Positions 1 through 64,000 of a DNA stretch of 64,000 bases are shown here, one piece after another. The DNA is taken from assembly GCA_965261735.1 (NCBI GenBank), contig OZ253470.1, positions 4,896,001 to 4,960,000 of the forward strand, read 5' to 3'. Both the position numbers and the translations under genes were made by a program. The notes under the pieces were generated by a model. The model made no database searches, was not told the origin of the DNA, and worked only from the letters and a program-made list of their open reading frames with translations. Position 1 is the first letter of the stretch. Every line of letters begins with the position of its first letter. The stretch is from Alphaproteobacteria bacterium (GTDB taxonomy: Bacteria; Pseudomonadota; Alphaproteobacteria; SHVV01).

Positions 1-836
1 CGCTGTTCGGGCTCTTCCGGGGTGCTGTGAGCAAGGACGTTGTGAGCCGGGCGTGGCGCAAGGTGAAGGTCGATTGGGACGCCTGGTGCAGCCGTGGCCT
101 CGCGGATGAGGATATCGTTCGGCTGATCCTTGACGGCACTGTGATCAAGACCCGACTGGACCGCAAGGCCACCAACATCTCGGTTCTCGCGGCTATAGGG
201 GTGCGCCGGGATGGCCAGAAGGTCTTGCTTTCGATCGGGAATATGGGCGGAGAAAGCCAGGCGGCGTGGCGCCAGTTCCTCGACGACCTTGATGCGCGTG
301 GACTGAAACGGCCCGGGTTTGTCATCGTCGATGGCGCGCCGGGACTGGAGGCGGCTCTGTCGGCGCTTTGGGGCGATGACCTTCCCGTTCAACGCTGCAC
401 CGTGCACAAGCACCGCAACCTTCTGGGTCATGCTCCCAAACACATGCATGACGAGCTGAGCGAAGATTACCGCGATATGATCTATGCCGACACTGCCTCC
501 GAGGTGGAAACCCGCCGCAAGGCGTTTGTCCGCAAGTGGCGGCTGAAATGCAGGGCCGTCGCGGACAGCCTCGCAGAAGCGGGCGACAAGCTCTTTACCT
601 TCACGCGCCTGTCCAAGAGCCAATGGAAATCAGCCCGAACGACCAACGCCATTGAGCGTCTCAACGAGGAGTTCAAGCGCCGGATCAAAACACAGACCGT
701 GCTGCCGTGTCCCGAAACAGTGCCGATGCTCCTCTGGGCACTCCTCGCTTCCGGCCAAATCCAGATGCGCAAAGTCGATGGATGGGAAACCCTCGATCAG
801 CTAATCGCCGACGAAACCCTTGACCGCGCAGCCTGA
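1..836 (+). CDS. IS256-family (Mutator-type) transposase, 5' part outside the window
   Basis: Motifs LILDG, IVDG, QRCTVH, RTTNAIERLNEEFKRR. Same translation as the C-terminal part of 56164-57390. Confidence 0.95.
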   Translation, partial: LFGLFRGAVSKDVVSRAWRKVKVDWDAWCSRGLADEDIVRLILDGTVIKTRLDRKATNISVLAAIGVRRDGQKVLLSIGNMGGESQAAWRQFLDDLDARGLKRPGFVIVDGAPGLEAALSALWGDDLPVQRCTVHKHRNLLGHAPKHMHDELSEDYRDMIYADTASEVETRRKAFVRKWRLKCRAVADSLAEAGDKLFTFTRLSKSQWKSARTTNAIERLNEEFKRRIKTQTVLPCPETVPMLLWALLASGQIQMRKVDGWETLDQLIADETLDRAA

Positions 837-903
837 CCGCCGCAAAACTCAACCCGCTCGGAGAGGCGCCAAAACCAATTTCCACCACTTTCGAGACACA
901 ACC
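1..903 (+). mobile_element. IS256-family element C, copy 1 (left part outside the window)
   Basis: Right IR aatttccaccactttcgagacacaacc ends at 903. Sequence matches the complete copy at 56064-57457. Confidence 0.95.
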
Positions 904-1163
904 CAGCGCCAGACACAGGTCTTGGACTTGCCGGTCTCGGCCATGATCGACGAGTTCCCGAGCCCCTCGTCGCTCTTCAGGATGATCCGCGCCCGCCAGA
1001 CATGTTTCTGCGAGCTCTTCGGGTCCGCGACGATAGCTTGCAATCGCTGACGGTCGCCAGACGTGACAGTAAAATGGATGCCGGTGCGCATAGCACAGAC
1101 TCGCATGACACCGCACAATACGGAATCTCAAATCGGACTCTTTCGTTCCGATCAATCCACTAG
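904..1163 (-). mobile_element. IS630-family element, left end plus transposase N-terminus (start 1091), interrupted by IS256-C
   Basis: MRTGIHFTVT...RARIILKSDEG...KTCVWRW is an IS630-type HTH N-terminus. The element ends at CTAG 1160-1163, consistent with a TA target. Confidence 0.8.
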
Positions 1164-2229
1164 AATGGGTGCAACCCGGATATAGGGGAGCGCGCCATGG
1201 ATGTTCTCGACCGCGCCGATCTCCCATTCCCGCATTCGCTACCCGAGTTCCAGCGACTTTTCCCCGATGATGCGGCCTGCGCCGCCTACCTGGAGAAAGC
1301 CCGCTGGGGAGACGGCTTTGCCTGCCCGCACTGCGGCACGGCGGGAGAGCCGTTCCACTTTGAAAACCGCCCTGGCGTCCTGCGCTGCCGCAAGTGCCGC
1401 CAGAACACCGGGCTGACGGTGGGAACAGTGATGGAGCGTAGCCACACTCCGCTGAACGTCTGGTTCTGGGCCGCTTATCTGGTCGCCAGTCAGACGCCCG
1501 GCATGTCCGCCGTGCAGTTTCAGCGGCAACTTGGTCTTTCGCGCTACGAGACGGCCTTTCAAATTCTCCACAAGCTCCGCTCGGGCATGGTGCGGCCCAA
1601 CCAAGACAGGATCGGTGGACAGCCCAAGAACCATGTTGAGGTGGACGAAACCTGGGTTGGCGGGCGAACGCGTGGGGAAGGCCGTGGTGTTCACCACAAG
1701 GTTCCCGTCTCCTGTGCCATCGAGGTGCGTCATCGAAAGCCGGGCACCAAGCTCGACAACCGGAAAGACGGACGCTATGTCGGACGCGTTCGGCTCGCCG
1801 TCGTGCTCGACCGTAGCGCCGAGTCGCTCTGTGGGTTCGTCGAGAGCACCGTCGCGCCGGGATCGCTGATCGTTACTGACGATTGGAGCGGCTACGCTGG
1901 CCTCGGTAAGCGCGGCTATGAGCACTTCGCTGTTGCCGAGTGTGGTGATCCAGAGGTTGCCGAGCAATACCTGCCGATCATCCATCTGGTTTTCGCCAAC
2001 CTGAAGACGTGGCTGATCGGTATCCACCACGGCGTTAGCCACCAGCACCTACAAGCCTACCTCAACGAGTTCACCTTCCGCTTCAACAGGCGGTTCTACC
2101 CGTTCAACGCCTTCCGCTCATTGCTCGGCATCGCGGGCGACACCTCTGCTCCAACCTATGCCGAGCTTTACTCGGGAGAGTGGCGGCACCCTACATGTAG
2201 CGGTCATGGGCGTTAACCGGATAGGCAAG
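1164..2229 (+). mobile_element. IS1595-family element A, copy 1 (left end split off by IS630)
   Basis: Right IR gttaaccggataggcaag ends at 2229. The left part resumes at the CTAG seen in the other copies (gggCTAGaatggg). Confidence 0.92.
1197..2216 (+). CDS. IS1595-family transposase (only full-length copy of element A)
   Basis: CPHC/CRKC zinc ribbon, VEVDET, TDDW, HLQAYLNEFTFRFNRR. Confidence 0.95.
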   Translation: MDVLDRADLPFPHSLPEFQRLFPDDAACAAYLEKARWGDGFACPHCGTAGEPFHFENRPGVLRCRKCRQNTGLTVGTVMERSHTPLNVWFWAAYLVASQTPGMSAVQFQRQLGLSRYETAFQILHKLRSGMVRPNQDRIGGQPKNHVEVDETWVGGRTRGEGRGVHHKVPVSCAIEVRHRKPGTKLDNRKDGRYVGRVRLAVVLDRSAESLCGFVESTVAPGSLIVTDDWSGYAGLGKRGYEHFAVAECGDPEVAEQYLPIIHLVFANLKTWLIGIHHGVSHQHLQAYLNEFTFRFNRRFYPFNAFRSLLGIAGDTSAPTYAELYSGEWRHPTCSGHGR

Positions 2230-2813
2230 GGACAACGTTCGCCATTACGTCGCCGTCTCGTTCCAGCATCCCGAACACGACCGTCTTGTTCGGGGCACCG
2301 CGACCGCGCTTCCCGCCAGTCGTACGACCGCCGACATAGGTTTCGTCCGCTTCAACATTGCCGCTAAGGGGAGTTTCCCCATCAACGTCCGCCATGTACT
2401 TGCGAAGTTCATGACCCATGCGCCACGCGCATTTGTAAGTCACGCCGAGTTGGCGCTGAAGCTCTTTCGCCGCGACGCCATGGCGGGTCGTGGTGAACAG
2501 GTACATGGCATAGAACCACTTCTGAAGTGGCGTGCGGCTCTTTGCAAATGGGGTGCCAACCATCGGGTGAATGTGGTGGCCGCAGCGCGGGCACGAATAG
2601 GCGGGCTCTTTGCGAAGACGGTAGAACCTACCAACCTTCCCGCATTTCTCGCACTCGACCTCATCCCCAAACCGGATATTCCGAAGATGCTCCAAGCAAG
2701 CATCGTCGGTAGGGAACTGGCGGAAGAAGTCGGTAACGGTGAATGTCATGGCATTGCCTCCTGACACTCAATATATAGGAACTCAATCGACGGACTTCAA
2801 TGGGATAATCACG
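2230..2813 (-). mobile_element. IS1595-family element B, 5' half (transposase start 2749), cut by element A
   Basis: FPTDDACL, CEKC/CPRC zinc ribbon, VEADETY. End sequence cgtgattatc resembles the element C IR. Confidence 0.85.
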
Positions 2814-3024
2814 TACTTCTATATTGTAATATCGATCCACTCCTTATGAGTTCCGAAAGCCAAGGTCTTAATTTCGTACTGAATAATTCCGTTGTGAGCC
2901 GTCCGCCTATAGAAATTCTTAATCTTTTGTCTTCAACAGATTGTTTTACAGGGTGCGCATCGGAGTGCAGTGGATTGGCGCTGAGAGCGGCTGCAACATT
3001 CGCGTCTATGATGATGGTGCACAC
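2809..3024 (-). pseudogene. PIN-like protein N-terminus, truncated by IS1595-B
   Basis: GTG start just after the ATPase stop. MCTIIIDANV resembles the first PIN strand with its Asp. The stop codon is supplied by the IS end. Confidence 0.5.
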
Positions 3025-3028
3025 TACC

Positions 3029-4105
3029 CTATATCCCAAATACTCTTTTTTCCTCAGATAGAAAGAAGGTCCGATAAGATCGAGGCGCATTGGTTATGTT
3101 GCCATTCTCGTCCAATCGTAATTCGTGGATTACCACTTCTGAATTGTCTCTCTCGAAATATAGTATTGAAATATCATCATGACTTATTCCAATATCACGA
3201 TCTCGTACCTCCATTCTAATTCTATCGATAAGATGATCGCTATGAGTTTCGATAATGACCTTATTATCTGTATCGTGCGCAAAGCGAGTAAGGAAGGTGG
3301 CAAGCTCCGCTTGTGCGCTCGGATGCAGGTGAATTTCCGGTTGTTGCAGCAAATAAAAACGGTTGTTTATTCCCGCAATTAGATCGACGACGATAGGCAA
3401 CACCTGGCTCACGCCATAACCAACATCTATCAAATTTGTATTTGGTCCAGCGATTTTTAGCAAGATTTGGAAAGAGTCACTGTCAGTATGCCCCAGCGTC
3501 TTTAAAGTCAATTTCTCAAATAAACCCGAGTCGCGACCAAACTTGTCTACGGTTTGTTTGGTTTCAGTCCACCGGTCCTTGTCGGCATATTTCATTTTTG
3601 CCAACAGCATTGGTACGTGCACTCCCTCGGCTTTTGGAGTATCGTCGATTGAGTCATATGCTCTCGCTGGTTTACTGCGGACGAGAGCGAGCGCATACGG
3701 CTCAAGCAATAGCGAGTTTGCGGCTTCCTGAAAGTATGACCCCAGCTTTCCAGCGGACTCCTTGGGAAGGTTCTTCAATTCACCGTCATCTTCGGAAAAA
3801 AAGCCGGACGTTGGAGATCAAGAACTTAAGAGAAAAGGGATTCTCCCAATAACCCACAAAAAGACGAGAGAACCTTATAAATATCTCTCCGGGTAGTTCC
3901 CATGTTTCCTGAGGGATTCGGAGAATAAGGCGTGCAATTTCCTTGTTTACGATCCTCGTTTTAAATCCGTAATCCTCGCTCTCGAAACTAAACGTCGCTA
4001 ATGAAGGTTGGGAGCCGCGTTTAACAAATTGGGCGGTGAATAAGGCTGCGCGCGCCCTTGAAGGCCGATGCGGGTCAAAAAAGTGGTTGTGACACTAATT
4101 TCAAA
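3029..4105 (-). pseudogene. ABC-type (AAA_21/AbiEii-like) ATPase, N-terminus lost, frameshifted
   Basis: DVGYGVSQVLP signature, LLQQPEIHLHPSAQ, IIETHSDH. An upstream frame continues across a shift near the A7 run (~3796-3802). No Walker A before the IS end at 4106. Confidence 0.8.
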
Positions 4106-4152
4106 CGCGATTGTCAACTTAACACGTCACGGCGGGCGAGTACGCTTCGGGC

Positions 4153-4593
4153 ATGGACCAGAGCAAGATTCTCCTGGGCAAGGCCCTGTACGTGGTGCGG
4201 CTTCTGGGCTGGTTGTTGTTCTTCGGAGGTCTCGTATGGAGCGTCGTCTCATGGATTTGGGGCGGAGGCTTGAAGGAGTTGAGCACACCGGAATATGCCG
4301 CCTTCACTGCCATGTTCAGTGTGGCGTTCATTCATATGAGCTGGCATCTGCACCAGCCTTTCCGCCCATCCAATCGCTTGGGAGGTATGACCGATGAATT
4401 CACCAGCGTGCGGGTCAGTCTTGAATGGTATGTGAACCCCGGCCGAATTGGGCAGGTAGAAATAGAAGGGCGTGATGAGGAAAACGCTCGCAAACTAGCG
4501 AGAGCTTTAGACGGATTACGTATTCCCCATCCACCTGTGACAGAAGGGGATCACTGCGGGCTGGCACAAATTTCTCGTCCGCCTTGGTGCTGA
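4153..4593 (+). CDS. Hypothetical membrane protein (passenger in IS1595-C)
   Basis: 146-aa ORF with two hydrophobic segments, lying inside the IRs. Confidence 0.55.
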   Translation: MDQSKILLGKALYVVRLLGWLLFFGGLVWSVVSWIWGGGLKELSTPEYAAFTAMFSVAFIHMSWHLHQPFRPSNRLGGMTDEFTSVRVSLEWYVNPGRIGQVEIEGRDEENARKLARALDGLRIPHPPVTEGDHCGLAQISRPPWC

Positions 4594-4658
4594 AGCGAGA
4601 GTTCGGAACATACGCGGCGCTCGGCGCCTATGGGGAAAGATGCAATCGGAGGCGGGCG

Positions 4659-4904
4659 GTGAATAAAGACAATGCCTATCCGCCCGAGATCGCATGGCAA
4701 CGCTTCGATGCGCTCTTGGACCGGATGCTTAGAAGCGGGCCACCAGATCGCCAAACATCGTTCCAGGCCGCTTCCGGCGGTTATAGCGATACTCAAACTC
4801 CTTCACATACTTCTGAAGGTGCTTCCCGGACACATGAACGTGCGTCCCGCGAATCGACAGCTTCAACCGCGCCCAAAAGCCCTCAATCGAGTTCACATGG
4901 GTAG
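4659..4904 (+). CDS. Small hypothetical protein antisense to the transposase 3' end
   Basis: GGAGG at 4648-4652, then GTG. Helical-looking N-terminus YPPEIAWQRFDALLDRMLRSGPP. Confidence 0.4.
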   Translation: MNKDNAYPPEIAWQRFDALLDRMLRSGPPDRQTSFQAASGGYSDTQTPSHTSEGASRTHERASRESTASTAPKSPQSSSHG

Positions 4905-5583
4905 AGCTGCGCGCGTACTGGCCCGCGCTGTGGTTGACGGTCTGGTGCGTATACCCAATCGTCGCCAATCCGCTGTAAGACTTGAGTTCGTCAGTATGAA
5001 CGGTGCTACCCGGCTCGACGTTCTCGGAGATAAACGCCTGCAAAGTCCGCTTTCGAACGTTCGGGACAACGTTCGCCATCACGTCGCCGTCGCGCTCCAG
5101 CATCCCGAACACCACGGTCTTGTTCAGAGCGCCGCGACCGCGCTTGCCACCGGTCGTACGGCCACCAACATAGGTCTCGTCGGCTTCAATATCGCCGTCC
5201 AGCGGCCACTCTCCGTCAGTATTAGCCATGTGCTTGCGGATCAAATGGCCCATGCGCCAAGCCGTGGGATAGGACACGTCAAGTTGGCGCTCCAGTTCCT
5301 TCGCGGGGACGCCGTGGCGCGATGTGGTGAACAGGAATATGGCGTAGAACCACTTGTGAAGCGGCAGATGCGTGCGGTGCATGAATGTGCCTGCGCACGG
5401 ATAAATGTGGTGTTTGCAGTGCTGGCAGAGATACGCGCGATCACGTGCCAGGCGGTAGAACTTCCCATGCGCCCCGCACTTCGGGCAGTCAATCTCGGTG
5501 CCGCCGTAACGCTTCACCATTATGTGGTGAAGGCACGCCTCGTCATCGGGAAACTGCTGCTGAAAATCGTAGAAAGTCGTCAT
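4729..5583 (-). CDS. IS1595-family transposase (element C), intact
   Basis: CPKC/CQHC, IEADETY, VHTDE, NSIEGFW, EFEYRYNRR. RBS ggagga upstream. Confidence 0.95.
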   Translation of the reverse strand: MTTFYDFQQQFPDDEACLHHIMVKRYGGTEIDCPKCGAHGKFYRLARDRAYLCQHCKHHIYPCAGTFMHRTHLPLHKWFYAIFLFTTSRHGVPAKELERQLDVSYPTAWRMGHLIRKHMANTDGEWPLDGDIEADETYVGGRTTGGKRGRGALNKTVVFGMLERDGDVMANVVPNVRKRTLQAFISENVEPGSTVHTDELKSYSGLATIGYTHQTVNHSAGQYARSSTHVNSIEGFWARLKLSIRGTHVHVSGKHLQKYVKEFEYRYNRRKRPGTMFGDLVARF

Positions 5584-6291
5584 TATTTCCTCCTGTCCCC
5601 TGCATATGGGGATTGAGACGTGACGTGTCAAGTTGATAATCGTGAAAGAAAATGACCCTTCCATTCCGTGGCCTCGATCGTGATTCCTGGATCTGTCGAA
5701 CGCGGGCGATGTGCTTGCCATTAAGCAGTAAATCACCGCTCGGTCTGTGATGGACGTACCGGGACCGGCGAGGCCGGAGTACGCCGATAGCGGACCGTTC
5801 GGCGGGTGACGAGATCGCGGCGCCGGCGTGGCCGCCGCCGCGTTGGTGCGAAGGTTTGCCACGAATCGACCCTCTTAACAAGTGAGATGTCCCCGACGCA
5901 CCACGCGTAAATCATGCGAACGTGATGTCGCACGGTGTACGTTTTTGCTAGGTTGGTGATATGCGATACGCACAGTTGTTCGTCCTCGTATTGGTAGCCG
6001 CGGCGGATTTCGCCGAGGGGCTGGAAGCCTACGACGGCGGTGACTACCCGCGTGCCGTCGAGATCTGGCGGTCGCTCGCGACTGGCGGCGACGCCGAGGC
6101 GCAGGTCGCGCTCGCCGGGCTTTACGTCAAGGGAGTCGGCGTCACTACCGACGCAAGCAAAGCGGCAAGCTTGTATAGGGCGGCGGCAGAGCAGGGCAAC
6201 GCCGATGCCCAACTTAACCTCGGCGACATGCTGGCCCGAGGTCATGGAGTCGGTGTCGATCTCGTTGGCGCCTACAGCTGGCTGACCCTAG

Positions 6292-7938
6292 GAGCGTGCG
6301 CCGCAGAAAGGTCCGCGCGGCAAAGTTGATAGCGGACGGGTTGTGGGTGGATTTGCGCAGGGGGAAGTATGATCCGATACGCCAGTTGCGTGTGGGAACT
6401 CCCGATGCCGACCACGTTTCGTGCCTACCAGCCGGACCAACCCTTGCTTTTGCCGCCGGACTTGCAGGAGTGGGTTTCCCCAGGGCACCTGGCTCATCAC
6501 GTCAGCGATGTGGTCGATGCACTGGACTTGACGGCGTTCTATGCGCCCTACGAGGGGGACGGTCGACGCAACGCCCCCTACGAGCCGTCGATGATGGTCA
6601 AGGTGCTGATCTATGCCTACGCGACGGGCACATTCTCCTCGCGCGCGGTGGCGAGGAAGCTGGAGGAGGATGTAGCGTTTAGGATGCTCGCGGCGGGCAA
6701 CTTCCCGCAACATCGCACGGTATGTGAGTTCCGACGCCGACATCTGGCGGAGTTCAGCGAGCTGTTTGTGGGGGTGGTGCAGGTGGCGCGCGAGATGGGA
6801 CTGGCGCGGTTCGGCAAGCTCTCGGTCGACGGGACGAAGGTGCGAGCGAACGCGAGCAAGCGCAAGGCGATGAGCTATGAGCGGATGGGCAAAGAGGCGG
6901 CTCGCTTGCAGGCGGAGATCGAGGCGCTGCTGACGACGGCGGGGATGGTGGACGCCGAAGAAGACGAGCGTTGGGGCGAGGATTTCCGGGGCGACGAGTT
7001 GCCCGAGGAGTTGCAACGCAGGGAGAAGCGCCTGGCGGCGATCCAGGCAGCCAAAGCGCGTTTGGAGGCGGCGCAACGCGGGCGCGACGATGAGCGCGGG
7101 CGCGAGCCGGGGCAGGACCGCAATCCCCGGGGCGGGCGGCCTTACAAGCGGGCCTACGGCGAGCCCGAGCCGAAGGCGCAGAGCAATTTCACCGATCCCG
7201 AGAGCCAGATCATGAAGACCAGCAGCGAGGGGTTCCAGCAGTGCTACAACGCGCAGATGGCGGTCGATGGGGAGCACCAGATCATCGTCGCGACTCAGGT
7301 GGGGCCACAGGCCAGCGACCAGGGTCAGCTGGTGGGGATGCTCGACGAGATCAACGAGACGTTTGGGGTCGAGCCTGCGGTGGTACTGGCCGATGCGGGC
7401 TACTGCAACGAGCCGGATCTGTTGGAGCTGGAAGATCGCGGCATCGACGCGCACGTAGCGCTGGGGCGTGAAGGCAAGTCCCAGGTGGCGGTCGACCCGG
7501 CCCGGCTCCCTGCCACGCACCGCATGGGTGAGAAACTGGCGAGCCCCGCGGGCAAAGCCCGGTACGCGCAACGCAAGTGGCTCTCGGAGGCGCCGAACGG
7601 GTGGATCAAGGAGGTGCTCGGATTCCGACGATTCAGCCTGCGAGGCTTGGCGAAGGTGCGCGGCGAGTGGGACCTCGTGTGCTTGGCGTTGAACATCAAG
7701 CGGATGGGGACGGTGGCCACGTGCTGAGGCAGGTGCTGGCCTGCCAACGCACTTGATCCGGGGCGCGCAGTGCCCATCGACCGCGTATGAAACGCGAATC
7801 TCTTCCCTTCCGGCCTTCCGGTCTGGGATTTCCATCCCAGAGTCGGGCGGGCCAGATATCCACACTCGGGCCAAAATCCCACCTCTCCGGCGGCCGCGCG
7901 CCAATCGCCCAACATCAAAACTTCTACGGCGCACGCTC
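6292..7938 (+). mobile_element. IS1182-family element
   Basis: IRs gagcgtgcgccgcagaa / ttctacggcgcacgctc, flanked by CTAG at 6288-6291 and 7939-7942. Confidence 0.92.
6405..7727 (+). CDS. IS1182-family transposase
   Basis: LLLPPDLQEW, YAYATGTFSSR, VDGTKVRANAS, NFTDPES, LADAGY. Confidence 0.95.
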   Translation: MPTTFRAYQPDQPLLLPPDLQEWVSPGHLAHHVSDVVDALDLTAFYAPYEGDGRRNAPYEPSMMVKVLIYAYATGTFSSRAVARKLEEDVAFRMLAAGNFPQHRTVCEFRRRHLAEFSELFVGVVQVAREMGLARFGKLSVDGTKVRANASKRKAMSYERMGKEAARLQAEIEALLTTAGMVDAEEDERWGEDFRGDELPEELQRREKRLAAIQAAKARLEAAQRGRDDERGREPGQDRNPRGGRPYKRAYGEPEPKAQSNFTDPESQIMKTSSEGFQQCYNAQMAVDGEHQIIVATQVGPQASDQGQLVGMLDEINETFGVEPAVVLADAGYCNEPDLLELEDRGIDAHVALGREGKSQVAVDPARLPATHRMGEKLASPAGKARYAQRKWLSEAPNGWIKEVLGFRRFSLRGLAKVRGEWDLVCLALNIKRMGTVATC

Positions 7939-8178
7939 CTAGCCTCTCGCGGCGGCCGCCAGTGGGCCGAGGACCGCCGCCGCGATATCGCAGCCACCAT
8001 GACGGAGGCACAGATCGCCGAGGCCGGCGGCCGCGCCGATACCTTCGTCGCCCGCAAAGGAACGCCTTAGGTCGAAGTCGATGGCCCTTGCCAGGGGCCG
8101 CGATTGGGTATCTGCTCGCAACAGGTGCCGGCGATTCGCCCCGCGGGGTCGACCCCGAAGATAAAGGGCGACGGCATC

Positions 8179-8450
8179 ATGCATATGGCCGACAAGACTC
8201 GAGACGGGGGGCCGTCCAGCGCCGTGACTGGGGGCGCACAGGGCGCCCGCGCCCGCGTGACGACCTCGGTTACGATCGCCAAGGAGCTACTCGATCTCCT
8301 CTCGGACGTGGCCATCGTACGGGCCTTCGGGCGCCGGGGCAGCCCTCGGTGTCGGACGTGATCGCAGAGCGCATCACCCGACACCGCCCCTCCCTCGAGC
8401 GCGAAGCGGACAAGCTGAAGCGGATTGAGAGCAAGCGCGCGCCGCGATAG
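8179..8450 (+). pseudogene. Small ribbon-helix-helix-like protein, frameshifted near 8340
   Basis: RVTTSVTIAKELLDLLSDVA in one frame continues as PSVSDVIAERI in another frame. Confidence 0.45.
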
Positions 8451-8558
8451 AGCCGATTACCGTGGGATGCCGCGGCTGGGAGACCCGGAGATTGACCGGA
8501 TAAGGTGCGCGGGGTTAGCGTTGTCCGAACAGGACTCAACAAATTTGAAGGCGGCACC

Positions 8559-9851
8559 ATGGGTAACAATGGCGGGCTGAACTGGCCGGCGAACGACTTC
8601 AGGCGCGTGCCCTATGGCGTCTTCACCGATGCCGACATCTACGCCCGCGAGCAGCAGCAGATCTTCCGCGGCCCGTTGTGGTGCTATCTCGCGTTGCAGT
8701 CCGAGATTCCGAAACCCGGCGACTTCAAGACGACCTTCGTCGGCGATACCCCCATCGTCGTCAACCGCGCCGAGGACGGGACCCTGCACGCCTACGTCAA
8801 CCGCTGCGCCCATCGCGGCACCACTCTGGTGCGCGAGGCTTGCGGCAATGCGAGCTCTCATACCTGCATCTACCATCACTGGTGTTACGACCTCTCGGGC
8901 CAGCTCATCGGCGTCCCCTTCCTGCGCGGCCTCCACGGCAAGGGCGGCATGCCGGAGGACTTCAAGATGAGCGACCACCGTTTGCGGACGCTCAAGGTCG
9001 ACACCTACGGCGAGGTCATCTTTGGCTCCTTCCAAGAGGCGCCTGAGCCCTTGCACGACTACCTCGATGATCCCATGCGGGGAACGCTCGATCGCCTGTT
9101 CGGCAGGCCGATCGAAATCCTGGGCTACATGCGCCAGCTTATTCCCGGCAACTGGAAGCTCTACTTCGAGAACCTCATGGACGCCTACCATGGCGGTCTA
9201 CTGCACCAGTTCCAGACCACGTTCGCGATCGCGCGCAACACCCAGGTCGGGGGCTCGACCCTCGACAAATACGGCCGTCACCGGACCTGCTTCACCATCC
9301 ACGGCAGCGACACCGAGGAAGAGGCGGCCGCCGGCTATGATGGCGACGTCGCCTACAACAGCGACCTACGCCTGCGCGACCCCTCGATCAACGAGTTCGT
9401 GGACGAGGACGGCTCGGGCGAAGGGCTAACCATGATGGCGATCTTCCCCTCGGTATTCTTCCAGCGCCTCAACAACACGCTCGCGACGCGCCAGATCAAG
9501 CCCAAGGCCGCCGGCGCCTTCGAGCTCTACTGGACCTACTTCGGTTACGCCGACGACGATCCGAAAATCCGCCTCATGCGCCTGCGCCAGGTCAACCTGA
9601 TCGGGCCCGGCGGCCTCGTCTCCATGGAGGACGGCGAGGCCGGGCGGCTCGTTCAGCTGGGGATCGGACGCGAGCAGGACGCTCACTCGGTTATCGAGAT
9701 GGGCGGCGTCGGGCCGATCGTCGATCAGGACTCGCTCAACACCGAGGTGCCGGTACGTGGCTTCTGGCGCTACTACTGCCATCTCATGGGCTTCGAGCCC
9801 ACCGGCGGCGCGATCTGGCCGCCCGCGGAAGCCGTACACGCCGCGCCTTAG
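8559..9851 (+). CDS. Rieske ring-hydroxylating oxygenase alpha subunit (salicylate/anthranilate-type)
   Basis: Rieske site NRCAHRG...CIYHHW, mononuclear Fe site ENLMDAYH...LH, and SMEDGE. Confidence 0.92.
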   Translation: MGNNGGLNWPANDFRRVPYGVFTDADIYAREQQQIFRGPLWCYLALQSEIPKPGDFKTTFVGDTPIVVNRAEDGTLHAYVNRCAHRGTTLVREACGNASSHTCIYHHWCYDLSGQLIGVPFLRGLHGKGGMPEDFKMSDHRLRTLKVDTYGEVIFGSFQEAPEPLHDYLDDPMRGTLDRLFGRPIEILGYMRQLIPGNWKLYFENLMDAYHGGLLHQFQTTFAIARNTQVGGSTLDKYGRHRTCFTIHGSDTEEEAAAGYDGDVAYNSDLRLRDPSINEFVDEDGSGEGLTMMAIFPSVFFQRLNNTLATRQIKPKAAGAFELYWTYFGYADDDPKIRLMRLRQVNLIGPGGLVSMEDGEAGRLVQLGIGREQDAHSVIEMGGVGPIVDQDSLNTEVPVRGFWRYYCHLMGFEPTGGAIWPPAEAVHAAP

Positions 9852-9974
9852 GAGTCGGCGCTCACGCCCGTTCTGTCCGCCCGGCCGGCATTGCGCTCCG
9901 GCAGGGCAATGAGAATGCGCGCGGCGAGGCCGCCGATGGCGCGTGCCGTCGCCGTCGCCACCAGGGAGGAACCC

Positions 9975-10376
9975 ATGAGCGAGAGTTTGCGTCAGTCCGT
10001 CAACGTGCCCGGCTGCGAGGCACTGTTCGGCAACTATTCCTCGGCCGTCATCGTCAAGCCCGGCCGCCTGCTATTCGTTTCCGGCCAGGTGGCCGTGGAC
10101 GAGAACGGCAAGACGGTCGGCGTCGGCGACGTGGCCCGCCAGTGCGAGTACGTTCTGCAAAAGATCGAAAAGATCGTCACCTACAACGGCGGCACGGTCG
10201 CGGACATCGTGCAGGATCGCGTATACGTGACCGACCGCGCGTTCCATCCCCTGGTGCTCCCGGTTCGCCTCAAGCACTTCCCGGAGAACGGCCCGGCCAG
10301 CGCTTTCGTCGAAGTCGCCTCGCTCAAGGACCCCGAATGGCTGATCGAAATCGAGGTCGTCGCGGTGCTGCCGTGA
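9975..10376 (+). CDS. RidA/YjgF family protein
   Basis: LFVSGQV, PAS..VEV, C-terminal LIEIEVVA. Confidence 0.88.
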   Translation: MSESLRQSVNVPGCEALFGNYSSAVIVKPGRLLFVSGQVAVDENGKTVGVGDVARQCEYVLQKIEKIVTYNGGTVADIVQDRVYVTDRAFHPLVLPVRLKHFPENGPASAFVEVASLKDPEWLIEIEVVAVLP

Positions 10377-10389
10377 ACACGCCAGCCCG

Positions 10390-11911
10390 ATGAAGAGATT
10401 GATGAAACGCGCCTCTCTCGGGCTCCTCGCGCTCGCCTTCTACGCCGCCGCAGCTGCACCGGGCAATCTTCCGAATCCCAGCAACGAGTCCATTGTCGGC
10501 CATTTCGACATCGTCGCCTTCGGTAGCGGCGAACACGCCGCCCAGGGGTTTACGCGCGTGCGCAAGTGGGAGCAGCCTATCCGCATCGGCCTCCAGGGCG
10601 ACTATCCCGACTATTTCGAACAATTCGTCAACGAACACATCGCCGATCTCGTCGCCGCCACGAGCCATCCGATCGAGCTCTATTACTCGTTCAATCTGCA
10701 GCGTGCCGGCAAGCTGGCGGTCGATTTCGATCGCCGCAAAGTCAACGTGATCCTCTACTACCTGCCGCGACCAGCATAGCCGCTCCAATCGTCAGTAACG
10801 ATCAGCGATCGCGGCGCGACGGTGCTCTCGACGAACCCACAGAGCGACTCGGCGCTACGGTCGAGCACGACGGCGAGCCGAACGCGTCCGGCATAGCGTC
10901 CGTCTTTCCGGTTGTCGAGCTTGGTGCCCGGCTTTCGATGACGCACCTCGATGGCACAGGAGACGGGAACCTTGTGGTGAACACCACGGCCTTCCCCACG
11001 CGTTCGCCCGCCAACCCAGGTTTCGTCCACCTCAACATGGTTCTTGGGCTGTCCACCGATCCTGTCTTGGTTGGGCCGCACCATGCCCGAGCGGAGCTTG
11101 TGGAGAATTTGAAAGGCCGTCTCGTAGCGCGAAAGACCAAGTTGCCGCTGAAACTGCACGGCGGACATGCCGGGCGTCTGACTGGCGACCAGATAAGCGG
11201 CCCAGAACCAGACGTTCAGCGGAGTGTGGCTACGCTCCATCACTGTTCCCACCGTCAGCCCGGTGTTCTGGCGGCACTTGCGGCAGCGCAGGACGCCAGG
11301 GCGGTTTTCAAAGTGGAACGGCTCTCCCGCCGTGCCGCAGTGCGGGCAGGCAAAGCCGTCTCCCCAGCGGGCTTTCTCCAGGTAGGCGGCGCAGGCCGCA
11401 TCATCGGGGAAAAGTCGCTGGAACTCGGGTAGCGAATGCGGGAATGGGAGATCGGCGCGGTCGAGAACATCCATGGCGCGCTCCCCTATATCCGGGTTGC
11501 GCCCATTCTAGCCCTAGTGGGTGTGGGTGTAAACCGGATAGGCAAGGTTACTTCGACAACGACACGGCGGCCGTCGAGAAACTCGTAACAAATTCATCGT
11601 GTTTCGCGAAATTCTTCAAGAAAAAGAACAATATCGTGGCCGGCATTGTTGTGTTCCCCGACCATCTTCGGAAAGTCCAGTCGCGCACCTGCGTCATCGA
11701 GGAGCTGACCCAATTGCTAGGCCTGCCCAACGACAGCGACCGGGTCGCACCGTCGATCTTCAACGACAAGAGCCTCTATATCGACTTGACCGATCACGAT
11801 CGCCTGTTGCTTCGCGTCCTCTACGACGCGCGCATGAAAGCCGGCATGTCGCGGGCCGAGGCGTTGCTGCTCGCACGCCGGATCCTGGATGAGATCCGCC
11901 CCGGGCAGTAG
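10390..11911 (+). pseudogene. DUF2927-like exported protein interrupted by IS1595-A
   Basis: Signal peptide and RKWEQPIR before the IS. CVIEELTQLLGLPNDS...SIFND after it. Confidence 0.8.
10771..11546 (-). mobile_element. IS1595-A copy 2, 3' third deleted
   Basis: Left IR ends at 11546. Identity to copy 1 stops at 10771. No right IR and no TSD. Confidence 0.92.
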
Positions 11912-11914
11912 GCG

Positions 11915-12799
11915 TCAGAGGGGACCCTCGGCGTAGAGCCGGATGAGACCGCTCTGGTCCACATCGCCGTGGCCGCCGGCGACGAGCAGCCGGAACAACT
12001 CGCCGGCCAGCGCGGTCATCGGCACGGCGGTGGCGGTGGCGCGCGCGACCCCGAGTGCCGTGTCCATGTCCTTGAGCATGAGGCGCACGCCGCCCCGCGG
12101 CGCGAGGTCGCCCGCGGCCATGCGCCGCGCGTGCACTTGCAGGATCGTGGAATCGGCGAAACCGCCGGCCAGGCAATCGGGCAGCAGCTCGGCCGCAATA
12201 CCGGCGTCGGCGGCGAGCTTCAAGGTTTCGGCGACGACCGCGATGGTGCCGCCGACGATCATTTGATTGCATACCTTGGTCGTCTGTCCGGCGCCTATTG
12301 CGCCCATGTGGGTGAGGCGCTGTGCGAGGGGCTCGACCATGCTTCGGATCGTCGCGACGTCCTCGGGCGCGCCCCCCGCCATCACCACCAGCGTTCCCGA
12401 CTCGGCTCCGGCGGGCCCACCCGATACCGGCGCATCGACCCACCGCATGCCGGTCTCGGCCGCCAGCCGCGCCGCCATGTCGCGGGTCGCCGCGGGATCG
12501 ATGCTCGAGGTATCGACGAGGATCTTGCCGGGCGCCGCGCCCTCGTGCACGCCCTCGGGCCCGAACACCACCTCTTCAACGGCCGCCGTGTCGGTGAGGC
12601 TGAGAAGGGTCGCATCGCCGGCCTCGGCAACCGCGGCAGGGCTCGCGGCGGCGCGCGCGCCAGCGGCGCAGGGCCCGTCCATCTTGTCTCGCGAGCGGTT
12701 CCAGACGGTAAGTTCGCGGCCGCTCTCGAGAAGACGGCGGGCCATCGGCTTACCCATGGCGCCGAGTCCTATGAAGCCTAGGGCACCAGTGGTTGGCAT
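11915..12799 (-). CDS. Beta-hydroxyacid dehydrogenase (3-hydroxyisobutyrate dehydrogenase family)
   Basis: GFIGLGAMG, DAPVSGG, KVCNQ, KDM. Confidence 0.9.
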   Translation of the reverse strand: MPTTGALGFIGLGAMGKPMARRLLESGRELTVWNRSRDKMDGPCAAGARAAASPAAVAEAGDATLLSLTDTAAVEEVVFGPEGVHEGAAPGKILVDTSSIDPAATRDMAARLAAETGMRWVDAPVSGGPAGAESGTLVVMAGGAPEDVATIRSMVEPLAQRLTHMGAIGAGQTTKVCNQMIVGGTIAVVAETLKLAADAGIAAELLPDCLAGGFADSTILQVHARRMAAGDLAPRGGVRLMLKDMDTALGVARATATAVPMTALAGELFRLLVAGGHGDVDQSGLIRLYAEGPL

Positions 12800-12836
12800 C
12801 GTTTCCCCCTCCCCGCCCCCACGAGAGGCGCCCCCT

Positions 12837-13598
12837 TTACAGCAGCGACTGGCCGTCGTCCACGTTGATCACGGCGCCGGTGATGAAGTTGGACTCCGGC
12901 GATACCAGGAGCATCAAGGCCCCGTCGAGATCCTCGGGCCGGCCGAGCCGGCGCCGCAGCATCGTGTCGATCCTCGCCTTGCCGGCGTCGCTGGCAAAAA
13001 AGTCGCGGTTGATGTCGGTCTCGATGTAGCCGGGAGCGAGCGCGTTGACCTGAATATCGTAACGTGCCCATTCCAGCGCCATCGCCTTGGTCATCTGGAT
13101 CAGGCCGCCCTTCGACATGCAGTACAGCGAAAGTCCGCCGATGACCTCGAAACCCAGGATGGAGGCGATGTTGACGATCTTGCCGCCGCGCCCCGCGGCG
13201 ATCATCCGCGTGCCCACCTCATGAGCGACGAGCCAGGCCCCCTTGAGGTTCGTGTCCATGACAAAGTCGTAGTCGCTGCTGCCGAGGTCCTTGATGGCCT
13301 TTTGCCCGGAGGCGCCGGCGTTGTTGACGAGGAGCGTGATCGTGCCGAGTTCGGTGGCCGCGGCCTCCGCCGCGTCGCGCACGCTGCCCTCGTCGGTAAC
13401 GTCGAGGGGCACAGCCATCGCGTGGCCGCCCGATGCTACGATTTCGGCGGCCAGCGCCTCGAGCTCGCTCACGCGGCGCGCGGCCAGGGCGACCCGAGCG
13501 CCGGCGCCCGCCAACACCACGGCGAAGCGGCGGCCCAGCCCGCTGGAGGCGCCTGTTACCAACGCCGTTTGACCTTCGAGGAGTTGTGCCGCGCCCAT
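12837..13598 (-). CDS. SDR family oxidoreductase
   Basis: TGASSGLG, NNAG, YCMSK. Confidence 0.92.
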   Translation of the reverse strand: MGAAQLLEGQTALVTGASSGLGRRFAVVLAGAGARVALAARRVSELEALAAEIVASGGHAMAVPLDVTDEGSVRDAAEAAATELGTITLLVNNAGASGQKAIKDLGSSDYDFVMDTNLKGAWLVAHEVGTRMIAAGRGGKIVNIASILGFEVIGGLSLYCMSKGGLIQMTKAMALEWARYDIQVNALAPGYIETDINRDFFASDAGKARIDTMLRRRLGRPEDLDGALMLLVSPESNFITGAVINVDDGQSLL

Positions 13599-13746
13599 GC
13601 CGAAAACTCCGTGGCCCTGCCACAGCGGTGTGACAGCACTCTAGAGGCGTAGCCGCGACGGCGGCAAGGAAGACCCACCTCGCGGCAATCGTATTTTAAC
13701 CAGCGCCTGCTACCTTCGGGCGCTTCGGCCGGCGGAGGGGCCTCTC

Positions 13747-15090
13747 ATGAGCTATACGGCGCGGGTACTTGTGGTTGGGAACGACCCGTCGCTGGACCGC
13801 GTCGGCCCGCTACTGGGGAATCTCGGGTATTACCACGCTGCAGCGGCCTCGCTCGATGCCGCTCTGGAGGCGGCCAAGGCCGATCGTCCCGACGTCGTAA
13901 TCGCGCGCACGAGTTCGGATCCCGCGGACAACGCGAGCGTCGAAAGCGCCATACGGGAAATGTCCGAAGTTCGCCGGATCCCGGTCGTCCGCGTGGGCGA
14001 GCACGACACGGTGTTTCCCGAAATGTCAGATTGGGCGGGTGTGGTGACCGAGTTCCTGCCGAGCGATTTTCACGACGTCGAGCTGTCCGCCCGCCTAACC
14101 TCGCTGGTGCGCCTCAACACCATGCAGACCGAGCTGCGGCAGCGCGCCGCCACGGTTGCCGACTTCGGAGTCGACTGGCCTATCGATATTGCTCCCCCCG
14201 GCGAGCTGGCGGCGGCCCGTATCCTCGTCGTCGCCGCGAGCGCCAGCGATCAAGACGCCATTGCCGGCGCGTTCAAGGAACCCGTCTCGGTGGTGTTGGC
14301 AGAAAACGCGTTCGATGCGATGGCGCGCCTGCTTGAGAAGGACATCGACGCCGCCATCATCTCCATGGCGTCGAACGGCTCTGGCGACAGCCTCACTCTG
14401 TGCACCGACATTCGCAGCAATCCCAGCCTCTTCAACCTTCCGGTGATCGTCATCACCGATGCCGCCGAGAGCAGCGCGCCCTCGCGCCCACTCGCCCGCG
14501 GCGCCAGCGACGTGGTCGTGCGACCCTTTCAATCGGCTGTTCTCAGCGCACGCGTCGGCGGGCTGATCAGGCAGAACCGCTACCGCTACGCCATGCACCA
14601 AACCTACCGCAAGAGCCACCTCGATCTGACCACCGACAGCCTTACCGGGCTGCACAGCTTCGGCTTCCTGCATGCCCATCTGGCTCGCCAGATGGATTAC
14701 GCCCTGCGCTACGACAAGCACCTGGCGCTCGGGTTTCTCGATGTCCGACGGATGAGGGTGGTCAACGACGAGTTCGGCTTCGTCGTCGGCGATCGCCTGC
14801 TGCGCCAGCTCGGTCTCCTGGTCGCCAACCTGATACGCGGCGAAGATCTGGCGGCCCGGTTCGGGGGCGAGAAATTCTGTGTGGTGCAGCCCGAGACGAC
14901 ACCGGACGACGCGGAGTTCGCGCTGAATCGCATCGTCGGTGTCGTCAATAATACGGAATTCGCCATCCCGACCGTCGGCCAACCGATCGTCGTGCGCATG
15001 TCGGTGGGCGGCGCTTCCATCGCGCCCGGCGACACCCCCGCCGCGCTCATCGGCCGCGCCCGAAAGGCGTGCCTCTTCGCGGTCAGGTGA
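13747..15090 (+). CDS. PleD/PopA-like REC-REC-GGDEF protein with degenerate active site
   Basis: Two receiver-like domains, TDSLTGL, RGED I-site, GGEKF. Confidence 0.85.
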   Translation: MSYTARVLVVGNDPSLDRVGPLLGNLGYYHAAAASLDAALEAAKADRPDVVIARTSSDPADNASVESAIREMSEVRRIPVVRVGEHDTVFPEMSDWAGVVTEFLPSDFHDVELSARLTSLVRLNTMQTELRQRAATVADFGVDWPIDIAPPGELAAARILVVAASASDQDAIAGAFKEPVSVVLAENAFDAMARLLEKDIDAAIISMASNGSGDSLTLCTDIRSNPSLFNLPVIVITDAAESSAPSRPLARGASDVVVRPFQSAVLSARVGGLIRQNRYRYAMHQTYRKSHLDLTTDSLTGLHSFGFLHAHLARQMDYALRYDKHLALGFLDVRRMRVVNDEFGFVVGDRLLRQLGLLVANLIRGEDLAARFGGEKFCVVQPETTPDDAEFALNRIVGVVNNTEFAIPTVGQPIVVRMSVGGASIAPGDTPAALIGRARKACLFAVR

Positions 15091-15193
15091 ACGGCCAGCG
15101 TAAGGCCCGCACCGAGGGGCGGCACCGGCGCTTCACATCGAACCGCGCTCGCCCTATGTTGGGTACGCAGCACCCGACGACGGCCCGTGCACC

Positions 15194-15859
15194 ATGAAAA
15201 TCGACATCGTCTCCGATACGGTCTGCCCGTGGTGCTTCGTCGGCAAGCGCCGGTTGGAGCGGGCGCTTGCCCTGCGCCCGGGTCTGACACCCGATATCAC
15301 CTGGTGGCCGTTCCAGCTCAACCCCGACATGCCGGCCGTAGGACGCGACCGCAAATCCTACCTCGAAGCCAAGTTCGGCGGCCCGGCGGGTGCCGAACGC
15401 ATCTACGCGCACATCCGCGACGCGGGCCTCTCGGAGGGCATCGACTTCTCCTTCGATGCCATCGAGCGCACGCCGAACACGATCGATTCGCACCGGCTCA
15501 TTCACTGGGCCGGCGCCGCCGGTCGCCAAGACGACGTGGTCGAGGGCCTGTTTCGGGCCTACTTCCTGGACGGCCGCGACATCGGCGACGCCACCGTGCT
15601 CGTCGAAGTGGCCCGCGACGCGGGACTGGACAAGGACGATGTGGCGCTCGGGCTCGCCGAGGAACGCGACCGCGATCTCATGGCGCAGTGGAACCGATCC
15701 GCGGTCGAGATGGGGATAAGCGGCGTGCCCTGCTTTATCGTCGACCGCAAGCGCGCGATTTCCGGCGCCCAGGACGCCAGTGTGTTTCTTCAGCTCTTCG
15801 ATACTATCGCCGAGGAGGCTCCGGAGGCGAGAAGCGGCGACGCCGCCGCGCCCGCTTGA
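15194..15859 (+). CDS. DsbA family oxidoreductase (FrnE-like)
   Basis: SDTVCPWC, FQLNPDMP, GVP, GAQ. Confidence 0.9.
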   Translation: MKIDIVSDTVCPWCFVGKRRLERALALRPGLTPDITWWPFQLNPDMPAVGRDRKSYLEAKFGGPAGAERIYAHIRDAGLSEGIDFSFDAIERTPNTIDSHRLIHWAGAAGRQDDVVEGLFRAYFLDGRDIGDATVLVEVARDAGLDKDDVALGLAEERDRDLMAQWNRSAVEMGISGVPCFIVDRKRAISGAQDASVFLQLFDTIAEEAPEARSGDAAAPA

Positions 15860-18800
15860 GTACGGACACCGGCGAGCTCCTCGAGCAAGCCTTGGACGCC
15901 GGCCAGCCGCTCGTCGACGCCGTCCCAATCGCGCATGCACACGAGGCGTTGATCGGGCCTCAACTTTGTGGTCTCGGGGTGAGCACCAATGTAGGCGACG
16001 AGCGCGGCCGGATCCGAGAACGAGTCCTCGCGAAACGCGAGCGTGGCGCCACGGGGTCCGGCATCGACCCGAGCGACCGCGGCCACCCGGCACGCCTGCT
16101 TGATGGCGACCACGGCGAGCAGATGCTCGACTTCGCTCGGCAGCGGCCCGAAGCGGTCGATGAGCTCGGCGCCGAACGCATCGATATCCGCGCGCGCCTC
16201 CAGGCGAGCGAGCCTGCGGTAGAGGCCCATGCGCACACTGAGATCGGCGACGTAGGTCTCGGGGATCAGCACCGCCGTGCCGAGGTTGATCTGCGGCGAC
16301 CACGTCTCCTCGGCCTCCGCCTCGGCCTCGCCCGCGGCACTGCGGGCGGCCATCACCGCCTCCTCCAGCATCTGCTGGTAGAGCTCGAGGCCGACCTCGC
16401 GGATGTGGCCGGACTGCTCCTCGCCGAGAAGGTTGCCGGCACCGCGGATGTCGAGGTCGTGGCTCGCCAGGCTGAAGCCGGCGCCGAGCCCGTCCAAGGC
16501 CTGCATGACCTGAAGGCGCTTCTCGGCGCCGGCGGTCGGCATCTGCTGCGGGGGCAAGGTGAGATAGGCGTAGGCGCGCGTCTTCGAGCGGCCGATGCGG
16601 CCGCGAAGCTGATACAACTGGGCCAGGCCGAACATGTCGGCGCGGTGTACGATCATGGTGTTCGCCGTCGGAATATCGAGCCCCGATTCGACGATGGTGG
16701 TGCACAGTAGGACCTCGAAGCCTCCGTCGTAGAACGCGTTCATGACACGGTCGAGCTGGCGCGCGGCCAAGCGCCCGTGGGCCACGCCGACTTTGACCTC
16801 CGGCACCTCCTCCTTGAGGAAGCGCGCCGCGTCGGGCAGATCCGCGATGCGTGGGCAGATGTAAAAGATTTGCCCGCCGCGATAGTGCTCGCGCAGGATC
16901 GCCTCGCGCACGACGACGGGATCGAACGGCATAATGAAGGTGCGGATCGCCAGCCGGTCGGCCGGCGGGGTCGTGATCAGGCTGAGCTCGCGCACCCCGC
17001 TCAACGCCATCTGCAGCGTCCGCGGAATCGGCGTCGCCGTCAGCGTCAGTACGTGAACGTTGGCGCGAAGCGCCTTCAGGCGCTCCTTGTGCGCCACGCC
17101 GAAATGCTGCTCCTCGTCGACGACCAGTAGTCCGAGGTCGCGAAAAGCGACGTTCTTGCCGAGCAGCGCGTGGGTGCCGATGACGATGTCGATGTCGCCC
17201 GCGGCAAGGCCCTTCTTGACCTCGGCGGCCTCGCGCGCCGAGACGAGCCGGGAGAGTTGGGCGATGCACACCGGCAGCCCGGCGAAGCGCTCGCTGAACG
17301 TGTGGAAGTGCTGCCGGCACAACAGCGTCGTCGGCGCCACCACGGCCACCTGCTTGCCCGCGAGCGCGGCGATGAAGGCGCTGCGCAGCGCGACCTCGGT
17401 CTTGCCGAAGCCGACGTCGCCGCAGATCAGCCGGTCCATCGGATGGCCGGTGGCGAGATCGCCCAACACCTCGTCGACCGCGCGGCGCTGATCGTCGGTC
17501 TCGAAGTAGGGGAAGCGGGCGCAGAACTCGTCGTAGAGCCCGTCCGGCGGCGTCAAAGGATCGCCCGGCTGCATGTGACGCTGGGCGGCGATAGCGATGA
17601 GCTGTCCGGCTATGTCCTTGAGGCGCTTCTTCACCCGCGCCTTGCGCGTCTGCCAGGCCGTGCTGCCGAGCCGGTCGAGCGCCGCCCCGGCGTCCTCGGA
17701 ACCGTAGCGCGACAGCACATCGATGTTTTCGACCGGAATGAACAGGCGGTCCCCGCCGTCGTAGACGAGGCACAGGCAGTCATGAGGCGCATCGCCAACA
17801 TCGAGGGTCTTGAGGCCCGTGAACTGGCCAATGCCGTGCTCGACATGGATAACGAGGTCGCCTTCGGCGAGCTCCGACGCCGCGGCGATGAAGTTCTCGG
17901 CGCGGCGGCGCCGGGACGGCGGGCGCGCCAACCGCTCGCCCAGAATGTCGGGCTCGCTGATGACGACGAGGTCGTCGACCTCGAAGCCGCGTTCGAGGCC
18001 GAGGACGGCGAGCGCCGCCGTGCCGCGCGGCAATCTGCCGACGGCCGCCCACGACTCCACGTTCGCGAGCGTTTCGAGACCATGATCCTTGAGCAGCTTG
18101 GCGAGGCGATCGCGCGCGCCCTCGCTGTAGCTCGCGATCACGACCCGGCGGCCCGCGGCAGTCGTGGCGCGCACGTGATCGCGGACGCCTTCGAACACGC
18201 TCGCCCCAGGTTGCAGGCGCTCGCTCACGAAGCGCGCGCCGTCGCGGCCCCCGGCGTCGACCGCCAAATGACCGTCGGCGGGGGCGCGATAGGGGGACAG
18301 CGCGCCGATGGCCCGCGGCGCGACAAGGCGCTCCCACTCCGCAGGCGTCAGATAGAGCCGGTCCGACGGCAACGGCTTGTACACGGCGGCCCCCGCACCA
18401 ACCACGTCGCGGCGCAAGCGGCGCGCTTCGTAGTAGTCGGCGATGGCTTCGAAGCGCGCCGCTTGCGCCTCATCGACCAAGTGGTCGAGCGTCAGGGTTG
18501 CCTCCGGCAGGTAGTCGAAGAGCGTTTCGCAGGTCTCGTGGAACAGCGGCAACCAATGCTCCATGCCGATATGGCGGCGCCCCGCCGATACCGCAGCGTA
18601 CAGGGGATCGTCGTCGCCGGCGACGCCGAACAGCGCGCTGTAACCGGCTCGAAAGCGGGCGATTGCCTCATCCTCTAGCGCCACCTCGCCGACCGCCCCG
18701 AGCTCGACCCCGTCGATCTTGCGGATTGTCCTCTGAGTCAGGGGATCGAAGGAGCGAATACCCTCGATGACGTCGCCGAACAGATCGAGACGGACCGGCT

Positions 18801-19332
18801 CGCCTGCCCCGGGCGGAAAAACATCGACGATGCCTCCCCGAACCGCGACCTCGCCGGGCTCCATGACAGTTCCAGTTCGCCGATATCCGTTGCCGGCGAG
18901 AAAGCGGGTAAGGTCGTCGAGGGCGATCGTGTCGCCTACCGCCGTCCTGAACGACGCGCCCACCAACGCCGCCCGCGGGGGCACCCGCTGCAGGATCGCA
19001 TTCACCGTGGTGACGACCACGACTACCGACGAGCCGGATTCGGCGAGCCGGCTCAAGCTGTTCATGCGCTGGCTCACGATCTCCGGGTTAGGCGAGACGC
19101 GGTCGTAGGGCAGACAGTCCCAGGCCGGGAAGCTCACGACCTCGAGGTCGGCGGCAAAAAAGGCGAGACCCTGGACGACGGCGGCCTGGCGCGCATCGTC
19201 CCTGGCGACGTGAATGAGGCCCGCCGGTGCCGACTGCGCCGCGGCGGCAATCACCAGCGCCTGCAAACCATCGGGCGCGCCGCCAATCTCCGTACGAGTT
19301 CCTGGCGCAAGAGTAATCGTGTTGTTAATCAA
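15790..19332 (-). CDS. mfd: Transcription-repair coupling factor
   Basis: PAWDCLPYD, HVEHGIG, GDVGFGKT, DEEQHFG, QLRGRIGR, TRCF C-terminus. The TTG start is approximate. Confidence 0.97.
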   Translation of the reverse strand: MINNTITLAPGTRTEIGGAPDGLQALVIAAAAQSAPAGLIHVARDDARQAAVVQGLAFFAADLEVVSFPAWDCLPYDRVSPNPEIVSQRMNSLSRLAESGSSVVVVVTTVNAILQRVPPRAALVGASFRTAVGDTIALDDLTRFLAGNGYRRTGTVMEPGEVAVRGGIVDVFPPGAGEPVRLDLFGDVIEGIRSFDPLTQRTIRKIDGVELGAVGEVALEDEAIARFRAGYSALFGVAGDDDPLYAAVSAGRRHIGMEHWLPLFHETCETLFDYLPEATLTLDHLVDEAQAARFEAIADYYEARRLRRDVVGAGAAVYKPLPSDRLYLTPAEWERLVAPRAIGALSPYRAPADGHLAVDAGGRDGARFVSERLQPGASVFEGVRDHVRATTAAGRRVVIASYSEGARDRLAKLLKDHGLETLANVESWAAVGRLPRGTAALAVLGLERGFEVDDLVVISEPDILGERLARPPSRRRRAENFIAAASELAEGDLVIHVEHGIGQFTGLKTLDVGDAPHDCLCLVYDGGDRLFIPVENIDVLSRYGSEDAGAALDRLGSTAWQTRKARVKKRLKDIAGQLIAIAAQRHMQPGDPLTPPDGLYDEFCARFPYFETDDQRRAVDEVLGDLATGHPMDRLICGDVGFGKTEVALRSAFIAALAGKQVAVVAPTTLLCRQHFHTFSERFAGLPVCIAQLSRLVSAREAAEVKKGLAAGDIDIVIGTHALLGKNVAFRDLGLLVVDEEQHFGVAHKERLKALRANVHVLTLTATPIPRTLQMALSGVRELSLITTPPADRLAIRTFIMPFDPVVVREAILREHYRGGQIFYICPRIADLPDAARFLKEEVPEVKVGVAHGRLAARQLDRVMNAFYDGGFEVLLCTTIVESGLDIPTANTMIVHRADMFGLAQLYQLRGRIGRSKTRAYAYLTLPPQQMPTAGAEKRLQVMQALDGLGAGFSLASHDLDIRGAGNLLGEEQSGHIREVGLELYQQMLEEAVMAARSAAGEAEAEAEETWSPQINLGTAVLIPETYVADLSVRMGLYRRLARLEARADIDAFGAELIDRFGPLPSEVEHLLAVVAIKQACRVAAVARVDAGPRGATLAFREDSFSDPAALVAYIGAHPETTKLRPDQRLVCMRDWDGVDERLAGVQGLLEELAGVRTQAGAAASPLLASGASSAIVSKS

Positions 19333-19336
19333 TGTT

Positions 19337-19612
19337 TTAACCTGTGTACTTAAAGTTTTGTAGAAGCTGAAGAACGTCCGTGTCGAGCTCATCGGGAGCG
19401 GCGGCGCCTCTCATGATCCAACCCAGGATGTCGGGATCGGGCTCGCCGAGCAGCGCCTCATAGCGATCGAGCTGTTCCGGCGAGAGCTGGTCGATCATGC
19501 GGTCGGAGAAGGGGCCGAGCAGGAGATCGGCCTCGCGCATGCCTCGGTGCCAGCTGCGAAAGCGCAGCTTCTTGCGGCGGACCACGAGGTCACTGTCCCC
19601 ACGCGTCGTCAT
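19337..19612 (-). CDS. sdhE: Succinate dehydrogenase assembly factor 2
   Basis: RSWHRGMREAD motif. Located between recG and mfd. Confidence 0.92.
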   Translation of the reverse strand: MTTRGDSDLVVRRKKLRFRSWHRGMREADLLLGPFSDRMIDQLSPEQLDRYEALLGEPDPDILGWIMRGAAAPDELDTDVLQLLQNFKYTG

Positions 19613-19718
19613 CGGCTACATCGGCTGCCAACGCAGCTCGACCGCCGGGCGGCTGGCGAGCGGACATGGCGTAAGATAGAGTCGGCCTCCACCCGCGCGA
19701 CTCGTCCAACCGCCGGTC

Positions 19719-21818
19719 ATGCGTCCCGAAATCCTCTTCCCCCTCTTCGCGCCCGTGTCCAGCCTGCCGGGCATCGGTCCGCGGTCGGGCAAGCTTATCG
19801 AAAAGCTCGCCGGGCCGCACGTCGTTGACCTTCTCTGGCACCTACCAACGGGACTCATCGATCGCCGCTTCTCGCCCAAGATAGCGGCTGCGCCCGATGG
19901 CGCCATCGCCACCATCCAGGTCGAGGTCGACGCACACATGGCCCCGCGCGGGCGCCGCCAGCCCTACAAGGTGCGCTGCTTCGACGATACCGGCACGCTC
20001 TACCTCGTCTTTTTCCACGCGCGGCCGGACTACCTCCAAAAGCTCCTCCCGGCGGGCGAGACTCGGGTCATCAGCGGTCGCATCGAACACTACGGGCGGG
20101 AGGTGCAGATGACCCACCCTGACCATATTGGGGCGCCCGCCGACCTTGCCAAGCTGCAGGCGGTCGAGCCCGTCTACGGATTGACCGAGGGTCTGTCGCC
20201 GAAGGTGCTCGGCCGGGCAATGCGTGCCGCGCTCGAGCGGGCGCCCGCGCTGGGCGAGTGGATCGACGCGGACTTCCTGGGGCGCAAGCGCTGGGACGAC
20301 TGGCGGTCGGCGCTACACACGGCCCATGCTCCGCAGTCGGAGGCCGACCTCGCGCCGCCGACGCGCGCGCGAGCCCGGCTCGCCTACGATGAGCTGCTGG
20401 CCAACCAGTTGGCGCTGGCGCTCGTTCGGCGCAGCTCGCGGCGGCGCCCGGGTCGGCGGACGCGCGGCGACGCGCGCCGTAGCGCCCTCGTGCGCGCCGC
20501 GCTCCCCTTTTCGCCGACGGCATCGCAAGAGGCGGCCCTCGCCGACATCGCCGCCGACATGGCCGCGCCGACGCCGATGCTGAGGCTCCTGCAGGGCGAC
20601 GTCGGCAGCGGCAAGACGGTGGTCGCACTGCTGGCCATGCTGATCGCCGTCGAGAGCGGCGCCCAGGCGGCTCTAATGGCGCCGACCGATCTCCTGGCCC
20701 GGCAGCACTTTTCCGTACTCGAGCCGCTGGCGCGGGCGGCGCAAGCGAGGATCGCGCTGCTCACCGGCCGCGACAAGGGCAAGGAGCGCACGAAGCGGCT
20801 CGGGGAACTCAGCGCCGGTGAGATCGACATTCTCGTTGGCACCCACGCACTGTTCCAGAAGGACGTGGCGTTTCGCGACCTGGCCTTGGTGGTGATCGAC
20901 GAACAGCACCGCTTCGGCGTGCGACAGCGGCTTGCGCTCGCCGACAAGAGCGCGTCGGCTAGCGGTCCCGATGCCGTCGATACGCTGCTCATGACCGCGA
21001 CGCCGATCCCGCGCACGCTGGCGCTCACCGTGTACGGCGACACCGAGGTCTCGCAGCTAACCGAAAAGCCGGCGGGCCGCAAGCCGATCGATACCCGCGC
21101 CATGCCGATCGGTCGCCTCGGGTCGGTGGTTGCCGCCGTGGCCCGCGCCGTCGAGGGCGGCGGGCGCGTCTATTGGGTATGCCCGTTGGTCGCCGACTCC
21201 GAGGACCTCGATCTCGCCGCCGCGGAAGCGCGCCACGACAGCCTCGTCGAGCGCTTCGGCGGCCGGGTCGGCCTGGTGCACGGGCGCCTAAAGAAAGGCG
21301 CGCGCGATGCCACCATGCAGGCTTTCGTCGACGGGGCGATCGACATCCTCGTCGCGACCACGATGATCGAGGTTGGGGTTGACGTCCCCGAGGCCACGGT
21401 AATGGTCATCGAACACGCTGAGCGCTTCGGCCTGGCGCAGCTCCATCAGCTACGCGGGCGCGTCGGCCGCGGTGCCGGCCAGGCGACCTGTCTGCTCCTG
21501 TACGCGACCCCGCTCGGCGAGACCGCCTGCGCGCGCATCAACATCCTGCGCCAGTCCGACGACGGCTTCTTCATCGCCGAGGAGGATCTGCGGCTACGTG
21601 GCTCCGGCGAGGTCCTCGGCGTCCGCCAGAGCGGGGCACCGCTCTTCCGCATCGCCGACATCGCCTATCACGCGGACCTGCTCGCCGTGGCTCGGGATCA
21701 AGCGCGCCTCGTGCTCGAGCGCGACCCCGAGCTCAAGGGCGCTCACGGCCGAGCGCTGCGCCACCTACTGTACCTGTTCGAGCGTGACGCGGCGGTTCGC
21801 ACCCTGCGCTCGGGTTAA
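19719..21818 (+). CDS. recG: ATP-dependent DNA helicase RecG
   Basis: QGDVGSGKT, DEQHRFG, TATPIPR, QLHQLRGRVGRG. Confidence 0.97.
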   Translation: MRPEILFPLFAPVSSLPGIGPRSGKLIEKLAGPHVVDLLWHLPTGLIDRRFSPKIAAAPDGAIATIQVEVDAHMAPRGRRQPYKVRCFDDTGTLYLVFFHARPDYLQKLLPAGETRVISGRIEHYGREVQMTHPDHIGAPADLAKLQAVEPVYGLTEGLSPKVLGRAMRAALERAPALGEWIDADFLGRKRWDDWRSALHTAHAPQSEADLAPPTRARARLAYDELLANQLALALVRRSSRRRPGRRTRGDARRSALVRAALPFSPTASQEAALADIAADMAAPTPMLRLLQGDVGSGKTVVALLAMLIAVESGAQAALMAPTDLLARQHFSVLEPLARAAQARIALLTGRDKGKERTKRLGELSAGEIDILVGTHALFQKDVAFRDLALVVIDEQHRFGVRQRLALADKSASASGPDAVDTLLMTATPIPRTLALTVYGDTEVSQLTEKPAGRKPIDTRAMPIGRLGSVVAAVARAVEGGGRVYWVCPLVADSEDLDLAAAEARHDSLVERFGGRVGLVHGRLKKGARDATMQAFVDGAIDILVATTMIEVGVDVPEATVMVIEHAERFGLAQLHQLRGRVGRGAGQATCLLLYATPLGETACARINILRQSDDGFFIAEEDLRLRGSGEVLGVRQSGAPLFRIADIAYHADLLAVARDQARLVLERDPELKGAHGRALRHLLYLFERDAAVRTLRSG

Positions 21819-21835
21819 TCCTCGGCCCTAGGCTC

Positions 21836-22594
21836 TCAGACGGCCTTTTCGGCGGCGCGATCGGGCGGCGGCTCGGCCGCTTCAGCCAGCTTGATCTCCT
21901 CCGCGCGCGAGTCTGGAGGCGTCACCAGTCCGCCGGAGATCACCATCTTGATCCCCTCCTCCACCGTCATGTCGAGGTGGATCAAGTCATCGCGCGGGAC
22001 GAGGAGGAGGAAGCCCGACGTCGGATTCGGGGTCGTCGGCAGGAAGATGTTGACGACCTCCTCTCGAATGAGACGCTGGGCCTCTCCTTGGGTCGTGCTG
22101 GTGACGAAGGCGAACGCCCACAATCCCTGCCGGGGATACTCGACCAGCACGACCTCGCGGAACGATTTCGACGACTGAGCGAGTACGGTCTCGAATATCT
22201 GCTTGAGCGCACCGTAGACACTGCGCACGATCGGCATGCGCGCGACCATGCGCTCGCCGATGCCGACGATGGTGCGGCCGAGGACGTTGGCGGCAATAGC
22301 GCCGATGAGGGTGAGTGCGACGATCGCGACGACGAGCCCGAGGCCGGGCACATCGACGGGTAGATAGGTATCCGGATTCAGCCACTCGGGGATCAGCGGC
22401 TTGACGCGGTCGTCTACGAACGAGACGAACAGCTGCGCTACATAGACCGTGATACCTATGGGCGCCGCGACGACGATGCCGGTAAGGAAGTAAGTCCTGA
22501 GCCGACGCCACAGGCTCGGCTTGACCGGCAACAACAGCTGCGGCCGGGGAGGCGCGCCGGGGGAACCGCGGTCGTCGCTTAGATCGTCATTCAT
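21836..22594 (-). CDS. DUF502 membrane protein
   Basis: YFLTG, VEYPR, FLPTTPNPTSG. Confidence 0.9.
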   Translation of the reverse strand: MNDDLSDDRGSPGAPPRPQLLLPVKPSLWRRLRTYFLTGIVVAAPIGITVYVAQLFVSFVDDRVKPLIPEWLNPDTYLPVDVPGLGLVVAIVALTLIGAIAANVLGRTIVGIGERMVARMPIVRSVYGALKQIFETVLAQSSKSFREVVLVEYPRQGLWAFAFVTSTTQGEAQRLIREEVVNIFLPTTPNPTSGFLLLVPRDDLIHLDMTVEEGIKMVISGGLVTPPDSRAEEIKLAEAAEPPPDRAAEKAV

Positions 22595-22829
22595 CGCACC
22601 ACCATGGCATCGGCACGCCGAGGCTGTCGGCCCGCGACCGCCTGCAAGTATCCGCGGGTCGCTCTCAATCGCCCATCTGCGCTCTAGTATACGACCCCCA
22701 CGGGCCGTTTCGGAAATCGAGCTTGCGCGATGCCGCGATCGAGCACTTCGCGGCGGCTCGGAAAGCGGGTAGACTCGGCATCGTCCATCGTGCCGCAAGC
22801 ACGCTGGTGCATCCGGCAAGATCTGACCG

Positions 22830-23876
22830 ATGATCCCCATACCCCGAGTTCTGTCGCTGGCCACCGCGGTCCCACCGCACGTCCTTAGGCAAGAAGATGT
22901 GATGCCCGCGGCCTTGGAGCTCTTCGTGGGCTCGAGCGATCGCTTTTCACAGCTCCAGGCAGTCTATACCAACGCCAACATCGACACTCGTTACTCATGT
23001 GTCCCGCTGTCGTGGTACCGCGAGCCGCACGACTTCACCGAGCGCAACCGACTTTACGTCGAGAACGCCGTCGATCTTCTCGAGCGTGCCGCCGTTTTGT
23101 GCATCGAACGGGCGGGGTTGGGGATCGCGGATGTCGACGGGATTGTCGTCGCCTCGAGCACCGGGATTGCGACGCCAACGCTGGACGCACTGCTGATGGA
23201 GCGCCTGAAGATGCGCCGCGACCTGCGCCGGCTGCCGATCTTCGGCCTCGGATGTGCGGGCGGCGTTATCGGCATGGCCCGCGCCGCGGCGCAGGCGCGC
23301 GCCGAGCCCGATCTGCGTATCCTGTTCCTCGTGGTCGAGCTGTGCGGGTTGACGTTCCGCTTTCGCGACCGCAGCAAGAGCAACATCATCGCCACGGCCC
23401 TCTTCGGCGACGGTGCCGCGGGTGCCCTCATCAGCTGCTCGGGAAGCGGGCCCGCGATCGTCGGCTGGAGCGAACACACTTTCCCCGACTCGCTGGACGT
23501 TATGGGTTGGGACGTGCGCAACGACGGGCTCGCGATCGTCTTTTCGCGCCATATTCCGGCGCTGATCCGCGACGAGATGCGCAGCACCGCCAGCGAATGC
23601 CTCGCGCGCCAGGGGCTGAGCCTGAAGGACATAGACTGCTACGTCTGCCATCCCGGCGGGGCCAAGGTGCTCGATGCCCTCGAGGAGGTATTCGGGCTGC
23701 CACCGGGCGGGCTCGTGCACTCGCGCCGGGTGCTGCGCGCGTTCGGCAACATGTCGGCGGCAACGGTCCTCTTCGTGCTCGAGGAGGCGCTCGCCGCGGG
23801 CAGCGCCCGACGCTACCTGTTGTCGAGCCTGGGCCCGGGCTTTACCGCCGGCTTCCTCACCCTCGAGGCGGCGTGA
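22830..23876 (+). CDS. Type III polyketide synthase
   Basis: Cys-His-Asn triad in GLGCAGG, HPGG and GNMS. Also LFGDG and GPGF. Confidence 0.95.
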   Translation: MIPIPRVLSLATAVPPHVLRQEDVMPAALELFVGSSDRFSQLQAVYTNANIDTRYSCVPLSWYREPHDFTERNRLYVENAVDLLERAAVLCIERAGLGIADVDGIVVASSTGIATPTLDALLMERLKMRRDLRRLPIFGLGCAGGVIGMARAAAQARAEPDLRILFLVVELCGLTFRFRDRSKSNIIATALFGDGAAGALISCSGSGPAIVGWSEHTFPDSLDVMGWDVRNDGLAIVFSRHIPALIRDEMRSTASECLARQGLSLKDIDCYVCHPGGAKVLDALEEVFGLPPGGLVHSRRVLRAFGNMSAATVLFVLEEALAAGSARRYLLSSLGPGFTAGFLTLEAA

Positions 23877-24382
23877 CCGCGGTCACGATCGTCGTCCTCC
23901 TCGTCGCCCTGCAACGACTCGCCGAGCTCGTCTACGCCCGGCGCAATACGACCCGGTTGCTCGCCGCGGGCGGCATCGAGCACGGCGCGCGCCACTACCG
24001 CCTGTTCGTCGTGCTGCACGGCGGCTGGCTCATCGCCGTTTTCGCCTTCGCGGACCCGGCGGCGCCCTTGAGCGCTCCTCTGCTCGTGCTGTTCGTCGCC
24101 CTGCAGGTCGCGCGTCTCTGGGTTATCGCGAGTCTCGGCCGCTACTGGACCACGCGCGTCATTACCGTCCCCGGCGCACCACTCATCCGCCACGGACCCT
24201 ACCGCTTCATGCGCCACCCCAATTACGCGATCGTCGTCGCGGAGATTGCCGTGCTCCCCCTAGTATTCGGAGAGTGGGCGCTTGCGCTGGTGTTCTCGGC
24301 GCTCAACCTCGCGTTGCTACGCTACCGCATCCGCGTCGAGAACGTCGCGCTCGCCGAACGAGTCGCGACGGGGCCGGGCTGA
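23873..24382 (+). CDS. Isoprenylcysteine carboxyl methyltransferase family protein (SrsB/BpsB-like)
   Basis: GTGA overlap with the PKS. QRLAEL, GPYRFMRHPNY, RIRVEN. Confidence 0.92.
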   Translation: MTAVTIVVLLVALQRLAELVYARRNTTRLLAAGGIEHGARHYRLFVVLHGGWLIAVFAFADPAAPLSAPLLVLFVALQVARLWVIASLGRYWTTRVITVPGAPLIRHGPYRFMRHPNYAIVVAEIAVLPLVFGEWALALVFSALNLALLRYRIRVENVALAERVATGPG

Positions 24383-24444
24383 CCGCTTGGCAGCACAGCG
24401 CGCAATAAGTTAGATTACGGCCCAGCGAGACCAGGGGGCGAAGT

Positions 24445-24969
24445 GTGCGGGCAGGGGGATTGACCATACGTTTGGTCGCTGCGGTCGCGGGCATCGTGTT
24501 CGCCGCCTGCATCGCGGGGCCTGCTCGCGCCGACTTCGAGAGCGCCGTCGCCGCCTACGAGGCCGGGGATTACGCCGCCGCCATCGCCGAGTTCCGCCGC
24601 GAGTCGGAGCGCGGTCAGGCCGCCGCCGATTTCATGCTCGGTGTCATATACTTCTACGGCAGGGGCGTGGCGCGCGACGACGGTATCGCCGCCGTATGGT
24701 TCCACAAGGCCGCCGGCAAGGGTTACGCGGGCGCGCAGCTCGCCTACGGATCACTCCATGTTCGCGGGGTCGGTGTTCGCCGCGACCCCTTCGCGGCATA
24801 CTTCTGGCTCACCCTGGCCGGCGACAGCGGGATTGCCGGCCTCCAGCAGCAGGCCATCGTGCTGCGCGATGACGCGGCACGCACGCTCACGCCATCGGAA
24901 ATCGAGCGGGCCCAGCGCCAGGCCGGGCGCTGGAAGCCGACCAGAGCGGGGCTCGTGATCCAGAACTAG
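24445..24969 (+). CDS. Secreted Sel1-repeat protein
   Basis: Signal peptide, LGVIYFYGRGV, WFHKAA, AYFWLTLA. Confidence 0.88.
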   Translation: MRAGGLTIRLVAAVAGIVFAACIAGPARADFESAVAAYEAGDYAAAIAEFRRESERGQAAADFMLGVIYFYGRGVARDDGIAAVWFHKAAGKGYAGAQLAYGSLHVRGVGVRRDPFAAYFWLTLAGDSGIAGLQQQAIVLRDDAARTLTPSEIERAQRQAGRWKPTRAGLVIQN

Positions 24970-24986
24970 AGGCGCGCGCCTCCCTG

Positions 24987-26660
24987 TTACTCGAACAGCG
25001 ATGGGTTGGCGCCGATGCCGCCCCGATTCCAGATCGCCACGAACCGGCTGCGAAAGGGCTGCACGAACTCTGGCCCCGTTTCGGACACGACTGGCGCCTC
25101 GCGGTGATAGACGATGACGCGCCCGTCGGGGTGGCGAGCTAGCCAGCTCGCCAAGTTCTCGCGCGCGAGGATCGCGATCGGCCGCTCGAGACGGCCGATA
25201 AAATGATACTGGCCATGGTATTTCCAGAGCTGGGCCAGGGGCCGGCCCGCGTCCTCGTGAGCCGCCAGGCGGACCGCCGCGGGTCTGAGGTCGAAGTGGA
25301 CGGCCACCGCTCGCGCACCGAAAACGTGGACAACCGCCACGAGCAGCAGCATCAGCAGCGCCGGCTGGAGCGCACCGGGAGCGTCGGCGCGCGGCCTGAA
25401 GACGGCGGCGAGGGCGCCCGCGCCGACGAGGATCAAGCCGGGCCAGGGCGTAAGCACCGGGGCCCAAAGGGAGGTGCCAATTCGGACCTGTGCCTCGGTA
25501 TCGGCGGCGACCCAAGCCGCGAGCGCCAACCACGCCAAACCAAGCGCCGCGAAGGCCGCGCCCGGCACCACATACTCGTCCCGCCGGCCGGCACCGGCGT
25601 ACGCGGACAGCGCGCGCGCACCGATGAGTGCCAGCGCCGGTATGAGCGGTAACGCATAGTGCGGCTGCTTGCCGCTGATGAAGGACAGCAAGACGAAGGC
25701 CGCGGCCGCCCATGCGAGACAGAACCGGACGCCCTCGTCGCCCCAGCGTAGCGAGCGCAGCGCGCGCCACAGCCGCGGCCAGATCAGCCACGGCAGCAGC
25801 GACAACGGCACGAACAGGACATAGCTCCATAGCGGGCGTCCGTGCGCGAAGGAGTCGGCAATGCGGCCCGTGGTCTGGCCCCAGAGGATCGCCCGCCCGT
25901 AGTCGGGGCCGCCCGCCAACGCTGCCGGCACGGCCCAGCCGAAGGCGACCAGCGCACAAACCGCGAGCGCGGCAAAGGCGCCGAGGTACCATCGGAGCCA
26001 TCCACGGTTGGGCGGCTCATCGCACCACCACGGAGCGAGCAGCGCCGCCGGCAGCGTGAAGACGAGGATGACGGGACCCTTGGTGAGCACGCCCACCCCC
26101 ATGGCCAGCCCCGCGATCAGCCAGCCGGCCGGCACCGAGCGCCGCCGGGCCAGCGCTATCCCCGTCAGCGCCACGAGCGCGAACAGGGTGACCAGCGTGT
26201 CGAACATCGCCACGGTCATGGTCACCGCAAACAACAGGCTGCCGAGCACGACGATCGGCGCGAGGCGTGCCGCCTTGGCATCCGCCGGCCACAACAGCCG
26301 GGCAAGCACGTAGGTCGCGAACAGGCTCGCGAGTCCCGACAGCGGGGCGACCAGGCGCAGCCACAGCTCGCTCACGCCGAACACCCACCACCCTGCCGTG
26401 ATCAGCCAGAACAGGACCGGCGGTTTGTGGCTGTAGGTCTCGCCGTTGAGGTGGGGAACCAGAGAGTCGCCGCCGAGCCACATCTCCCAGGCGACGGCGG
26501 CGTAGCGCGTTTCGTCGATCGGCAGGAGCGGCCGCATCGCCAGTGCGACGACGACGGTGCCCGCCCACAGGCCGGTCCACAGCGCCGCGGCCCAGAAAGC
26601 GCGTGCACCGCCCGGGTCCGGCAGGCCGCGGGAGGCGCCGGCGTCGGGGGCGGCCCTCAT
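24987..26660 (-). CDS. ArnT/PMT-family (GT-C) glycosyltransferase
   Basis: DETRY, HKPP, LTKGP, GKQPHY, many TM segments. Confidence 0.9.
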   Translation of the reverse strand: MRAAPDAGASRGLPDPGGARAFWAAALWTGLWAGTVVVALAMRPLLPIDETRYAAVAWEMWLGGDSLVPHLNGETYSHKPPVLFWLITAGWWVFGVSELWLRLVAPLSGLASLFATYVLARLLWPADAKAARLAPIVVLGSLLFAVTMTVAMFDTLVTLFALVALTGIALARRRSVPAGWLIAGLAMGVGVLTKGPVILVFTLPAALLAPWWCDEPPNRGWLRWYLGAFAALAVCALVAFGWAVPAALAGGPDYGRAILWGQTTGRIADSFAHGRPLWSYVLFVPLSLLPWLIWPRLWRALRSLRWGDEGVRFCLAWAAAAFVLLSFISGKQPHYALPLIPALALIGARALSAYAGAGRRDEYVVPGAAFAALGLAWLALAAWVAADTEAQVRIGTSLWAPVLTPWPGLILVGAGALAAVFRPRADAPGALQPALLMLLLVAVVHVFGARAVAVHFDLRPAAVRLAAHEDAGRPLAQLWKYHGQYHFIGRLERPIAILARENLASWLARHPDGRVIVYHREAPVVSETGPEFVQPFRSRFVAIWNRGGIGANPSLFE

Positions 26661-26938
26661 CCTCCGGCGACGCGTGCCCGTCGCTCGCGGAAAATGAGAT
26701 GAATGTTGCGGCTGTAAACGAACAGGCCGCCAAACTGTCCAACGATGAACACCGGGTCCATGCGAAACAGGGCGTAGGCCAGCAGCGTCGCGCCGCCGGC
26801 CAGCCGCAGGTACCAAAAGACATGCGGAATCATGCTGCGCCCCTTGCGCTCACTCTGCACCCATTGGACGGCAAAGCTCGACGCGAACAACGCCTGTCCG
26901 AGAAAGCCGACCGCGATCCAGATCGGATTCGCGTCCAT
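26657..26938 (-). CDS. LAB_N (lipid A biosynthesis N-terminal domain) small membrane protein
   Basis: GFLGQALF, QWVQSE, FWY, DPVFIVGQ, YSRN. Confidence 0.88.
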   Translation of the reverse strand: MDANPIWIAVGFLGQALFASSFAVQWVQSERKGRSMIPHVFWYLRLAGGATLLAYALFRMDPVFIVGQFGGLFVYSRNIHLIFRERRARVAGG

Positions 26939-26941
26939 GGA

Positions 26942-27805
26942 CTACTCCTCTTGCGGTGTATCTCGTGCCGTTTCCGGCGGGGTCTCGACGAACAGCTCCT
27001 GTGCATCGGCCTGGGCCAGCGTTCGCCGTTGAAGCCACTTCACGCCGAGCAAATCGATGACGCCCACGGACAGGCGATCGAAAACGCCGTAGTGCGTCCG
27101 GCCGGTACGCCGCGCGCGGTGGGTCACGTCGATCAACGTTACGCTGCCGCCGGCGCTGAGGAACAGGGCGGGCAGGAAGCGGTGCGCGTGGTCGAACGCC
27201 GGCAGCGCCAGGAACGCGTCCCTCGCAAACAGCTTGAGGCCGCACCCCGTATCGGGAGTCCGGTCGTCGAGCCATCGGCTGCGTACCCCATTAGCGATGC
27301 GCGAAGACACGCGCTTGGTCAGGCTGTCGCGGCGCTTGCGCCGTTGGCCGGCGACGAGCCGCGGCTCGCGATCCGGCGCCCCATCGTCCCACGCCGCGCG
27401 GAGGCGTGCGATATCGGCCGGGTCATTCTGTCCGTCGCCATCGAAGGTCGCGACGAGCGGCGCCCGCGCAGCGCGCACGCCGCTCCAAATAGCGGCGGTC
27501 TGGCCCCGCCTCGCGCCATGTCGTAGGCACCGCAGCTGGGCGTGTCGGCGTGCTGCCACGCCCAGGACCGTGGCCGTGTCATCGCTGCTGCAATCGTCCA
27601 CGACGATGATCTCGTAGCTCGCTCCGCCTCCCAGGGCCGACGCAATCTCGTCGATGAGACCTAGGAGCGCGGCGGATTCGTTGTGGGCGGGCACGACCAC
27701 GGACAGCTCCACCGGCGCCGCCGCGGCCGCGCGCTGCGGTGCCGGGGCGATCGTCACGGCTGGTCCCGGTTCCGCGTTCGCCAATCTGCTGAGTCGACCC
27801 GTCAT
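26942..27805 (-). CDS. GT2 polyprenol-phosphate glycosyltransferase
   Basis: SVVVPAHNE, VDDCSSD, DGDGQNDP, DTGCGLK, HRFLP. Start uncertain. Confidence 0.92.
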   Translation of the reverse strand: MTGRLSRLANAEPGPAVTIAPAPQRAAAAAPVELSVVVPAHNESAALLGLIDEIASALGGGASYEIIVVDDCSSDDTATVLGVAARRHAQLRCLRHGARRGQTAAIWSGVRAARAPLVATFDGDGQNDPADIARLRAAWDDGAPDREPRLVAGQRRKRRDSLTKRVSSRIANGVRSRWLDDRTPDTGCGLKLFARDAFLALPAFDHAHRFLPALFLSAGGSVTLIDVTHRARRTGRTHYGVFDRLSVGVIDLLGVKWLQRRTLAQADAQELFVETPPETARDTPQEE

Positions 27806-27957
27806 CCCTGTCGCCGCTACTGGGAGGGTGCCGCGATATAGCACGCCGAGTCGTGGTGCGAACACCAGATATTGCTGAGGGGCTGAGGGTGTTCGCTGTC
27901 ACGTTACGTCACGCAATTGATTGACATGGCAGGGCAAGGTGTTGTTAACCCTCATTC

Positions 27958-29008
27958 CTTGCCTATCCGGTTTACACCCACACCCACTAGGGCTAGAATG
28001 GGCGCAACCCGGATATAGGGGAGCGCGCCATGGATGTTCTCGACCGCGCCGATCTCCCATTCCCGCATTCGCTACCCGAGTTCCAGCGACTTTTCCCCGA
28101 TGATGCGGCCTGCGCCGCCTACCTGGAGAAAGCCCGCTGGGGAGACGGCTTTGCCTGCCCGCACTGCCGCAAGTGCCGCCAGAACACCGGGCTGACGGTG
28201 GGAACAGTGATGGAGCGTAGCCACACTCCGCTGAACGTCTGGTTCTGGGCCGCTTATCTGGTCGCCAGTCAGACGCCCGGCATGTCCGCCGTGCAGTTTC
28301 AGCGGCAACTTGGTCTTTCGCGCTACGAGACGGCCTTTCAAATTCTCCACAAGCTCCGCTCGGGCATGGTGCGGCCCAACCAAGACAGGATCGGTGGACA
28401 GCCCAAGAACCATGTTGAGGTGGACGAAACCTGGGTTGGCGGGCGAACGCGTGGGGAAGGCCGTGGTGTTCACCACAAGGTTCCCGTCTCCTGTGCCATC
28501 GAGGTGCGTCATCGAAAGCCGGGCACCAAGCTCGACAACCGGAAAGACGGACGCTATGCCGGACGCGTTCGGCTCGCCGTCGTGCTCGACCGTAGCGCCG
28601 AGTCGCTCTGTGGGTTCGTCGAGAGCACCGTCGCGCCGCGATCGCTGATCGTTACTGACGATTGGAGCGGCTATGCTGGCCTCGGTAAGCGCGGCTATGA
28701 GCACTTCGCTGTTGCCGAGTGTGGTGATCCAGAGGTTGCCGAGCAATACCTGCCGATCATCCATCTGGTTTTCGCCAACCTGAAGACGTGGCTGATCGGT
28801 ATCCACCACGGCGTTAGCCACCAGCACCTACAAGCCTACCTCAACGAGTTCACCTTCCGCTTCAACAGGCGGTTCTACCCGTTCAACGCCTTCCGCTCAT
28901 TGCTCGGCATCGCGGGCGACACCTCTGCTCCAACCTATGCCGAGCTTTACTCGGGAGAGTGGTGGCACCCTACATGTAGCGGTCATGGGCGTTAACCGGA
29001 TAGGCAAG
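27958..29008 (+). mobile_element. IS1595-A copy 3 (54-bp in-frame deletion in the transposase 28030-28995)
   Basis: Both IRs cttgcctatccggtt. 8-bp TSD cctcattc at 27950-27957 and 29009-29016. Confidence 0.96.
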
Positions 29009-29033
29009 CCTCATTCTCCATAACTTGCGTGAC

Positions 29034-29770
29034 ATGTTGACGGACACGAACACAGGTTTCGAGCGCGCGCACGCGGCGCCAAGCGGACTGATGCGCGCCG
29101 CCTGCGTGGCGGTGATCGCGACGGTGGGGGTCGCTGCCGCCGCGTCTGCCGAACCAGCCCTGCGCCTCGCCGCCATCGCGACCGAGGAAGCTGGGCGCGT
29201 CGCGGTGCCGCCTCTACAGCGGGCGCTCATCCGCCGCGTTCAAGAGACGCTCGCCGAGCTCGGCTACTACACCGGCCCTCTCGACGGCGTCGTGAACCGT
29301 CGCACAGGCGAGGCGATCCGGCTCTATCAGCGCCGCAGCAAACTCGAGGTTGACGGCCGCGCCACCAAGGAGCTGCTCAACCCGACTACGCCTTGAGCCG
29401 GATAGCCATCGCGTTCATCGCCGTCGAGGCGCTGCCGAGGGCGGTCGAGATCGCGAGCCAGATTACCGATTCGCGCCTCGGCGCCGATGCGTTCTGGAGT
29501 ATCGCGGCCGCTCAGAGGCGGAGCGGCGATACGGCGGGCTTGGGGCGCACCGACGCCCTTGCCGCCAACGCCATGGCCGACATCAAGAGCCCGCTCGACC
29601 GCGCCTGGGTCTGGAGCAATCTCGCCTCGACCCATGCACGCGCCGGTGACCGGGCGGCCGCCGAGAGGGCGTTTACCCAAGCGCTCGCCGTGGCCCGGGA
29701 CATTACCAGCCCGTGGGCACGCACGCAGGCCCTAGCCAAAGTCGCCGCGACCCTCATAGACTTGCAATAG
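29034..29770 (+). pseudogene. Peptidoglycan-binding domain + helical repeat protein, split near 29385
   Basis: VQETLAELGY..GPLDG...AIRLYQ...LEVDG, then TPR-like repeats in another frame. Confidence 0.7.
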
Positions 29771-29804
29771 TCGGCAGTCGCCGGAGGCCCGACGGAGGGA
29801 CGCC

Positions 29805-30245
29805 ATGGCGCCGTGGCGCATCAGCGCGATCGATCATGTCGTGTTGCGCGTTGCCGATAGCGAGCGTGCCGTACGCTTCTATTGCGATGTGCTGGGATGC
29901 GAGGAGGAGCGCCGGCTGGCCGAGGCCGGTCTGGTGCAGCTGCGCGCCGGCGCCTCGCTCATCGACATCGTCGGCATCGACTCGCCGATCGGGCGCAAGC
30001 TCGGCGCGGGGCCAGCGCGTGAAGGCCGCAACATGGATCATTTCGCCATCCAAATAGAGGGATTCGATGCCGCGGCCGTGGCGCGTTATCTCGAGAGTCA
30101 TGGTGTGAAGGTCGGCGATGTCGCCGACCGCTATGGCGCCGGGGGCGTGGGGCCATCGATCTATCTCACCGACCCCGACGGCAACACCGTCGAGCTCAAG
30201 GGCTCGCCCTATCCCGGCACCCGCGTGGAGCGCCCCACCGGCTAG
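29805..30245 (+). CDS. VOC/glyoxalase family protein
   Basis: IDHVVLRV, DHFAI, DPDGNTVEL. Confidence 0.9.
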   Translation: MAPWRISAIDHVVLRVADSERAVRFYCDVLGCEEERRLAEAGLVQLRAGASLIDIVGIDSPIGRKLGAGPAREGRNMDHFAIQIEGFDAAAVARYLESHGVKVGDVADRYGAGGVGPSIYLTDPDGNTVELKGSPYPGTRVERPTG

Positions 30246-30255
30246 CGTGGCGGCG

Positions 30256-30663
30256 CTACCCCGAGGGGTCGTCGTGGGAGCGTATTTGCGTGCCCTCGCC
30301 CGCCGTGATGAAAATCATATCGCCCGGCTCGTGGATGATGATCCGGTGCCACACGCCCTTGGCGAGGACGCATGCCTTGCCCGCGGCCAGAGCCACGTGG
30401 CGCTCCCCGTTTCCCTCCTCGAAAACCACATCCGCCGACCCGGACTGCAGGTACAGGACCTCGTCGCCTTGTGGATGCATCTCCCAGTGCGTCGTGCCCT
30501 TGTCGGCGTGGAAAGCGGTCACCAGGCGCCCCTCGAGGTAGCGCTCGCCCGCCATCAGCTCGCTCCAGAACTCGGCTGTGCATTCGACGGGCGCGGCCGC
30601 GCCGCCATCCGCAAGGTGCACGTACGTGTCGACGAGATCGAATGCCCCCGGCCGCGGCGCCAT
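30256..30663 (-). CDS. Cupin domain protein
   Basis: WEMHPQGDE...GVWH. Confidence 0.88.
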   Translation of the reverse strand: MAPRPGAFDLVDTYVHLADGGAAAPVECTAEFWSELMAGERYLEGRLVTAFHADKGTTHWEMHPQGDEVLYLQSGSADVVFEEGNGERHVALAAGKACVLAKGVWHRIIIHEPGDMIFITAGEGTQIRSHDDPSG

Positions 30664-30700
30664 TGATTTCATCCCTTCGCGAGCTGCCCGGAACCTCGGG

Positions 30701-31426
30701 CTAGTAGTACTGATACGTCATCCACTGGCGATAATAGAGATCGCAGGTGTGGGCGACGGAGAAGCGGACCGCGTTCTGGTCCTTCGCGGTAGTGGCATAG
30801 CGGGCGAAGGAATCGGGGCCCAGGCTGCCGTGCTCCTGCTCGACGTGCGACGCGTGCACGGCGATCGACTGCAGGCCCTGCTCGCTGATGCCATAGTTTT
30901 CGCGCAATCCCGTCTCGACGCGCGCGAAGCAGAAAGGATTGGTACGCTCGGCGGCAAACGAAACCGCTGCGATGCCCTCGGCGAACGGTCGCTGGCTCAT
31001 GACGATTTCCAGCCAATGGGCGAACGCCCAGGTCTCCTGCTTGACCTCCTCGCGGGCGCGGCGGTCGGCGTCCCAGCCGAGCTCGTCGAGCGTTTGTTCG
31101 AAGAGCGTGACGTGGCCCCCTGCCCCCGACGCGCTGCCGTGCTCCTCTTCCATCAGGTTCTCGAGCAGGAGCTGACGCAGATCGTCGTCGGGCGCCCGCG
31201 CATAAAGCTGACCGATGATGATATTGGAGGGGTTGGCCCAGCACGTGATCTGGTACACCCAGCCGGCGATTTGCTCGCGGCTGAGTTCGCCGCTCTCGAT
31301 GCCGAGCACGACGGGGTGCTCGCGACGGTTGCGCGCAGGCGATTGGACGATCGCGTCGAGCTCGGCGAGGAGAGCATCGTTGTCGACCGGTTCATCGCGC
31401 CACGTCACGCCGCTAATGCTGTCCAT
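30701..31426 (-). CDS. Heme-oxygenase-like iron enzyme (PqqC/CADD/TenA-like)
   Basis: ENLMEEE...H, AAE and VH...EQEH ligand pattern. Confidence 0.75.
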   Translation of the reverse strand: MDSISGVTWRDEPVDNDALLAELDAIVQSPARNRREHPVVLGIESGELSREQIAGWVYQITCWANPSNIIIGQLYARAPDDDLRQLLLENLMEEEHGSASGAGGHVTLFEQTLDELGWDADRRAREEVKQETWAFAHWLEIVMSQRPFAEGIAAVSFAAERTNPFCFARVETGLRENYGISEQGLQSIAVHASHVEQEHGSLGPDSFARYATTAKDQNAVRFSVAHTCDLYYRQWMTYQYY

Positions 31427-31518
31427 CTCAACCTCCTTAGCGATGGCCGCCCGGATCGCGATGCGCCACCATTGTCGCGGCGCCCGGAAACGGCGTCAAT
31501 CGGTGCATCGTTTTTCGC

Positions 31519-32283
31519 TCACTCATGGATGTAGCTGAAGCGCTCCAGCAGCCCGTGCTCGCGTAGCCACGCGACCGCCTCGAACTGCGCCCCGCTCGGC
31601 ACTGCGCCCGACAGGAGATGCAAGAGGGGGGCGCAGACGTGATCGACCGTCTGGCACAGCTGGCCCGAGAGGTACCCGGGCGGCGCATTGTCGAGGAAAC
31701 GGGTAACCGCCAGCCCAGGGGTGAAGGCGTTGACCCGCACGCCGTGGGGCTCGAGCTTGACCGCCAACGCCGAGGAGAACCCCTCGATCGCATGTTTCGT
31801 GGTCGTGTAGTCGACACTGCGGACGTGGCGGAAGCCGAGCCGCGCCGTTCCCGACGAGAGGTTGACGATGTGGCCGCTGCGGCGCTCGATCATGCCCGGC
31901 AGCACCGCCTGGGTACAGAGGAACGTGCCTTTGACGTTGACGTCGAAGGTGCGTTGCCAGTCCGCGGCCGGAAGATCGACGACATCGGCGACGCTGCCCG
32001 GCGAAGCCGCGTTGTTGATGAGGATGTCGACCGGCCCAAAGCGCGCCAGCGCCGCGTCGGCGAGCGCGCCGACAGCCGCCGCGTCAGCGACGTCGGCCGC
32101 AACCGCGAAGGCCGAGCCTCCGGCCTCGACAATGCCACGGGCCGCCCCTTCGCACTCAGACAGCGTTCGGCTGGCGATCACGACGTGGGCACCCTCGCCG
32201 GCCACGGCCCGGCTCATGTGAGCGCCGTAGCCGCGCCCCCCGCCGGTGACGATCACGGTCTTGCCCGCGAGCTGATTGGCCAT
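31519..32283 (-). CDS. SDR family oxidoreductase
   Basis: TGGGRGYG, NNAA, YTTTK. Confidence 0.9.
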   Translation of the reverse strand: MANQLAGKTVIVTGGGRGYGAHMSRAVAGEGAHVVIASRTLSECEGAARGIVEAGGSAFAVAADVADAAAVGALADAALARFGPVDILINNAASPGSVADVVDLPAADWQRTFDVNVKGTFLCTQAVLPGMIERRSGHIVNLSSGTARLGFRHVRSVDYTTTKHAIEGFSSALAVKLEPHGVRVNAFTPGLAVTRFLDNAPPGYLSGQLCQTVDHVCAPLLHLLSGAVPSGAQFEAVAWLREHGLLERFSYIHE

Positions 32284-32442
32284 GCACCTGTCTCCGTGCC
32301 TAACGACCTAACCGCGGTCGGCTCAACCGCGCAAGCCCTGGGCAGTCCGCGCCGGGGCTGGCCGCGGCATGCCCGCGGATCTTGTTCGGGTATTTCTTTT
32401 CGCGTAGGCTGCCGCGCAAAACCAGGCGAGGGAGGGAACACG

Positions 32443-33228
32443 CTGCACAGCGACGAAGGCTATGTCACGTGCCGGGGCGTGGGCAAGATCTTCAGGTCGA
32501 GCCGGGGCGACGTCGAGGCGCTGAAGGGCATTGACCTCGAGGTCTGCTCGGGCGAATTCGTAAGTGTGGTCGGCCCCAGTGGCTGCGGCAAGAGCACGCT
32601 CCTGAAGTGCGTCTCGGGCCTCGAGCCTGTCACCGCCGGCGAGGTCGAGATCCACGGTGAGCGCGTCACGGGGCCGCCCGACAATCTTGGCGTTGTCTTC
32701 CAGCGCGACGTGCTGCTCGACTGGCGCACGGTCATAGACAACGTGCTCCTGCCGATCGAGTTCCGGCGCGGCAACAAGAAGGAGTTCAGCCCGCGCGCCA
32801 ACGACCTCCTGGTGCTGTTGGGACTCGATGGGTTTCAACGCCGCTACCCCTGGGAGCTGTCCGGCGGCATGCGCCAGCGCGTCGCCATCTCGCGCGCGCT
32901 GCTCGTCGACCCCGAGCTCCTACTCATGGACGAGCCGTTCGGGGCGCTCGATATGCTCACGCGCGACGAGCTTAATATCGAGCTCCAGCGCATCTGGAAC
33001 GAAACCCGCAAAACCGTGCTCTTCATCACCCACAGCGTCAGCGAGGCCGTGTTCCTGTCGGATCGCGTCGTCGTAATGAAGAAGGAGCCCGGCGAAATCG
33101 TCGAATCGCTCGACATCGACCTACCGCGCCCGCGCCGGCTGGCGATGCGCGAGACCAAGGAATTCACCGCCCATTCCTCGAAAATACGCGAGATCTTCGA
33201 GCGCATCGGCGTGTTGCGGGAGCACTGA
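32443..33228 (+). CDS. ABC transporter ATP-binding protein (TauB/SsuB-type)
   Basis: GPSGCGKS, LSGGMRQR, LLMDEPF. Start (CTG or a later GTG) uncertain. Confidence 0.93.
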   Translation: MHSDEGYVTCRGVGKIFRSSRGDVEALKGIDLEVCSGEFVSVVGPSGCGKSTLLKCVSGLEPVTAGEVEIHGERVTGPPDNLGVVFQRDVLLDWRTVIDNVLLPIEFRRGNKKEFSPRANDLLVLLGLDGFQRRYPWELSGGMRQRVAISRALLVDPELLLMDEPFGALDMLTRDELNIELQRIWNETRKTVLFITHSVSEAVFLSDRVVVMKKEPGEIVESLDIDLPRPRRLAMRETKEFTAHSSKIREIFERIGVLREH

Positions 33229-33233
33229 TCACC

Positions 33234-34025
33234 ATGTGGTACCGACTGCCGCGGCCGCTACGCGTGTCCGTCGTCATCTTCGGCGCGTTGCTGCTGTGGG
33301 AATGCGTACGCTTTACCGACATTCCAGAGTTCCTGCTGCCGCCGCCCTCGCGAACCATCGACGTGATCATGGAGTCGCCCGGCTGGCTGGCCCGGCACAG
33401 CTGGCACACCATTCAAGAGACCCTGATCGGTTTCGTCCTCGCCGTCTTGGCCGGTGTCATCCTTTCCATTGCCATCGTATATTCGCGGTTCCTCGAGGAA
33501 ACGCTGTACCCGTTGCTAGTCACTCTCAATGTGGTTCCGAAGGTCGCGGTAGCGCCGCTTTTCGTCGTCTGGATGGGCACGGGCATACAGCCCAAGGTTG
33601 CGATTTCCGCCACCATCGCGCTGTTCGTCATCGTCATCGACATGGTCCTGGGACTTCGTTCGGTCGATCCTGAGATGCTCGATCTCGCGAAGTCGCTCAA
33701 GGGCTCGAAGCTGCAGACCCTGATCAAGATTCGTTTTCCCAACGCGCTGCCGAACCTATTCGCCGGCATGAAGGTCGGCATCACGTTGGCGCTCATCGGC
33801 GCCATCGTCGGCGAGTTCGTGGCCTCCGACAAGGGGCTCGGCTACGTCATCCTGGTCGCCCAGGGCCAGTTCGACACGCCGCAAATGTTCACCGCGATCA
33901 TTGCGCTCGCGGTGATGGGCACCCTGCTCTTCTTCTTTGTCGACCTGTGCGAGCGCTTTTTCGTGCCCTGGCACGTGTCACGACGCGGCGAAGACGGCGG
34001 CGCCCCCCTACAGGCCACGTACTAG
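33234..34025 (+). CDS. ABC transporter permease (TauC/SsuC-type)
   Basis: LLPPPS, PKVAVAPL, GAIVGEF..SDKGLG. Confidence 0.93.
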   Translation: MWYRLPRPLRVSVVIFGALLLWECVRFTDIPEFLLPPPSRTIDVIMESPGWLARHSWHTIQETLIGFVLAVLAGVILSIAIVYSRFLEETLYPLLVTLNVVPKVAVAPLFVVWMGTGIQPKVAISATIALFVIVIDMVLGLRSVDPEMLDLAKSLKGSKLQTLIKIRFPNALPNLFAGMKVGITLALIGAIVGEFVASDKGLGYVILVAQGQFDTPQMFTAIIALAVMGTLLFFFVDLCERFFVPWHVSRRGEDGGAPLQATY

Positions 34026-34059
34026 AGCGCCGGGGGCGATGCGCCGGCAAGGGGCGCTG

Positions 34060-35991
34060 ATGCCACTCGGGATCGACACCTTCAAGAACAAGGACTGGCG
34101 TACGGGCACCGAGGCCACGGCCAACACCCTGTTCAAGGCGCTCGGGCATCCATTGATCGCCGCCAAGGCGCAGCGCCTGTGCGACGAGCTCGCCGCCGCC
34201 GGCCCGGTCGCGATTTATGATCCCCTTGGTCATGCGGCCCATTTCGCCGCCTTTTACGATCTGTCCGCGTGCGACATCGCCGGCGCCTATGTTCAGCGAA
34301 TCGAGGCGCTGGCCGATCCCGTTCTCGGGCTCAACCCCGCGCCCGTGACGGATCTCGCCCGCGCCAGCGTAGCCACGGTCCTGATCGCGGCATTCGATGG
34401 CGCGCGGCTGCACGATCAGATAGCGGCCCTGGTACCGGCCGGGGTAAAGGTGCGCTCGTTCGATGAACTGCGCCTGCCCGACGATATGTTGACCACGCGC
34501 TGGCCCTATCTCGCGCCACTCAACTTCGCGACCAACATCGCGTTCTTTCGCGAGGGCGCCGGCGATCATACCCGCATCTCCCTCGCCAACTACTGGTCGC
34601 AATACGGAGCCCAAAACCCAGAGCTCTGGTTGTGCCTGTTTGCAGGGGACGGCAGCGTGCTGGCGGAATGGCGCGAGCGGCTACCCGGCGCGGGCGGGAC
34701 GCTGGCCATCGACAGCCGCGACGTAAGGGCGCGGTTTGGTCTCGGTGACTTCGCCGGTTCGCTGTTCATCCACGCACTTGGCGTCGCCGGGCATGACATT
34801 GTGAAGTACGCGCTCGACACCACCCGCGACGACGGCATGATCTCGTCGACGCACGATGCCAACGCCTGGCCGGCCGACCTCTACGCCGGGCTACCGGCGC
34901 CCGACGCCGGCGAGCGCGTCGTGCTGTGGGTACAGAACAGCCATCCGGCGCCGATTCGCACCGGTAGCATCGGCCTCAACCTCATGGGCGCGCAGGACGT
35001 GCGCTGGCTCGATGAGGAAATCCCGGCCTTTGGCAGCCACGCGCTCGACGTGGCGGCGCTCCTTCCCGAGGCCGCGTGGCCGCAGCAGATCGAAGTTCAG
35101 GCCGGACGGCACTTCGCTCGCCCGCGCTATGAGGTCATCGGGAGCGACGGGGCGCGCCGCATCGCGCACGCCAACGTCGAGCGCACCGACCTCTCGCCCA
35201 ACCCTGAGATACCGGAATTGGCCGCGCTCATGGGCAAGGGCTATCTCATGCCGCTACCGGTGATGCCAGTCGCCGATTTCCGCTCGCTCGCTCTGCCGAC
35301 GCCGATGGCCGACCGCCAGCGTGAATTGCCGCTCGCCATCGTCCTGGCTGATGCTTCCGGCGCCGAGGTCGATCGGCGCTATCTCGGGCGCATCCGCCGG
35401 CGCGATAGCGTGCCCGTGGACGTCGACGATTGGCTCGCCGAGGCCGGCCTGTCGCTGCCCAGCGGCTATGGCCACGTCGAGCTGTTGTACGACTTTCAGG
35501 GCGGCGGCGAGGCCGATGGCTGGCTGCACGCGATCGGCCGCTACCGGCGGCGCGGCACGCGCCATGCGGCCGAAACCAGCTTCGGCGCCCATATCTACAA
35601 CACACCGATCGTCTACCGCGACGAGCCCCAGTCCTACGGCTCGGCGCCTCCGGGGCTCAGCACCAGACTGTTCGTCCGCCTCGGCTGGGGCGAGCTCGAC
35701 ACGCTGTGCCACCTCATCTATCCGGCGTCGACACCCTGGCATCCGCGCTCGACGACCGATCTCGTTCTGATCGACGGCGAAGGCCGAGACGTGGCGACGC
35801 GGTCCGTCCACATCCCCTGTGGCGGCTCCCTGCTCTGGCGCTATCGCGAACTCTTCGATGCCGAGGCACGCGGCCGGGCGGGCGAAGGTGCCTACGTTCT
35901 GGTCCGCGACACGACGTGTCGCCTGTTCGGCTTCCACGGGCTCCTCGGCGACGAGGGCGCCTTCAGCCTCGATCACGCCTTCGGCTTCTGA
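34060..35991 (+). CDS. Hypothetical 643-aa protein
   Basis: Long ORF with host-like codon usage and no motif I recognise. Confidence 0.85.
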   Translation: MPLGIDTFKNKDWRTGTEATANTLFKALGHPLIAAKAQRLCDELAAAGPVAIYDPLGHAAHFAAFYDLSACDIAGAYVQRIEALADPVLGLNPAPVTDLARASVATVLIAAFDGARLHDQIAALVPAGVKVRSFDELRLPDDMLTTRWPYLAPLNFATNIAFFREGAGDHTRISLANYWSQYGAQNPELWLCLFAGDGSVLAEWRERLPGAGGTLAIDSRDVRARFGLGDFAGSLFIHALGVAGHDIVKYALDTTRDDGMISSTHDANAWPADLYAGLPAPDAGERVVLWVQNSHPAPIRTGSIGLNLMGAQDVRWLDEEIPAFGSHALDVAALLPEAAWPQQIEVQAGRHFARPRYEVIGSDGARRIAHANVERTDLSPNPEIPELAALMGKGYLMPLPVMPVADFRSLALPTPMADRQRELPLAIVLADASGAEVDRRYLGRIRRRDSVPVDVDDWLAEAGLSLPSGYGHVELLYDFQGGGEADGWLHAIGRYRRRGTRHAAETSFGAHIYNTPIVYRDEPQSYGSAPPGLSTRLFVRLGWGELDTLCHLIYPASTPWHPRSTTDLVLIDGEGRDVATRSVHIPCGGSLLWRYRELFDAEARGRAGEGAYVLVRDTTCRLFGFHGLLGDEGAFSLDHAFGF

Positions 35992-36003
35992 TCCACCGCG
36001 GCG

Positions 36004-37299
36004 CTAGTCGTCTCCGGCGCTCTCGAGGGATCCGGGCGGGGCGAGTCCGCGGCCCCGTGTGATGGCGTCGGCGCCGAACCGATCGCGGATGGCGGTAACG
36101 GCGTCGTCGACGTCGTCGCGCTTGTGCTCCGTCGAGAACAAATCCAGCGTTGCCTCGGTGGCCGGTTTCGAAAATCCGGCGACGCCGACACCGATCAGGC
36201 GAAAGCGCGTTCCATCGACCTCGCGAACAAGAAGGTCGCGCGCGATCTCGTAGACCACGTCCGCGGACGCCGTCGGCTGGTCTAGTGAGCGGCTCCGCGT
36301 CAGCAGCTTGAAATCCGCGGTCTTGAGCTTGAGGGTGATGGTACGGCCGGCCAAACCTTCCTTCTTGAGGCCGCGCGCGACGCGCTCGCAAGCGTGCCAC
36401 AGGAGGCGCTCGAGCTCGCCCCCGTCGGCGACATTTTGCTCGAGGGTTCTCTCGCTCGACAGGCTCTTGCGGGCCATGCGCGGCATCACGCGACGCCCAT
36501 CCTCGCCGCGCGCGAGCCGGTAGAGCTGGCGGCCCATCTTGCCGTAGCGGCGCGCGAGCTCGACCTCGTCGCGGAGCTGCACGTCACTGATCGTTGAAAT
36601 CCCATCGTGCGCCAGGCGCCGCTCGAACGCGGGCCCAATGCCCCAAATCAGCCGCACTGGCTTAGGGGCGAGAAAGGCCGTGGCCTCGACCCGCCCAATA
36701 ACCGAAAACCCGCGCGGCTTGTCGAGCTCCGAGGCCACCTTGGCCAGGAACTTGTTGTGGCTAAGGCCGATCGAGACGGTGATGCGGATGTCCGCCTCGA
36801 TGCGACGCGCGAGCGCGGCCAGGCATTGAGCCGCGCTCTGGCCATGCAAGCCTTGCGTACCCGAGAGGTCGAGAAAGGCCTCGTCGATCGACACCGGTTC
36901 GACGAGCGGTGTTAGCTCGTTCATGAGTGCGCGAATGCGCTTGGACTCAGCCACATACTTGGCCATATTCGGCGGCCTGACGAGCGCTTGCGGGCACAGC
37001 TTCAGCGCCTGGAACATTGGCATCGCCGAATGCACGCCGAAGGGGCGCGCCTCATAGGAGCACGTGGATACGACTCCGCGACGCCCGCCTCCAATGATGA
37101 GCGGCTGACCCGCCAGCGCCGGATCGTCGCGCTGCTCGACGGCGGCATAGAACGCGTCGCAGTCGAGGTGGGCGATGGCGAGATCGTGGAGTTCGGGATG
37201 GGCGACGATGCGCGCCGAGCGGCAGCCGGGACAGCGACCCTCGGGCTCGGGCGCCTGCCAGCGCCGTAGGCAGTCACGGCACAGATGTCCGCTCGCCAT
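36004..37299 (-). CDS. dinB: DNA polymerase IV with N-terminal zinc ribbon
   Basis: CRDC/CPGC, HLDCDAFYAAVE, SYEAR, SIDEAFLD. Confidence 0.95.
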   Translation of the reverse strand: MASGHLCRDCLRRWQAPEPEGRCPGCRSARIVAHPELHDLAIAHLDCDAFYAAVEQRDDPALAGQPLIIGGGRRGVVSTCSYEARPFGVHSAMPMFQALKLCPQALVRPPNMAKYVAESKRIRALMNELTPLVEPVSIDEAFLDLSGTQGLHGQSAAQCLAALARRIEADIRITVSIGLSHNKFLAKVASELDKPRGFSVIGRVEATAFLAPKPVRLIWGIGPAFERRLAHDGISTISDVQLRDEVELARRYGKMGRQLYRLARGEDGRRVMPRMARKSLSSERTLEQNVADGGELERLLWHACERVARGLKKEGLAGRTITLKLKTADFKLLTRSRSLDQPTASADVVYEIARDLLVREVDGTRFRLIGVGVAGFSKPATEATLDLFSTEHKRDDVDDAVTAIRDRFGADAITRGRGLAPPGSLESAGDD

Positions 37300-37340
37300 C
37301 GCTAACCTCAGAGCGCTCCCGCCGCCCGCCTTCCCGCTCG

Positions 37341-38963
37341 TCAGGCCAAGTGCTCGTAGGCGGGTAGCGTCAGAAACTCGACGAACTCCGACGCCGTGAC
37401 CATGTCGATCAGGAGTTGGGCCGCCTCCTCGTAATGGCCGCAGACGAATCGCTCGGCGCCGATCGTCTCGCGAATGCTGGCGGTCTCCTCTTCGAGCATG
37501 CGACGGACCAGCGGCTCGTCGATGACCGGGCCGCCGTCGATTCGCGCGCCATGGCGCAGCCACTGCCACACCTGCGCCCGGCAGATCTCCGCGGTCGCCG
37601 CGTCCTCCATCAGGTTGTACAGCGGTACGCAACCCTGGCCGCGCAACCACGCTTCGATATAGAGGACGCCGACATTGAGATTGTGGCGCAGGCCGGTCTC
37701 GGTGATGGTGCCGATGGGCACGGTGATCAGGTCCATGGCCGCGACGTTCACGTCCTGGCGCTGGCGGGCGATCTGGTTGGCTTCCTTCATGGCGCCATCG
37801 AAGACCTCGCGGGCCACCGGCACCAGGCCGGGATGCGCTACCCAAGTGCCGTCGTGACCATCGCCGACTTCGCGCTCCTTGTCGGCGCGCACCTTGGCCA
37901 GCGCTTCGGCGTTGGCGGCCGGGTCGTCGCGAATCAGAATCTGCGCCGCCATGCCGCCGATGGCATGAGCGTTGCGGCGGTGGCAGGTCTTGATCGTGAG
38001 CTGCGTGTAGGCGCGAATGAACTGGCGCGTCATCGTCACCTGGTCCCGATCGGGCAGCAGAAAACGTGGATGGTCGCGGAACTTCTTGATGAAGCTGAAG
38101 ATGTAGTCCCAACGGCCGCAATTGAGGCCGGCGGCATGTTGGCGCAGCTCGTAGAGAATCTCGTCCATTTCGAAGGCGGCAAGGACGGTCTCGATCAGCA
38201 CCGTCGCCTTGATCGTGCCGCGCTCGAGGCCGAGCCCGCGCTGCGCCGACAGGAACACGTCGTTCCACAGACGCGCCTCGAGGTGGTTCTCGAGCTTGGG
38301 TAGGTAGAAGTAGGGCCCAGTCCCGTTGTCGATCTGCCGCTTGGCGTTATGAAACAGGAACAGGCCAGCGTCGAACAGGGCGCCCGACATCGGTTCACCG
38401 TCGACCGTGACATGGGCCTCGGGCAGGTGCCAGCCGCGCGGGCGAACGACCAGCGTTGCGATCTGTTCGTTCAGGCGATAGGCCTTGCCGGTGGCTTCGT
38501 CGGTGAACGCGATCGCGCGACGCACGGCATCACGAAGGTTGAGCTGTCCCCCTATGAGATTGTCCCATGTCGGCGAGGTCGCATCCTCGAAGTCGGCCAT
38601 GAAGACGTTGGCGCCCGAATTGAACGCGTTGATGATCATCTTGCGCTCGACGGGCCCGGTTATCTCGACGCGGCGATCCACGAGGTCATCGGGCACCGGA
38701 TCGATTGTCCAATCGGCCGCGCGAACGGCGGCCGTTTCGGGTAGGAAGTTGGGCATGAGCCCGTCGCTGATTTGCCGCTGGACCTGGGTGCGGCGGTCGA
38801 GGAGGTCGTGCCGTCGCGGCCCGAACTCGCGCTCCAGTTGGGCGACGAAGCCGAGCGCCTCGAGAGAAAGAATGTCCGCGTAGCCAGGCGCGAGCGCCCC
38901 CGTCACCGCGACGCCCTCGGGCACGGCGCTCGCCGGCATGGTGGCTGACCTCTCGCTCGCCAT
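37341..38963 (-). CDS. aceB: Malate synthase A
   Basis: DRRVEITGP, VRPRGWHL, GLNCGRWDY, MEDAATAEI. Confidence 0.97.
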   Translation of the reverse strand: MASERSATMPASAVPEGVAVTGALAPGYADILSLEALGFVAQLEREFGPRRHDLLDRRTQVQRQISDGLMPNFLPETAAVRAADWTIDPVPDDLVDRRVEITGPVERKMIINAFNSGANVFMADFEDATSPTWDNLIGGQLNLRDAVRRAIAFTDEATGKAYRLNEQIATLVVRPRGWHLPEAHVTVDGEPMSGALFDAGLFLFHNAKRQIDNGTGPYFYLPKLENHLEARLWNDVFLSAQRGLGLERGTIKATVLIETVLAAFEMDEILYELRQHAAGLNCGRWDYIFSFIKKFRDHPRFLLPDRDQVTMTRQFIRAYTQLTIKTCHRRNAHAIGGMAAQILIRDDPAANAEALAKVRADKEREVGDGHDGTWVAHPGLVPVAREVFDGAMKEANQIARQRQDVNVAAMDLITVPIGTITETGLRHNLNVGVLYIEAWLRGQGCVPLYNLMEDAATAEICRAQVWQWLRHGARIDGGPVIDEPLVRRMLEEETASIRETIGAERFVCGHYEEAAQLLIDMVTASEFVEFLTLPAYEHLA

Positions 38964-39165
38964 GGGTACGCCCCCTTCCGCCGCTCCAACGGCCAGTGCA
39001 TGATGGTTCAATTCGGCCACGCCGACAACTTGCGGGCGCTCGCGTCTCGCCATGGCGGCCCGCTCCCGGCTCCACATTCGGTGCTTGGACGCCGGGGCTA
39101 AGTGCCTTTACTGTTGCGCCGCGAGGTCACGACGACTTTGGCGATCATTGGGGGATGAGAGCGAC

Positions 39166-39390
39166 ATGACGCTATCAACGAGGTTGGGTGCGGCAGCTGT
39201 AGTTTTGATCGCTCTTGTCGTAGGCGGCTGCACCTCGGAGTCGTTCAACTGGATGGGGGCACAGTATCGCTACGTTGGCGGCCCGGTCGTGTGCGCCGAA
39301 GACGGCTCGCCGGTAAGATGGCAGAAGGCGAACGAAAAGGGAGAGTTCGGTTCCCTCAGGGCCAAGGCTGAAAACTGCGGAAGGCGTTGA
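39166..39390 (+). CDS. Small putative lipoprotein
   Basis: Signal peptide ending VGGC, plus two further Cys. Confidence 0.6.
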   Translation: MTLSTRLGAAAVVLIALVVGGCTSESFNWMGAQYRYVGGPVVCAEDGSPVRWQKANEKGEFGSLRAKAENCGRR

Positions 39391-39652
39391 GCGCCCTTGG
39401 GCAGCGGTGCACCGTCTCTAGTTGAGGCCAATCGCCGTAGACGCACGACGCTCTCCGGTGTGGTTCGGACGCTGGGAGCGTTAAGGCGCGCCCACTGGCC
39501 GAAGCCCTACCTCCCATCATCATTCGCGGCGGCCGTGTCGTGCGCAGTGCTGTGACGGACGCGGCGCAACCGAGCACCCCGCGAGGCTCACCCGCCAGCA
39601 CCCGACGGCGGCAAAGCCTGCCTCGGCGATCGGTCAGGCGAGGAGAGGCGCG

Positions 39653-40423
39653 ATGAGTATCTACGGCATTCCGGACCAGGACGATCTCAAGCAGGTCTAC
39701 GAGCATGTGATCGAGATTCAGACCATCCTCGACAACCATCGCATATCGCGCTTCATAGGCGACAATCTGATCACGCTGCACCGCAACTTGTCCTTTACCT
39801 ACGACGACAAGTTCATGGCGGCATTCGCGAACAACCTCGGACCCAAGGCCGACGAGTACAAGATGTGGCGCTTACACACCTATTGCTGGGCCTGCAGGTC
39901 GGCACTCTCGGTACCCGGTGATTTCGTCGAATGCGGGGTATACCGTGGATTCTACTCCGCGGTGATGACCGAGTACCTTTCCTTCGAGACCCTCGACAAG
40001 CGACTCCTGCTCTACGACACCTTCGAGGGGCTCGTCGAAGAATACTCGACGGAAGATGAGAGAATCCAGACAAACCCTTATTTCGACATGAAGAATTGGC
40101 ACGAGGACGTGGTCGAGAGGTTTCGCAAGTTTGGTAACGTGGAGGTTATCAAGGGTGTCGTTCCGGACGTCTTCAAGCACCGTGCGCCCGACCGCGTCGC
40201 TTTCCTCCACCTCGACATGAATGCGGCCGCCGCGGAAATCGCGGCGCTCGAGACGCTGTTCTACCGGGTGAGCGCGGGCGGCATGATCCTCATGGACGAC
40301 TTCGGCCGCGCCGACCTGCCGAAACTCGTCGCCGCGCACTACCCCTGGATGAAGGCTCAGAACCATCAGATCCTCGAGCTACCCACGGGGCAGGGCTTGG
40401 TGATCAAGCGCGGCCCCGCCTGA
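39653..40423 (+). CDS. TylF/MycF-family O-methyltransferase
   Basis: GDFVECGVYRG, YDTFEG, HLD, MDDF. Confidence 0.88.
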   Translation: MSIYGIPDQDDLKQVYEHVIEIQTILDNHRISRFIGDNLITLHRNLSFTYDDKFMAAFANNLGPKADEYKMWRLHTYCWACRSALSVPGDFVECGVYRGFYSAVMTEYLSFETLDKRLLLYDTFEGLVEEYSTEDERIQTNPYFDMKNWHEDVVERFRKFGNVEVIKGVVPDVFKHRAPDRVAFLHLDMNAAAAEIAALETLFYRVSAGGMILMDDFGRADLPKLVAAHYPWMKAQNHQILELPTGQGLVIKRGPA

Positions 40424-40538
40424 AGGCGGTTGATTAGGCCCCAGCTGATGGTAGTTTTATGGGTACCCCGGGGGGCTTTCGTAACAGATCCATTTCCGGA
40501 GGGGCTGATTTCACGATCAAACTATTGTGGAGCGCGCC

Positions 40539-40970
40539 ATGGACGTCGCAACAATATTGAGGTCGAAGGGTAGCGAGGTCACCACCGCACCACCCGAAAC
40601 ATCGGTTGCTGACATCGCGCAGATCCTAAAGGGCCAGGGCATCGGCGCCATCGTCATCAGTAGCGATGGTGCGCAGGTGCACGGCATCGTCTCGGAGCGC
40701 GACATCCTCCGCGCTCTAGCCGATCACGGGGCCGAAATCCTCGACAGAGAAGTGTCGGAGTTCATGACCGCCGGGGTCTTTACCTGCTCGCCAGAGGACC
40801 GGGTGAACGATCTCATGGCCATCATGACGGAGCGGCGAATCCGCCATCTGCCGGTGACCGTGGACGGTGAACTGACCGGAATCGTGACCATCGGCGACCT
40901 CGTCAAGCACCGCCTGGACGAGATCGAGCGCGAGGCGGACGCCCTGCGTAGCTACATTTCATCGACCTGA
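40539..40970 (+). CDS. CBS-domain protein
   Basis: GIVSERD, RIRHLPV, GIVTIGDLVK. Confidence 0.92.
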   Translation: MDVATILRSKGSEVTTAPPETSVADIAQILKGQGIGAIVISSDGAQVHGIVSERDILRALADHGAEILDREVSEFMTAGVFTCSPEDRVNDLMAIMTERRIRHLPVTVDGELTGIVTIGDLVKHRLDEIEREADALRSYISST

Positions 40971-41101
40971 CGACTCGCCGAAACTACCGCGGGCCCATAC
41001 ACCTAGCGTGGGCCGTCGGTGCGCGCGGGTCGGGACATCCCGCTGCCCCCGACCGCCTCGCTCACGGCAATTCGGTGCTAAGATGGACGATACCGGAGGC
41101 G

Positions 41102-42361
41102 ATGATGGCAGCAGATCTTGACAGGGCCGCACCCGACCTCCCGCTCGCGGGGGTGCGCGTCGTCGACATATCGAGTTTTCTCGCGGCCCCGATGGCCTCG
41201 ATGTTCCTCGCCGACTATGGCGCCGATGTGATCAAAGTGGAACGCCCCGGCAAGGGCGACGAGGTGCGGTACTGGGGTCACAACAAGGACGGCGTGGGCC
41301 TCTATTTCAAGGTCCTGAACCGCAGCAAGAAATCGGTCACGGCCGACCTGCATACGCCGCTCGGCGTCGAGATCGTGAAGCGTCTCGCGGCCAACGCCGA
41401 CCTGATCGTCGAAAACTATCGCCCCGGCACGCTGGAGAAATGGGGGCTCGGCTACGACGTGCTCAGCGCCATCAATCCGGGTCTCGTGCTGCTGCGCGTC
41501 AGCGGTTTCGGCCAAACCGGCCCCAACCGGACCAAGCCCGGTTTCGGTACCCTGGCCGAGGGCTATGCCGGCTACGCCTACATCAACGGCTATCCCGACC
41601 GGCCGCCGTTGCTACCGGGTTTCGGACTCGCCGACTCGACGACGGGGCTGATGGGTGCCTATCTGGCAATGGTGGCGCTCTTCGACCGCGCCAGGCGCGG
41701 CGGCGCCGGCCAAGTGATCGATCTCGCGATCTACGAGCCGCTGTACACGCTGCTCGGCCCCCAGGTGGTCGATTACGACCAGCTCGGCCTCGTCCAGGAG
41801 CGCTTCGGCAGCCGGCTGCCCTTTACGGCGCCGCGCAACACCTACCGCACGCGCGACGACAAGTGGATCACGACCGCGAGCAGCGCCCAGTCAATCTTCG
41901 AGCGCATGTGCGCCGCGCTCGAGATTCCCGAGGCGGCGGCGGATGCGCGCTTCGCGGACGGCCGCGCCCGGATCGAGAACGCCGATGCCCTCGATGAGGT
42001 GCTTCAGAAGGCGTTCTTGCAGTTCGATCTTGACGACCTGATGGAGCGCTTTACGCGCTTCCAGGCAGCGGCCGCGCCGGTGAACAGCGTCGCCCAGACC
42101 TTCGAGGATGAGCACTTCCAGGCGCGCGAAAACATCGTCGCAGTGCCCGACGAGGAGCTCGGCGGCCCGCTCCGCATGCAGAACGTGGTCGGCAAGTTCT
42201 CGCGCACCCCGGGCCGGATTCGCCATAGCGGGCCACGCCTCGGAGAGCACAACCGGGAAGTCCTCATCGAGACGCTCGGATTCAGCGAGGCCGACCTGCG
42301 CGACGGCGGCCTTCCCCTACCCGAGGACGAGGCGCCGCGGCGCCGGGCGGCGGCGAAATAG
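41102..42361 (+). CDS. CaiB/BaiF family III CoA-transferase
   Basis: LADYGADVIKVE, ENYRPG, SGFGQTGP. Confidence 0.93.
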   Translation: MMAADLDRAAPDLPLAGVRVVDISSFLAAPMASMFLADYGADVIKVERPGKGDEVRYWGHNKDGVGLYFKVLNRSKKSVTADLHTPLGVEIVKRLAANADLIVENYRPGTLEKWGLGYDVLSAINPGLVLLRVSGFGQTGPNRTKPGFGTLAEGYAGYAYINGYPDRPPLLPGFGLADSTTGLMGAYLAMVALFDRARRGGAGQVIDLAIYEPLYTLLGPQVVDYDQLGLVQERFGSRLPFTAPRNTYRTRDDKWITTASSAQSIFERMCAALEIPEAAADARFADGRARIENADALDEVLQKAFLQFDLDDLMERFTRFQAAAAPVNSVAQTFEDEHFQARENIVAVPDEELGGPLRMQNVVGKFSRTPGRIRHSGPRLGEHNREVLIETLGFSEADLRDGGLPLPEDEAPRRRAAAK

Positions 42362-42386
42362 CGCGAGACAGGGCGGGGGGCATGCA

Positions 42387-43343
42387 ATGTTGAAGTTGCC
42401 GGACAAAGCGAGCGTGGTCGAGGTTGGCCCCCGCGACGGTCTGCAGAGCTTCCCCGACTGGGTCGATACCGACCGCAAGGTGGCGATGATCGATCGCTTG
42501 AGCGATGCCGGCTTTCCGGTCATCGAGGCGACCGGGTTCGTTCATCCCCGCGTGATCCCGCACCTGCGCGATGCGGAGGAGGTCATGGCGCGGATTAGGA
42601 GGCGCCCCGGGACCATCTATCGCGGTCTGGTTCCCAACGCCAAGGGTGCGGAACGGGCCGTTGCCGCCGGGGTCGACGAACTTCTCGGCCTGATCACGGT
42701 GAGCGAGACCTACTTGAAGAAGAACCAAAACATGACGCTCGATGAGGGCGTCGCGCAGGCCGTGCAGGCCTACGAGATCGCCGAAGCCGGCGGCTGCCGC
42801 TTCGTGATGGCGCTTGGCATGTCGTTGTGGTGCCCGTACGAGGGACCGATCGCCGAGTCTCGGGTGCTGAGCCTGCTCGAGCGTTTTCACGCCGCCGGCA
42901 TGCGCCGCTTCTACCTCGCCGGCAGCACGGGGATGGAAGACCCGAACTGCGTCAACAGCTTGTTCCGGGCTGCCTGCTCGCGCTGGCCCGATGCCACTTT
43001 CGGCTTCCACGTGCACAATATCGCGGGCCTCGGCACGGCCAACGTCCTCGCCGCGCTCGATGGCGGCGCAGGTTCGGTGGAGGGCTCGATCTGCGGCATC
43101 GGCGGCGGTATCGCGATGCCGACCACAATGGGTTCCGTCGGCAACCTGCCGACCGAGGACATCATCTACCTGCTCAACGAGATGGCGATCGACACCGGCA
43201 TCGACACGGTTGAGGCCGTGGCGGCGGCCCGTGACATCGCTGCTCTGCTCGGCATCGAGCCGCGCAGCTACATCGCCCATAGCGGGACGCGCGCCGACGT
43301 CATGGAGCGGGCTCTCGCGAGCCCGCGCGACCATCCGTCGTGA
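42387..43343 (+). CDS. HMG-CoA lyase family protein
   Basis: EVGPRDGLQ, FHVHN, GNLPTED. Confidence 0.9.
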   Translation: MLKLPDKASVVEVGPRDGLQSFPDWVDTDRKVAMIDRLSDAGFPVIEATGFVHPRVIPHLRDAEEVMARIRRRPGTIYRGLVPNAKGAERAVAAGVDELLGLITVSETYLKKNQNMTLDEGVAQAVQAYEIAEAGGCRFVMALGMSLWCPYEGPIAESRVLSLLERFHAAGMRRFYLAGSTGMEDPNCVNSLFRAACSRWPDATFGFHVHNIAGLGTANVLAALDGGAGSVEGSICGIGGGIAMPTTMGSVGNLPTEDIIYLLNEMAIDTGIDTVEAVAAARDIAALLGIEPRSYIAHSGTRADVMERALASPRDHPS

Positions 43344-43486
43344 ACACGGTACCGCGTTCCGCCCGCCCACCCACGATCTGACACCCGCCCGCCGAAATCT
43401 CCTTCCGGCGCGCCGGCCAACAATGCGCGCGGGACAACCCCAAGCTCACCCGCGCAACGGGGTCTCCGGCCGCCGATTGGAAAAGC

Positions 43487-44710
43487 ATGAGCGACCGACC
43501 GAGCCCGCCCTCCCCCGCCGCCGAGGCGACCGGCTGGCTGTTCGTGACCGCCGTGATCGCTGCCGCCGTCGTTGCGACGATGCAGATCGGCAAGGTCCCA
43601 CCGGCATTGCCTTTGATTCGCGAGGAGTTCGGGCTCGGCATGGTGGCCGGCGGTTGGGTCGCCTCGATGATCACGCTGACCGGTGCCCTGACGGGCATCG
43701 CCGCCGGTGTGGTCGGCGACCGGCTCGGCCATCGCCGCGTCGTCATCGCCGGCCTTGTATGCCTGGCAGTGGGGAGCTTCGCGGGTGGCGCGGCGCCATC
43801 GGGGGTGACGCTGCTGCTCACCCGCTTCTTCGAGGGCGTCGGCCACACGGCCATCGTGGTGGCCGGCACGCCGCTAGTCTTTCGCGCGACCCGAGCCGCC
43901 GATCGGCGGCTCGCCCTCGGCATCTGGAGCGCGTTCTTCCCGATGGGAATCGGCTCGATGATGGCGCTCTCGCCGATCTTCCTCGAATCGTTCGGTTGGC
44001 GCGCGATGTGGTTCGCCAACGGCGCTTTGCTGGTGGTGTTTCTGCTGCTCTTTGTCGGCGTCGCGCCGGCATCGTACACCGCCGCGAGTGCCGCCATGCC
44101 GGCGGCCCGTCAAACCTGGCGCGACGTGCGCGTCGCCATCACGCGGCCGGGTCCCTGGCTCCTTTCCGTCATGATCCTGCTGCTCAGCATCGCTACGTTC
44201 TCGGTGATGGCCTGGCTCCCGACCTATCTCGCGGAAGGTCTCGGCTATTCGCCCTCGGCGGCCGCTCTCATTACCGCGGCGATCGTGGCCACCCTCATTC
44301 CGGCCAACATCCTCGGCAGCTGGGTGCTGCACTGGAACATCCGGCGCTGGCACGTGCTCGCCGCCGGTGCCCTCGGCATCGCTCTCTTCCCGCTCGGAAT
44401 CTTCGCCGCTGGGGTGCCCGATATATTGCGGTTCGCCTCGACGATCGCCTTCACGCTGATCGCCGGGCTCATCCCCGGGGCGGTGTTCTCAGGGGTGCTG
44501 CGCCACGCGCCGACAGCCGAGCAAACCGGGGCGGTGACCGGCGTCATCGTGCAAGGCTCCAATCTCGGCCTGCTGTTTGGCCCGCCCGTGCTCGCCGCCG
44601 TCGTGGTGCGCTTTGGTGGGTGGCAGGCCTCGCCGTGGCTCTTCCTGATCGTCGGCGGCCTCAGCCTGTGCACGGCTTACGCGATTGGCCGCATCGAGGC
44701 GCGGCCGTGA
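43487..44710 (+). CDS. MFS transporter
   Basis: About 12 hydrophobic segments. GVVGDRLGHRR motif A. Confidence 0.9.
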   Translation: MSDRPSPPSPAAEATGWLFVTAVIAAAVVATMQIGKVPPALPLIREEFGLGMVAGGWVASMITLTGALTGIAAGVVGDRLGHRRVVIAGLVCLAVGSFAGGAAPSGVTLLLTRFFEGVGHTAIVVAGTPLVFRATRAADRRLALGIWSAFFPMGIGSMMALSPIFLESFGWRAMWFANGALLVVFLLLFVGVAPASYTAASAAMPAARQTWRDVRVAITRPGPWLLSVMILLLSIATFSVMAWLPTYLAEGLGYSPSAAALITAAIVATLIPANILGSWVLHWNIRRWHVLAAGALGIALFPLGIFAAGVPDILRFASTIAFTLIAGLIPGAVFSGVLRHAPTAEQTGAVTGVIVQGSNLGLLFGPPVLAAVVVRFGGWQASPWLFLIVGGLSLCTAYAIGRIEARP

Positions 44711-44747
44711 CGGCCCGCGCGTCGAACGGCCTCACCGTGTGCGCACG

Positions 44748-45629
44748 ATGACAACGGTCGTCCGGCCTACCGACGCACCGCTGCGCGGCATTCTCCTGAT
44801 GTGCGCCGCGATGGCATTCCTCGCCCTCATGGCGACGGCCATCAAGCACTTGACGCAGACCTACCCGGCACCGGAGATCCTGTGGGCCCGCTTTTTCTTC
44901 CACTTCCTGTTCATCCTGGTGCTATTTCCGCGCCGCATCCCGACGCTTCTGGTCAGCCGGCGCAAGGGTCTGCAGATAGGGCGATCGATCGTCATGCTGC
45001 TCGGCTCGCTCATTGCCGTAAGCGCACTGCGCTACATCCAGGTCGCGGAGTTCGTGGCGCTCACCTTCATTGCGCCAGCGCTGGTCGCCGGTCTCTCCGT
45101 CGTCGTCCTGCGTGAGCACGTGGGGCCCCGGCGCTGGGCGTCGATCGGGGTCGGCTTTATCGGCGTCCTTATCATCGTGCGCCCCGGTGCCGGGGTCATG
45201 CACTGGGCCGCGGCGCTGCCGCTCGGCGTGGCGATGTGTCAGGCGAGCTATCAGATCATGACGCGCCTGCTGAGCCAGGAGGCGGACGTCATCAACTCGC
45301 TCGTCTATACGTCGCTGGTCGGCGCCGCCGTCACCACGCTTGCGCTGCCGTTCTTCTGGGTGCCGCCGCAGGGCGTCGATTGGCTCATCATGGCCTGCAT
45401 CGGATTTCTCGGTGGCGCCGGGCATTTCGCCATGATCAAGGCCTACGAGCGGGCGGCCGCGTCGGTCATCGCGCCGCTGACCTATACGGAGCTGATCTGG
45501 GCGACGCTCGCCGGTTTCGCCGTGTTCGGCGACCTGCCCGACGTCTGGACGTTCGTGGGCGCCGCCATCATCGCCGCGAGCGGCATCTACATTCTCCACC
45601 GCGAACGCCTCAAACGGGGTCTCGCCTGA
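44748..45629 (+). CDS. DMT/EamA transporter 1
   Basis: ARF, LREHVG.RRW, IIVRPG, FGDLPD. Confidence 0.92.
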   Translation: MTTVVRPTDAPLRGILLMCAAMAFLALMATAIKHLTQTYPAPEILWARFFFHFLFILVLFPRRIPTLLVSRRKGLQIGRSIVMLLGSLIAVSALRYIQVAEFVALTFIAPALVAGLSVVVLREHVGPRRWASIGVGFIGVLIIVRPGAGVMHWAAALPLGVAMCQASYQIMTRLLSQEADVINSLVYTSLVGAAVTTLALPFFWVPPQGVDWLIMACIGFLGGAGHFAMIKAYERAAASVIAPLTYTELIWATLAGFAVFGDLPDVWTFVGAAIIAASGIYILHRERLKRGLA

Positions 45630-46513
45630 TGGCTCCGCCCGGGCCTGCCGCGGAGGAGCCGCTCCGCGGCATCGTACTGATGTGCGCCGCCGTCGCCGTG
45701 CTCGCGGTCATGGCGGCCATCTTCAAGCACCTGGCGCCCGACTATCCGGCCGTCCAGATCGTATGGGCGCGCTACTTTTTTCACTTCGCCCTGGTCCTGG
45801 TACTGGTCCCGCGCCGCATCCCGCGGCTGCTGGTGAGCCAGCGCAAGGACCTGCAGGTGCTGCGCTCGGTGCTGATGCTGGGCGCCACGGCATGCAGCGT
45901 CGTCGGCGTGCGCTATCTGCCGCTCGCCGACTTCGCGGCCATCGGTTTCGTCGCGCCGCTGCTCGTGGCTCTCTTGTCGATCGTCGTTCTCGGCGAGACC
46001 GTGGGGGTACGGCGCTGGACCTCGCTGTTCATCGGCTTTGCCGGTGTTCTCATCGTCGTGCGCCCCGGCGCCGGGGTCATGAATTGGGCGGCAGCGCTCC
46101 CGATCGGCATGGCGCTGTGCTACGCCTCCTACCAGATCATCACGCGCGGCATCCGCGAACTCGCCGATCCCTTTACGTCCCTCATCTATACCGCCTTCGT
46201 CGGCGCCGTCGCGACGAGCGCGGTCCTGCCCTTTGTCTGGGTGCCCCCGGATCTCGAGGGCTGGGCGCTGATGATCTGCGTCGGTGTGTTCGGCGGCTTC
46301 GGCCACCTCGCGCTGATCAGGGCCTACAAGATCACCACAGCGTCGCTTCTGGCCCCGTTCGGCTATACCAACCTGCTCTGGGCCGCCGTTCTCGGCATCG
46401 TCATGTTCAATGACATCCCCGACTACTGGACCCTGTTCGGCGGCGCCGTCATTGCCGCCAGCGGATTGTACGTGGTGCAGCGAGAGCGCGTGGCGGCGGG
46501 GAGCCGCGCATGA
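45629..46513 (+). CDS. DMT/EamA transporter 2
   Basis: TGATG coupling to the previous gene, with the same motifs. Confidence 0.92.
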   Translation: MAPPGPAAEEPLRGIVLMCAAVAVLAVMAAIFKHLAPDYPAVQIVWARYFFHFALVLVLVPRRIPRLLVSQRKDLQVLRSVLMLGATACSVVGVRYLPLADFAAIGFVAPLLVALLSIVVLGETVGVRRWTSLFIGFAGVLIVVRPGAGVMNWAAALPIGMALCYASYQIITRGIRELADPFTSLIYTAFVGAVATSAVLPFVWVPPDLEGWALMICVGVFGGFGHLALIRAYKITTASLLAPFGYTNLLWAAVLGIVMFNDIPDYWTLFGGAVIAASGLYVVQRERVAAGSRA

Positions 46514-48260
46514 GCGTCGCCGCGCCCATCGACAGGCCAGTCAGGGGCATCGTCCTGATGGCCACCGCGGTGCTTTCCCTCTCGGTGATGGGGATCCTGG
46601 TCAAGGTCTTGACGGTCGACTATCCCACGGCCCAGTTGATTTGGGCCCGGTTCTTCTTCAACTTCCTGCTGGTTCTCGTGCTGTTTCCGTGGCGCATCCC
46701 GACCCTTCTCGTCGCCCGGCGCAAGGATCTACAGATCGTACGGGCCGTGCTCGCGTTGATTGGCGGGGTGTTCGCCATCACGGCGCTTCACTACATGTCG
46801 CTCGCCGACTTAATCGCGATCCACTTCCTGGCACCATTGCTGGTCACGGGACTTTCCGTCGTGGCGCTCGGCGAGATCGTCGGTATCCGCCGCTGGGCGG
46901 CGGTGCTGATCGGCTTCGCAGGCGTGCTCGTGATCATCCGGCCGGGTCTCACCGTGTTCCACTGGTGGGTGCTGTTACCGGTCGGGATGGCGATGACCTC
47001 GGCCACCTTCCAGACAATCACCCGGTACATCAGCCCTTGCCATCCGGTTAACGCCCATGACCGCTACATGTAGGGTGCCGCCACTCTCCCGAGTAAAGCT
47101 CGGCATAGGTTGGAGCAGAGGTGTCGCCCGCGATGCCGAGCAATGAGCGGAAGGCGTTGAACGGGTAGAACCGCCTGTTGAAGCGGAAGGTGAACTCGTT
47201 GAGGTAGGCTTGTAGGTGCTGGTGGCTAACGCCGTGGTGGATACCGATCAGCCACGTCTTCAGGTTGGCGAAAACCAGATGGATGATCGGCAGGTATTGC
47301 TCGGCAACCTCTGGATCACCACACTCGGCAACAGCGAAGTGCTCATAGCCGCGCTTACCGAGGCCAGCATAGCCGCTCCAATCGTCAGTAACGATCAGCG
47401 ATCGCGGCGCGACGGTGCTCTCGACGAACCCACAGAGCGACTCGGCGCTACGGTCGAGCACGACGGCGAGCCGAACGCGTCCGGCATAGCGTCCGTCTTT
47501 CCGGTTGTCGAGCTTGGTGCCCGGCTTTCGATGACGCACCTCGATGGCACAGGAGACGGGAACCTTGTGGTGAACACCACGGCCTTCCCCACGCGTTCGC
47601 CCGCCAACCCAGGTTTCGTCCACCTCAACATGGTTCTTGGGCTGCCACCGATCCTGTCTTGGTTGGGCCGCACCATGCCCGAGCGGAGCTTGTGGAGAAT
47701 TTGAAAGGCCGTCTCCCCAGCGGGCTTTCTCCGGGTAGGCGGCGCAGGCCGCATCATCAGGGAAAAGTCGCTGGAACTCGGGTAGCTAATGCGGGAATGG
47801 GAGATCGGCGCGGTCGAGAACATCCATGGCGCGCTCCCCTATATCCGGTTTGCGCCCACTCTAGCCCTAGTGGGTGTGGGTGTAAACCGGATAGGAAAGC
47901 ATCAGCCATACCGAGGACCCACTCAACACGATGTTTTATGTCGCCATCGTCGGCGCCGCCGTGACGAGCGCGGTGGTGCCGTTCTTCTGGGTTACGCCGA
48001 GCCCCGAGGCGTGGCTGATGCTGGTCGCGATCGGGCTGTTCGCCGGCCTCGGGCAGTTCGCCATGGTCCGGGCCTATGAGCGCTCACAGGCCGCGGTGGT
48101 CGCCCCGTTCGCCTACACCGAGATCGTGTAGGCGACGATACTCGGCCTCGCGGTGTTCGGCGATCTTCCCGACGTCTGGACCTTCGTCGGCGCCGCCATC
48201 ATTGCTGCCAGCGGGCTCTACGTCCTCCACCGCGAGCGCGTAAAGCAGGTGGCGGCCTAG
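46510..48260 (+). pseudogene. DMT/EamA transporter 3, IS-interrupted and with a nonsense codon
   Basis: Frame resumes after the TSD. TAG at 48129-48131 aligns with Trp in the paralogs (ELIW). Confidence 0.9.
47036..47899 (-). mobile_element. IS1595-A copy 4, internally deleted, mutated IRs
   Basis: 8-bp TSD catcagcc at 47028-47035 and 47900-47907. Confidence 0.95.
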
Positions 48261-48284
48261 GCGCGCTAGCCGCCCGTCACCGGA

Positions 48285-48926
48285 CTAAGATGCGCGCTTC
48301 ACTTCCGGGCGCGCGGCCGCGGACGGTAAGCCAGGCACGACCCTGACCTTGCCCGCGCGCGCGAGCGTTTCGCGCATGGCAAACCCGGCGCCCGGGTAGG
48401 CCACCATCTCCTCGGGCGGCGTGTAGCGGGCGGGCTCCGGCCACACGCCGGGTCGGGGGCTCGAACCCTCATCGGCGATCGCCAAGGGGTCAGCGTCGTA
48501 GATGGCGGGCGCATCGAGTATCTCGACACAATCCCAGGTCACATCGAGCGGAATGTTGTTGGGATCGAAAAAGTAGATCGACCAGCCCATGCCATGGTCG
48601 ACGGCGCCGGTGACGTCGAACCCCACCGCTTCGATCCGGTCCTTAAGCACGAACAGCTCCTCGCGGCTGCCCACGTTGAACGAGACGTGATCGAAGCCGA
48701 GTGGCTTGGTCGTCGGCTGGCCGTGGAACTTGTACTCCATCGGCTGCGCGCCGTCGTACTCGAAAAAGGCCACGTGATCCGAGCCGAACTTGAAGAAGTA
48801 GTGCCGAAACCCCTGCTCTCCGATGCCCGTCGTCAGCTCCATGCCCAACAAGTCGCGGTAGAAGCGGACTGTCTTCTCCATATCGTTGGTGATGAACGCG
48901 AGGTGATTGACGCCGGTCAAACCCAT
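48285..48926 (-). CDS. VOC family protein
   Basis: GVNHLAF, DHVSF, SIYFFDPNNIPL. Confidence 0.9.
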   Translation of the reverse strand: MGLTGVNHLAFITNDMEKTVRFYRDLLGMELTTGIGEQGFRHYFFKFGSDHVAFFEYDGAQPMEYKFHGQPTTKPLGFDHVSFNVGSREELFVLKDRIEAVGFDVTGAVDHGMGWSIYFFDPNNIPLDVTWDCVEILDAPAIYDADPLAIADEGSSPRPGVWPEPARYTPPEEMVAYPGAGFAMRETLARAGKVRVVPGLPSAAARPEVKRAS

Positions 48927-49010
48927 GATGCCCTCCGTCGGCCGGTGCACTGTCAAATCATGTATTCCTGGGCACACCGATTGCCAGGCATTTCTTTGTC
49001 CCGGGCCGCC

Positions 49011-50276
49011 CTATTGCGCGGCTACGGTCGCTTCCGCGATCCGAGCGACCCGCTTGCGCCGGGTCAGCATCCAAGTCCAGGCCAACAGGCAGATGACGGC
49101 GCCGCCGGCGACCGGCAGCTTAAGCCCCAACATCTCCGACAGGCCCCCCATCATGAGGGCGCCGAGCGCCGGGCCGCCGCGGCCGATGAGGCCGTAGATG
49201 CCCATCACCCGGCCACGGACTGAGCCCTCGACCGTGCTCATGATCAGGGTTTGCCCGCCGACGTAGATGGCCACCTTGGCCCACGCGGAGATTGCCAGGA
49301 AGAAGAGGGCGAGCCAGAACGAGTCGGTGGCGAGGAACCCGATCAGCGCTAGCGCCACGATCATAAGGTGGGCGACGGCGATGCCGGTGAGCCCCTCGAC
49401 TCGGCCGCGGTAGGCGAGCCAGATGCCGCAGGCGAGCGCGCCCAACCCCATGCTCGAGGTGAGCCAGGCGAGGCCGACGGCGCCGCGGTCGAACACGCGG
49501 TCCGCGAATCCCGGCAGTAGCTCGCTGATCGGTCGCGCGAACAGCGCGGCGCTAAGGATGAGCACCAGCATGGGACCGGTAACGGGATGCAGGGCGGCGT
49601 AGCGCATGCCCTGGCCGATGTCTCGAAACAGGTTGCCGCTCGGCATCGTCGTGGCCGGCGCGGGTAGGCGCAGTCGGGCTAAGGCGATGAGAAAGACTAG
49701 GTAGCTGAAGGCGTTGAAGGCGAACGCCGGAGCGAGGCCGGAGGTCCCGATGAGCAGCCCCGCCGTGGCTGGGCCGACAAACATGGCGATGTTGAATACG
49801 CTGGCATTGATGGCCACGGCAGCGGTCAGACTCTCCCTGCCGACGAGGCTGGGGACGAGCGACATGCGCACTGGCTGCGCGAACGCTGAAGCAATGCCGA
49901 GAATCACCGTGAGCACGAGCAGCAGCCACACCGTCATGTAGCCGGCGAGCATCAGCACCGCCAGCACCACTGCCTGCGCCAACGAAACCATCTGCGTCCA
50001 CGTTAAGAGCTTTACGCGGTCGATACGGTCGGCGACCGCCCCGGCGAGCGGAGAAATCACCAGCGTCGGCGCGAGATCGGCGAAGGCCATTAAGCCGAGC
50101 CACGTGCCCGAGTGGGTCAGGTCCCAGGTGAGCCAGCCGACGGCCACGCGCTGCACCCAGAATCCCACCAGCGACACCGCGTGCCCCTCGGTGAAGATGC
50201 GGTAGTTGCGATTGCTGAGCGCGGCGCCAATGCCGCCCATGAGGACGACACCGGTCGCAGAACGAATACTCTTCAC
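49011..50276 (-). CDS. MFS transporter
   Basis: NRNYRIF, GAVADRIDR, RGRVMG. Confidence 0.92.
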   Translation of the reverse strand: MKSIRSATGVVLMGGIGAALSNRNYRIFTEGHAVSLVGFWVQRVAVGWLTWDLTHSGTWLGLMAFADLAPTLVISPLAGAVADRIDRVKLLTWTQMVSLAQAVVLAVLMLAGYMTVWLLLVLTVILGIASAFAQPVRMSLVPSLVGRESLTAAVAINASVFNIAMFVGPATAGLLIGTSGLAPAFAFNAFSYLVFLIALARLRLPAPATTMPSGNLFRDIGQGMRYAALHPVTGPMLVLILSAALFARPISELLPGFADRVFDRGAVGLAWLTSSMGLGALACGIWLAYRGRVEGLTGIAVAHLMIVALALIGFLATDSFWLALFFLAISAWAKVAIYVGGQTLIMSTVEGSVRGRVMGIYGLIGRGGPALGALMMGGLSEMLGLKLPVAGGAVICLLAWTWMLTRRKRVARIAEATVAAQ

Positions 50277-50409
50277 CCCGACCCATGGTGTGGAGGATGG
50301 CGATCGGCGCCCGCCGACCCCGCTGCGACGACGGTAGGCGCCCGCTCGTTCTTGCCATTATTGTCGGGCCGCGGCAATCGCCGCGGTCACACATCCGTCG
50401 ATCACCGCC

Positions 50410-51762
50410 TCAGGCGCCCGCTTGACCTTGCGGATCCGATTCGATGATGCGGGCGATCCCGCGCTGCCGCCTCAGCATCCACAGCCAGGCGCCAACGCAG
50501 ATGGCCGCGCCACCGGCCACCGGTAGCCTCAGCCCGACAGCCTCTGACAAACCGCCCATGAGCAGCGCACCAGCCGCGGGGCCGCTGCGGCCGATGAGCC
50601 CGTAGAAGCTCATGACCCGCCCGCGCATCTGACCGTCGACGCTGGTCATGATCAAGGTCTGGCAACTGATGTTGATGGCGGAGAACGCCCACGCGGTCAC
50701 AGCCAGGAAGGCGAGCGCGAACCAAAAGGAGTCGCTGGCGACGAAGGCGAAAAGCGACAGGGCCGCTACCAGTAGGTGAGCGGCGGCAATAGTGGTGAGG
50801 CCGGTCACGGTGCCGCGGCGCGCGAGCCAGGTGCCGGCCGCGAAGGCGCTCAGTCCCATGCTTGACGTGAGCCAGGCCAGGCCCGTGGCACCACGGTCGA
50901 AGACGCGATCGGCGAAGCCCGGCAGTAGCTCGCCGACCGGGCGCGCGAAGACGGCGGTCACCAGCATCAGGATCAGCAGCGGCCCGGCGGCGGGGTGGGA
51001 GACCGCGTAGCGGATGCCGTCGGCAATGTCGGTGGTCAGGCGCCGGCGGGCGCGTGGCGGTGAATCGTCGGCGGCGAGTCGAATCCGCGTCAGCATCAGC
51101 ACGAAGATCAGAAAGCCCGCCGTGTTGCAGGCAAAGGCCCAGGCCAGGCCCGAGGTCGCGATGATGGCGCCGGCGACGGCCGGCCCCACGAACATGGCGA
51201 CGTTCCAGATGCTCGAGTCGATGGCGATGGCCGAGGCAACGCTGTCGCGCCCGACGAGGCTGGGAACCAGGGCGAAGCGCGAGGGCTGCGCGTATGCGGA
51301 GGCGGTGCCACGAAGTATGGTCAGGGCCAGGAGGAGCCAGATGTTCAGGAGGCCGGCAAACATGGCCGCGGTCAGCATCGCCCCCTGGACCGCCGCCACG
51401 GACTGCGTCCAGCGCAGCAGCGTCAGGCGGTCGACGCGGTCGGCCACGGCGCCGGCGAGCGGTGCGGTGACGAGGACGGGAGCGAGGTCGGCAAAGGCCA
51501 TGATGCCGAGCCAGGTCCCGGAATGGGTCAGCTCCCAGGTGAGCCAGCCAACGGCGACTCTCTGAACCCACAGCCCGGTCATGGCGCAGCCCTGGCCGAA
51601 CGCGAAGATGCGGTAGTTGCGGTTGCGGAAGGCGCTGCCGATGCCGCCGACCATGGCCGTGGAGAGGGAGGAGGGAGGCGACTTCAACGCTGGACCGGGA
51701 CGCGCTTTCCGAGCAGGTGGCGGGAGATCGAAATCCGAGGGCCGCGGCATCAGGCCGAGCAC
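50410..51762 (-). CDS. MFS transporter, paralog of the neighbour
   Basis: Shares long blocks such as ELLPGFADRVFDRGA with 49011-50276. Start uncertain. Confidence 0.92.
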   Translation of the reverse strand: MLGLMPRPSDFDLPPPARKARPGPALKSPPSSLSTAMVGGIGSAFRNRNYRIFAFGQGCAMTGLWVQRVAVGWLTWELTHSGTWLGIMAFADLAPVLVTAPLAGAVADRVDRLTLLRWTQSVAAVQGAMLTAAMFAGLLNIWLLLALTILRGTASAYAQPSRFALVPSLVGRDSVASAIAIDSSIWNVAMFVGPAVAGAIIATSGLAWAFACNTAGFLIFVLMLTRIRLAADDSPPRARRRLTTDIADGIRYAVSHPAAGPLLILMLVTAVFARPVGELLPGFADRVFDRGATGLAWLTSSMGLSAFAAGTWLARRGTVTGLTTIAAAHLLVAALSLFAFVASDSFWFALAFLAVTAWAFSAINISCQTLIMTSVDGQMRGRVMSFYGLIGRSGPAAGALLMGGLSEAVGLRLPVAGGAAICVGAWLWMLRRQRGIARIIESDPQGQAGA

Positions 51763-51882
51763 AATCTTTTCATGCCACCGTTGGGGGCTCGTCGCAAGGC
51801 GCTACATCGCAAAAGGGGCGCCGAGCCGTCCGACGCAATAGAATCATTTACCCGCACACAGGGGCGCGATGGAAGATCACTG

Positions 51883-52074
51883 ATGTCCGACGGGCGACCA
51901 AGCGTGCGCGAGCGGTGGGTGCGGGCCATCGAGGCGGAAATCGCGCGGACGCTGCCGGCCGCGGATACCGAAGCGTTGATCGCCGCCTGCCAGAGGGGCG
52001 AGCCGGCGGCCCGCGAACGCTACCGGCGCATCGATCTCGATATCAGGACGCGGCAGGCGCGAATCCTCGGATGA
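51883..52074 (+). CDS. Small hypothetical protein
   Basis: 63 aa, ATGA overlap with the cyclase gene. Confidence 0.55.
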   Translation: MSDGRPSVRERWVRAIEAEIARTLPAADTEALIAACQRGEPAARERYRRIDLDIRTRQARILG

Positions 52075-53240
52075 GCGACCCCACCGCCGACATCATCGCC
52101 TGGTCCCACGGCGACGGTCGCCGCATCCGCGGCATGGGCCCCTTGCTACACGCCTACGCGGAGCGGCTCCGGCGCGGCGGTGTCCCGGTCGATCGCATGA
52201 CCCTGTCGCTCCGCACCCTGCACCCGCAGGTCTCCGTTGCGGCGTACTTCTGGACCCCCGAGACGGGAATCACCGAGCGCACGGTCCCGCACGGCGCTGA
52301 TCTCACGGGCGCCTATCTCAACAGCCCCATCCGGCTCGTGTTCGAAGGCGCGCGCGAGGTCCGCCGCGGGCTCCTGGGCGGCGACGAGGGCATGGATTTT
52401 CCGATCCTCTTCGAGCTGCGAGAGGAGGGCCCCGCCGACTACCTGGCCGTGCCCGCACCCTTCAGCGACGGCCTCGCCAACGCGATGACGTTCGCGACAC
52501 GCCGCAAGGAGGGTTTCGCGGACGCCCAGGTCGTGATGATCCGCGACACCCTCGAGGTGCTGTGCCCGCTGATCGAGATACAGGCGGTGCGCCAGCTCGC
52601 GAGCATCGTGCTCGAGACCTATCTCGGCAAGGACACCGGCGCCAAGGTCCTGGAGGGCGAAATCCAGCGCGGCCACTTCGACACCATCGATGCGGTGCTG
52701 TGGTTTTGCGATCTGCGCGATTTCACTGACGTGTCGCAACGCCTGCCGACGGCGCAGGTGATCGAGCTACTGAACGCCTATTTCGGGATCATCGGCGCCG
52801 CCGTCGAGAGCCACGGCGGCGAAATACTCAAATTCATCGGCGACGCGGTGCTGACGATTTTTCCGCTCGATCATGGCGCCGGCACGGCGGCCGTTTGCGC
52901 CAACGCCCTCGCCGCCGCGCACGAGGCGATCGCGGCCCGGCCGCAACTCGATGAAGAGGGCGGCGAGGCCGACCATCCCGTCGCCTTCGGCATCGCCCTC
53001 CACGTGGGCCAGGCTGCCTATGGCAACGTCGGTGCGCCCGACCGGCTCGATTTCACCGCGATCGGTCCGGCCGTCAATCTGGTCAGCAGGATCGCGGGAC
53101 TGTGTGGCGAGCTCGGCGCACCGCTGCTCGCGTCGGATGCTTTTGCCGGCGCGAGCGATGCGCCGCTCAGCTCGCTGGGGACGTTCGCTCTCAAGGGAAT
53201 AGCCGAGCCGCAGCCCGTCTCCGGCTTGCCTCCGAGCTGA
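52071..53240 (+). CDS. Class III adenylate/guanylate cyclase
   Basis: FCDLRDFT, KFIGDA, RLDFTAIGPAVNLVSR, LKG. Confidence 0.92.
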   Translation: MSDPTADIIAWSHGDGRRIRGMGPLLHAYAERLRRGGVPVDRMTLSLRTLHPQVSVAAYFWTPETGITERTVPHGADLTGAYLNSPIRLVFEGAREVRRGLLGGDEGMDFPILFELREEGPADYLAVPAPFSDGLANAMTFATRRKEGFADAQVVMIRDTLEVLCPLIEIQAVRQLASIVLETYLGKDTGAKVLEGEIQRGHFDTIDAVLWFCDLRDFTDVSQRLPTAQVIELLNAYFGIIGAAVESHGGEILKFIGDAVLTIFPLDHGAGTAAVCANALAAAHEAIAARPQLDEEGGEADHPVAFGIALHVGQAAYGNVGAPDRLDFTAIGPAVNLVSRIAGLCGELGAPLLASDAFAGASDAPLSSLGTFALKGIAEPQPVSGLPPS

Positions 53241-53288
53241 ATCCTGCTACCGTCTTGGCCCGCGTCGCCGAAGAGACGGAGCACAGCG

Positions 53289-53588
53289 ATGGCCCCCTTC
53301 GCCCACATCCTCGAGATCAAGCTCGATGCATCCTCGCGTGATGCGTTCGATTCGCTGCTGCGCGACAACGCCAAGGTCACGCGGGCCGAGGCGGGCTGCC
53401 TCTCCTACACCGTGCACGTCGCCGACGAGGACCCCCACCGCTACGTGCTCTACCAGATCTTCGCCGACGAAGCGGCCTTCGAGGTCCATCGGCAGTCGCC
53501 CCACCTCGAGCACTTCCGTGAACAAGCGGGCGGCATGTTCACGCTCGAGAAGGTGACCAACCTAGGAACGCGCCCGGACCCCGATTGA
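53289..53588 (+). CDS. ABM-domain (putative quinol monooxygenase) protein
   Basis: EAGCLSY and AFEVHRQSPH. Confidence 0.85.
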   Translation: MAPFAHILEIKLDASSRDAFDSLLRDNAKVTRAEAGCLSYTVHVADEDPHRYVLYQIFADEAAFEVHRQSPHLEHFREQAGGMFTLEKVTNLGTRPDPD

Positions 53589-54755
53589 CCCGCGGCACGG
53601 CGGGACGCGACTGAGGAGACGCTGGCATGGCGGCCCCCCGAACAAGGGCCCGACCTGCCTCACGCTGGCGCTGATCCGCGACGACGGGCCCTTGCTCGGC
53701 GCCTAACAAACGGGCGTCTCCACGTTCCCGATATTCACGGCCCTGGCGCGCTGCCGAGCCGATCCGTAGCGGATTCGTTGGGGTGCCCTCGAATTGCCCC
53801 GATGGCGCCCCGTTGCCGCCATTCTCGCCGACGACCCTAGCGCCGACTGACGCGCAACGGCTTCGGCCGGCACGGGGAGCGAGGCGAGGGAATGATGAAA
53901 TCTGCAGGCGAAACACCGCCAAGGCGGCAATGGAAGACCTTGTCGTCGTGTCTGCGATCATGGCGCTTGCGCTGTTCGCCACAGCGGCCCCGGGCGAGCC
54001 TGCGCACACCGCGACGCAAGACCAATCGGCCTGGGTCATGGGCGACCCACTGGGCGCCGGCTCGGCTGCGAGCGCGTTCGCGATGCCGGCGGCCGCGCTG
54101 TTGGTAGCGACCGTAAATTTCCCATTTGTAACGACCCAAAATTTCTCACTTTGGGCTTGTCGCTGAAGGCGTCCCGGGCCGCTCTGTTGGCTTTGCCAAC
54201 AGAGCGGGATCGGTGCGCGGATGTACAAATGGGAGACCAGGATGTTGTTGAAGCACTATCTGGACCGGGGTGTCTCGAAGGCGGAGCTGTCGAGGCGGTT
54301 CGGGGTGAACCGTCGGACGATCCACAATTGGGTCGATACCGGCCAACTGGACCGGGATCTGGCGGCCGGTGCGCGAGGGTATTCGCCCCGTCCGCCTGTG
54401 GCCCACAAGCTGGACCCCTACAAGGCGATCATCGACGCCCGTCTTGAGGCGTTCCCGAAGCTGTCGGCGAAGCGGCTTTTCGATGAGGTCCGCGCTGCGG
54501 ACTACCCGGGCTGCTACTCTCGCGTGAACGACTACGTGCGGGCGACGCGACCGCGCGAACCGGTTGAATCGCTGGTCCGGTTCGAGACGCCGGCGGGGCG
54601 TCAGGGCCAGGTGGACTTCGGCTGCCCTGGGGCCGGCGCCATGCCCTGGTGATCGTCCTCGGCTACTCCCGGCTGCTGTGGCTGCACTTCTATACTCGGC
54701 AGACCATGCCGGTCGTGTCCCAGGACGTGGTGTAGGAGTTGTTGGAGCCTCTGTT

Positions 54756-54826
54756 AGCTGTGGGTAGGCGGCTTGCCGTAGCGACCGCCGAGAGTCTGGC
54801 GTAGGCAAGCCGGCTATCCACAGCGG
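54756..54826. repeat. 71-bp palindromic element, copy in the IS256-A leader
   Basis: Reverse complement is 59/71 identical, ungapped, to 60230-60300. Confidence 0.85.
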
Positions 54827-56063
54827 AGGCCATCGCGGTTCCGGTTTAGGGTTGGGCTAGTGCAAACCAACCTGACCCGAAGGAGAACCACGATGACCCA
54901 GGACATGATGACCCTACGCGCGCTTTTGGAGAAGAGCTCCGATGCCGATCTGCTTTGCGAGATGATCGGCTTCACGGCCGAGCGGCTGATGGCACTGGAG
55001 GTTGAGGGCCTGACCGGCGCCGGGCACGGCGAGCGCTCGGCGGATCGTATCACCCATCGCAACGGCTACCGCGACCGGTCCTGGGAGACGCGGGCCGGCA
55101 CGGTCGAGCTGAAGATCCCGAAGCTGAGGAAGGGAAGCTACTTCCCGGGCTTCCTGGAGCCGCGGCGGATGGCCGAGAAGGCGCTGGCTGCGGTGATCCA
55201 GGAGGCCTACATCCAGGGGGTGTCGACCCGCTCGGTCGACGATCTGGTTCAGGCGATGGGGATGTCGGGCGCCTCCAAGAGCCAGGTCTCCAGGCTGTGC
55301 GGCGAGATCGACGATAAGGTCACCGGCTTCCTCGATCGACCGCTGGAGGGCGACTGGCCCTATCTGTGGCTCGACGCCACCTACGTGAAGGTGCGCCAGA
55401 CCGGACGCATCGTCTCGGTCGCGGTGACCGTGGCTGTGGCCGTCAACGACCAAGGCCGCCGCGAGGTCCTGGGCGTGGCGATCGGCGCGTCGGAGGCCGA
55501 GACCTTCTGGACCGAGTTCCTGCGCTCGCTGGCCCGGCGCGGGGAGTGTCAGAAGATTTGTGCTCGGGCCGTTTTGCCAGACATTGACGAACCTTTCGCC
55601 GAAGATGACGGCGAACTGTGTTTTGGCCTCGAACCATTCCCGCGGCGGACGTTTCCACGTCTCGGCCGCATGATCGAGAACGAGATATAACAACTTCGAG
55701 GCGGCCTCGTCACTGGGGAAGTGGCCGCGGGTGCGGACAGCGCGCCGGATCTTGGCGTTGAGCGACTCGATGGCGTTTGTGGTGTAGACAATCCTGCGTA
55801 CCGCCTCGGGGAAGACAAAGAAGGGCGAGACGTGTTCCCAGTTGCGCCGCCAGCTCTGTGCGATGGCCGGATATTTCTCGCCCCAGGGGCCGGCCTCGAA
55901 GGCATCCAGCGCCGCCAGGCCGGCATCGGCGTCCTTGGCCCGGTATACGTCCCTGAGCGCCTTGGCCACATGTTTTCGATCCTTCCATGACGCAAAATTC
56001 ATGGAATGGCGGATCAGGTGGACGATACAGGTCTGAACCACAGTCTCGGGGAAGGTGGCGTTG

Positions 56064-57457
56064 GGCTGTGTCTCGAAAGTGGTGGAAATTTGAGGATGGC
56101 GTAATCTCCGGGTGACAAGACAACCACCCAATCGGCGGCTAGCACCGCCAAGGAGATCACGCCATGAAGAACACTACCGAGACTTCCGCGCTTTCGCTAC
56201 TGGCCAATGACGCCGGCTATGATCCGATCGAGGACCGGCTGCGGGAGAACATCAGATCCACGATCGAGGCCGTTTTTGAGGAGGAACTTGCGCAGTTTCT
56301 CGGGCGCTGCCGATACGGTCGAGAGGACGCGCTTCGGCAAGGGTATCGGAACGGGCACCGGGAGCGGCAACTGACGGGGACATTCGGGACCGAGAGGGTG
56401 AGCGTGCCGCGTGCGCGGATCGTTGAGGAAGACGGTCGGGCGTCGGAATGGCGTTCGCGGGCGCTGCCGCGCTACCAGCGGCTGACCAGAAAGGCCGAGG
56501 CGCTGATCGCTTCGGTGTATCTGTCCGGAACCAACACGCGGCGGGTGAAACGCGCGCTGTTCGGGCTCTTCCGGGGTGCTGTGAGCAAGGACGTTGTGAG
56601 CCGGGCGTGGCGCAAGGTGAAGGTCGATTGGGACGCCTGGTGCAGCCGTGGCCTCGCGGATGAGGATATCGTTCGGCTGATCCTTGACGGCACTGTGATC
56701 AAGACCCGACTGGACCGCAAGGCCACCAACATCTCGGTTCTCGCGGCTATAGGGGTGCGCCGGGATGGCCAGAAGGTCTTGCTTTCGATCGGGAATATGG
56801 GCGGAGAAAGCCAGGCGGCGTGGCGCCAGTTCCTCGACGACCTTGATGCGCGTGGACTGAAACGGCCCGGGTTTGTCATCGTCGATGGCGCGCCGGGACT
56901 GGAGGCGGCTCTGTCGGCGCTTTGGGGCGATGACCTTCCCGTTCAACGCTGCACCGTGCACAAGCACCGCAACCTTCTGGGTCATGCTCCCAAACACATG
57001 CATGACGAGCTGAGCGAAGATTACCGCGATATGATCTATGCCGACACTGCCTCCGAGGTGGAAACCCGCCGCAAGGCGTTTGTCCGCAAGTGGCGGCTGA
57101 AATGCAGGGCCGTCGCGGACAGCCTCGCAGAAGCGGGCGACAAGCTCTTTACCTTCACGCGCCTGTCCAAGAGCCAATGGAAATCAGCCCGAACGACCAA
57201 CGCCATTGAGCGTCTCAACGAGGAGTTCAAGCGCCGGATCAAAACACAGACCGTGCTGCCGTGTCCCGAAACAGTGCCGATGCTCCTCTGGGCACTCCTC
57301 GCTTCCGGCCAAATCCAGATGCGCAAAGTCGATGGATGGGAAACCCTCGATCAGCTAATCGCCGACGAAACCCTTGACCGCGCAGCCTGACCGCCGCAAA
57401 ACTCAACCCGCTCGGAGAGGCGCCAAAACCAATTTCCACCACTTTCGAGACACAACC
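56064..57457 (+). mobile_element. IS256-family element C, copy 2, complete
   Basis: 27-bp IRs gg(c/t)tgtgtctcgaaagtggtggaaatt. 8-bp TSD tggcgttg at 56056-56063 and 57458-57465. Confidence 0.97.
56164..57390 (+). CDS. IS256-family transposase, intact
   Basis: YRNG, VPRAR, DDE motifs, 408 aa. Confidence 0.96.
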   Translation: MKNTTETSALSLLANDAGYDPIEDRLRENIRSTIEAVFEEELAQFLGRCRYGREDALRQGYRNGHRERQLTGTFGTERVSVPRARIVEEDGRASEWRSRALPRYQRLTRKAEALIASVYLSGTNTRRVKRALFGLFRGAVSKDVVSRAWRKVKVDWDAWCSRGLADEDIVRLILDGTVIKTRLDRKATNISVLAAIGVRRDGQKVLLSIGNMGGESQAAWRQFLDDLDARGLKRPGFVIVDGAPGLEAALSALWGDDLPVQRCTVHKHRNLLGHAPKHMHDELSEDYRDMIYADTASEVETRRKAFVRKWRLKCRAVADSLAEAGDKLFTFTRLSKSQWKSARTTNAIERLNEEFKRRIKTQTVLPCPETVPMLLWALLASGQIQMRKVDGWETLDQLIADETLDRAA

Positions 57458-59393
57458 TGGCGTTGATCGCCTCGGGGAAGCCCTTGAGACCATCGACGAC
57501 GGCGAGCAGGATGTCCTGCACGCCCCGGTTCTTGAGCTCATTCATGACGCGCAGCCAGAACTTGGCGCCTTCGGTCTGCTCGATCCACAGACCGAGGATC
57601 TTCTTGGTGCCATCGGGAAGAATGGCGAGGGCGATATACACCGCCTTGTTGCGAACGAACCCCTCGTCGCGGATCTTGACCCGGATGGCGTCGAAGAAAA
57701 CGATGGCGTAGCAGGCATCCAGCGGCCGGTTCTGCCATTCGCTCACCTCCTCGAGAACGGCATCGGTGACCGTTGAGATCAGGTCCGGTGAGACCTCTAT
57801 ACCGTACAGCTCCTGAAGGTGACCGCGGATCTCGCGGACCGTCATGCCGCGGGCATACATGGAGATGATCTTCTCGTCGAAGTCCGGGAACCGGCGCTGG
57901 TATTTAGCGATCAGCTGCGGATCGAAGGTGCCGGCCCGGTCACGTGGAATATCCAGCGTCACCTTCGACGTACCCGTGAGGACCGTCTTCTGCGATCGGC
58001 CGTTATGGCGATTGGTTTTTCCATCCGCCGTTTCCGCATCGAGATGCGCGTCGAGCTCCGCATTCAGGACACGTTCCGACAGCCCTTTCTTCAACTCGTC
58101 AAGCAGACCGTCCTGGGTGAATACCGTTTCCGGATCACGCCCCTCCAACAGCTGGTCCAATAGTTCCTTCTCGATTGCCATAGGATGCTCCTTTCTTTTT
58201 CATCACTATGGCCCAAAGCACAAAATTCCGGATACTCCCCCGGCGCGGGCTGCGCGGCGTGAAGCTGGTGATCTCCGACGACCACAAGGGCCTGAAGGCC
58301 GCCGCGACCCGGATCCTCGGCGCCACATGGCAGCGCTGCCGCGTGCACTTCGCCCGCAACCTGCTGGCCCATGCCGGCCGCCAGGGCCGGCGCGTCGTCT
58401 CCGCCTTCGTCGCCACCGCCTTCGCCCAGGAGGACGCCGACAGCGCGAAGGTCCAGTGGCGCCAGGTCGCCGACCAGCTCAGGCCCAAGGTGCCCAAGCT
58501 GGCAGTTCTCATGGACGAAGCCGAGCACGACGTCCTCGCCTACATGAGCTTCCCCAGGGAGCACCGCCAGAAATTGCACTCCACAAACCCGATCGAACGG
58601 CTCCATGCCGAGGTCAAGCGTCGCACCAACGTCGTCGGTATCTTTCCCAACGAAGCCGCCATCACACGGCTCGTCGGCGCCATCCTTCTCGAGCAGAACG
58701 ACGAGCGGGCCGTCTCAAGGAGATACATGACGCTGGAATCCATCGCTCCGCTGAGCGATGGTGTCCCCATCACGCTGCCCACCGTGGCAGCCTGAACGTC
58801 CCGGCCCTACCCGCCGGGAGCCGCGTAGAGCGCAACGCTCTTACACCACTCCGCGGGACACGATCACCATGCCGGTCCTGATGGAAGGTCTGGAGAGCGC
58901 CTTCGACCGGTTCGGCGGGGTTCCGGAGGAGCTGCTGTTCGACCAGATGCGCGCCGTGGTGCTGTCCGACGACCGCGGGGCCGGCGGCGGCCTGGTGCTG
59001 AACGAGGAGTTTCTGCGGTTCGCCGCGCACTGGGGGGTTCATGCCGCGCTCGTGCCGACCCTATCGGGCCCAGACCAAGGGCAAAGTGGAGCGCCCGATC
59101 CGCTACATCCGCGAGAGCTTCTTCTACGGCCGCTCGTTTGCGAATGACAACGATCTCAACGAGCAGGCCGTGCGCTGGCTGGAGGGCACAGCCAACGTCC
59201 GCCGGCATGCCACGACCGGGGAGCGTCCTGTCGACCGCTTCGAGCGCGACGAGCGAGCGGTGCTTCTCCCCTTGGCGAACCATCCCTATCGACGTCTCGG
59301 CGTCCGGCATGCTCCGGAGCCCGCGCCGCGGCGACTGCCGGCAACCGTGAAGGTCGAGCGGCGACCGCTTAGTGTCTATGCGGAGGCGCTGCA

Positions 59394-60191
59394 ATGAACG
59401 CTCCGGCGCCGGCCCGGCGCGACCGGCTGCGGGCAATGCTGGCGGACCTCAAGATGCCGGGCGCGCTGGAGGCCGTCGACGGCATCCTCTCGGACGCCGA
59501 CGGCGGCACGATCTCGGCGGTCGAGGCCATCGAGCAGTTGCTGAACGCCCAGATCGTGCTGCGCAACAACCGCCGTCTCCAGACCGCCATGCGCTCTTCG
59601 CGGCTGCCGGCTGTGAAGACGCTCGATCAGTTCGACTTCGCCTTCCAGCCCAGCATCAAGCGCGAGCAGATCGAGAGCTTGCACGAGCTCGGCTTCCTGG
59701 ACCGCGGCGAGAACGTGATCCTGCTCGGCCCACCAGGCGTCGGGAAAACGCACTTGGCGATCAGCCTCGCGATCGCGGCGGCCGAGGCCGGCCGGCGCGT
59801 CTACTACGGCACGCTCGCGGCGCTGATCGAGTCCCTCACCGAGGCCAAGGCCGCCGGCAATCTGACCCGGCGGCTGCGCGTGCTCACCCATCCGGCCCTG
59901 CTGGTGGTCGACGAGATCGGCTACCTGCCGGTCAACCAGGACGGCGCCGTGCTCTTCTTCCAGCTCATCAACGCCCGGCACGAGAGGGCGTCGACTGTGC
60001 TGACGTCGAACAAGGGTTTCGAGGACTGGGGTGGCGTGCTCGGCGACGAGGTCATGGCGGCGGCTCTCATCGACCGCCTTGTGCACCACTGCCACATCGT
60101 CAACATCCGGGGCAACAGCTACCGGATGAAGGAGCATCAGAACCTGCTGCAGTCCGGCTCGGATCGACGCAGGAAAAGAGCCGCCGCGTGA
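59394..60191 (+). CDS. istB: IS21 helper ATPase
   Basis: GPPGVGKTHLA, VVDEIGY, TSNK, IDRLVHH, GNSYR. ATGA overlap with istA. Confidence 0.96.
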   Translation: MNAPAPARRDRLRAMLADLKMPGALEAVDGILSDADGGTISAVEAIEQLLNAQIVLRNNRRLQTAMRSSRLPAVKTLDQFDFAFQPSIKREQIESLHELGFLDRGENVILLGPPGVGKTHLAISLAIAAAEAGRRVYYGTLAALIESLTEAKAAGNLTRRLRVLTHPALLVVDEIGYLPVNQDGAVLFFQLINARHERASTVLTSNKGFEDWGGVLGDEVMAAALIDRLVHHCHIVNIRGNSYRMKEHQNLLQSGSDRRRKRAAA

Positions 60192-60229
60192 TCGCCGGCT
60201 CAAACGGAGACAGGAGCGGTGACACCCGC

Positions 60230-60300
60230 CCGCTGTGGATAACCGGGTTGTCGCCGCCAGACTCTTGGCGGTCGCTGCGCCAACCCGGTTACCTACAGCT
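60230..60300. repeat. 71-bp palindromic element, copy in the IS21 trailer
   Basis: gctgtggataaccgggttg...caacccggttacctacagc hairpin. TGTGGATAA at 60234-60242. Confidence 0.85.
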
Positions 60301-60604
60301 CGACCAAGTCCGACACCCCAAACACCGCGTCTGGGGGTACGACCGAACGCTCAAAGTGAGAAATATTTCGATCGACAAAAGTGGGAAATTTTCAGTCGCA
60401 ATTGACACGCGCCGCATGTCGCCGCGCCGCCGCCCGTACTCCCGGGTAGTCGCCTTGGCTCGGCCCCCTCGTCGAGCCCGACGTCGGTTCCGAGGCGTGG
60501 CAACACGGCTCCGAGACCGCCGTCGCTCCGCCGCAGGCCTCGATCGATACGGAGCCGCGCTGCGGTCGCACGGCGAAGGGCTATCGGCTCCTCGGCGGCG
60601 TTCG

Positions 60605-61622
60605 CTAGATGAGGTAGGGACGCTCCGCCGGCGCGGCCGCTCCCGCCACGGCTGGATCGGGCTTGCGCGCGACGTAGAATTCGAGGCCCATACCATCGGG
60701 GTCGCGGATGAGGAAGCTGCGCTTGGTGGCGCTGTCGATCCTCTTCTCGAGCGCGACACCCGCACCCGCCAAGGCCGCCTCGGCGGTATCCAGCTCCGCC
60801 TCGTCGGCGACCTGATAGCCGTAGTGGTGAACCGACTGCGGCGAGCCCGGCGCCTGGCGGACTGAGGGCGATGTCGAAGGCATAGCCCGTGGCCGGGCCG
60901 GCCAGGCACACGAGCCCGCCGTCGTCGGAGGTGTGGATCAGTTTGAGACCGGCGACCTCGGCATAGAACGCGACCATGCGATCGAAATACCGCGTCATCA
61001 GCACCGCATGGGTCAGCCGCAGCGGGTGGATGAGCGCCTCCGCCACGCGCTTGATCTTAGGATTCGTGTGGTAGCGCGCGTCCGTCGCCGCGGGTTCCGC
61101 GTTGGGGTCCCAATTGCCGGTCATTTCGCGCCCCGGAATGTGGCCGTCGAAGCAGGTCCACCAGTCCTTGACCGAGTCGGCATAAAACTCGTGCAGGTAG
61201 CCGTCGGGGTCGAACACATAGACGCTGCGCGACACGGTGTGGTCGACGACGCGGTGGATGTTGAGGCCCGCCGCGACGGCGCGGTTGTAGGCATCGACGA
61301 GCGCCTTCTCGTTCTCCAGCTCCCAGCCGAAATGGTTGAGCCCGGCCTGGATACCGCGGCCCTTGGGGATCTGCAGGTGGCCGCCGCGGCCGATGACCGG
61401 CTTGGTGCCGTCCATCGTCTGGATGAGCGCCAGGTCGTGGTGCGTGTTGCCGTTGGTCAGCAGAGCCGCCTCCATCTCGGTCTCGCGGAAGCACCCCTCG
61501 AAGCCACAGATATCGCGGTAGAAGTGCAGCGACTTCTGGAAGTCGCCTACGAAAAGGTTGGCGTGCCCAAGCCGGCGCGGTGAGAACCTCACGGGCTGCA
61601 CGTCGTGAGTCTGGATCGTCAT
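60605..61622 (-). pseudogene. Two-domain VOC/extradiol dioxygenase-like protein, frameshift near 60863
   Basis: LGHANL, HHDLAL, NHFGWE, DPDGYLHEF. C-terminal VHHYGY...DPDGMGLEFY lies in another frame. Confidence 0.85.
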
Positions 61623-61656
61623 CGATGGTCCCTCCGTGGGGTTGCGCGGCCCGGCC

Positions 61657-62754
61657 TCACAGGGCGTAGAGGCCGGCCGTGTTTTCACCAAGGATCTTGC
61701 GTTGTTCGTCCGCCGTCAAACCATCCAGCATCTCAGCGACGGCCGTGCGGGCCTCGAGACCGACGGAGCGGACGTGGGGAAAGTCCGATCCCCACAATAT
61801 GCGATCGATACCAACGTCGTGGGCGACGCGGGCACCATAACCGTCGTCGATCCAGCCGTGCCAGACGCGCGTGCGCACATAGTCTCCGGCCCGCTCGAGG
61901 TCGAGTTTGGCTAGATTGAGGCGTTTGGCGAAGGCGATCTGAATCTGTTCGAGGCGCCACATGAAGAATGGCACCCAGGAGAACTCGAACTCACTGCACA
62001 CGATCTTCAGGTCCGGGAACCGATCGAAGATGCGGCCGAAGACGAAATCGTTGGCCATCGTGAGCTGGATCTCGTAGCTCACGTCGAGGCTCGCGCCGGG
62101 CGCGTTGCCGATCGCGTCGTCGGTCTGTGACTGGAAGCCGCCCGGCGCCCATCCCGTCAGCGAGTGCAGCGTGACGGGGAGATCCATTTCGCAGACGCGG
62201 GCCCAAAAGGCATCGTAGGAGGGGTCGCGGTAAGGCGGACAGCCCTGTGGCTCGCGGCAGTTCACCATGACGCCCTTGAAGCCGCGCCGCGCACAGCGTT
62301 CGAGCTCGGTGGTTGCCCAGTCGACGTCGACGAGCGGCGCCACGCCGACACCGATCAGCCGCACCGGGTCGGCGGAGACGTAGTCGGCGAGCCAGTCGTT
62401 GTAGACTTCGGCCGCGGCCTTCAGGCACGCGACGTTGGTGTTGTGCATCACCAGCAGCATGTAGGTCGGGTATATCAGCTCGGCCGCGATGCCGGCCTCG
62501 GCCTGATAGCGCAGCCTTGGCTCGGGCTCGTAGCCGGCGCGGTGGAGGCCCGCGTCGCGGTGCTCGGCGTCGGCATCGGCGACCGCGGCGACGCGCCGCC
62601 CGGTATGGAAGAAGCGCCCCTTCTTGCCCTTATGCTCCGACAGTGGACGCGGTGTCGACTCGCCAAAGCGCTTGCCGAGCGCTCGCTGCCACAGATCAAG
62701 CGGCTCGAAAATGTGCGAATCCGCGGAGATCAACCTCGCGGCCTCACCCACCAT
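61657..62754 (-). CDS. Amidohydrolase-2 family protein
   Basis: ISADSH, LH, FDRFPDL, WGSDFPH. Confidence 0.9.
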   Translation of the reverse strand: MVGEAARLISADSHIFEPLDLWQRALGKRFGESTPRPLSEHKGKKGRFFHTGRRVAAVADADAEHRDAGLHRAGYEPEPRLRYQAEAGIAAELIYPTYMLLVMHNTNVACLKAAAEVYNDWLADYVSADPVRLIGVGVAPLVDVDWATTELERCARRGFKGVMVNCREPQGCPPYRDPSYDAFWARVCEMDLPVTLHSLTGWAPGGFQSQTDDAIGNAPGASLDVSYEIQLTMANDFVFGRIFDRFPDLKIVCSEFEFSWVPFFMWRLEQIQIAFAKRLNLAKLDLERAGDYVRTRVWHGWIDDGYGARVAHDVGIDRILWGSDFPHVRSVGLEARTAVAEMLDGLTADEQRKILGENTAGLYAL

Positions 62755-62769
62755 GCCGATAGCTCATTC

Positions 62770-63875
62770 CTTGCCTATCCGGTTAACGCCCATGACCGCT
62801 ACATGTAGGGTGCCGCCACTCTCCCGAGTAAAGCTCGGCATAGGTTGGAGCAGAGGTGTCGCCCGCGATGCCGAGCAATGAGCGGAAGGCGTTGAACGGG
62901 TAGAACCGCCTGTTGAAGCGGAAGGTGAACTCGTTGAGGTAGGCTTGTAGGTGCTGGTGGCTAACGCCGTGGTGGATACCGATCAGCCACGTCTTCAGGT
63001 TGGCGAAAACCAGATGGATGATCGGCAGGTATTGCTCGGCAACCTCTGGATCACCACACTCGGCAACAGCGAAGTGCTCATAGCCGCGCTTACCGAGGCC
63101 AGCATAGCCGCTCCAATCGTCAGTAACGATCAGCGATCGCGGCGCGACGGTGCTCTCGACGAACCCACAGAGCGACTCGGCGCTACGGTCGAGCACAACG
63201 GCGAGCCGAACGCGTCCGGCATAGCGTCCGTCTTTCCGGTTGTCGAGCTTGGTGCCCGGCTTTCGATGACGCACCTCGATGGCACAGGAGACGGGAACCT
63301 TGTGGTGAACACCACGGCCTTCCCCACGCGTTCGCCCGCCAACCCAGGTTTCGTCCACCTCAACATGGTTCTTGGGCTGTCCACCGATCCTGTCTTGGTT
63401 GGGCCGCACCATGCCCGAGCGGAGCTTGTGGAGAATTTGAAAGGCCGTCTCGTAGCGCGAAAGACCAAGTTGCCGCTGAAACTGCACGGCGGACATGCCG
63501 GGCGTCTGACTGGCGACCAGATAAGCGGCCCAGAACCAGACGTTCAGCGGAGTGTGGCTACGCTCCATCACTGTTCCCACCGTCAGCCCGGTGTTCTGGC
63601 GGCACTTGCGGCAGCGCAGGACGCCAGGGCGGTTTTCAAAGTGGAACGGCTCTCACCGCCGTGCCGCAGTGCGGGCAGGCAAAGCCGTCTCCCCAGCGGG
63701 CTTTCTCCAGGTAGGCGGCGCAGGCCGCATCATCGGGGAAAAGTCGCTGGAACTCGGGTAGCGAATGCGGGAATGGGAGATCGGCGCGGTCGAGAACATC
63801 CATGGCGCGCTCCCCTATATCCGGGTTGCGCCCATTCTAGCCCTAGTGGGTGTGGGTGTCAACCGGATAGGCATG
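62770..63875 (-). mobile_element. IS1595-A copy 5, frameshifted by a 1-bp insertion near 63655
   Basis: 8-bp TSD gctcattc at 62762-62769 and 63876-63883. Confidence 0.96.
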
Positions 63876-64000
63876 GCTCATTCGTCGATCATACGCGAAA
63901 AAAAGGGGCTTACATACTTAACTTGACAGGCGGCAATCCCGCGCTCGCGTCAGTCGGTACGAACGTAACACAACAGCCCAAGACCGGAAAAACCACTCTT

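Follow-up and report, generated by a model that had tools for sequence, protein, structure and literature searches.

Why should two insertion sequences (ISs) from unrelated families carry the same hairpin? The question is raised by a 64,000-nucleotide stretch of contig OZ253470.1 (the window; assembly GCA_965261735.1, lineage SHVV01 of the Alphaproteobacteria), in which a preliminary description had noted one palindrome twice: in the leader of an IS256-type transposase gene, and again, inverted, downstream of the istB gene of an IS21 element. Here we ask whether the two copies are truly related, what has been conserved in them, where else the hairpin occurs, and which function would best account for it.

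Two copies of one hairpin in two IS families

Copy A, read on the forward strand, and the reverse complement of copy B (Table 1) are identical at 59 of 71 positions without a gap, exactly as had been described; the likeness ends sharply at the edges of the hairpin, and the flanks do not align, which agrees with the earlier claim that they are unrelated. Chance likeness of the two copies is excluded, because a covariance model built from five local variants gives both of them 94–105 bits (E ~1e-20 to 1e-23). The assignment of the host elements to the IS256 and IS21 types is borne out by Pfam matches: Transposase_mut in the IS256-type gene (E 9.5e-123), IstB_IS21 in istB (E 1.3e-80), and rve plus HTH in IstA.

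Table 1. Hairpin copies and host-element features, numbered from the first nucleotide of the window
Feature	Position	Strand	Remarks
Hairpin cassette copy A	54756..54826	+	Covariance model 104.8 bits; stem 54757-54825
Hairpin cassette copy B	60230..60300	- (model orientation)	Covariance model 94.4 bits
IS256-family element IS256-A	54711..58865	+	~61 copies in genome
IS21-family element	54099..60407	+	About 12-14 copies in genome
istB, 265 aa	59394..60191	+	Pfam IstB_IS21
IS256-A transposase gene, 5' part	54893..55543	+	Pfam Transposase_mut
13-bp perfect hairpin, IS21 left-end leader directly before istA	54179..54207	+	Differs from cassette

Each copy is predicted to fold into one long hairpin, as had been proposed, with energies well below those of shuffled sequences: the RNA folds reach -39.8 to -47.7 kcal/mol (z -4.3 to -5.9, with none of 200 shuffles as stable), and the DNA folds -28.6 and -26.6 kcal/mol (z -6.2 and -5.5). 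Both compensatory pairs singled out in the preliminary description exist, at 12/59 (G-C versus A-T) and 17/54 (C-G versus G-C) of the 71-mer, one off the numbering originally given; a third pair, 13/58, is G.G in copy A and C-G in copy B. The DnaA-box-like end is likewise present, as TGTGGATAA in copy B and as CTATCCACA, an 8/9 match, in copy A.

Copy A has the bulge GCGACC, the loop GAGAGTCT and the base GCTGTGGGTAG / CTATCCACAGC. It lies in the sense of the IS256-type transposase, with the left tip of the element 46 nt outward and the ATG 67 nt downstream, and the hairpin itself does not cover the ribosome site. In a single minimum-free-energy (MFE) fold of this leader, the left repeat is predicted to pair over a long range with the start-codon region, with the cassette as a closed domain inside. 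Copy B is located 39–40 nt past the istB stop codon, antisense to istB and 107 nt inside the right tip of the IS21 element.

The borders of both host elements can be delineated. IS256-A begins with its left inverted repeat GGTCGTGTCCCAGGACGTGGTGTAGGAG (54711-54738) and is flanked by the 8-bp target duplication ACCATGCC (54703-54710 and 58866-58873). It is itself broken at 55543/58243 by two more nested IS256-family elements; the uninterrupted forms are evident in RNA-library contigs as the joints 54702>58866 and 55532>58239, and the transposase gene, where intact in other copies, encodes 409 aa. The IS21 element, whose istA gene is split by the insertion of IS256-A, has the ends TGTTGGTAGCGACC... 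and ...GTCGCAATTGACA, with repeated ...AAATTTCCCAC motifs. The 13-bp hairpin directly before its istA (predicted fold of 54150-54225, -42 kcal/mol, z -4.5) shows that the window's IS21 element keeps a hairpin in its 5' slot too.

A covarying stem with an invariant bulge and loop

The cassette of ~71 nt consists of an outer stem of 21–23 bp, the asymmetric bulge GCGACC, a 5-bp inner stem and the loop (A/C/G)GAGTC. Comparison of 59 distinct variants shows that the hairpin structure is under selection: 93.8% of 1650 stem cells are paired, versus 32–53% when the partner strand is slid; both sides have changed in 13 of the 28 pairs (152 cells); and the covariation score was matched by none of 500 shuffles. 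The middle of the outer stem varies freely provided that pairing is kept, and the bulge and the loop GAGTCTGG are almost invariant. The preliminary description had missed this conservation, as well as the GANTC site in the loop and the different hairpins found in equivalent slots of relatives. The bulge was not part of the search pattern; among 40 distinct IS256 leaders it is conserved about as strongly as the transposase-binding inverted repeat, and more strongly than the rest of the leader. We considered a pseudoknot between the bulge and the flanks or the IS tip (GGTCG/CGACC; TAGCGACCG in the IS21 left repeat) and rejected it: the matches are 5–9 nt long and unconserved across contexts, with a chance likelihood, judged by eye, of roughly 0.02–0.08.

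Another key observation concerns the strand that folds. G.T/T.G pairs outnumber A.C/C.A pairs by 103 to 16 overall and by 81 to 4 in the IS256 context, counts that overstate the independent events because the variants are related; most of the bias comes from two inherited pairs, 19-74 and 46-54 in alignment A4. Since the non-Watson-Crick pairs are G.U rather than A.C, it is the transposase-sense strand that folds. The one copy lying the other way round in the IS256 slot (L285) has two non-Watson-Crick pairs, each of them G.U when read in the transposase sense; an Acidisoma copy shows three G.T/T.G pairs in this sense as well. For IS21 lineage 1 the counts are closer (18 versus 11), a weak bias that fails to track the sense strand of istAB. 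These strand-specific G.U pairs support the earlier suggestion of a structured RNA or single-stranded DNA (ssDNA).

Occurrence, hosts and slots

The source genome contains 61 + 12 full copies of the cassette and one truncated copy, all within IS256-A or IS21 ends; among the 74 matches from blastn and covariance-model scans (the model search scored 150 of about 2780 candidates), none lies elsewhere. Pattern, model and protein-anchored searches together yielded well over 100 distinct variants, nearly all from Alphaproteobacteria. Their hosts are one IS256 clade, at least three IS21 lineages, and the neighbourhood of IS110-family transposase genes, the latter adjoining the cassette in 6 of 81 metagenome matches; in four of these six loci it lies 7–60 nt past the stop codon, in either orientation. 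Matches in a plasmid collection were confined to IS256 copies from Azospirillum and Acidisoma (13 and 11 records), and viral contigs gave one match, with an IS256 left-end motif. Cultured carriers include Azospirillum sp. TSH58, A. brasilense and Acidisoma sp. PAMC 29798.

IS21-borne copies reach 96–97% identity to particular IS256-borne copies, and the cassette has moved by copying from one IS family to another on several occasions. Together with the covariation, this upholds the view in the preliminary description of a structure-selected module exchanged between them.

Two kinds of slot are occupied. The 5' slot, from the transposase-binding end to the first gene, is used by the IS256 clade, by one IS21 lineage (lineage 2) and in one IS110 case; the 3' slot, directly past the last gene, is used by two IS21 lineages and by IS110-family elements. 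IS alleles with and without the module, which the preliminary description had proposed to seek, were found: the equivalent slot of a relative may contain a different hairpin or no hairpin at all. Among 18 distinct IS256 relatives (transposase at least 55% identical), seven have the cassette and five have an unrelated strong hairpin in its place (dG -39 to -62); L194 and L202 have no hairpin in the slot. The cassette is present in 5 of 28 IS21-family loci, and another hairpin (dG -30 or lower) stands between the istB stop codon and the terminus in 14; in one AT-rich IS21 element a textbook A-run/hairpin/T-run terminator occupies this interval. Slots at element borders are thus shown to hold hairpins generally. 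With respect to replication, IS256-A insertions have no directional bias (33 co-directional versus 28 in a hand tally of 61 copies, with the origin placed at ~3.17 Mb and the positions of origin and terminus uncertain).

A putative control element at the IS border

We hypothesize, at a probability of roughly 0.4 and from sequence comparison, that the cassette, a portable hairpin, exerts its effect on transposase transcripts at the element border and docks a host factor. Its active form would be chiefly RNA, of the same sense as the transposase transcript: a self-contained stem-loop of high stability could stop, process or stabilise transcripts that cross the border, so that transposase expression would be insulated from outside transcription and the element's own transcripts would be kept from reading out. 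The invariant bulge and loop may be the docking site of a factor common to Alphaproteobacteria. We infer the insulating or processing role, the existence of the host factor, and RNA as the active form; this last point is not proven, because a preference for G.T is equally expected of ssDNA. In four studies, RNA-library contigs span 54711-54985 without a break, taking in the IS tip, the hairpin and part of the transposase gene, and are compatible with transcription of the hairpin; having neither strand nor ends, nor a control for DNA carry-over, they prove neither transcription nor termination.

The hairpin is not a canonical intrinsic terminator, since no T-run follows it on either strand and consensus scans of 54600-55000 and 60100-60500, on both strands, returned no terminator-like site; nor did they return a sigma-70-like promoter site. 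A candidate promoter within the hairpin, picked by eye (GAGTCT-N17-TATCCA), was rejected, as its -35 box matches at 2/6 positions and its spacer is the variable stem. Further considerations weigh against a barrier at the border. For a generic barrier, neither the bulge nor the loop would have to be invariant, and IS256-family elements without the cassette thrive in the same window: two others are present, one with ~39 copies in the genome.

The success of these cassette-free elements also suits an alternative that we regard as unlikely, in which the cassette does nothing for its host IS, being either a hitchhiker of the REP/MITE kind or else a scar or target of IS110-family elements. The stem would then be kept only because an unfolded 70-nt insert would disturb the leader, and the loop because it is recognised by the mover. 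Such a palindrome could account for the spread of the cassette over three unrelated IS families, where it faces either way and occupies 5' as well as 3' slots, and for close relatives that lack it or have other hairpins. The closed domain of the predicted leader fold (a single MFE fold) is a place that would tolerate a self-folding insert. Furthermore, the IS110-family genes beside the 6 of 81 metagenome matches bring to mind ISPpu9, an IS110-family element that a published account describes as inserting into REP palindromes.

On the other hand, independent scatter outside IS elements, which the preliminary description had named as contrary to its proposal, was not seen in the source genome, and a genome scan gave one possible solo copy (L123) in 81 matches. 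No target duplication is visible at the cassette edges in the IS256, IS21 or IS110 contexts, and the stem co-varies also inside the IS21 3' context (L103/L110 versus L108), which is free of the leader-fold constraint. Relatives of one IS110 carrier (61–66% identity; 4 of 401 genomes had a match to the carrier) lack the cassette, which therefore does not belong to the conserved make-up of that element.

The preliminary description had attached weight to the DnaA-box-like end. Extended beyond that description, the argument is that an ssDNA hairpin presents a DnaA box in its stem, from which bound host DnaA would load the replicative helicase in the manner of the ABC-primosome 'A site', and that this would aid the replication step of copy-out-paste-in transposition. 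The relaxed DnaA box consensus is TT(A/T/G)TNCACA. The 3' arm is TTATCCACA or a one-off variant of it in most copies, and the unconstrained Azospirillum variants TTTTCCACA, TTATGCACA and TTGTCCACA all fit the relaxed consensus; T is kept at box position 4 in ~90% of variants, even though C would convert a G.T pair into G-C. The likely host origin, near the GC-skew minimum, contains TGTGGATAA twice within 33 nt (C1:3171135-3171167), and the preference for G.T over A.C is as compatible with ssDNA as with RNA. In E. coli, hairpins that bear a DnaA box are described as supporting DnaA-dependent DnaB loading on ssDNA (PMC6127211, citing Masai 1990/1995).

The link as originally put forward is nevertheless not supported: compensated variants keep the pairing and lose the box. 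Five unique variants, GCTGGGG...TTATCCCCAGC, have a compensated change in the CACA core (TTATCCCCA; GCTGGGG...CCCCAGC); TTACCCACA, TTACTCACA and TTACGCACA also occur, with pairing kept or improved; IS21 variants with TTATCCTCA are present in three copies; and the Acidisoma copy has no box and an intact loop. A DnaA site would not explain the most conserved parts, the bulge and the loop, nor the two orientations of the cassette relative to the nearest end (L285, L268, L282, L304). The DnaA-box-like end thus appears, from these variants, to be common but not required, and we consider a DnaA-loading hairpin distinctly improbable.

Slightly less probable again is a portable cell-cycle coupler: a folded single strand with a DnaA box in the stem and a GANTC site for CcrM/GcrA in the loop. 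If this were true, fork passage, DnaA status and hemimethylation would set the timing of transposase expression or the priming of the 'copy-out' step, and unrelated IS families would have captured the same device.

The methylation component taken by itself, in which the loop GAGTC is a GANTC site for CcrM (and GcrA) whose methylation state, once the fork has passed, would set when the transposase is expressed or the ends are used, we hold to be very improbable. Dam sites have such a timing role in IS10/IS50. The loop contains GAGTC in every model-only variant (A, B, B2, C, D, E, E2, F) and in the protein-anchored L184, L197 and L179, and the cassette is, to judge by record titles, essentially restricted to the Alphaproteobacteria, the group that uses CcrM. 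The CIR repeats (CcrM-associated intergenic repeats) of Caulobacter, Brucella and other Alphaproteobacteria are described as folding with GANTC at or in the terminal loop (PMC2229807). Against this, the Azospirillum lineage retains the hairpin with a GAGCTGG or GGCTGG loop and no GANTC, other hairpins in the same slots lack GANTC, conservation extends beyond GANTC to the whole 10-mer and the bulge, and a methylation switch does not need a hairpin. In addition, the ccrM homologue of the source genome has an in-frame TAG (possibly an assembly error) while 73 cassettes are intact.

IHF sites lie just inside the transposase-binding ends of IS10 or IS1. That the cassette is, by analogy, a double-stranded accessory site for a host architectural protein is the least probable of these readings: its position directly internal to the terminal repeats in IS256 (abutting GGTGTAGGAG in most variants) and IS21 lineage 2, and behind repeated IstA-type motifs 107 nt from the IS21 right tip, would fit, but the covariation and G.U bias indicate intramolecular pairing that a duplex does not need, the cassette may lie anywhere between about 28 and about 107 nt from the tip, and IS110 contexts have no terminal repeats of this kind.

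Significance and comparison with known systems

Control hairpins in IS leaders and palindromic repeats are already known; searches of Rfam and the literature returned no description of one covarying cassette, with invariant bulge and loop, common to IS256-, IS21- and IS110-type elements in many alphaproteobacterial lineages. If functional, it would indicate a host factor, or a general RNA/ssDNA mechanism, that is used by different transposons, and would mean that IS families trade non-coding control modules in much the same way as genes. The cassette is a good candidate for a new RNA/DNA motif family, and a marker for a large IS group that is massively expanded in IS-rich genomes such as the SHVV01 source genome.

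The comparison with Rfam that had been suggested placed the cassette in no family: a search of 53500-61500 against Rfam 15 (both strands, E up to 10) gave three chance-level matches only, the one on the hairpin being mir-4672 at 19.4 bits, versus a gathering score of 98.

REP/BIME and MITE sequences are, like the cassette, GC-rich imperfect palindromes in many copies, at times beside IS110-family transposase genes. Unlike REPs, the cassette is not extragenic (73 of 73 full copies in the genome lie inside two ISs); unlike those of MITEs, its inverted-repeat arms have no flanking direct repeat, and solo occurrence is limited to the one possible copy L123. CIR repeats, reportedly described by Chen and Shapiro in 2003, share with it an alphaproteobacterial distribution, folding and GANTC in the loop; judged by description only, they differ in their length of about 110 bp, in having two arms joined by a linker, and in being intergenic, whereas the cassette consists of one hairpin of 71 nt within ISs. 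The ABC-primosome 'A site' also has TTATCCACA in a hairpin stem, but the predicted box of the cassette is variable, with compensated changes in several variants, and its conserved parts lie elsewhere.

The outside end of IS50 has a DnaA box, and IS10/IS50 are under Dam (GATC) control. These are parallels for host replication or methylation signals in IS ends that couple transposition to replication; such sites are short duplex sites with no selected hairpin, and are not shared cassettes. IS200 is described as having, at its left end, a bidirectional terminator (nt 12–34) and a 5'UTR stem-loop, and as being protected against impinging transcription (PMC4513863). There, as in the IS256 clade and IS21 lineage 2, a stable hairpin precedes the transposase gene, a short way in from the left end, and in IS200 transposase expression is kept low. 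The IS200 hairpin is ~23 nt long, whereas the cassette, of putative function, has 71 nt, no T-run and an invariant bulge and loop, and is common to unrelated IS families, in 3' slots as well.

Two inverted copies of one hairpin in an IS nest

We examined a nest of insertion sequences (IS) at 54099-60407 that is four levels deep: an IS21-family element holds IS256-A, which holds a minus-strand IS256-family element, which in turn holds a further IS256-family element. Uninterrupted forms of the IS21 element and of IS256-A both occur in contigs from public sequencing runs (joints 54702>58866 and 55532>58239). The preliminary description had placed inverted 71-bp copies of a hairpin, here called the cassette, in the leader of IS256-A (copy A) and behind istB of the IS21 element (copy B), and both sequences are present there. 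Alignment of copy A with the reverse complement of copy B confirms 59/71 identity with no gaps; in a wider alignment the similarity starts and stops at the hairpin foot and the flanks stay unaligned, as had also been claimed. A long hairpin is predicted for both copies by RNA folding (-39.8 to -47.7 kcal/mol, z -4.3 to -5.9; 0/200 shuffles as stable) and by DNA folding (-28.6 and -26.6 kcal/mol). The two compensatory pairs first described are real (12/59 and 17/54 in our numbering, one position off the original), and the DnaA-box letters are likewise correct: copy B contains TGTGGATAA and copy A the 8/9 match CTATCCACA. Read inward from the nearest tip, the two copies have identical orientation.

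Positions of the two hairpin copies and their host elements in the window
Feature	Position (strand)	Profile match	Remarks
IS21-family element	~54099-60407		split by IS256-A
istB	59394-60191	Pfam IstB_IS21, E 1.3e-80	
IS256-A (IS256 family)	54711-58865	Transposase_mut, E 9.5e-123	8-bp duplication ACCATGCC
Copy A	54756-54826 (+)		46 nt inside IS256-A left tip; ends 67 nt before ATG 54893; gene-sense
Copy B	60230-60300 (-)		39 nt past istB stop; 107 nt inside IS21 right tip; antisense to istB
Minus-strand IS256-family element inside IS256-A	55544-56063 and 57461-58240		3-5 genome copies
IS256-family element inside the minus-strand element	56064-57460		~39 genome copies

The source genome, a single 5.03-Mb contig of 65.7% GC, is heavily IS-expanded; for example, a 1.1-kb repeat at window 62779-63890, with an IS1595-type transposase (DDE_Tnp_IS1595, E 7e-37), has ~170 copies. 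A blastn search of this genome with the cassette returned 82 places: 61 full A-type copies (59 identical, two with one change), 12 full B-type copies, including one 94% variant in a diverged IS21, one truncated copy and eight chance matches of 14-18 nt. Our covariance model recovered the same 74 places and none besides, with 150 of ~2780 candidates scored. The copy number of IS256-A equals the number of A copies, and every B-type copy occupies one and the same position in IS21-type right ends. Since every genome copy lies inside IS256-A or IS21, the hairpin multiplies here only as a passenger of these two ISs. Near-identical IS256-A sequence also occurs in metatranscriptome libraries of several studies (runs X1-X14, some labelled sponge metagenome), this RNA evidence consisting of contigs only.

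The folded structure is under selection

We aligned 59 distinct variants and counted pairs for a structure of 23 + 5 bp. Standard pairs fill 93.8% of 1650 cells, as compared with 32-53% when the partner is slid by 1-3 columns; both-sided changes occur in 13 pairs (152 cells). None of 500 shuffles matched the observed pairing, the double-change count or the covariation score, and the earlier proposal of a structure-selected module is thereby borne out. The stem middle is swapped wholesale among variants (e.g., AAGTAGCCCGCC, AACCGGGTTGGCG and AAGCAGCCCGCC, each with its complement).

The search patterns behind most of these variants dictate the 3' loop half and the 3' foot, and conservation there is accordingly no evidence. 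The bulge GCGACC lies outside the search pattern, yet it is invariant or nearly so; in a set of 40 distinct IS256 leaders its conservation equals that of the transposase-binding terminal repeat and exceeds that of the remaining leader. The loop GAGTCTGG is also kept in the pattern-free model matches (variants A, B, B2, C, D, E, E2 and F) and in three protein-anchored loci (L184, L197 and L179).

Another key observation concerns the strand that folds: G.T/T.G pairs can form in RNA or single-stranded DNA of the strand shown, and A.C/C.A combinations become such pairs on the opposite strand. The counts are 103 against 16 for all variants, 81 against 4 in IS256 context and 18 against 11 in the window's IS21 lineage. 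Two inherited positions account for 75 of the 103, and the variants are related to one another, so these counts greatly overstate the independent evidence. The one cassette inverted in an IS256 slot has two non-Watson-Crick pairs, both of which read as G.U on the transposase-sense strand, and the Acidisoma cassette has three such pairs. These sequence patterns favour a folded single strand, transposase-sense in IS256, over a symmetric duplex site, which agrees with the original idea of a structured RNA or ssDNA.

Distribution and exchange between IS families

At E <=0.1, the covariance model matched seven genomes among 61 relatives, including the window's own. Two of the seven are weak (E ~0.09), and one, from another family, carries a diverged IS21 homologue (IstB 88-89% identical) with a diverged cassette. 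When 185,579 species representatives were scanned for an exact pattern, at least 98 stretches matched, with 80 loci listed (81 matches, 57 distinct sequences). Many cassette records are metagenome bins; among the matches listed, nearly all species-representative records are titled Alphaproteobacteria (Defluviicoccus, Acetobacteraceae, Stellaceae, Reyranella, Bradyrhizobium, Xanthobacteraceae and others), and one contig is binned as Actinocrinis. One match, from Ktedonobacteria, does not form a hairpin. Scanning metagenomes with another pattern gave at least 120 stretches; together with one viral contig, 81 matches and 66 distinct sequences were listed. In the plasmid collection, matches occur only in IS256 copies of Azospirillum (11 and 10 records) and Acidisoma (2 and 1).

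Sequence contexts of the cassette among the matches listed
Scan	Context	Matches	Remarks
Species representatives	IS256-type left ends	61/81	53 with transposase gene ~88 nt downstream in sense; 8 by left repeat only
Species representatives	IS21 lineage of the window	16/81	
Species representatives	Distant IS21 lineage (IstA 32-37% identical)	2/81	hairpin in left end upstream of istA, in sense
Species representatives	No IS recognised (locus L123)	1/81	
Species representatives	Chance match	1/81	
Metagenome/viral	IS256 left ends	67	
Metagenome/viral	IS110-family transposase neighbours	6	Pfam DEDD_Tnp_IS110 + Transposase_20
Metagenome/viral	Flank of distant IS21 lineage	2	
Metagenome/viral	Third IS21 lineage (IstB 38% identical)	1	cassette behind istB
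Metagenome/viral	Inverted cassette in IS256 element (locus L285)	1	
Metagenome/viral	Unresolved context	1	

Three of the six IS110-adjoining cassettes are in sense, 7-34 nt past the stop; two are inverted, ~60 and 300 nt past the stop, and one is inverted 12 nt ahead of the start. At two loci (L275 and L178), an IS110-family transposase gene is found immediately beyond the left tip of an IS256-type element.

Because the transposases of the host families are unrelated, sharing of the cassette amounts to its transfer. Identity to particular IS256-borne cassettes is 96-97% in the distant IS21 lineage, whose cassettes are 92% identical to each other and at most 89% to those carried by the IS21 lineage of the window; the latter are themselves 80-90% identical to one IS256 subgroup. 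A few bases flanking the stem travel with it (TCGG(T)TGG before, GCGG after). Once the IS110 contexts and the third IS21 lineage are counted as well, these transfers imply no fewer than three or four separate captures, so that the exchange first suggested from two families now takes in IS256, three IS21 lineages and IS110 contexts. IS nesting, as in the window, may be a source of the proximity for cassette recombination.

The slots are generic and their content turns over

IS256 relatives were also collected by anchoring on the transposase rather than the motif (43 of 401 class-level genomes match), and the leaders of 18 distinct relatives (Tnp >=55% identical) were read and folded. An unpublished genome, G245, that came up in this search supports none of the claims made here. 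Of the 18, seven contain the cassette (three A-type; Azospirillum and Acidisoma variants counted), five have strong but unrelated hairpins equally far from the ATG (dG -39 to -62) and one has a weak hairpin; at L194 and L202 the terminal repeat runs directly into the conserved leader with no hairpin between, and in three the upstream sequence is uninformative. An IstB-anchored search matched 28 of the 401 genomes, and the cassette is present in five of the 28 IS21-family loci examined. The closest cassette-free relative among them (IstB 84%) has a small hairpin only; 14 elements that are more distant have some other hairpin (dG <=-30) in the stretch from the istB stop to the terminus, where one AT-rich element has a classical A-run/hairpin/T-run terminator and six short-tailed elements have no such hairpin. 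The slots are thus generic, and their content turns over among IS relatives. Within the window, the IS21 element has a different, perfect 13-bp hairpin ahead of istA, and the two nested IS256-family elements have short leaders without the cassette.

A second, unrelated hairpin family of ~100 nt (…GGTAGTCCACAGG…CCTATGGACTACC…) was noted downstream of istB at L230, L231 and L236; it is kept in three distant IS21-family elements in an identical 3' slot, which suggests that other exchangeable hairpin cassettes exist. The nested 39-copy element has a leader of another, cassette-free type, whose fold pairs the ribosome site and start codon with upstream sequence (56064-56170; -40 kcal/mol, z -2.9). 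In one minimum-free-energy fold of the IS256-A leader (54711-54910), the left terminal repeat pairs with the start-codon region (CGUGGU/ACCACG; GUCGUGUCC/GGACAUGAU) and the cassette forms a closed domain within that pairing, which could act as fold-back inhibition of read-in transcripts.

Possible functions

That the cassette is structure-selected and exchanged is far more secure than any mechanism. We tentatively propose, with a probability of about 0.4, that it is an RNA-level border element with host-factor docking. It would stop, process or stabilise transcripts entering or leaving the element, so that transposase expression might be kept insulated, and the invariant bulge and loop would be the docking site of a putative host factor. 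This proposal draws on the selection of a self-contained stem, the sense-strand bias, the transcript-border position in three IS families, the slot hairpins and true terminator in relatives, and the precedent of IS200, whose left-end terminator and 5'UTR stem-loop are said to protect against impinging transcription (PMC4513863). Terminator-site scans around both copies indicate that the cassette is not a canonical terminator.

A selfish or tolerated palindrome, multiplying with no service to its hosts, we consider unlikely. We are more doubtful that the cassette is a single-stranded DnaA/primosome site, as its DnaA-box end would suggest. Most copies have TTATCCACA at the 3' foot, Azospirillum variants, in which the box was unconstrained in the search, have TTTTCCACA, TTATGCACA and TTGTCCACA, and box position 4 is T in ~90% of variants despite costing a G.T pair; in E. 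coli, a DnaA-box hairpin can load helicase on ssDNA (PMC6127211). Two strict boxes also occur in the likely replication origin of the source genome, at C1:3171135-3171167, the sole place outside cassettes where two lie close together. However, five distinct variants, from one genome with several such copies, have GCTGGGG...CCCCAGC, in which the CACA core is altered with compensation; TTACCCACA, TTACTCACA and TTACGCACA are found with pairing kept or improved, an IS21 variant has TTATCCTCA in three copies, and the Acidisoma copy is box-less with bulge and loop intact. The box therefore looks like a frequent state of the stem foot, and is not the most strongly constrained feature of the cassette. 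The AT-rich region around the likely origin (C1:3170900-3171400) holds TGTGGATAA twice and CGTGGATTA within ~35 nt, and lies ~0.12 Mb from the cumulative GC-skew minimum, far from dnaA (C1:770345).

GANTC is the target of the alphaproteobacterial CcrM methyltransferase, and the loop GAGTC is such a site. A CcrM/GcrA switch would fit this loop, and published CIR repeats likewise expose GANTC in a loop (PMC2229807). We nevertheless hold a switch to be improbable: the Azospirillum lineage and the other slot hairpins are without a loop GANTC, and the constraint spans the whole bulge and loop, beyond GANTC. In Azospirillum IS256 leaders that have lost the loop GAGTC (L178:2085-2105, L210-L212), AGAGTCT(G/A)G occurs ~25 nt downstream of the hairpin, where other relatives have TAGGGTTGG. 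The best CcrM-like N6_N4 methyltransferase gene of the source genome (C1:1998316-1998984) has an in-frame TAG (…HETLI*…) at what is presumably a Trp position in relatives, and is either a pseudogene or the product of an assembly error. A duplex accessory site for the transposition complex is very improbable, given the G.T/T.G excess.

Comparison with known systems

The comparison with Rfam recommended in the preliminary description matched the cassette to no family, and our full-text literature searches gave no description of it. The closest known systems are the left-end hairpins of IS200, REP/MITE-type palindromes, CIR repeats and the A site of the ABC primosome; the cassette fully meets the definition of none of these (for CIR repeats, as judged by their description). 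We place it among the control or palindromic modules of mobile elements.
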